From sequence record DRR723986_4803: a stretch of 20,000 nt of DNA. One strand, written 5' to 3'. Of the stretch, positions 1-20,000 are shown piece after piece (positions within the stretch are counted from its first letter, which is position 1; each line of letters begins with the position of its first letter). The translations under genes were made by a program, and so were the position numbers. The notes under the pieces were generated by a model. The model saw only the letters and a list, made by a program, of their open reading frames with translations, searched no databases and was not told the origin of the DNA.

Positions 1-2
1 AG

Positions 3-941
3 GGTGACATAATCTTTCCGGAGAAGATTGTGCAGATCTTCAACGACGAAACTCAGGAGCGAATCAATTGCCTGCCCGCGACCTTTAAGAGTGACAAAAT
101 CTGTGGCGTGAAATGGGTTTCGGTATTTCCGCCCAATCCAGCCAAGTTTGGTATTCAGAATCTTTCCGCGGTCATGATTCTCTCCGAAATTCAGCATGGG
201 TTGCCAATCGCAATTATGGAGGGAACACTTTGCTCGAACATGCGAGTTGGCGCGATGGGAGGTTTGGCAGCCAAGCACCTTGCCAACCCCGATTCGCGAC
301 GTATCGGATTTATTGGCGCAGGCGAACAAGCTAAGATGCACTTAATTGCAATGAAGACAGCGTTGCCGTCCCTTGAGGAATGTTGTATCGGTGCCAAGAC
401 CGAAGCTGAGGAGCAGGAGTTTGTTGAGCAGATGCAACCGGTGATTCCCGAGCTAAGTTTTTCGACCGCTGGCACTGACTTGTCCAAAGCGGCAATCGAC
501 TCGGACGTCATTGTCACGGCGACGAGCGCTCAAGCTCCGCTGCTAAAGGCGGCTTGGGTGAAACCTGGTGCTTTCTACAGCCACGTTGGTGGATGGGAAG
601 ATGAATTTGAGGTTGCGAAGTTGTGCGACAAGATCGTTTGTGATGACTGGGAAACGGTCAAACACAGAACACAAACTTTGAGCCGCATGTATAAAGCGGG
701 CGAGTTGTCGGACGCAGACATCCACGCAAATCTGTCCGAGATTCTCCTGGGCAACAAACCTGGACGCGAGTCGCCCACGGAGCGTACATATTTCAACGCT
801 GTCGGATTGGCCTACACTGATGTTGGTATTGCCTATGCAATGTACCAACGAGCTCGCGAGGCAGGCCTGGGCCAGGAATTGAAGATCCAAAATGAAATGA
901 TCTTCGAGCACAAGAGCCTCAAGGACTGGGCTCGCATTTAG
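3..941 (+). CDS. Ornithine cyclodeaminase/mu-crystallin family NAD(P)-dependent enzyme (SbnB-like fold), 5'-truncated by the window edge
   Basis: The frame is open from base 3 (GDIIFPEKIVQIFN...), so the true start lies upstream. Family motifs: GVKWVSVFPPN, SNMRVGA, Rossmann GFIGAGEQA, DVIVTATSA, C-terminal FNAVGLAYTD. Confidence 0.85.
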   Translation, partial: GDIIFPEKIVQIFNDETQERINCLPATFKSDKICGVKWVSVFPPNPAKFGIQNLSAVMILSEIQHGLPIAIMEGTLCSNMRVGAMGGLAAKHLANPDSRRIGFIGAGEQAKMHLIAMKTALPSLEECCIGAKTEAEEQEFVEQMQPVIPELSFSTAGTDLSKAAIDSDVIVTATSAQAPLLKAAWVKPGAFYSHVGGWEDEFEVAKLCDKIVCDDWETVKHRTQTLSRMYKAGELSDADIHANLSEILLGNKPGRESPTERTYFNAVGLAYTDVGIAYAMYQRAREAGLGQELKIQNEMIFEHKSLKDWARI

Positions 942-1352
942 GCGAATTGCCGTCACTGTCGAATTGCTGTCCCTGGGGAGGCACCGTTCCAAATGATACT
1001 GCTCAGTGTCAGTGAAGGGGCGCGAAAAGCGTTGCTAGCTTTACGGCGCGTGCTCAACGTCCGAAGCTGCGCCTGAGAATTCTCTTGCCGCTCAAGTCCA
1101 GGCGGTGCCCCCCTGCTCCGTTTTGATTCTCCACGCACTGTAATTCCGGCGCTACGCTATTGAGCGGATTCTGCGTTCGTCGACGCTGGTTTTGGGGCCT
1201 ACTTGTGTGAGCGCGGTCCATTTAGGAATTGCGGACCCCGTGCCTATCAACGGCATTCGACGCGCGCTCCGGGCCGTCGGTCTATTGGCCCTTTGGCTTG
1301 GGACACTCGGGATTCCTTTGGCGAAGCGGGTGTTTTGGCTGCCGTGGCGTCC

Positions 1353-1381
1353 TTTTCGTGTTTTCGCGACCACCGTAGAAT
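1353..1381 (+). promoter_or_regulatory. Putative sigma70-type promoter for serC-serA
   Basis: TAGAAT at 1376-1381 with TTTTCG 17 bp upstream (1353-1358), about 115 nt before the serC start. Motif match only. Confidence 0.35.
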
Positions 1382-1495
1382 GCGCCTCGAAAGCTGGCGC
1401 GAGTGTGCAGGAGCAGGTGGCCGAGGGGCTGTCATCAAGCTTGCGAGCTGCTTTGTGGTTGCTCCGCCGAGCAAGTTCTACCGAAAGAGGATTCC

Positions 1496-2587
1496 GTGAA
1501 CGAACGCAAATTCAATTTTTCTGCAGGTCCCGCCGTTCTTCCGGTACCGGTACTGGAGCAGATTCGCGATGAGATGCTGTGCCTGCCAGGAGCAAATGCT
1601 TCGGTAATGGAGCTGTCGCATCGCAGTAAGCAGTTCGTTGCCATCCAGAACGATGCGAAAGAACGCCTAACACGACTGCTGGGCGTTGGCGATGACCATG
1701 AAGTGCTCTTCCTGCAGGGCGGCTCGCGACTTCAATTCTCGATGATCCCGATGAACCTGCTTCGCGGAAGTAATGCTCCAGCGCAGTACATCCTTACCGG
1801 TTCGTGGGGAAAGAACGCTAAAAGTGAGGCCGAGAAAGAGGGCGAAGTAGAAGTCGTCTATGACGCCGCTGATACCAATTACGACCGAATCCCTGACTTG
1901 GGCGATTTGCCGCTTTCCGACGAAGCTGCGTATGTCCATTTGACGATCAACGAGACCATTCAAGGCGTGCAGTTTCATGGGGATCCGACGACCGCAGCCC
2001 CGCTTGTAAGTGATTGTTCGAGCGATTTTCTGCATCGCCCCGTCGATATTAGCAAGTACGGCTTGCTGTACGCCTGTGCACAAAAGAACGCTGGGCCGGC
2101 TGGTGTGACGGTTGTTGTGATCCGTAAGGATCTCTTGTCACGCAGTCAGGATAGCTTGCCGGGTTATTTGAACTACAACAGCCACGTCTCGGCTGATTCG
2201 ATGTGGAACACACCGCCGACGTTTGCTGTCTACGTCTTAGGTTTGGTTGCCAAGTGGATTGAAGAGACGATGGGCGGTCTTGATCAACTGCACCAGCTCA
2301 ACAAGCAAAAAGCGGCTCTGCTCTACGCGGCTGTCGACAAGAATCCGAACATGTTTATCGGCCACGCTCAGCCGGCAAATCGGTCGTTGATGAACGTAAC
2401 ATTCCGGCTCCCTAGCGATGACCTCCAAGCGAAGTTCTTGGCTGGGGCCGATGAAGCTGGAATGGAAACTCTCAAGGGGCATAGAAGTGTGGGCGGTATT
2501 CGTGCCAGCATTTACAACGCCATGCCGCTGGAGGGTGTAGAGGCCCTGGCGTCCTTTATGGATGATTTTGCGTCAACAAACGGCTAA
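1496..2587 (+). CDS. serC: 3-phosphoserine aminotransferase
   Basis: N-terminal FNFSAGPAVLP, SVMELSHRS, LFLQGG, PLP-lysine motif AQKNAGPAG, NTPP, RSLMNVTF, LKGHRSVGGIRASIYNAMP. The GTG at 1496 follows a Shine-Dalgarno-like AAAGAGGA (1484-1491), so the 1403 ORF-track start is an over-extension. Confidence 0.97.
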   Translation: MNERKFNFSAGPAVLPVPVLEQIRDEMLCLPGANASVMELSHRSKQFVAIQNDAKERLTRLLGVGDDHEVLFLQGGSRLQFSMIPMNLLRGSNAPAQYILTGSWGKNAKSEAEKEGEVEVVYDAADTNYDRIPDLGDLPLSDEAAYVHLTINETIQGVQFHGDPTTAAPLVSDCSSDFLHRPVDISKYGLLYACAQKNAGPAGVTVVVIRKDLLSRSQDSLPGYLNYNSHVSADSMWNTPPTFAVYVLGLVAKWIEETMGGLDQLHQLNKQKAALLYAAVDKNPNMFIGHAQPANRSLMNVTFRLPSDDLQAKFLAGADEAGMETLKGHRSVGGIRASIYNAMPLEGVEALASFMDDFASTNG

Positions 2588-2682
2588 CGTAATTCGTTCG
2601 CTGCTGCAGGATGTCTGCGGTAGAAAAAACACTGCAACTATTTCAACAACAGTTCCCGCTTCCCGGCGAAGGCACTTGAACA

Positions 2683-4314
2683 ATGGCAAAATTCCGTATC
2701 GGTGTACTCGACCCAATTGCTGAAGAAGGCATTGAACTGCTTACAGCCGAGTCCGATTTTGAGTTTGAGAAACGCGTTGGTCTCAAGGGTGACGATCTCA
2801 AAGCTGCGCTCACCGAGTTCGACGGCGTTATCATTCGGTCTGGAGTCAAGATTACCGCTGAGTCGCTGGAAGGCAACAAGCGTCTGAAGGCCATTGTTCG
2901 CGCGGGCGTCGGAACGGACAACATTGATAAAGAAGCAGCCACTCGGCTGGGCATCGTGGTGATGAATACGCCGGCTGGAAATACGCTTTCCACCGCTGAG
3001 CACGCGTTTGCCCTGATGATGGCCCTCTCGCGCAACATCGCTCCCGCCTATCAAAGTCTTTGCGGCGGAAAATGGGACCGGAAGTCCTACATGGGCACTC
3101 AGTTGGCGGACAAGACCCTCGGTGTGGTTGGTTTTGGCCGGATCGGTCGCGAAGTCGCCCTGCGTGGATTGGCTTTTCGGATGCGAGTCATCGCGTTCGA
3201 TCCATTTCTAACCGATGAACAAGCAACCAAGCTCGGCGTTCAAAAGGCAGCTACGGTTGCAGAGATGTTGCCGGAAGTTGATTATCTGAGCGTTCATACG
3301 CCGCTGACCAGTGAAACCAAGCACTTGGTTGGCATGGATCAGCTTGAACAGCTCAAGCAGGGCGTTCGTCTTATCAATTGCGCGCGAGGCGGCATTTACG
3401 ACGAAGCGGCTTTGGCGGCTGGCTTGGATTCAGGCAAGATCGCTGGTGTGGCGTTGGACGTGTTCGAAACAGAGCCCTGCACCGACAGTCCGTTGTTTGG
3501 CAAGCCTGGCGTGGTCTGCACGCCACACCTGGGCGCAAGTACCGACGAAGCTCAGACGCAGGTTGCCGTAGAAGGGATTCACCTGCTGATCAACTTCTTC
3601 AAATCTGGTGAGATCCGGCACAGCGTCAATGTCGCCGCACTGGATCCGAAGACACTCGAGTCGGTTCGCAGCTATTTAGATGTCGCCTATCGATTGGGCC
3701 TGTTTGTTAGCCAGTGGCACGGCGGCAGCGTTGCTTCTTGCACATTGAACTATCGTGGGGAAGTCGCTGGCAAGGATACCAAGCTACTCACAAACGCTTT
3801 CTGCGCAGGTCTGCTTGAGCGAGCTCTGGAAGAAGACGTCAACATCATCAATGCAGAAGTCCTGTTGCGTGAACGCGGCATTGAGCTCAACGAGATCCGT
3901 AGCCCTGACAAGGGTGCTTTTAGTTCATCGATCACTGCGGAAGTTAGCGGCGACGACAAAACGATGAAGGCCGCGGGGACCGTTTTCGGACATGATATGC
4001 CTCGACTCGTGATGCTCAACGATCATCGTCTAGAGGCTTACATCGATGGTAACCTACTGATATTCACACACCAGGATGTGCCTGGGATTATCGGGAAAGT
4101 TGGAACGACATTTGGGGCTCACGGCGTGAATATTGCCCAGATGGCCGTCGGCCGCGCAATCGGAGACGAAGGCGGGCACGCGGTTGGAGTCTTGAACCTA
4201 GACAGTGCTGCCCCGCAATCTGCCATCGATGAATTGTTGGCAATCGATGGAGTTGAATCGGTTCAACCCATTGAACTGCCGTCGGTTGGCTCACTGCCAA
4301 CTTGGTTGCAGTAA
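2683..4314 (+). CDS. serA: D-3-phosphoglycerate dehydrogenase, long (type I) form with ASB and ACT domains
   Basis: RAGVGTDNID, NTPAGNTLSTAEH, GVVGFGRIG, NCARGG, ALDVFETEP, catalytic TPHLGAST; C-terminal ACT domain HQDVPGIIGKVGTTFGAHGVNIAQM. 543 aa, directly downstream of serC. Confidence 0.97.
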   Translation: MAKFRIGVLDPIAEEGIELLTAESDFEFEKRVGLKGDDLKAALTEFDGVIIRSGVKITAESLEGNKRLKAIVRAGVGTDNIDKEAATRLGIVVMNTPAGNTLSTAEHAFALMMALSRNIAPAYQSLCGGKWDRKSYMGTQLADKTLGVVGFGRIGREVALRGLAFRMRVIAFDPFLTDEQATKLGVQKAATVAEMLPEVDYLSVHTPLTSETKHLVGMDQLEQLKQGVRLINCARGGIYDEAALAAGLDSGKIAGVALDVFETEPCTDSPLFGKPGVVCTPHLGASTDEAQTQVAVEGIHLLINFFKSGEIRHSVNVAALDPKTLESVRSYLDVAYRLGLFVSQWHGGSVASCTLNYRGEVAGKDTKLLTNAFCAGLLERALEEDVNIINAEVLLRERGIELNEIRSPDKGAFSSSITAEVSGDDKTMKAAGTVFGHDMPRLVMLNDHRLEAYIDGNLLIFTHQDVPGIIGKVGTTFGAHGVNIAQMAVGRAIGDEGGHAVGVLNLDSAAPQSAIDELLAIDGVESVQPIELPSVGSLPTWLQ

Positions 4315-4432
4315 AATCGAAGCAGCGGTGCCCCTTACCGCCGTTGTGGCGCGTTTCATTTGGCGGATGATACCAAGAGCTTCTGCTTGTGGTTTAAGCA
4401 ACTTTAAATTCTGCGATTAGGAGCTTGCTAAG

Positions 4433-5371
4433 GTGAATCACCGACTTGGAATTTGCACGCCACTATCTACCGCAATTTTGCTTGCTGGTTATGTCGTTCT
4501 TTCGGCAGGGACGCAAGTAACGGCTCAGGAAGAAAGTGTTGTTCTCCCTGGGGCGGAACTGGAATTGGTCGCCGATGGTTACAAGTTTACAGAAGGCCCT
4601 GCGGTCGATTCACAGGGCGTCGTGTACTTTACCGACCAACCCAATGATCGCATCCTCCGCTGCGACCTCGATGGCAACGTGACGACGTGGATGCAGCCTG
4701 CCGGGCGAAGCAACGGATTGTTTTTTGCGCCCGATGGTCAGTTGATTGCCTGTGCCGACGGCAACAACGAACTCTGGTCCATTGATCCGAAATCCAAGAA
4801 GCAAACTGTCTTGCTCAGCGGCTTCGAAGACAAGCGTTTCAATGGTCCAAATGACGCGTGGGTAAACAGCGACGGCACCATTTACTTTACGGATCCCTAC
4901 TACAAGCGACCGTATTGGAAGCACGAAGACGATGCCCCCAAGTTGCCGAGGCAGGTCTACCGATATTCACCTCGTGCAAAATCGGTAGTTGTTGCGGCAT
5001 CGGATTTCAAGCAACCCAACGGAATCGTTGGAGATGCCGAATCGGGATTGATCTATGTCGCCGACATCGGTGACAAGAAGACGTATCGGTTCAAGCTTTC
5101 GGAGGCGGGTAATCTGGAGGACCGGAAGCTGTTCTGCAAAATGGGCTCCGACGGGATGACTTTGGACAGCGAAGGGAATTTGTATCTTACGGGTAAGGGC
5201 GTGACCGTTTTCAACTCTGGCGGGAAGCAGATTGGACAAATCGATGTTCCCGAGGGCTGGACAGCGAATGTCTGCATCGGAGGTCCGCAGGCCGATTTCT
5301 TGTACATTACAGCCAGCGATTCGCTTTACCGAATTCGTTTGAAGAATTCGGCTGTGGGCGTAGGGAAGTAG
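4433..5371 (+). CDS. SMP-30/gluconolactonase/LRE family beta-propeller protein, secreted
   Basis: Signal-peptide-like N-terminus ending VTA-QEE. Motifs FTEGP, YFTD, RSNGL, FNGPND, QPNGI, GSDGMTLDSEGNLY, WTANVCIGG, LYITAS. RBS AGGAG at 4419-4423. Confidence 0.9.
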   Translation: MNHRLGICTPLSTAILLAGYVVLSAGTQVTAQEESVVLPGAELELVADGYKFTEGPAVDSQGVVYFTDQPNDRILRCDLDGNVTTWMQPAGRSNGLFFAPDGQLIACADGNNELWSIDPKSKKQTVLLSGFEDKRFNGPNDAWVNSDGTIYFTDPYYKRPYWKHEDDAPKLPRQVYRYSPRAKSVVVAASDFKQPNGIVGDAESGLIYVADIGDKKTYRFKLSEAGNLEDRKLFCKMGSDGMTLDSEGNLYLTGKGVTVFNSGGKQIGQIDVPEGWTANVCIGGPQADFLYITASDSLYRIRLKNSAVGVGK

Positions 5372-5415
5372 TTGCCAGGCAACGGCAGGCTGGTTGATTC
5401 TGTGAGGTAGCAGCC

Positions 5416-6441
5416 GTGGTCCAGACTTATCAGCGATGCGAAGTTTGCAATTGCTATTTGGACCACGAAGATCTCTTCTGCTCCAACTGCGGTGTCGAGA
5501 ATCCACACGCTGATCGGCTGCTTCGAGAGCAGTTGGATGTTCAGGCCATAGATTCGCAGGTAACGTTTGATTGTGAGTCCTGCGGAGCAAGTATGGCTTA
5601 CGACGCCGAGGTCTCCGCGCTCGCTTGTCCGTATTGTGGAACGCAGGCTGAGATCAAAAAGGAGAAGCAGCCTGGGCTTGCCGCCCGATGTGTTGCGTTC
5701 CAAGTTTCCTCTGAAGAAGCCCAGAGGATATTCGATCGCTGGTTAGGACGCGGATTCTGGCGTCCCAACAATCTTCGAAAAGCGGTCCGCATTGGTCAGC
5801 AACGCGGCGTGCTGGTTCCCTACTGGGTGTTTTCTGCAAAGACTGACACGCGTTGGACGGCTGATGTGTCGCCTGCTCCGCCGGGATCACGAGGAGACTG
5901 GCAGCCCGCATTCGGGCGTCGATCGAGTAGCTACACAGGCATTCTTGTCGGCGGCAGCAATGTGTTAACCGAAGATGAGACCGCAAGTCTGTGTCCGTAC
6001 GATCTAACCCGTGCTCTGCCACCTGGCGAATCAGGAACTCCTAGTGGTGGCGATTCGCCAGGTGTTCATACGCTTGGGGCCAACGCAGGCGAGGGGGTTG
6101 TACGGGAGCAATTCCGAGTCGCCAGAAAGATGGCTAGACCCAAGGCACATGCCCATTTTCATCGCCGCGAACTGACGGCATGCAGGTCAGAGGCCGGCCG
6201 CCGCAGCCGGAATGTGCGGATCAACATGGAGATCAACTCAATGCACGGGGAGCCCTGGTTGTTACCGGTCTGGATCGTGGCGTATCAATACAAGTCGACG
6301 ACGCACCGTGTGCTGATCAACGGTCAGAGTGGCAAAGTGACGGGCTCGGCACCTTTGTCGGTAATGAAGATTTTGGTCGCTATCGGCGTGGTTGTCATGA
6401 CGTTTGCTGCACTGGCTGGGATAGCCGTTGTCGGCGGTTAA
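5416..6441 (+). CDS. Zinc-ribbon protein with four CxxC pairs and a C-terminal transmembrane anchor
   Basis: CEVC, CSNC, CESC and CPYC in the N-terminal 75 aa. Conserved-looking VPYWVF and LLPVW...Y.Y...VLINGQSGKVTGSAP, then hydrophobic ILVAIGVVVMTFAALAGIAVV. GAGGT precedes the GTG start. Confidence 0.75.
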   Translation: MVQTYQRCEVCNCYLDHEDLFCSNCGVENPHADRLLREQLDVQAIDSQVTFDCESCGASMAYDAEVSALACPYCGTQAEIKKEKQPGLAARCVAFQVSSEEAQRIFDRWLGRGFWRPNNLRKAVRIGQQRGVLVPYWVFSAKTDTRWTADVSPAPPGSRGDWQPAFGRRSSSYTGILVGGSNVLTEDETASLCPYDLTRALPPGESGTPSGGDSPGVHTLGANAGEGVVREQFRVARKMARPKAHAHFHRRELTACRSEAGRRSRNVRINMEINSMHGEPWLLPVWIVAYQYKSTTHRVLINGQSGKVTGSAPLSVMKILVAIGVVVMTFAALAGIAVVGG

Positions 6442-6492
6442 GAGCCGGAAGTCTATCCCGGGGCGTGTGCCGAGCTACTATCTTTGCCGAGG

Positions 6493-7503
6493 CTACTTCG
6501 AAAGTTGTTGCATGACTTCTTGAACGACCTTTTCGATGAAATCGTCTTTCGGCGATGCGCCGTCTGTTGATTCTGAAGAAGGATCGATGTCGGGCAACCA
6601 TTGTCCGAGCTCGCTGAGGATCTGAGCAAGCTGTTCTTGGGTTTCCTGCGCACTTCGCTGTTGATCTGCTGACAGAGGTTGGCGGCTCTTACCAAGGTCC
6701 CATCCACGGGCAAGTGCGCCGCGACGGAAGCCTTCGGGGAACTCAGGCTGACCAATCATCGCATCGAACAATGGGAGTAACCGGTATTGGAACTGCATCG
6801 CCCGATCCCATTGGCCCCGATTGCACGCTTCAAAGATGGCTCGCGTCAATTCAGGCACAACACCGCTGGTCGCATTCGTCCCTCCGTTGCAACCGATCAT
6901 GATCATCGGCGCAAGCGCGGCGTCCCAGCCGGTTAGAAACGAGAACTCCGGACGTTGCGGGCGAACGGCAGCTATCATCCGCATCATGTGCGGGATGTCA
7001 CCTGAGCTGTCTTTAATGCCAACAACTCTGGGGCAATCCAGGGCAAGGCGGCGGACGGTTGCTACTTCAATTGGTGACGCGAACAGCGGAATATTGTAAA
7101 GCGTTACATCGACGCTAACCTCGTCAGCGATATCCTTAAAGTACTGATAGACGGCTTCCTGACTCAGCTTGTAGTAGAAGGGTGCCACGATCGCCACAGC
7201 TCGCACGCCCAATTGTCCATAGGCTTCGCAGGCTTCTATCGTCTCGCGGACATTCGCTTCCGCCGCGCCAGCCAGAATTGGCACGCGGTCGCCGACGTGA
7301 TTGCTGAGGACTTCGATAATCCGCCGACGCTCTCCAGCGGTAAACCGAGTGAATTCGCCCGTCGAGCCGTTGGGGTAAAGGCCGTGGACACCTTTTTCGA
7401 TTAACCAATCCACGTAACCACACAGTTTGTCCTCGTCGACTCGACCCCGGGCGTCAATTGGAGTAATGTTCGGCGTGTAGATGCCTTCCATGGGGTGCGA
7501 CAT
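6493..7503 (-). CDS. DHDPS/N-acetylneuraminate lyase family class I aldolase (probably a 2-keto-3-deoxy sugar-acid aldolase, not DapA) with a C-terminal extension
   Basis: [21 protein letters not shown], catalytic Tyr in LYNIP, Schiff-base Lys in [13 protein letters not shown]. The ATG at 7503 (MSHPMEG) fits the family N-terminus better than 7554. Confidence 0.88.
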
Positions 7504-7766
7504 GGTGTGGTTTCCCGGATGCGTATCGTTTGAGCGGCTGCAATGGGCCGCCAAGCGAGAGGATTCTCGTAGTTTCGTTGTCCATAGTTTACATTACATT
7601 TTTCATCGGTCTGAGCGGCTTTTCAACTTCACGTGATTGCGGCGTGAAGCAAGTGGGGATGAACCGGCCGCTGCCGCAGAAGTTGTAGGCACCGTCTTGC
7701 AGGCTTCTAGCCTTTACTTTCATTCAAAATTCGACCGATAGAACGGCTCAGAAATCGGGGCAAGCA

Positions 7767-10061
7767 TTGTCAGCTCTTTTTGCCAAGCGGTGGATTGTTA
7801 TTGCCTTAGTCGGGTTGGCATTTCTTGCCAGTTGGCTGCCGTACTTGTCGCAACCGTCTAGCAAGGCGTTTGATGAAGATGGCAGTCCACACTCTCGGCT
7901 CGTTGAGTTGATGGTGATGCCGAATCTGGCTCAGCAGTTCTACGCGCTCCAGGTCAATGGTGCCCCGGAAGCGATCATTGACAAGATTCCGTTGTTTGCC
8001 GCCGCAGCGGCCTGGTTATGTCTGGCATTTGTCGTTGGCCGACCTCTGGTAGCTGCGAGTCGGTTGCCCTTTTCGAGTGCCGAGTTCCGTGGACTCTCGG
8101 TTCTCTTTGGTCTGACCATATTCTCAACCCTGACGCTCTTGGTCGGTTTGGCCGGTCTGCTTGGCTCACGTTGGCCGCTGACGCTGTGCGTCGCTGGGCT
8201 GACGGCTGTTGCGTACTTTTCATGGCTGAAAATCAGGGCGGCCAGCGATGGAAGCACTTGCAAAGTAGACGCTGACAAGGGAACTACGCCGACCAAAGGC
8301 CGCAAAGGAGCTGCCGCTAATCGAGTGTCCGTCCAAGAGCAAATCGTTCCACAAGAAGCGATGACGGTCTGGGCGACACGGCTAACTCAGTTGCTCATCG
8401 TTGTTTTGGCGTTTTCCTACCTTCAGTTTGGAGCTATCGCACCGAGTGAGTTCGATGTGCTTGAATACCACTTGGGGGCACCGAAGGAATTTCACCGCGC
8501 CGGGCAAGTGTTTTTCACGCCCAACAGTGTTTACGCGAATATGCCCTTGGGCATTGAGATGCACTCGCTGGCCGCGATGACACTGGTCAGCGGCTCTTCG
8601 GGGTGGTGGTGGGGTGCAATGATTGGAAAAGTCGTCGTGGCTACGTTCTCATTGCTCGGTGCTTATATCATTTACGGCTATGTCGGCAGGAAGTATGGAA
8701 CTCCGACAAATTGGTTCGCGGCAGGATTGTACCTGGCGATAGGCGGCAATATTTACTCGTCAACGACGGGGCTGGTCGACTACGCGCTGGGCGTCTACGT
8801 GCTCGCTGCCGTGGTGGTCTTGGAGAAACTGACAACGCTTGAAACAGACGATCGGGAAAGTGCGCCGGGCCGCGTTTGGTTTGCCAGAGTGTTCCTGCTC
8901 GGATGCTTTTCTTTTGGTGCGATGGCATGTAAATATACGGGGCTTGTGTTCTGCGCCGTTCCGGTAGGCTGCTGCGTGGCTTACTTCCTTGTCCGCAAAC
9001 GCCTCCCCTGCCCTATTCCGACGCTTGTGGCTGCCTCCATGGTTGCGGCATTGGTAACCGCAGTCCCATGGTTGGCGAAAAACTTCATTGCAAGCGGCAA
9101 TCCTGTGTTTCCCCTGGCTAGTGGGCTCTTTGGCGGCCTCGATGCGGGTGTGGCCGAGCGGTGGGCTGGCGCTCATACGCCGGGTGGAGGCGAGGGGTTC
9201 GGCTTATTGCAACTGGTTGCATCCTGCAAGCGGTTTCTATTCGGGGCGCAGTACCAGTTACCAAGCATTGTTTTTTGCGTGCTGGGAGCAGTGGTGATTA
9301 GTTGTTGGCCGAAAAGTGCGGCAGCCAGCGTGCAGTCCGCGACTCCCGAGAATAGACGCCCCGAAGATTCTTCGTCGAACTTGCCGTTGTTTTTTACCGT
9401 GGCGGGAGCCATCCTGGCAGTTTGGTGGATTGCCACGCATCGGTTGGATCGGTTTTGGTTCCCGGCGATGCCTCTGCTGGCGATCGTGGCAGCCAGATTT
9501 CTTCACTGGGTGCGCATGCAAGTGGCTGCCGGCTTGGCAGTAGCGATCGTCTTGCCCAGCGTGTTGTTTGGGCTGATGCTCATCTTTTCGGGAAGTGCCC
9601 CCAACGATGCGCGGTGGTTGGTTCCCCAACGCGAGTTCTATCAAAGCCTGACTGAGCCCACGGAGCGGTCGAGCTTTGGTGACACGGTGGCCTGGTGTAA
9701 TAGTCAGTTCGGAGATGGTGATGGTAAAGTTGCCCTGGTCGGCCAGGCTGCAATTTTCCCTTTCACGATTTCGTACTCTTATGCTACTTGCTTCAATGAA
9801 CCTCCCGTGAAGCGACTGGTGCAGGAGCAGGGGCCGCAGCAGCAGTTGGCGGCATTGAAGGCTGAGGGGATTTCGCACATCGTGATTGACTGGGCCGAAA
9901 TCGCCAGATACCGCTCGCCTGGGAATTACGGTTTCGATTCTTGGCCGCAGAGGTCGGATATCGACAAGCTGATCCAAAGTGGCGTGGCTAAGGAGATGGA
10001 GACTCCATTTGCAACGAAAAGCTTCCAGGTCTTGGAGGTCGCAGAGTCGTCCAGTGAATAG
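7767..10061 (+). CDS. Polytopic GT-C fold glycosyltransferase (ArnT/PMT-like) membrane protein
   Basis: 764 aa with more than 12 hydrophobic segments. Motifs EFDVLEYHLGAPKEF, VYANMP, ACKYTG, PWLAKNFIASGNPVFP, DRFWFP, plus a C-terminal soluble domain. The TTG start is uncertain. Confidence 0.7.
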   Translation: MSALFAKRWIVIALVGLAFLASWLPYLSQPSSKAFDEDGSPHSRLVELMVMPNLAQQFYALQVNGAPEAIIDKIPLFAAAAAWLCLAFVVGRPLVAASRLPFSSAEFRGLSVLFGLTIFSTLTLLVGLAGLLGSRWPLTLCVAGLTAVAYFSWLKIRAASDGSTCKVDADKGTTPTKGRKGAAANRVSVQEQIVPQEAMTVWATRLTQLLIVVLAFSYLQFGAIAPSEFDVLEYHLGAPKEFHRAGQVFFTPNSVYANMPLGIEMHSLAAMTLVSGSSGWWWGAMIGKVVVATFSLLGAYIIYGYVGRKYGTPTNWFAAGLYLAIGGNIYSSTTGLVDYALGVYVLAAVVVLEKLTTLETDDRESAPGRVWFARVFLLGCFSFGAMACKYTGLVFCAVPVGCCVAYFLVRKRLPCPIPTLVAASMVAALVTAVPWLAKNFIASGNPVFPLASGLFGGLDAGVAERWAGAHTPGGGEGFGLLQLVASCKRFLFGAQYQLPSIVFCVLGAVVISCWPKSAAASVQSATPENRRPEDSSSNLPLFFTVAGAILAVWWIATHRLDRFWFPAMPLLAIVAARFLHWVRMQVAAGLAVAIVLPSVLFGLMLIFSGSAPNDARWLVPQREFYQSLTEPTERSSFGDTVAWCNSQFGDGDGKVALVGQAAIFPFTISYSYATCFNEPPVKRLVQEQGPQQQLAALKAEGISHIVIDWAEIARYRSPGNYGFDSWPQRSDIDKLIQSGVAKEMETPFATKSFQVLEVAESSSE

Positions 10062-10124
10062 GCTGCAACGCGCAGAAGCGTCTAGTTATCTACGGCTCGG
10101 GGGCTCAACCAAAGAATCGCATAA

Positions 10125-10619
10125 ATGCAACAGTCTACATCTGAGAAAAGCGTTGCGTCCTACATGGCCGTGGACAGTGTTCGACGTTTTCTCTTGTTTC
10201 AGGCCATGTTTTTTGCCTTCGGTGGTTTTCTATTCTATGCTGGAGTCGTGGTGCCGATTGGCAGCGATGTAGTCGGTAGCACAACTCAAGGCTTTGTCAC
10301 TCAACGCGTTACGAGTGTACTCAACGTCGCCAATTCCGTTGCTGTGCTAATGCTCGCTTTCGATATCGTGCTGGATCGCGGCCGTCGTACTGTGCGTGCT
10401 AGACGCGTCTTGGTTGTCTGCGCGTCGGTGATAGGTGGATGCACCGCAGTGCTTTTCCTTCTACACGGGCAGCTCGATGCGCTATTGATCCCTGCCGATT
10501 CGGAAGTGGTTGATCACGAGAAGTTCTATTTGCTTCACCGCATCTATTTGTGGGTTTCTACGGTGCTTTGGCTGGCAACACTTCCGGTCGTTGCGGTTTA
10601 CTCACGCCGGTCGCAGTAG
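10125..10619 (+). CDS. Small integral membrane protein (about 4 TM, DUF4149-like topology)
   Basis: Four hydrophobic segments. FGGFLFYAGVVVP and FYLLHRIY resemble the DUF4149/TMEM205-type pattern. Start may be the internal ATG near 10164. Confidence 0.6.
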   Translation: MQQSTSEKSVASYMAVDSVRRFLLFQAMFFAFGGFLFYAGVVVPIGSDVVGSTTQGFVTQRVTSVLNVANSVAVLMLAFDIVLDRGRRTVRARRVLVVCASVIGGCTAVLFLLHGQLDALLIPADSEVVDHEKFYLLHRIYLWVSTVLWLATLPVVAVYSRRSQ

Positions 10620-10807
10620 CTATTTCGTTTTCCGTGTAACTCTGCCGAAGTTTGCGGCCGCGTTTCATTTCGCCGCTTTGTCGACGAATGAAGCTCGCGT
10701 GGCTATACTCCCGACTGCGACTTCCCTTTCTTGGGACGTCGCAACGTGCCAAGAGCAAGACGTGCAAAGAGCAGTTCGACAAATCGCGTTATCGTACACG
10801 ACACCCC

Positions 10808-11521
10808 ATGAGCAACACTCTTCTTTTTGTCGTGCCTGTGTTCGCCTACATTGTCGGCACTATGTTTGCTGGGCGATTTGAAGACGACGGCTACGCGATC
10901 GCTTACGCTGTCGTTGTTACGCTGGTCGCAATCGTTACCTGTGTCTTGGCTGTCCGCGCGAAGAAGGAGCGTGAGGCAGAGAGGCAGGAGAAGGCTTCTC
11001 TACTGCCGTTTCGAATGCATCCTTTCGTTCTTGAGGGGATTGTTGCAGGCGTAGTGGGGATTGCACTTTGGATATGGATTAGTGATTTACAGCTCGAGAG
11101 GGCGATCGCAGCGTATCTGCCGAGCTTCATGCAGCCTGGAGAACGCGTTGCTTACAACCCGTTTGAGACACTCAGCCCAAACATAGCGTGGGTGTTTATT
11201 GGGTTTCGGATCTTCGGTATCGGAGTTGTTGTGCCGGTTGTCGAAGAGCTATTTTGGCGAGGCTTCTTGCTGCGTTGGTTGATCGATCCCGATTGGGAGA
11301 AACTGCCTTTGGGCAAGTTTACGTTGCAGTCCTTTAGCGTCGTCGTCCTGCTATTTACTGTTGCTCATCCGGAGTGGTTTGCGGCGGCCCTCTGGTGTGC
11401 GCTCATCAACGGGTTGCTGTACTGGAAGCGGGATCTGTGGCAGTGCATCGTCGCCCATTCCGTTTCAAACTTGCTGCTTGTCGCCTACGTCCTGGTCTAC
11501 GACCAGTGGTATCTTTGGTAA
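10808..11521 (+). CDS. CAAX prenyl protease-related (CPBP/Abi) intramembrane glutamic metalloprotease
   Basis: VPVVEELFWRGFLLR (EExxxR), LFTVAHPEW (FxxxH), IVAHSVSNLLL (HxxxN), multiple TM segments. The ATG at 10808 (MSNTLLF) is preferred to the 10652 extension. Confidence 0.9.
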   Translation: MSNTLLFVVPVFAYIVGTMFAGRFEDDGYAIAYAVVVTLVAIVTCVLAVRAKKEREAERQEKASLLPFRMHPFVLEGIVAGVVGIALWIWISDLQLERAIAAYLPSFMQPGERVAYNPFETLSPNIAWVFIGFRIFGIGVVVPVVEELFWRGFLLRWLIDPDWEKLPLGKFTLQSFSVVVLLFTVAHPEWFAAALWCALINGLLYWKRDLWQCIVAHSVSNLLLVAYVLVYDQWYLW

Positions 11522-11571
11522 ATTGTGCCTCGCGAGGTTACGAAACGCTGTTCCAGTTCAGAGGATTCATG

Positions 11572-13011
11572 ATGAGTATCGAACTGCACGATTCAACAAA
11601 CTGTAAAGTCCGTCGAGGCTTCAACCTCTTCGCGGCAGGACTGGCGTTGTTGCTCCTCAGCCCAACAGTCGTGCTTGGCCAAGCAGATGGGCAAGGTGAT
11701 GATGGGCAGGGCGAATCATTGTCAGCGTCAGATGCCAAAGAGCGGCGTCCCAATTTGATTTACATCATGGCGGACGATCTTGGGTATGGCGACTTGGGGT
11801 GCTTCGGGCAGGATAGAATTGACACCCCCAATATCGATTCGCTTGCTCGAAACGGGATGAAGCTGACAAGCTACTACGCTCCGTGTACTGTTTGTCGCCC
11901 TTCACGTTTGGCCCTTTGGACTGGGCAGCACATGGGGCATACTCCGATCGATTCAAACGCCAAGTATATCTTCAAGCCCGAAGACGTTACGGTTGCAGAA
12001 CTGCTGCGAGAAGCCGGATACGCGACTGGGGGAGTTGGGAAGTGGGCCATGGGAGGGCCGGACACTCCAGGAAATCCGAACGCGAACGGGTTCGATTTCT
12101 GGATGGGTTATCTCGACCAGAGCGAAGCTCATAATTACTATCCGACGCATCTGTGGCTGAACAATAAACGCGTGGATTTGCCGGGGAACGTCATCGGAGA
12201 TTATCCGAACGGACGAGGGCGAGTTGCGGAGAAACGCGAGACGTACTCCCACGACGTTATGACTGGAGCCGCGTTCGATTTCATTCGTGAGAATCGGGAC
12301 AAGCCGTTCCTGATGCACATACATTGGACAATTCCCCACGCCAACAATGAAGGTGGGCGGGTAACTGGCAATGGGATGGAGGTGCCGACTTACGGAACGT
12401 ATGCCAATCGCGATTGGCCGGATACCGAAAAAGGGCAGGCGGCAATGATTTCTCGGATGGATGGAAGTGTTGGTCGGTTGGTCGGATTGCTGAACGAATT
12501 GGGGCTCAGCAAAGATACACTTATCATTTTCACCAGCGACAATGGTCCGCATAGTGAAGGCGGGCACAAACATGAGTTCTTCGACTCCAATGGGCCACTC
12601 CGCGGATACAAGCGAGATCTATACGAAGGTGGAATTCGCGCGCCGACGATTGCGTGGTGGCCGGGCACAATCGAAGCTGGTGCCGAGAGTGATCAGCCGC
12701 TGGCGGGATACGACTGGATGGCTACGGCGTGTGAGTTGGCTGGCTGTGAACCAGCAGAGGACACGGATGGCATTTCCTTTGTTCCAACTTTACTTGGTCA
12801 GAGTCAACGCCCTCACGATTATTTGTACTTTAGCTTCGGTGAAAAGAAGGCGGTTCGCAAAGGCAACTGGAAGGCGGTCCGTTTGGCCAAAGACAAGCCC
12901 CTTGAACTCTACGACTTAGACACAGACATTGGTGAACAGACAGACCTTGCTGGCTCAAACGCTGATTTGGTCGCCGAATTCGAAGCGATCATCAGTGACG
13001 CATCCAATTAG
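11572..13011 (+). CDS. Cys-type (formylglycine-dependent) sulfatase, family S1, exported
   Basis: RPNLIYIMADDLGYGD, CxPxR as CRPSR (11893-11907), GYATGGVGKW, FTSDNG, LRGYKRDLYEGGIR, ELYDLDTDIGE. RBS GAGGA at 11561-11565 precedes ATGATG. N-terminal signal peptide. Confidence 0.95.
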   Translation: MSIELHDSTNCKVRRGFNLFAAGLALLLLSPTVVLGQADGQGDDGQGESLSASDAKERRPNLIYIMADDLGYGDLGCFGQDRIDTPNIDSLARNGMKLTSYYAPCTVCRPSRLALWTGQHMGHTPIDSNAKYIFKPEDVTVAELLREAGYATGGVGKWAMGGPDTPGNPNANGFDFWMGYLDQSEAHNYYPTHLWLNNKRVDLPGNVIGDYPNGRGRVAEKRETYSHDVMTGAAFDFIRENRDKPFLMHIHWTIPHANNEGGRVTGNGMEVPTYGTYANRDWPDTEKGQAAMISRMDGSVGRLVGLLNELGLSKDTLIIFTSDNGPHSEGGHKHEFFDSNGPLRGYKRDLYEGGIRAPTIAWWPGTIEAGAESDQPLAGYDWMATACELAGCEPAEDTDGISFVPTLLGQSQRPHDYLYFSFGEKKAVRKGNWKAVRLAKDKPLELYDLDTDIGEQTDLAGSNADLVAEFEAIISDASN

Positions 13012-13073
13012 GTGCGGTTGGCGATTCATTTACTGCCCATCAGGGCATATTTATCCAGATGTAAGGACCCCAA

Positions 13074-13595
13074 ATGGACCTGACAATTCGTCCCGGTGAC
13101 CACGAGTGTTTTGACTACCATCGCGATTATGTTGCAAAAGTTCCAGATGGCAACATTCTTGAAACATTGGAAGCTCAGACAGCCGGAGTCGCCGATTTTA
13201 TCTCGAACATTGCGGTAGATCAGTGGGAAGTCGTCCACGAGCCATATGGATGGAAGATTCGTACCGTCATCGAACACTGTTGTGATGCGGAGCGAGTTTT
13301 TGGGTATCGCATCCTTCGCTTCTCAACCGGCGACAAGACCGATTTGCCGGGATGGGACGAGAATCACTACGCTGCGTGCGGCTATGCCAAGCCGATGCCC
13401 GCTGATGCACTGGCTGAGGAGTTCCGAGCGATTCGGAGCGGCAATTTGCGGTTGCTGCAGCGCCTGGATGACGAAGCACTTGGGCGGTCGGGTACAGCCG
13501 ACGGGCGTACGGTATCGGTCCGGACGTTGACCTGGTTAATGGCTGGTCACTGGCTCCACCACGAAGCGATATTGCGGAAACGCCTCGGCCTGTAG
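13074..13595 (+). CDS. DinB/YfiT-like superfamily protein (putative metal-dependent thiol transferase)
   Basis: WKIRTVIEHCCDAERVFGYR, LPGWDEN, AGHWLHHE give the three-His metal triad. RBS AAGGA precedes the ATG. Confidence 0.85.
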   Translation: MDLTIRPGDHECFDYHRDYVAKVPDGNILETLEAQTAGVADFISNIAVDQWEVVHEPYGWKIRTVIEHCCDAERVFGYRILRFSTGDKTDLPGWDENHYAACGYAKPMPADALAEEFRAIRSGNLRLLQRLDDEALGRSGTADGRTVSVRTLTWLMAGHWLHHEAILRKRLGL

Positions 13596-13624
13596 ATGGC
13601 ACTTAGACTGCAGGAGTTCCTACG

Positions 13625-14455
13625 CTAGGCGACTTGCGGTGCCGCCAGATCGCTGTGAACTTGCTCAACGGTGTCGGCAGTGATTTCCGTCAAGTCTTCG
13701 GCGAATCCAACCATCAGGCTCAGATCACATAGTCGGTTGATACGACGTGGGATGCCGCCGGATAGCGTGTGAATCTGCTGAATTGCATCGACAGAAAAGA
13801 CCTCTCCCTGCTTTGATCCAGCAGTTCGCAGGCGGTGTTGGATGTAAGAGGCTGTTTCCTCTTCCCGCAAGCGATTGAGCAAGCATTTCACGCTCAGGCG
13901 TTCATCGAGCGCATGGTATCGTTCGACCTGTGAGAGGAGCGTTGGTTCTCCGACAAGGATCAGCGTCCAGGCGGACTCGCCGTCAGCTTCATTGGCTCCG
14001 ATATTGAGCAGCAGTCGCAGTGGTTGGAGAAGTCCGTATTGCTCCAGGAAGTGAGCCTCATCGACGATGACAACTGGATGCTTGCCGGCTTCAGAAGACT
14101 CTTTCAAGAAGGTTTCGAATCGCGCAAGATCAGACCAAGTCTCAGAGGGAGCTCCAGGCTGTTGCGGGTCAACGTGATTGACCAAGTAGCGAACGAGCTG
14201 TTCTTCGTTCATCGCCGGGAAGACCAGATTCACAATCGGTCCAATGCTGTCGCTTAGTTGCTTTGACAGTGCATCAACGACTAGGGATTTTCCCATGCCC
14301 CCAGGACCGCACAGCAGTGCAGCCGCGCGGCGATTTTCGATCGCGTAGTGCATTTTCAGCAATGCGGCTTGGTGCGTTTCGGCTGGGTAGTAAAATTCCC
14401 CACGAACGCTGTTTTCGAACGGTCGCTGAGAAAGTTGCCAGTGTTCGTTATACAT
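13625..14455 (-). CDS. ExeA/GspA-like AAA+ ATPase (ATPase domain only)
   Basis: Typical N-terminus MYNEHWQLSQRPF, Walker A GPGGMGKS (14285-14308), Walker B VVIVDEAH, LILVGEP, YIQHRL, SGGIPRRINRLCD. No TM or peptidoglycan-binding extension. Confidence 0.9.
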   Translation of the reverse strand: MYNEHWQLSQRPFENSVRGEFYYPAETHQAALLKMHYAIENRRAAALLCGPGGMGKSLVVDALSKQLSDSIGPIVNLVFPAMNEEQLVRYLVNHVDPQQPGAPSETWSDLARFETFLKESSEAGKHPVVIVDEAHFLEQYGLLQPLRLLLNIGANEADGESAWTLILVGEPTLLSQVERYHALDERLSVKCLLNRLREEETASYIQHRLRTAGSKQGEVFSVDAIQQIHTLSGGIPRRINRLCDLSLMVGFAEDLTEITADTVEQVHSDLAAPQVA

Positions 14456-14535
14456 CGAATTGCATCCGCGATGGTTTGGGCGACTTGGTCTAGATTGCTT
14501 TTGCGCTCACGATACACAAATTGGTATCAGACGCT

Positions 14536-16482
14536 CTAAGCAGCAAAGTTCTCAACCAGTCCAACTGAGACAACACCGGCTTGACGAATCCGTCGCAAGC
14601 AGGCTTCGAGCTGTTCAGCGGTATCTTGTCGCTGGTCGACAACCGTAACGACAGCACTGAGGATCCCACACTCGCCCATGGTGGACACCAAGCTGCGTGG
14701 TGATTCCATCGGCCCCATGTCCACGATAACCAGGTCGAAGCTTTCGGAAAGCTCGCTCAACATGCCAGCAATCCGATCATCGTCGGCGGACAACTCTTCA
14801 TGCCCGACAGGCGATAGAAGTGGGACGACGGTGACTTGATCTTCGATTGAATGCACCGCAACTTCCTCAAGTGGAAGTTGGTGTTCAATGGCTGTCCGCC
14901 AATCTTGTTCTACGTCTAGGTTGGTTTGGAAGGACAAACTTGGGGAATCCAAGTCACCATCAACAATGGCCACCTTCAGTCCGCGGCTTCCGGCAAGAAT
15001 AGCAAGGCAACACGCGATCGTGGTTCGGCCTTCACCACCTTGAGGACTAGTGACGGCCATGACCTGCAGGCCTTCTTGGCAGGCTGCGACCAAATTTTCG
15101 GCAACAGCATCCATCTGTCCGCCGCCACGCGACAGCAGGTCGAAACAAATGTGTGGCCAGTGAAGGTTGTCCACTTCCCAAACAGGGTTGAAAATCCGGT
15201 TCGTTGCTTCACGTAGTTGTGCTTCGGCCATAATTGGGTCCACTTGTTTGGTCGGGGTGGTGGATGTAGCCTCGCGGCGATCTGCCTTTGCAGTAGCATC
15301 TTGCGCCGGGGCGTCGGTGCGTACGATTGGTTGACTGTTAGCTGTGGCTGGGGCAGTCAATTCGCTCAACTCTGGTGAGTCGCTTTCGGTAACACTTGTT
15401 TCAACATCGGTGCCATCCAAAATAGCCGCCCGTTCGTAGTACGATGGCTTATCAAGACGGAATATCTCGGTCGGGTTTTCGCCAGAGGTGGGGGCCGTGG
15501 AGTCGGTCGGTGTGTCCGCCGGCAGTTCACCGGAATCAGGCTTGGCAGCCGGTGATTGTGTCCGTTCAGGAGACTGGCTAACAGCAGACTGGGTGACGGC
15601 GGACTGGCTTACCGCAGTTGCTGCTTGAAGCGTTGATGCTTCCGCTGCAGGTGTTTCGGTCTGTTCGAGTTGCCTTGCAGGTGTTGTAGAATTGCTGGCA
15701 AGAGCTGGAGAGGCAGGCGGCTCCAGATCTGGAATCTGCTGTGGTGCAGAAGCCGTGGTTTGGCTCGCCAGTTGAGCTTGAACCGAAGGGGTTACTAATG
15801 GTGCAGATTTCTGTTCCGTTGCAGCTTGTTCAGTCGCCGAAGTGATCGGCTCGGTTGGGAGCTGCTCGGTTTGAACCAGTTCGGTGTGAACCTGCTCGGT
15901 CGTTGGAGCTGGTGCCGTAGCGTCTGCTTCAGGCAGTTGCACTTTCTCGGCGATAAGCGACTCTGGTTGTTCGATTCGGGCGCGGAGCACTCGTGTTGCA
16001 CTCTCGCGGGAGAGCTCTTCGATCGATTCTTCCGGTTGAGCGACAGTCATTCCTGCAGCTTCAGCTCCCCAGAACGCATCAACTTGCTGGCCCTGCCACT
16101 CGCCCGCTTGCAACATGCGGCTGGCGATAGATTGGCGGAGCGAGGCGTCGCTTGGTGGGTCTGAATAGGCAGCTTCAGCCTGGCGGTTCTCGGAGGGAAC
16201 GTTCAGCTTGGGCGCCGGTACGGGAGCCTTCGGAGCGTCGCTCCGTTGGATCGCCGCCCCACCCTGCTCTGCCGAAACCTCTGGGCTTCGCCGGACGGGC
16301 TTGGCTGGCTGGACCGGGCTCTTCGGAGCCGGCACTTCCATTGATGCCGTGTCAAAGCGAATGACCAAATCGTCAAGTTTGGCTGATTCCGCAGTGGTAT
16401 CGTCGCTCAGCTCGCTCTTGCCCCTGGCAGCGGATTCCTTCGAGTAGGCTTTGATGAACGCCTGGTTGAGATTAGCCGTCAT
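14536..16482 (-). CDS. Protein with a long disordered A/T/S/P/E/Q-rich N-terminus and a C-terminal CpsD/CapB (BY-kinase)/MinD-like P-loop domain with degenerate Walker A
   Basis: C-terminal ~200 aa: MAVTSPQGGEGRTT, KVAIVDGDL (A'), FDLVIVDMGP (B). About 400 aa of low-complexity linker. ATG at 16482 (MTANLNQAFIKAY). Confidence 0.78.
   Translation of the reverse strand: MTANLNQAFIKAYSKESAARGKSELSDDTTAESAKLDDLVIRFDTASMEVPAPKSPVQPAKPVRRSPEVSAEQGGAAIQRSDAPKAPVPAPKLNVPSENRQAEAAYSDPPSDASLRQSIASRMLQAGEWQGQQVDAFWGAEAAGMTVAQPEESIEELSRESATRVLRARIEQPESLIAEKVQLPEADATAPAPTTEQVHTELVQTEQLPTEPITSATEQAATEQKSAPLVTPSVQAQLASQTTASAPQQIPDLEPPASPALASNSTTPARQLEQTETPAAEASTLQAATAVSQSAVTQSAVSQSPERTQSPAAKPDSGELPADTPTDSTAPTSGENPTEIFRLDKPSYYERAAILDGTDVETSVTESDSPELSELTAPATANSQPIVRTDAPAQDATAKADRREATSTTPTKQVDPIMAEAQLREATNRIFNPVWEVDNLHWPHICFDLLSRGGGQMDAVAENLVAACQEGLQVMAVTSPQGGEGRTTIACCLAILAGSRGLKVAIVDGDLDSPSLSFQTNLDVEQDWRTAIEHQLPLEEVAVHSIEDQVTVVPLLSPVGHEELSADDDRIAGMLSELSESFDLVIVDMGPMESPRSLVSTMGECGILSAVVTVVDQRQDTAEQLEACLRRIRQAGVVSVGLVENFAA
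15571..15615 (-). repeat. 3 x 15-bp imperfect tandem repeat encoding AVSQS-AVTQS-AVSQS
   Basis: + strand units agactggctaacagc / agactgggtgacggc / ggactggcttaccgc. Confidence 0.8.
15851..15900 (-). repeat. 15-bp period repeat encoding xxTE(Q/L/P) pentapeptides (PTTEQ VHTEL VQTEQ LPTEP)
   Basis: tcggt recurs at 15851, 15866, 15881 and 15896. Confidence 0.7.
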
Positions 16483-16548
16483 GACCAAGTTTCCGGGGCA
16501 AAAGTGGCAAGGTGTTATCAGTGTTGATTACTGGTTCAACTGTCGAGG

Positions 16549-18009
16549 CTAGTTGCCGCGATAGCGGTTCGGGCTGTACTCTTTCCAGGCCGCGATGGCA
16601 GCGTCGATGTCCATTTCGGGCGTCGCTGTCAGGACTGGCCCTTTACTAGCTGGTGCTGGGGGCACCGTGGTGGACGCAGTGCTCTGTGGAGTGGCTTGGC
16701 TGCCATTTGCTGCACTCTCGCTCGGAAGCGTCGTAGTGTTCTGCGGCGATTGTTGCGTCGGTGAATCCACTTCGCGAGTCAAGGCAGCGCTTGAGAAGGG
16801 AGCGTTCGACGTATTGGTGCTTGCCAAGTGCGCCGGGGTTGGATTGGTTTGGCTTGGCACATCAGCTTGAGTGCCAGCCAGAGAATTTGGCGTAACTGTT
16901 GAAGACCCGTCAGTAGGGAGCGGTGCTAGGAGTGGCTGCAGGCCAGTGTTCTCAGAATCTGCCGCTGCCGTAGGAGGCTGGTTATGCACCACGCCCGAGT
17001 ACACTGCGCCGGTACTGGCTGGTCCGCTCGACGGAGCCTGTTGCGAGGCCAGTCCTGAAGTCGGTGTTCCAGCGGATGGATCTGCTTGAGCACCATCGTA
17101 AAGTCCAGGGCTGCCACCGGGCGTTGCTGATGGATGCGACGACTGTACCGTTGGAAGCGTATAGCCTCGGGACGGACCGCTTTGCTCGGCAGCCTGCCGG
17201 AGCTCTGCCGCTTCGGCTGCAAGAGCACCGTCTAGATCACTCCCCGTTGCAATTGGGTGTCCGACCATGATCGACGAGATTTCCTCGTTGGTCGGCGTGA
17301 TACCCGCGGCTGAGCTGTTGTTTGCTAGTTCAAGTGATTCCGGGATGAGACTATCATCGCCAGCAAGAGCTGCTTCAGTCGGGCTTAGCGGTGCCGGTGC
17401 AGCTTCTGTTTCTTGATCAAGGTCCTCGGTGTCGATCGGCAATGACGCTAGGTCACCGCTGTCGACATCGATCTGAATGTCGTCAAGGGATGGAATCCCA
17501 AACTCCTCAAGGTCTTGCTCAAGGGCAAGCTGTTCGTCACCGTCATCACTGAAGGCAACCACACCCGCAGACACCATCGCAACGACCAATAGTAACAACA
17601 CGATGCCACTGGACCAGTGCTCCCACCAGCTTCGTTGAGCCGTGGACGACATGGATTGCGAGGCAGCGGGCTGCGGTGAATGGGATAGTTCAGATGCTGC
17701 CACGCTGCTGGCCGCCGGTTGGCTGGCCGTTGACCGCGTGTGACTCGCAGGCACTGGCGTGGCCGCGGGTGTCGTTAGCTGGGAGCTCGCAATCCTGTCC
17801 GAGGTGGTAGCGTCGCTCACCTTTGCAGTTGGCGATGAACTGTCCGCAGTTGCTACCGGCTCGGCAACTTCCACTTTCTCTGGAGCTTGCGCATCCTCGC
17901 TGGCCAAATTGGGGAACCGAAATAGAACCGGCACAGGTGGATTGGCTCCCTCTGGTCGGTTGCTGCGGTTGATGCGACGCTTGTTGGCAGTCCTTGGCGT
18001 AGCTTTCAT
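16549..18009 (-). CDS. Single-pass membrane protein, mostly low-complexity/disordered (hypothetical)
   Basis: 486 aa: basic N-terminus, short PVLFRFPNL motif, S/T/A/P linker, SWWEHW followed by TM GIVLLLLVVAMVSAGVVAF (17551-17607), an acidic segment, a long S/T/P/A/Q region and terminal helix MDIDAAIAAWKEY. Co-oriented with the two ATPase genes. Confidence 0.7.
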   Translation of the reverse strand: MKATPRTANKRRINRSNRPEGANPPVPVLFRFPNLASEDAQAPEKVEVAEPVATADSSSPTAKVSDATTSDRIASSQLTTPAATPVPASHTRSTASQPAASSVAASELSHSPQPAASQSMSSTAQRSWWEHWSSGIVLLLLVVAMVSAGVVAFSDDGDEQLALEQDLEEFGIPSLDDIQIDVDSGDLASLPIDTEDLDQETEAAPAPLSPTEAALAGDDSLIPESLELANNSSAAGITPTNEEISSIMVGHPIATGSDLDGALAAEAAELRQAAEQSGPSRGYTLPTVQSSHPSATPGGSPGLYDGAQADPSAGTPTSGLASQQAPSSGPASTGAVYSGVVHNQPPTAAADSENTGLQPLLAPLPTDGSSTVTPNSLAGTQADVPSQTNPTPAHLASTNTSNAPFSSAALTREVDSPTQQSPQNTTTLPSESAANGSQATPQSTASTTVPPAPASKGPVLTATPEMDIDAAIAAWKEYSPNRYRGN

Positions 18010-18404
18010 TTCTAAATGGTCCCTTTGGGGCGTTCGCTGGCAAGTTGCTGCTCAGCTTATTTTTTCCCACGTGTGTGGTATCAAAAGCGTCCAATTTGAA
18101 TCAAGGCGATTCGGACGCTCGGAGAGTTAGCGACATCACTTTGTTTCGGAACCGGATGTGCGGATCTTTAGCGATTTGACGGTCGGGGGGACTTTTCCGG
18201 TTAGATAATCCTTTGGGGCCATTGCTATCGTTGAAAGCTTGGTCAACATGTTCGCTAGTGGCACAAGGATTGCATCGATTCATTCGAGCTTGTATTTCCT
18301 GCCAGTTCCGACAGACTACGGCTGCTGGCGGGCCGTGCTCTTGGTATGCAAGACTGTGGCGACCAAGAACCTTCAGGAAAAGCACACTCGAGCCAAAGAC
18401 TCAG

Positions 18405-19355
18405 ATGGCAGAAGATTTTTACAAAACGCTAGGTGTTTCCCGAGGGGCTTCTGCGGATGAAATCCAGAAGGCCTACCGGACGCTCGCGCGCAAATACCAC
18501 CCCGACCTCAACCCGGACGATAAGACAGCGCAGCAGAAGTTTAAGGACATACAGCATGCTTATGACGTGCTCAGCGAGCCTGAGAAACGTCGTATGTATG
18601 ATCAGTACGGCCCTGATTTTGAGCGGGCGGGACCGGGTGGTTCTCCCTTCGGTGGCGGTGGTTTTGAGCAAGCCTTTGGTGGTGGTCCTGGCGGATTCCA
18701 GTTCGATGGCGACTTGGGTGACATCTTTCGCCAGTTCGCTGGCGGCGGCGGCGGCGGAGGCGGAGGCGGAGGGGCTCGCAGCGCGCCTCGACGCCCAACC
18801 AAGGGAAGCGATAGTACGGCGGAGTTGACGATCCCCTTTTCGACGGCTGTCCTTGGCGGAAACGCTTCCATTGGATTAGTCCGTGCCAGCAAGAATGAGT
18901 CGATTCAGGTCAAAATTCCCGCCGGTATTGAGTCTGGAAAGAAGATTCGCTTGCGTGGACAAGGCGAACCTGGGCCCGGTGGTGCAAAGCCTGGTGATTT
19001 GTTGGTGACCATCACCGTGGCTCCGCATCCCTGCTACCGTCGAGTCGGAAATAACTTGGAGTTGAAGCTGCCAGTTTCCGTCACCGAAGCTGCCTTGGGA
19101 GCGACGATCGACGTTCCGACTCCGGGCGGTACGGTCGCACTCAAGATTCCTGCTGGATCATCTTCTGGGCGGCGGCTACGAGTGAAGGGCCAGGGCGTGA
19201 AGGCTGCCAGTGGTGCTGGTGATCTATACGTCGAGCTTCAGATCAAGATCCCGCAACGATTTGCAGAAGCTGAGAACGACGAGCAACTGAGAGAGGCCGC
19301 GGAAACCTTCGAGCGGCTTTACGAATCCCCGCTTCGCGATGAATTGATGTGGTAA
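18405..19355 (+). CDS. Class II J-domain chaperone (DnaJ/CbpA-like; no zinc finger)
   Basis: MAEDFYKTLGV, HPD motif (KYHPDLNP), G/F-rich linker with DIF motif, C-terminal VKIPAGIESGKKIRLRGQG, GDLLV, EAALGATIDVPT, GDLYV. No CxxCxGxG repeats. ATG at 18405. Confidence 0.93.
   Translation: MAEDFYKTLGVSRGASADEIQKAYRTLARKYHPDLNPDDKTAQQKFKDIQHAYDVLSEPEKRRMYDQYGPDFERAGPGGSPFGGGGFEQAFGGGPGGFQFDGDLGDIFRQFAGGGGGGGGGGGARSAPRRPTKGSDSTAELTIPFSTAVLGGNASIGLVRASKNESIQVKIPAGIESGKKIRLRGQGEPGPGGAKPGDLLVTITVAPHPCYRRVGNNLELKLPVSVTEAALGATIDVPTPGGTVALKIPAGSSSGRRLRVKGQGVKAASGAGDLYVELQIKIPQRFAEAENDEQLREAAETFERLYESPLRDELMW
18741..18773 (+). repeat. GGN trinucleotide run encoding 11 consecutive Gly in the DnaJ linker
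   Basis: ggc ggc ggc ggc ggc gga ggc gga ggc gga ggg. Confidence 0.9.
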
Positions 19356-19765
19356 AGCCAGAGGTTCGGGTTGGCCTGCGGTTGAATGACAAGATGCGAA
19401 TCAAGTCGTCGCAGGATTTCAGCCGCACATTTCGTCGCGGAGTTGTTGTGGCTGACGCGACACTCGTGATGCATGCAATCTTGGAACCTGCGACGCCTGT
19501 ACGTCTGGGCATATCGATACCAAAGAAAACAGGCAACGCGCCACAGCGTAACCACTGGAAGCGCCTGATTCGAGAATGCTACCGCCTGGAGTACGAGCAT
19601 CTTCCGCTAGGCATGCAGTTCGTCGTTCGGCCGCGAAAAGGTGCCCAAGCTGAATTTGCTGCTATTAGGAAATCGCTTCGATCCCTATCACGGCGGGCGA
19701 TGAAGAAGCTCGCCAGCGGCGCAAGCTGCGCAAGCGGCAAGGCGGCGCGAAAGACTTCGGATTGA
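19349..19765 (+). CDS. rnpA: Ribonuclease P protein component
   Basis: RIKSSQDFSRTFRRG, RLGISIPKKTGNAPQRNHWKRLIRECYR (RNR-motif region), QFVVRPR; basic, about 138 aa. The GTG start overlaps the DnaJ stop (ATGTGGTAA). Confidence 0.9.
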   Translation: MVKPEVRVGLRLNDKMRIKSSQDFSRTFRRGVVVADATLVMHAILEPATPVRLGISIPKKTGNAPQRNHWKRLIRECYRLEYEHLPLGMQFVVRPRKGAQAEFAAIRKSLRSLSRRAMKKLASGASCASGKAARKTSD

Positions 19766-19835
19766 CATCGCTGGCGTTGCCGTGCTATCGATTTAGCCTA
19801 CTCATCTTTCCGGCTAATTTTGATGGCAATTGCCC

Positions 19836-19976
19836 ATGCGTCAGTTCATGTGTTTGTTCGTATTGAGCGCCGTCGTTTCGGCCTTGGTCGTTTGCCAAGG
19901 CTTGGTCCGTGGTCTTTGGGCAATGCTGACCTACGCCACGGCCCGTACAGAACGCATGTCTGCCCCAACGAGCTAG
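19836..19976 (+). CDS. Possible small (46 aa) membrane protein
   Basis: My own translation: MRQFMCLFVLSAVVSALVVCQGLVRGLWAMLTYATARTERMSAPTS*. One long hydrophobic stretch; no clear RBS; below the ORF-track cutoff. Confidence 0.3.
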   Translation: MRQFMCLFVLSAVVSALVVCQGLVRGLWAMLTYATARTERMSAPTS

Positions 19977-20000
19977 TGCGAGTCGCACGGACGTATAGCG

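Follow-up and report, generated by a model that had tools for sequence, protein, structure and literature searches.

A class I aldolase extended at its C terminus

The window, that is, the whole 20,000-nucleotide stretch of DNA that was analyzed, carries on its minus strand a gene for an aldolase whose catalytic domain is followed by a linker and a terminal helix (Table 1). The open reading frame (6493 to 7554) encodes 353 aa if counted from a TTG codon and 336 aa if counted from the ATG at 7503. An earlier note on this DNA had described the C terminus as a 16-aa Pro/Ser/Asp-rich stretch (6547 to 6594) followed by a 17-aa segment (6496 to 6546), and both lie at these coordinates; its linker is the same stretch as that of Table 1, with slightly wider bounds.

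Table 1. Features of the aldolase gene and of its product in the window
Feature	Position	Strand	Basis
Gene of the DHDPS/NAL-family class I aldolase, 336 aa, with C-terminal extension	6493..7503	(-)	Open reading frame and PF00701
Stop codon	6493-6495	(-)	
Likely start codon, ATG	7501-7503	(-)	Orthologs start there too
PF00701 (beta/alpha)8 barrel, residues 5-293	6625..7491	(-)	203 bits; pLDDT >90 over most of it; Foldseek
Codon of Lys164, motif G-I-K-D-S-S-G	7012..7014	(-)	Invariant; corresponds in alignment to the family's Schiff-base lysine
Last helix of the catalytic domain, residues 279-305, moderately conserved	6589..6669	(-)	AlphaFold2 and conservation among orthologs
Pro/Ser/Asp-rich linker, poorly conserved, residues 306-317 by the model	6553..6588	(-)	Low pLDDT; conservation 0.25
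Terminal amphipathic helix, candidate encapsulation peptide (EP), residues 318-336	6496..6552	(-)	Model, conservation and EP likeness

The aldolase belongs to the class I DHDPS/NAL family. The match to PF00701, the sole Pfam match, covers profile positions 2 to 287 of 289 (E 5.6e-60; cut-off 22.1 bits), and both the structural model and the PDB matches present a (beta/alpha)8 barrel with a C-terminal helical domain. The best Foldseek match is YagE (2v8z; E 8.5e-26, TM 0.81/0.91), and at least 500 PDB entries match at E≤0.001, those listed all being members of the DHDPS/NAL family. Residues K164, Y136, and T48 are invariant across the 41 alignment rows and align with the matching motifs of solved DHDPS chains; we take K164 to be the Schiff-base lysine and Y136 and T48 the catalytic Tyr and Thr, as in the rest of the family. 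The aldolase does not match PF00596, the family of the class II aldolase described as the signature enzyme of the Planctomycete-Verrucomicrobia (PVM) microcompartment; that enzyme acts on L-fuculose/L-rhamnulose 1-phosphate and is a separate gene in the PVM loci of relatives.

The YagE/YjhH-type and archaeal KDG aldolases share the fold and the catalytic residues of the window aldolase (phmmer E of about 1e-39), but their identity to it is only about 29 to 32%, and the known members that we found are 290 to 310 aa long and, different from the window aldolase, have no tail. Since the identity is so low, and since all NCBIfam equivalogs remain below their cut-offs (the subthreshold matches include KdgD and HpaI-like models), no characterized subfamily can be assigned. 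LRA4, the L-2-keto-3-deoxyrhamnonate aldolase of the nonphosphorylative L-rhamnose route, is a further DHDPS-family enzyme and yields pyruvate and L-lactaldehyde; it is cytosolic and is not known to carry a targeting tail. Its chemistry is that proposed in the earlier note for the window aldolase.

The identity of the protein as DapA, the 4-hydroxy-tetrahydrodipicolinate synthase of the lysine pathway and a member of the same Pfam family whose name some sources give to the orthologs, was considered and rejected. The score against TIGR00674 is 165.5 bits, below the cut-off of 206.15. Moreover, DapA binds aspartate semialdehyde through an arginine that follows its Y-N-[IV]-P motif; solved DHDPS chains read P-G-R-S at this place, whereas the aldolase reads P-L-F-A and lacks the substrate arginine, with F141 nearly invariant among its orthologs. 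Finally, in each of five related genomes another locus is a better DapA candidate, scoring 299 to 313 bits, against 202 to 211 bits for the ortholog.

Anatomy of the tail

The AlphaFold2 model (mean pLDDT of 91.9, from a 41-row alignment) places a coil at residues 306 to 317, with pLDDT values of 50 to 66 that fall below 50 at residues 312 to 317, and a C-terminal helix at residues 318 to 335 with a block pLDDT of about 80, whose hydrophobic face is formed by F322, I323, V326, V327, V330, M331, and L334. The amphipathic character that the earlier note had read from the spacing of its hydrophobic residues was borne out, as the helical hydrophobic moment of the terminal 17-mer (0.56) is the highest among all 320 17-mers of the protein and was matched by only 9 of 5,000 shuffles of its own residues. 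Measured across 38 orthologs as the mean frequency of the commonest residue, conservation amounts to 0.80 for the barrel, 0.25 for the linker, and 0.54 for the terminal helix, and the length of the linker ranges from 7 to 32 aa. The extension is thus a conserved helix following a nonconserved linker, beyond what chance would lead one to expect. Like EPs, which are about 15 to 20 aa long, the helix lies at a protein terminus and is predicted to be amphipathic, and a poorly conserved linker with many small and hydrophilic residues connects it to the enzyme domain.

Genomic context

When 11 PVM proteins from the closest relative served as tblastn queries against the 20-kb window, no homolog was found (a single 9-aa match, E 0.91), in agreement with the earlier note, which had seen no shell genes there. 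Neither in the window nor at 81 loci of the gene was it found in a main or satellite BMC locus. Clustering of the open reading frames within 7 kb of the aldolase gene at these 81 loci revealed no sugar-acid genes; the neighbors are housekeeping or unrelated genes and include those of a ComEA-like HHH protein, UvrB, and ExbB. Hence the conversion of a sugar acid to lactaldehyde, as envisaged in the earlier note, receives no support from the gene context. At 48 of the 81 loci the divergent neighbor encodes a conserved multi-pass membrane protein of 764 to 793 aa, with a weak match to the NCBIfam LIC_10190 family only. In the genomes G001 and G002, a comparison of the region upstream of the aldolase gene with the PVM locus yielded, as common regulatory motifs, only words of 10 to 12 nt expected by chance.

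Enolase-superfamily matches number 5 to 11 in each of five genomes and do not discriminate for substrate. One of these genes is adjoined by a different, tail-less DHDPS paralog; DHDPS paralogs located beside enolase-superfamily dehydratases could serve cytosolic sugar-acid routes.

Similarity of the tail to the encapsulation peptides of the PVM locus

The presence of a BMC locus was established in relatives of the genome from which the window derives. The closest of them, with an ortholog 94% identical to the window aldolase, has a canonical PVM locus encoding DeoR, a phosphotransacylase (PTAC), two BMC-H proteins, AckA, three BMC-P proteins, a CoA-acylating aldehyde dehydrogenase (AldDH), the class II aldolase, and a lactate-dehydrogenase-like protein; BMC-H is present in this and in four other relatives. 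The class II aldolase of the closest relative also ends with a linker and a helix, and its last residues, V-M-Q-Q-L, are those of the window aldolase.

The tail was compared with the EPs of PVM loci across eleven genomes. In a blind test, 13 N-terminal EPs, all belonging to PVM-locus proteins and drawn from 7 genomes, were made into a profile, and six-frame searches were run with it on 5 further whole genomes, none of which had contributed a sequence to the profile. The aldolase tail ranked first in G005 (E 2.6e-5), second in G004 (1.6e-5) and G003 (0.018), third in G002 (0.68), and fourth, tied, in G375 (0.33). It follows that in all five genomes, with a tie in one, the tail was the best match outside the PVM locus, and in every genome only EPs of the PVM locus stood above it. 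In three of the five genomes the E values are weak (0.018 to 0.68), so that there the argument rests on rank and not on score.

Conversely, a profile of 38 aldolase tails gave 36 matches at E≤10 in five genomes; 5 were the tails themselves, and the remaining 31 included 4 N-terminal EPs of PVM-locus proteins, the best being the N terminus of AldDH (E 0.011). When the same direction of search was extended to the whole family, 7 genomes showed further matches, at a distance of about 4 kb from BMC-H genes, and the four that were read out correspond to the N terminus of a 230-aa PVM-locus protein, in one case sharing F-[VI]-E-R-I-V-R-E-V-M with the aldolase tails of the clade of the window.

The C-terminal EP of the PVM class II aldolase is among the closest known counterparts, being likewise a C-terminal helix, about 17 aa long, in which hydrophobic and hydrophilic residues alternate and which follows a nonconserved linker. 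However, its carrier belongs to another fold family, whereas the window tail sits on a class I Schiff-base aldolase whose gene, different from that of the class II enzyme, lies neither within a BMC locus nor close to one. The EP of the class II aldolase is itself described as a bioinformatic assignment, with reported linkers of 23 to 81 aa (PMC4594438, 2015), compared to 7 to 32 aa in the class I orthologs. The N-terminal EPs of metabolosome core enzymes (AldDH and the PduL-type phosphotransacylase) are of the same motif type as the tail. BMC-related genes distal to a main locus have been catalogued as satellite loci (Sutter et al., 2021, PMC8217296), but these are defined there by the presence of shell-protein genes, whereas the window aldolase is a lone candidate cargo gene; since no shell gene occurs in the 20-kb window, a survey centered on shell genes would not collect it.

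Retention of the tail and co-occurrence with shell genes

The tail is kept in 80 of 80 orthologs and in 23 of 23 more distant ones; it is absent from six paralogs (about 30% identity), and the solved structures of the family that Foldseek returned (290 to 310 aa) are too short to contain it. A profile of the tail detects only 150 of 301 genomes at E≤0.005, compared to the 250 that have an ortholog, and is therefore too insensitive for scoring absence, so the tails were read directly. An in-frame TAG reported in G657 turned out to be the normal stop codon.

In a sample of the phylum, the ortholog occurs in 24 of 401 genomes, all 24 with BMC-H, which is present in 142 of the 401 overall. In a sample of 301 genomes of the family, 244 have both the ortholog and BMC-H (out of 250 with the ortholog), 6 the ortholog only, 19 BMC-H only, and 32 neither (Fisher p 6e-24, uncorrected for relatedness); as both traits are nearly universal in the family, common descent inflates these statistics, and the 32 genomes with neither trait may represent only a few clades. 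Among the 6 genomes with the ortholog only, 3 have broken contigs that carry BMC-P or the PVM aldolase. The 19 shell-positive genomes without the ortholog indicate that it is not needed for the organelle.

The earlier note had proposed to test whether orthologs keep the tail only in the company of a BMC, and this holds in part. In G502, where no BMC-H or BMC-P was detected, the ortholog (65% identical and nested within tail-bearing sequences) terminates directly behind the barrel, and the class II aldolase, which shares 60% identity with that of the PVM locus, lies in a non-BMC context and has no EP extension; in the basal G697, where no BMC-H, BMC-P, or PVM aldolase was found, the ortholog is likewise tail-less. 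However, G549 has an intact PVM locus (AldDH 73%, class II aldolase 75% and with its tail) and yet a tail-less ortholog, with no remnant of the tail in the other frames. The link between tail and shell is thus not absolute, and the absence of the tail from homologs outside BMCs (the paralogs, the solved relatives, G502, and G697) has this one exception. G654, a fragmented assembly sister to a shell-positive genome, keeps the tail, and no BMC-H, BMC-P, PVM aldolase, or AldDH was found in it.

Alternative explanations of the tail

The helix could be an intrinsic part of the enzyme, such as a lid, a tetramer clasp, or an allosteric element, its likeness to EPs deriving from the limited alphabet of amphipathic helices. 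The confidence with which the helix is predicted (pLDDT of about 80) would agree with such a role, in which it might pack on the barrel or at the tetramer interface, as would G549, where the tail was lost beside an intact PVM locus, and G654, where it is kept and no shell was found. We nevertheless regard this explanation as quite improbable, because a linker unconserved in sequence and length fits a tether, the tail is the best out-of-locus match of the PVM profile in five of five genomes, paralogs lack it, solved relatives are too short for it, and in G502 it is missing together with the shell and with the EP of the class II aldolase. Targeting to a membrane or to another assembly, perhaps tied to the divergent membrane protein, has in its favor the recurrence of that neighbor at 48 of 81 loci, and some cytoskeletal ATPases do carry membrane-targeting helices. 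Membrane-anchor helices are typically cationic, though, whereas the helix is acidic to neutral in the clade of the window; moreover, its sequence likeness is specific to PVM cargo peptides and its distribution follows the shell genes, all of which makes a membrane target highly implausible.

An explanation of another kind, which we hold to be unlikely, accepts the tail as a true EP and assigns to the enzyme a different task from feeding in an aldehyde, either another step (a KdgD-like dehydratase/decarboxylase) or a part in core assembly. The subthreshold NCBIfam matches to several branches, KdgD and HpaI-like models among them, would be compatible with it, and cytosolic sugar-acid routes could be run by other DHDPS paralogs located beside enolase-superfamily dehydratases. 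The invariance of the catalytic Lys, Tyr, and Thr and the nearest solved structure, that of the sugar-acid aldolase YagE, argue against it, as does the generation of aldehydes by the signature enzymes of metabolosomes, as stated in PMC4207490.

A putative second entry enzyme of the PVM organelle

Overall, we consider it fairly likely, on the strength of sequence comparison, that the gene is a lone DHDPS/NAL aldolase with an acquired C-terminal EP that has been recruited to the PVM microcompartment as an aldehyde-generating enzyme. The proposal of the earlier note that the tail is an EP and the enzyme a cargo gains from the reciprocal profiles, the co-occurrence with shell genes, and the loss of the tail in G502 and G697, and it has to accommodate the exception of G549. 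Because its tail is the same short helical tag as that on the enzymes packed into the organelle, this Pirellula-like aldolase is probably an unrecognized cargo of the fucose/rhamnose organelle, encoded far from the genes of the organelle.

In such a scheme, the aldolase would have acquired a flexible linker and, behind it, an amphipathic helix about 17 aa long, of the motif type found at the N termini of the PVM AldDH, the phosphotransacylase, and the 230-aa protein and at the C terminus of the class II aldolase. The helix would recruit the aldolase into the assembling PVM microcompartment by binding to shell proteins, by coaggregation with tagged cargo, or by both. Within the organelle, the enzyme would split a 2-keto-3-deoxy acid into pyruvate and an aldehyde, which would then be processed by the resident CoA-acylating AldDH, phosphotransacylase, acetate kinase, and lactate-dehydrogenase-like reductase. 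The organelle would thereby gain a second entry enzyme that generates an aldehyde, one whose gene stands alone at a great distance from those of the shell. The anatomy, the likeness of the motif, the co-distribution, and the conserved catalytic residues are observed; both the encapsulation and the direction of the aldolase chemistry are inferred. Judging from the family at large, candidate products are L-lactaldehyde, if the substrate is 2-keto-3-deoxy-L-fuconate or -rhamnonate, and glycolaldehyde, if it is a 2-keto-3-deoxy-pentonate.

It is possible to hypothesize, in a tentative manner, that the PVM organelle of the Pirellulaceae has two unrelated entry enzymes, independently encoded and bearing a similar peptide: a class II aldolase for phosphorylated deoxy-ketoses and a class I aldolase for nonphosphorylated 2-keto-3-deoxy sugar acids. 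The peptide of the class I enzyme was possibly copied from a cargo protein encoded in the locus, and the enzyme is perhaps regulated independently of the PVM locus. In the literature searched, we found no description of a tailed class I aldolase as BMC cargo.

Microcompartment functions are now inferred from the genes clustered with shell genes, an approach that a lone cargo gene would escape, and the candidate described here is widespread, occurring in 250 of the 301 genomes that were sampled from one large family. A profile built from the EPs of a genome's own locus would offer a simple, testable way to find unlinked cargo genome-wide. If the proposed role is true, DHDPS/NAL would join the enzyme families known to carry EPs, and the cargo list of a BMC could not be read from its locus alone. 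The PVM organelle has been implicated in the degradation of algal polysaccharides rich in fucose and rhamnose (PMC8217296 and PMC8857213), and its substrate range would then be wider.

The aldolase and its C-terminal tail

The start of the aldolase is most likely the ATG at 7503, since its orthologs in relatives begin there too, which gives a protein of 336 aa. In the AlphaFold2 model, obtained with a 41-row ortholog alignment, the barrel was reconstructed with high confidence (mean pLDDT, 91.9) and is followed by the last domain helix (residues 279 to 305), a low-confidence coil (306 to 317), and a terminal helix (318 to 335). The last 17 residues show the highest helical hydrophobic moment among the 320 17-residue windows of the protein, and the value of this 17-mer was equalled by 9 of 5,000 shuffles. 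Across 38 orthologs, the terminal helix has a conservation of 0.54, and the linker, with a length of 7 to 32 aa, has the lowest of all parts of the aldolase (0.25); V327, V330, and L334 are each present in 90% or more of the 41 rows. The coordinates and residues that the earlier note had assigned to this tail agree with the translation of the open frame.

Concerning the identity of the enzyme, DapA was rejected: the dapA equivalog model gave 165.5 bits, short of its cut-off of 206.15, and none of the NCBIfam equivalog cut-offs was reached. In solved DHDPS chains, the Y-N-[IV]-P motif is followed by an arginine that has no aligned counterpart in the aldolase, and all five related genomes examined contain elsewhere a better PF00701 locus (299 to 313 bits versus 202 to 211 bits for the ortholog). 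Public annotation names the orthologs "dihydrodipicolinate synthase family protein" or, wrongly, DapA. Enzymes of the DHDPS/NAL family use a lysine, a tyrosine, and a threonine for Schiff-base catalysis, and these positions are invariant in the 41 rows. The best structural match of the model is the sugar-acid aldolase YagE; the solved relatives among the structural matches listed are 290 to 310 aa long and, therefore, too short to include the tail.

Features of the window and of related genomes (positions in the window unless preceded by a stretch, L, or genome, G, handle)
Feature	Position	Strand	Remark
Aldolase ORF	6493..7554	-	open frame
PF00701 (DHDPS/NAL family) domain	residues 5-293	-	203 bits
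13-nt A/T-rich word G-T-A-A-T-G-T-A-A-A-C-T-A	7590-7625	-	upstream of aldolase gene
764-aa multi-pass membrane protein	7767-10061	+	divergent from aldolase gene
SMP-30/gluconolactonase-like protein (PF08450)	4433-5371	+	two genes from aldolase
CAAX-protease-like membrane protein ORF	10652-11521	+	
Sulfatase ORF	11374-13011	+	
231-aa PVM-locus protein	L089:13509-14204		homologs L137:7826-8515, L138:6459-7133, L197:5923-6642, L199:6150-6902
Second shell locus	G001:C112:10249-10848		equivalents in G002-G005
Tail-less DHDPS paralog directly beside enolase-superfamily (MR_MLE) dehydratase	G002:C1:6807449-6810450, G003:C23:39228-40554		
Class II and DHDPS-family aldolases of G502	L193:9979-10815, L141		

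Among the neighbors, the 764-aa membrane protein, which has no Pfam family and a weak LIC_10190-family match, occupies the same divergent position in 48 of 81 loci. The SMP-30/gluconolactonase-like protein has a signal-peptide-like hydrophobic N terminus and is possibly an exported lactonase; conserved linkage to the aldolase was not seen. The 13-nt word lies upstream of the aldolase both in the window and in the closest relative (stretch L001) and may be a promoter element; no copy was found in that relative's PVM locus. As listed, the CAAX-protease-like and sulfatase ORFs share about 150 nt; with its domain beginning at residue 126, the sulfatase probably has a later true start.

The microcompartment in related genomes

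No homolog of any protein of the locus for the Planctomycete-Verrucomicrobia fucose/rhamnose-type microcompartment (PVM) occurs in the 20-kb window, which bears out the earlier observation that the aldolase is encoded there without shell genes. BMC-H shell genes are present in five of five relatives, among them the closest one (ortholog 94% identical). The shell locus of the closest relative is a canonical PVM locus, with a DeoR regulator, a PduL-type phosphotransacylase, two BMC-H and three BMC-P shell proteins, an acetate kinase, an aldehyde dehydrogenase, a 231-aa protein without family, a class II aldolase, and an LDH-like dehydrogenase; sulfatases flank it. Amphipathic N-terminal peptides are found on the phosphotransacylase, the aldehyde dehydrogenase, and the 231-aa protein. 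The class II aldolase, a type of enzyme for which a C-terminal encapsulation peptide (EP) has been described (Aussignargues et al. 2015, PMC4594438), has at its C terminus a long linker and then a helix, the final residues of which are identical to those of the window aldolase.

The 231-aa protein and its homologs are conserved, about 225 to 250 aa long, placed between BMC-P genes, and provided with a strong EP-like N-terminal helix. They have no Pfam family, and one homolog weakly matches TIGR02536, a hypothetical ethanolamine-utilisation family (E value of 3.9e-5; 23 bits versus a cut-off of 152.6). Far from the main PVM locus, a second shell locus encodes a pair of BMC domains within a single open frame of 219 to 316 aa, probably a tandem-domain (BMC-T type) shell protein and a true satellite shell locus.

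Similarity of the tail to the targeting peptides of the organelle

Two profiles were searched against whole genomes in six frames. The profile built from 38 aldolase tails gave 36 matches at an E value of ≤10 in five genomes, five of which were the tails themselves. Four of the 31 others are N termini of PVM-locus proteins, namely, one aldehyde dehydrogenase (E value of 0.011) and three copies of the 230-aa protein; two more that were read out lie within doubtful ORFs. Over 301 genomes, seven had further matches at a distance of about 4 kb from BMC-H genes, and the four read out correspond to the N terminus of the 230-aa protein, one copy of which shares a nearly identical stretch of ten residues with aldolase tails from the clade of the window. 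In sequence, the tail is most closely matched by this PVM-locus protein of about 225 to 250 aa.

In a less circular test, a profile of 13 N-terminal peptides, taken only from PVM-locus proteins of seven genomes, was searched in five other genomes. Outside the PVM locus, nothing in any of these five genomes scored better than the aldolase tail (tied in G375); only PVM-locus EPs outranked it, and its overall rank was 1 in G005 (E value of 2.6e-5), 2 in G004 (1.6e-5) and G003 (0.018), 3 in G002 (0.68), and 4, tied, in G375 (0.33). Since three of the five E values are weak alone, the argument is the consistent rank across the five genomes.

Distribution of the tail and of the shell genes

When one genome per species was scanned, 140 pattern matches were obtained, 111 of them relatives; the best 80 of these 111 all derive from Pirellulaceae-type planctomycetes and all end with a variable linker and a conserved helix. 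Across an even phylum sample of 401 genomes, matches are bimodal: orthologs in 24 genomes (E value of ≤1e-118; at least 56% identity) are followed by paralogs with about 30% identity. In all 23 orthologs besides that of the closest relative, a linker leads to a terminal helix with this pattern but a differing C-terminal end, and six paralogs end after the barrel without a tail. BMC-H is found in all 24 ortholog-bearing genomes versus 142 of 401 overall.

In the family sample, orthologs occur in 250 of 301 genomes; BMC-H was found in 244 of these and not found in 6, compared with 19 and 32, respectively, where the ortholog was not found (Fisher P = 6e-24, which overstates the evidence because relatedness and assembly gaps are ignored). 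Among 150 matches listed (103 further ones were left out), 106 align to residue 331 or beyond. Of the other 44, 40 were read: 38 have a tail, one is truncated where its contig stops, and G549 is tail-less; the tail is also present in G195 and G654 and absent from G502, and G569, at a contig edge, was left out.

Because the P value is overstated, the six ortholog-positive, BMC-H-negative genomes were inspected singly. Three are shell positive but fragmented, with BMC-P genes on short contigs (G420 and G481) or the PVM aldolase at a contig end (G701). G654, sister to a shell-positive genome, keeps the tail, and in its fragmented assembly BMC-H, BMC-P, PVM aldolase, and aldehyde dehydrogenase were not found. 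In G697, neither BMC-H, BMC-P, nor PVM aldolase was found, and its basal ortholog (49% identical) has no tail. In G502, a Pirellulaceae genome, neither BMC-H nor BMC-P was found; the ortholog (65% identical) stops directly after the barrel, and the class II aldolase, with 60% identity to its PVM counterpart, lacks an extension and lies in an unrelated gene context. This looks like a natural loss of the organelle with de-tagging of both aldolases. The branch of the G502 aldolase is long on the tree.

A check proposed in the earlier note was whether orthologs keep the tail only in BMC-positive genomes. In G502 and G697, neither tail nor shell was found; G654 keeps the tail with no shell genes found. 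The PVM locus of G549 is intact and its ortholog truly lacks the tail, with no remnant in any frame; G549 is, therefore, a counter-example to a strict link. Both G502 and G549 branch from within tail-bearing sequences in the barrel-region tree, indicating two secondary tail losses, one with shell loss and one without.

Discussion

The tail is probably an EP and the aldolase a cargo of the PVM organelle, because the tethered, conserved amphipathic helix is the best match to the organelle's targeting peptides outside the PVM locus, because only the ortholog group occurring in shell-bearing genomes carries it, and because it is gone in a lineage also devoid of the shell and of the peptide of the class II aldolase. 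This is the simplest account of the three properties combined. In the general model, EPs bind shell hexamers and/or coaggregate with other tagged cargo (2015 review, PMC4594438), and the aldolase would be recruited likewise.

By analogy with its family, the enzyme would split a 2-keto-3-deoxy acid in a retro-aldol reaction into pyruvate and an aldehyde, and the aldehyde would pass to the encapsulated aldehyde dehydrogenase. The route from a 6-deoxy-sugar acid to lactaldehyde, proposed in the earlier note, is a plausible candidate that fits the known aldehyde of the organelle; the gene context is uninformative on the substrate. A dehydratase and a DHDPS-family aldolase side by side are the usual pairing in cytosolic sugar-acid routes; many enolase-superfamily dehydratases occur in the related genomes, and tail-less paralogs lie directly beside one in two of them.

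In the full-text papers searched, no DHDPS-family enzyme is described as BMC cargo or EP carrier, although Erbilgin 2014 or supplements may mention one. PF00701/DHDPS is absent from the main texts of the 2014 taxonomy (PMC4207490) and the 2021 catalogue (PMC8217296), and according to the 2015 review (PMC4594438), no other EP carriers were known. In the main text of the catalogue, shell genes are what defines a satellite locus, so that a lone cargo gene would escape it. The targeting device and the organelle are known; the carrier family and the unlinked gene would be new.
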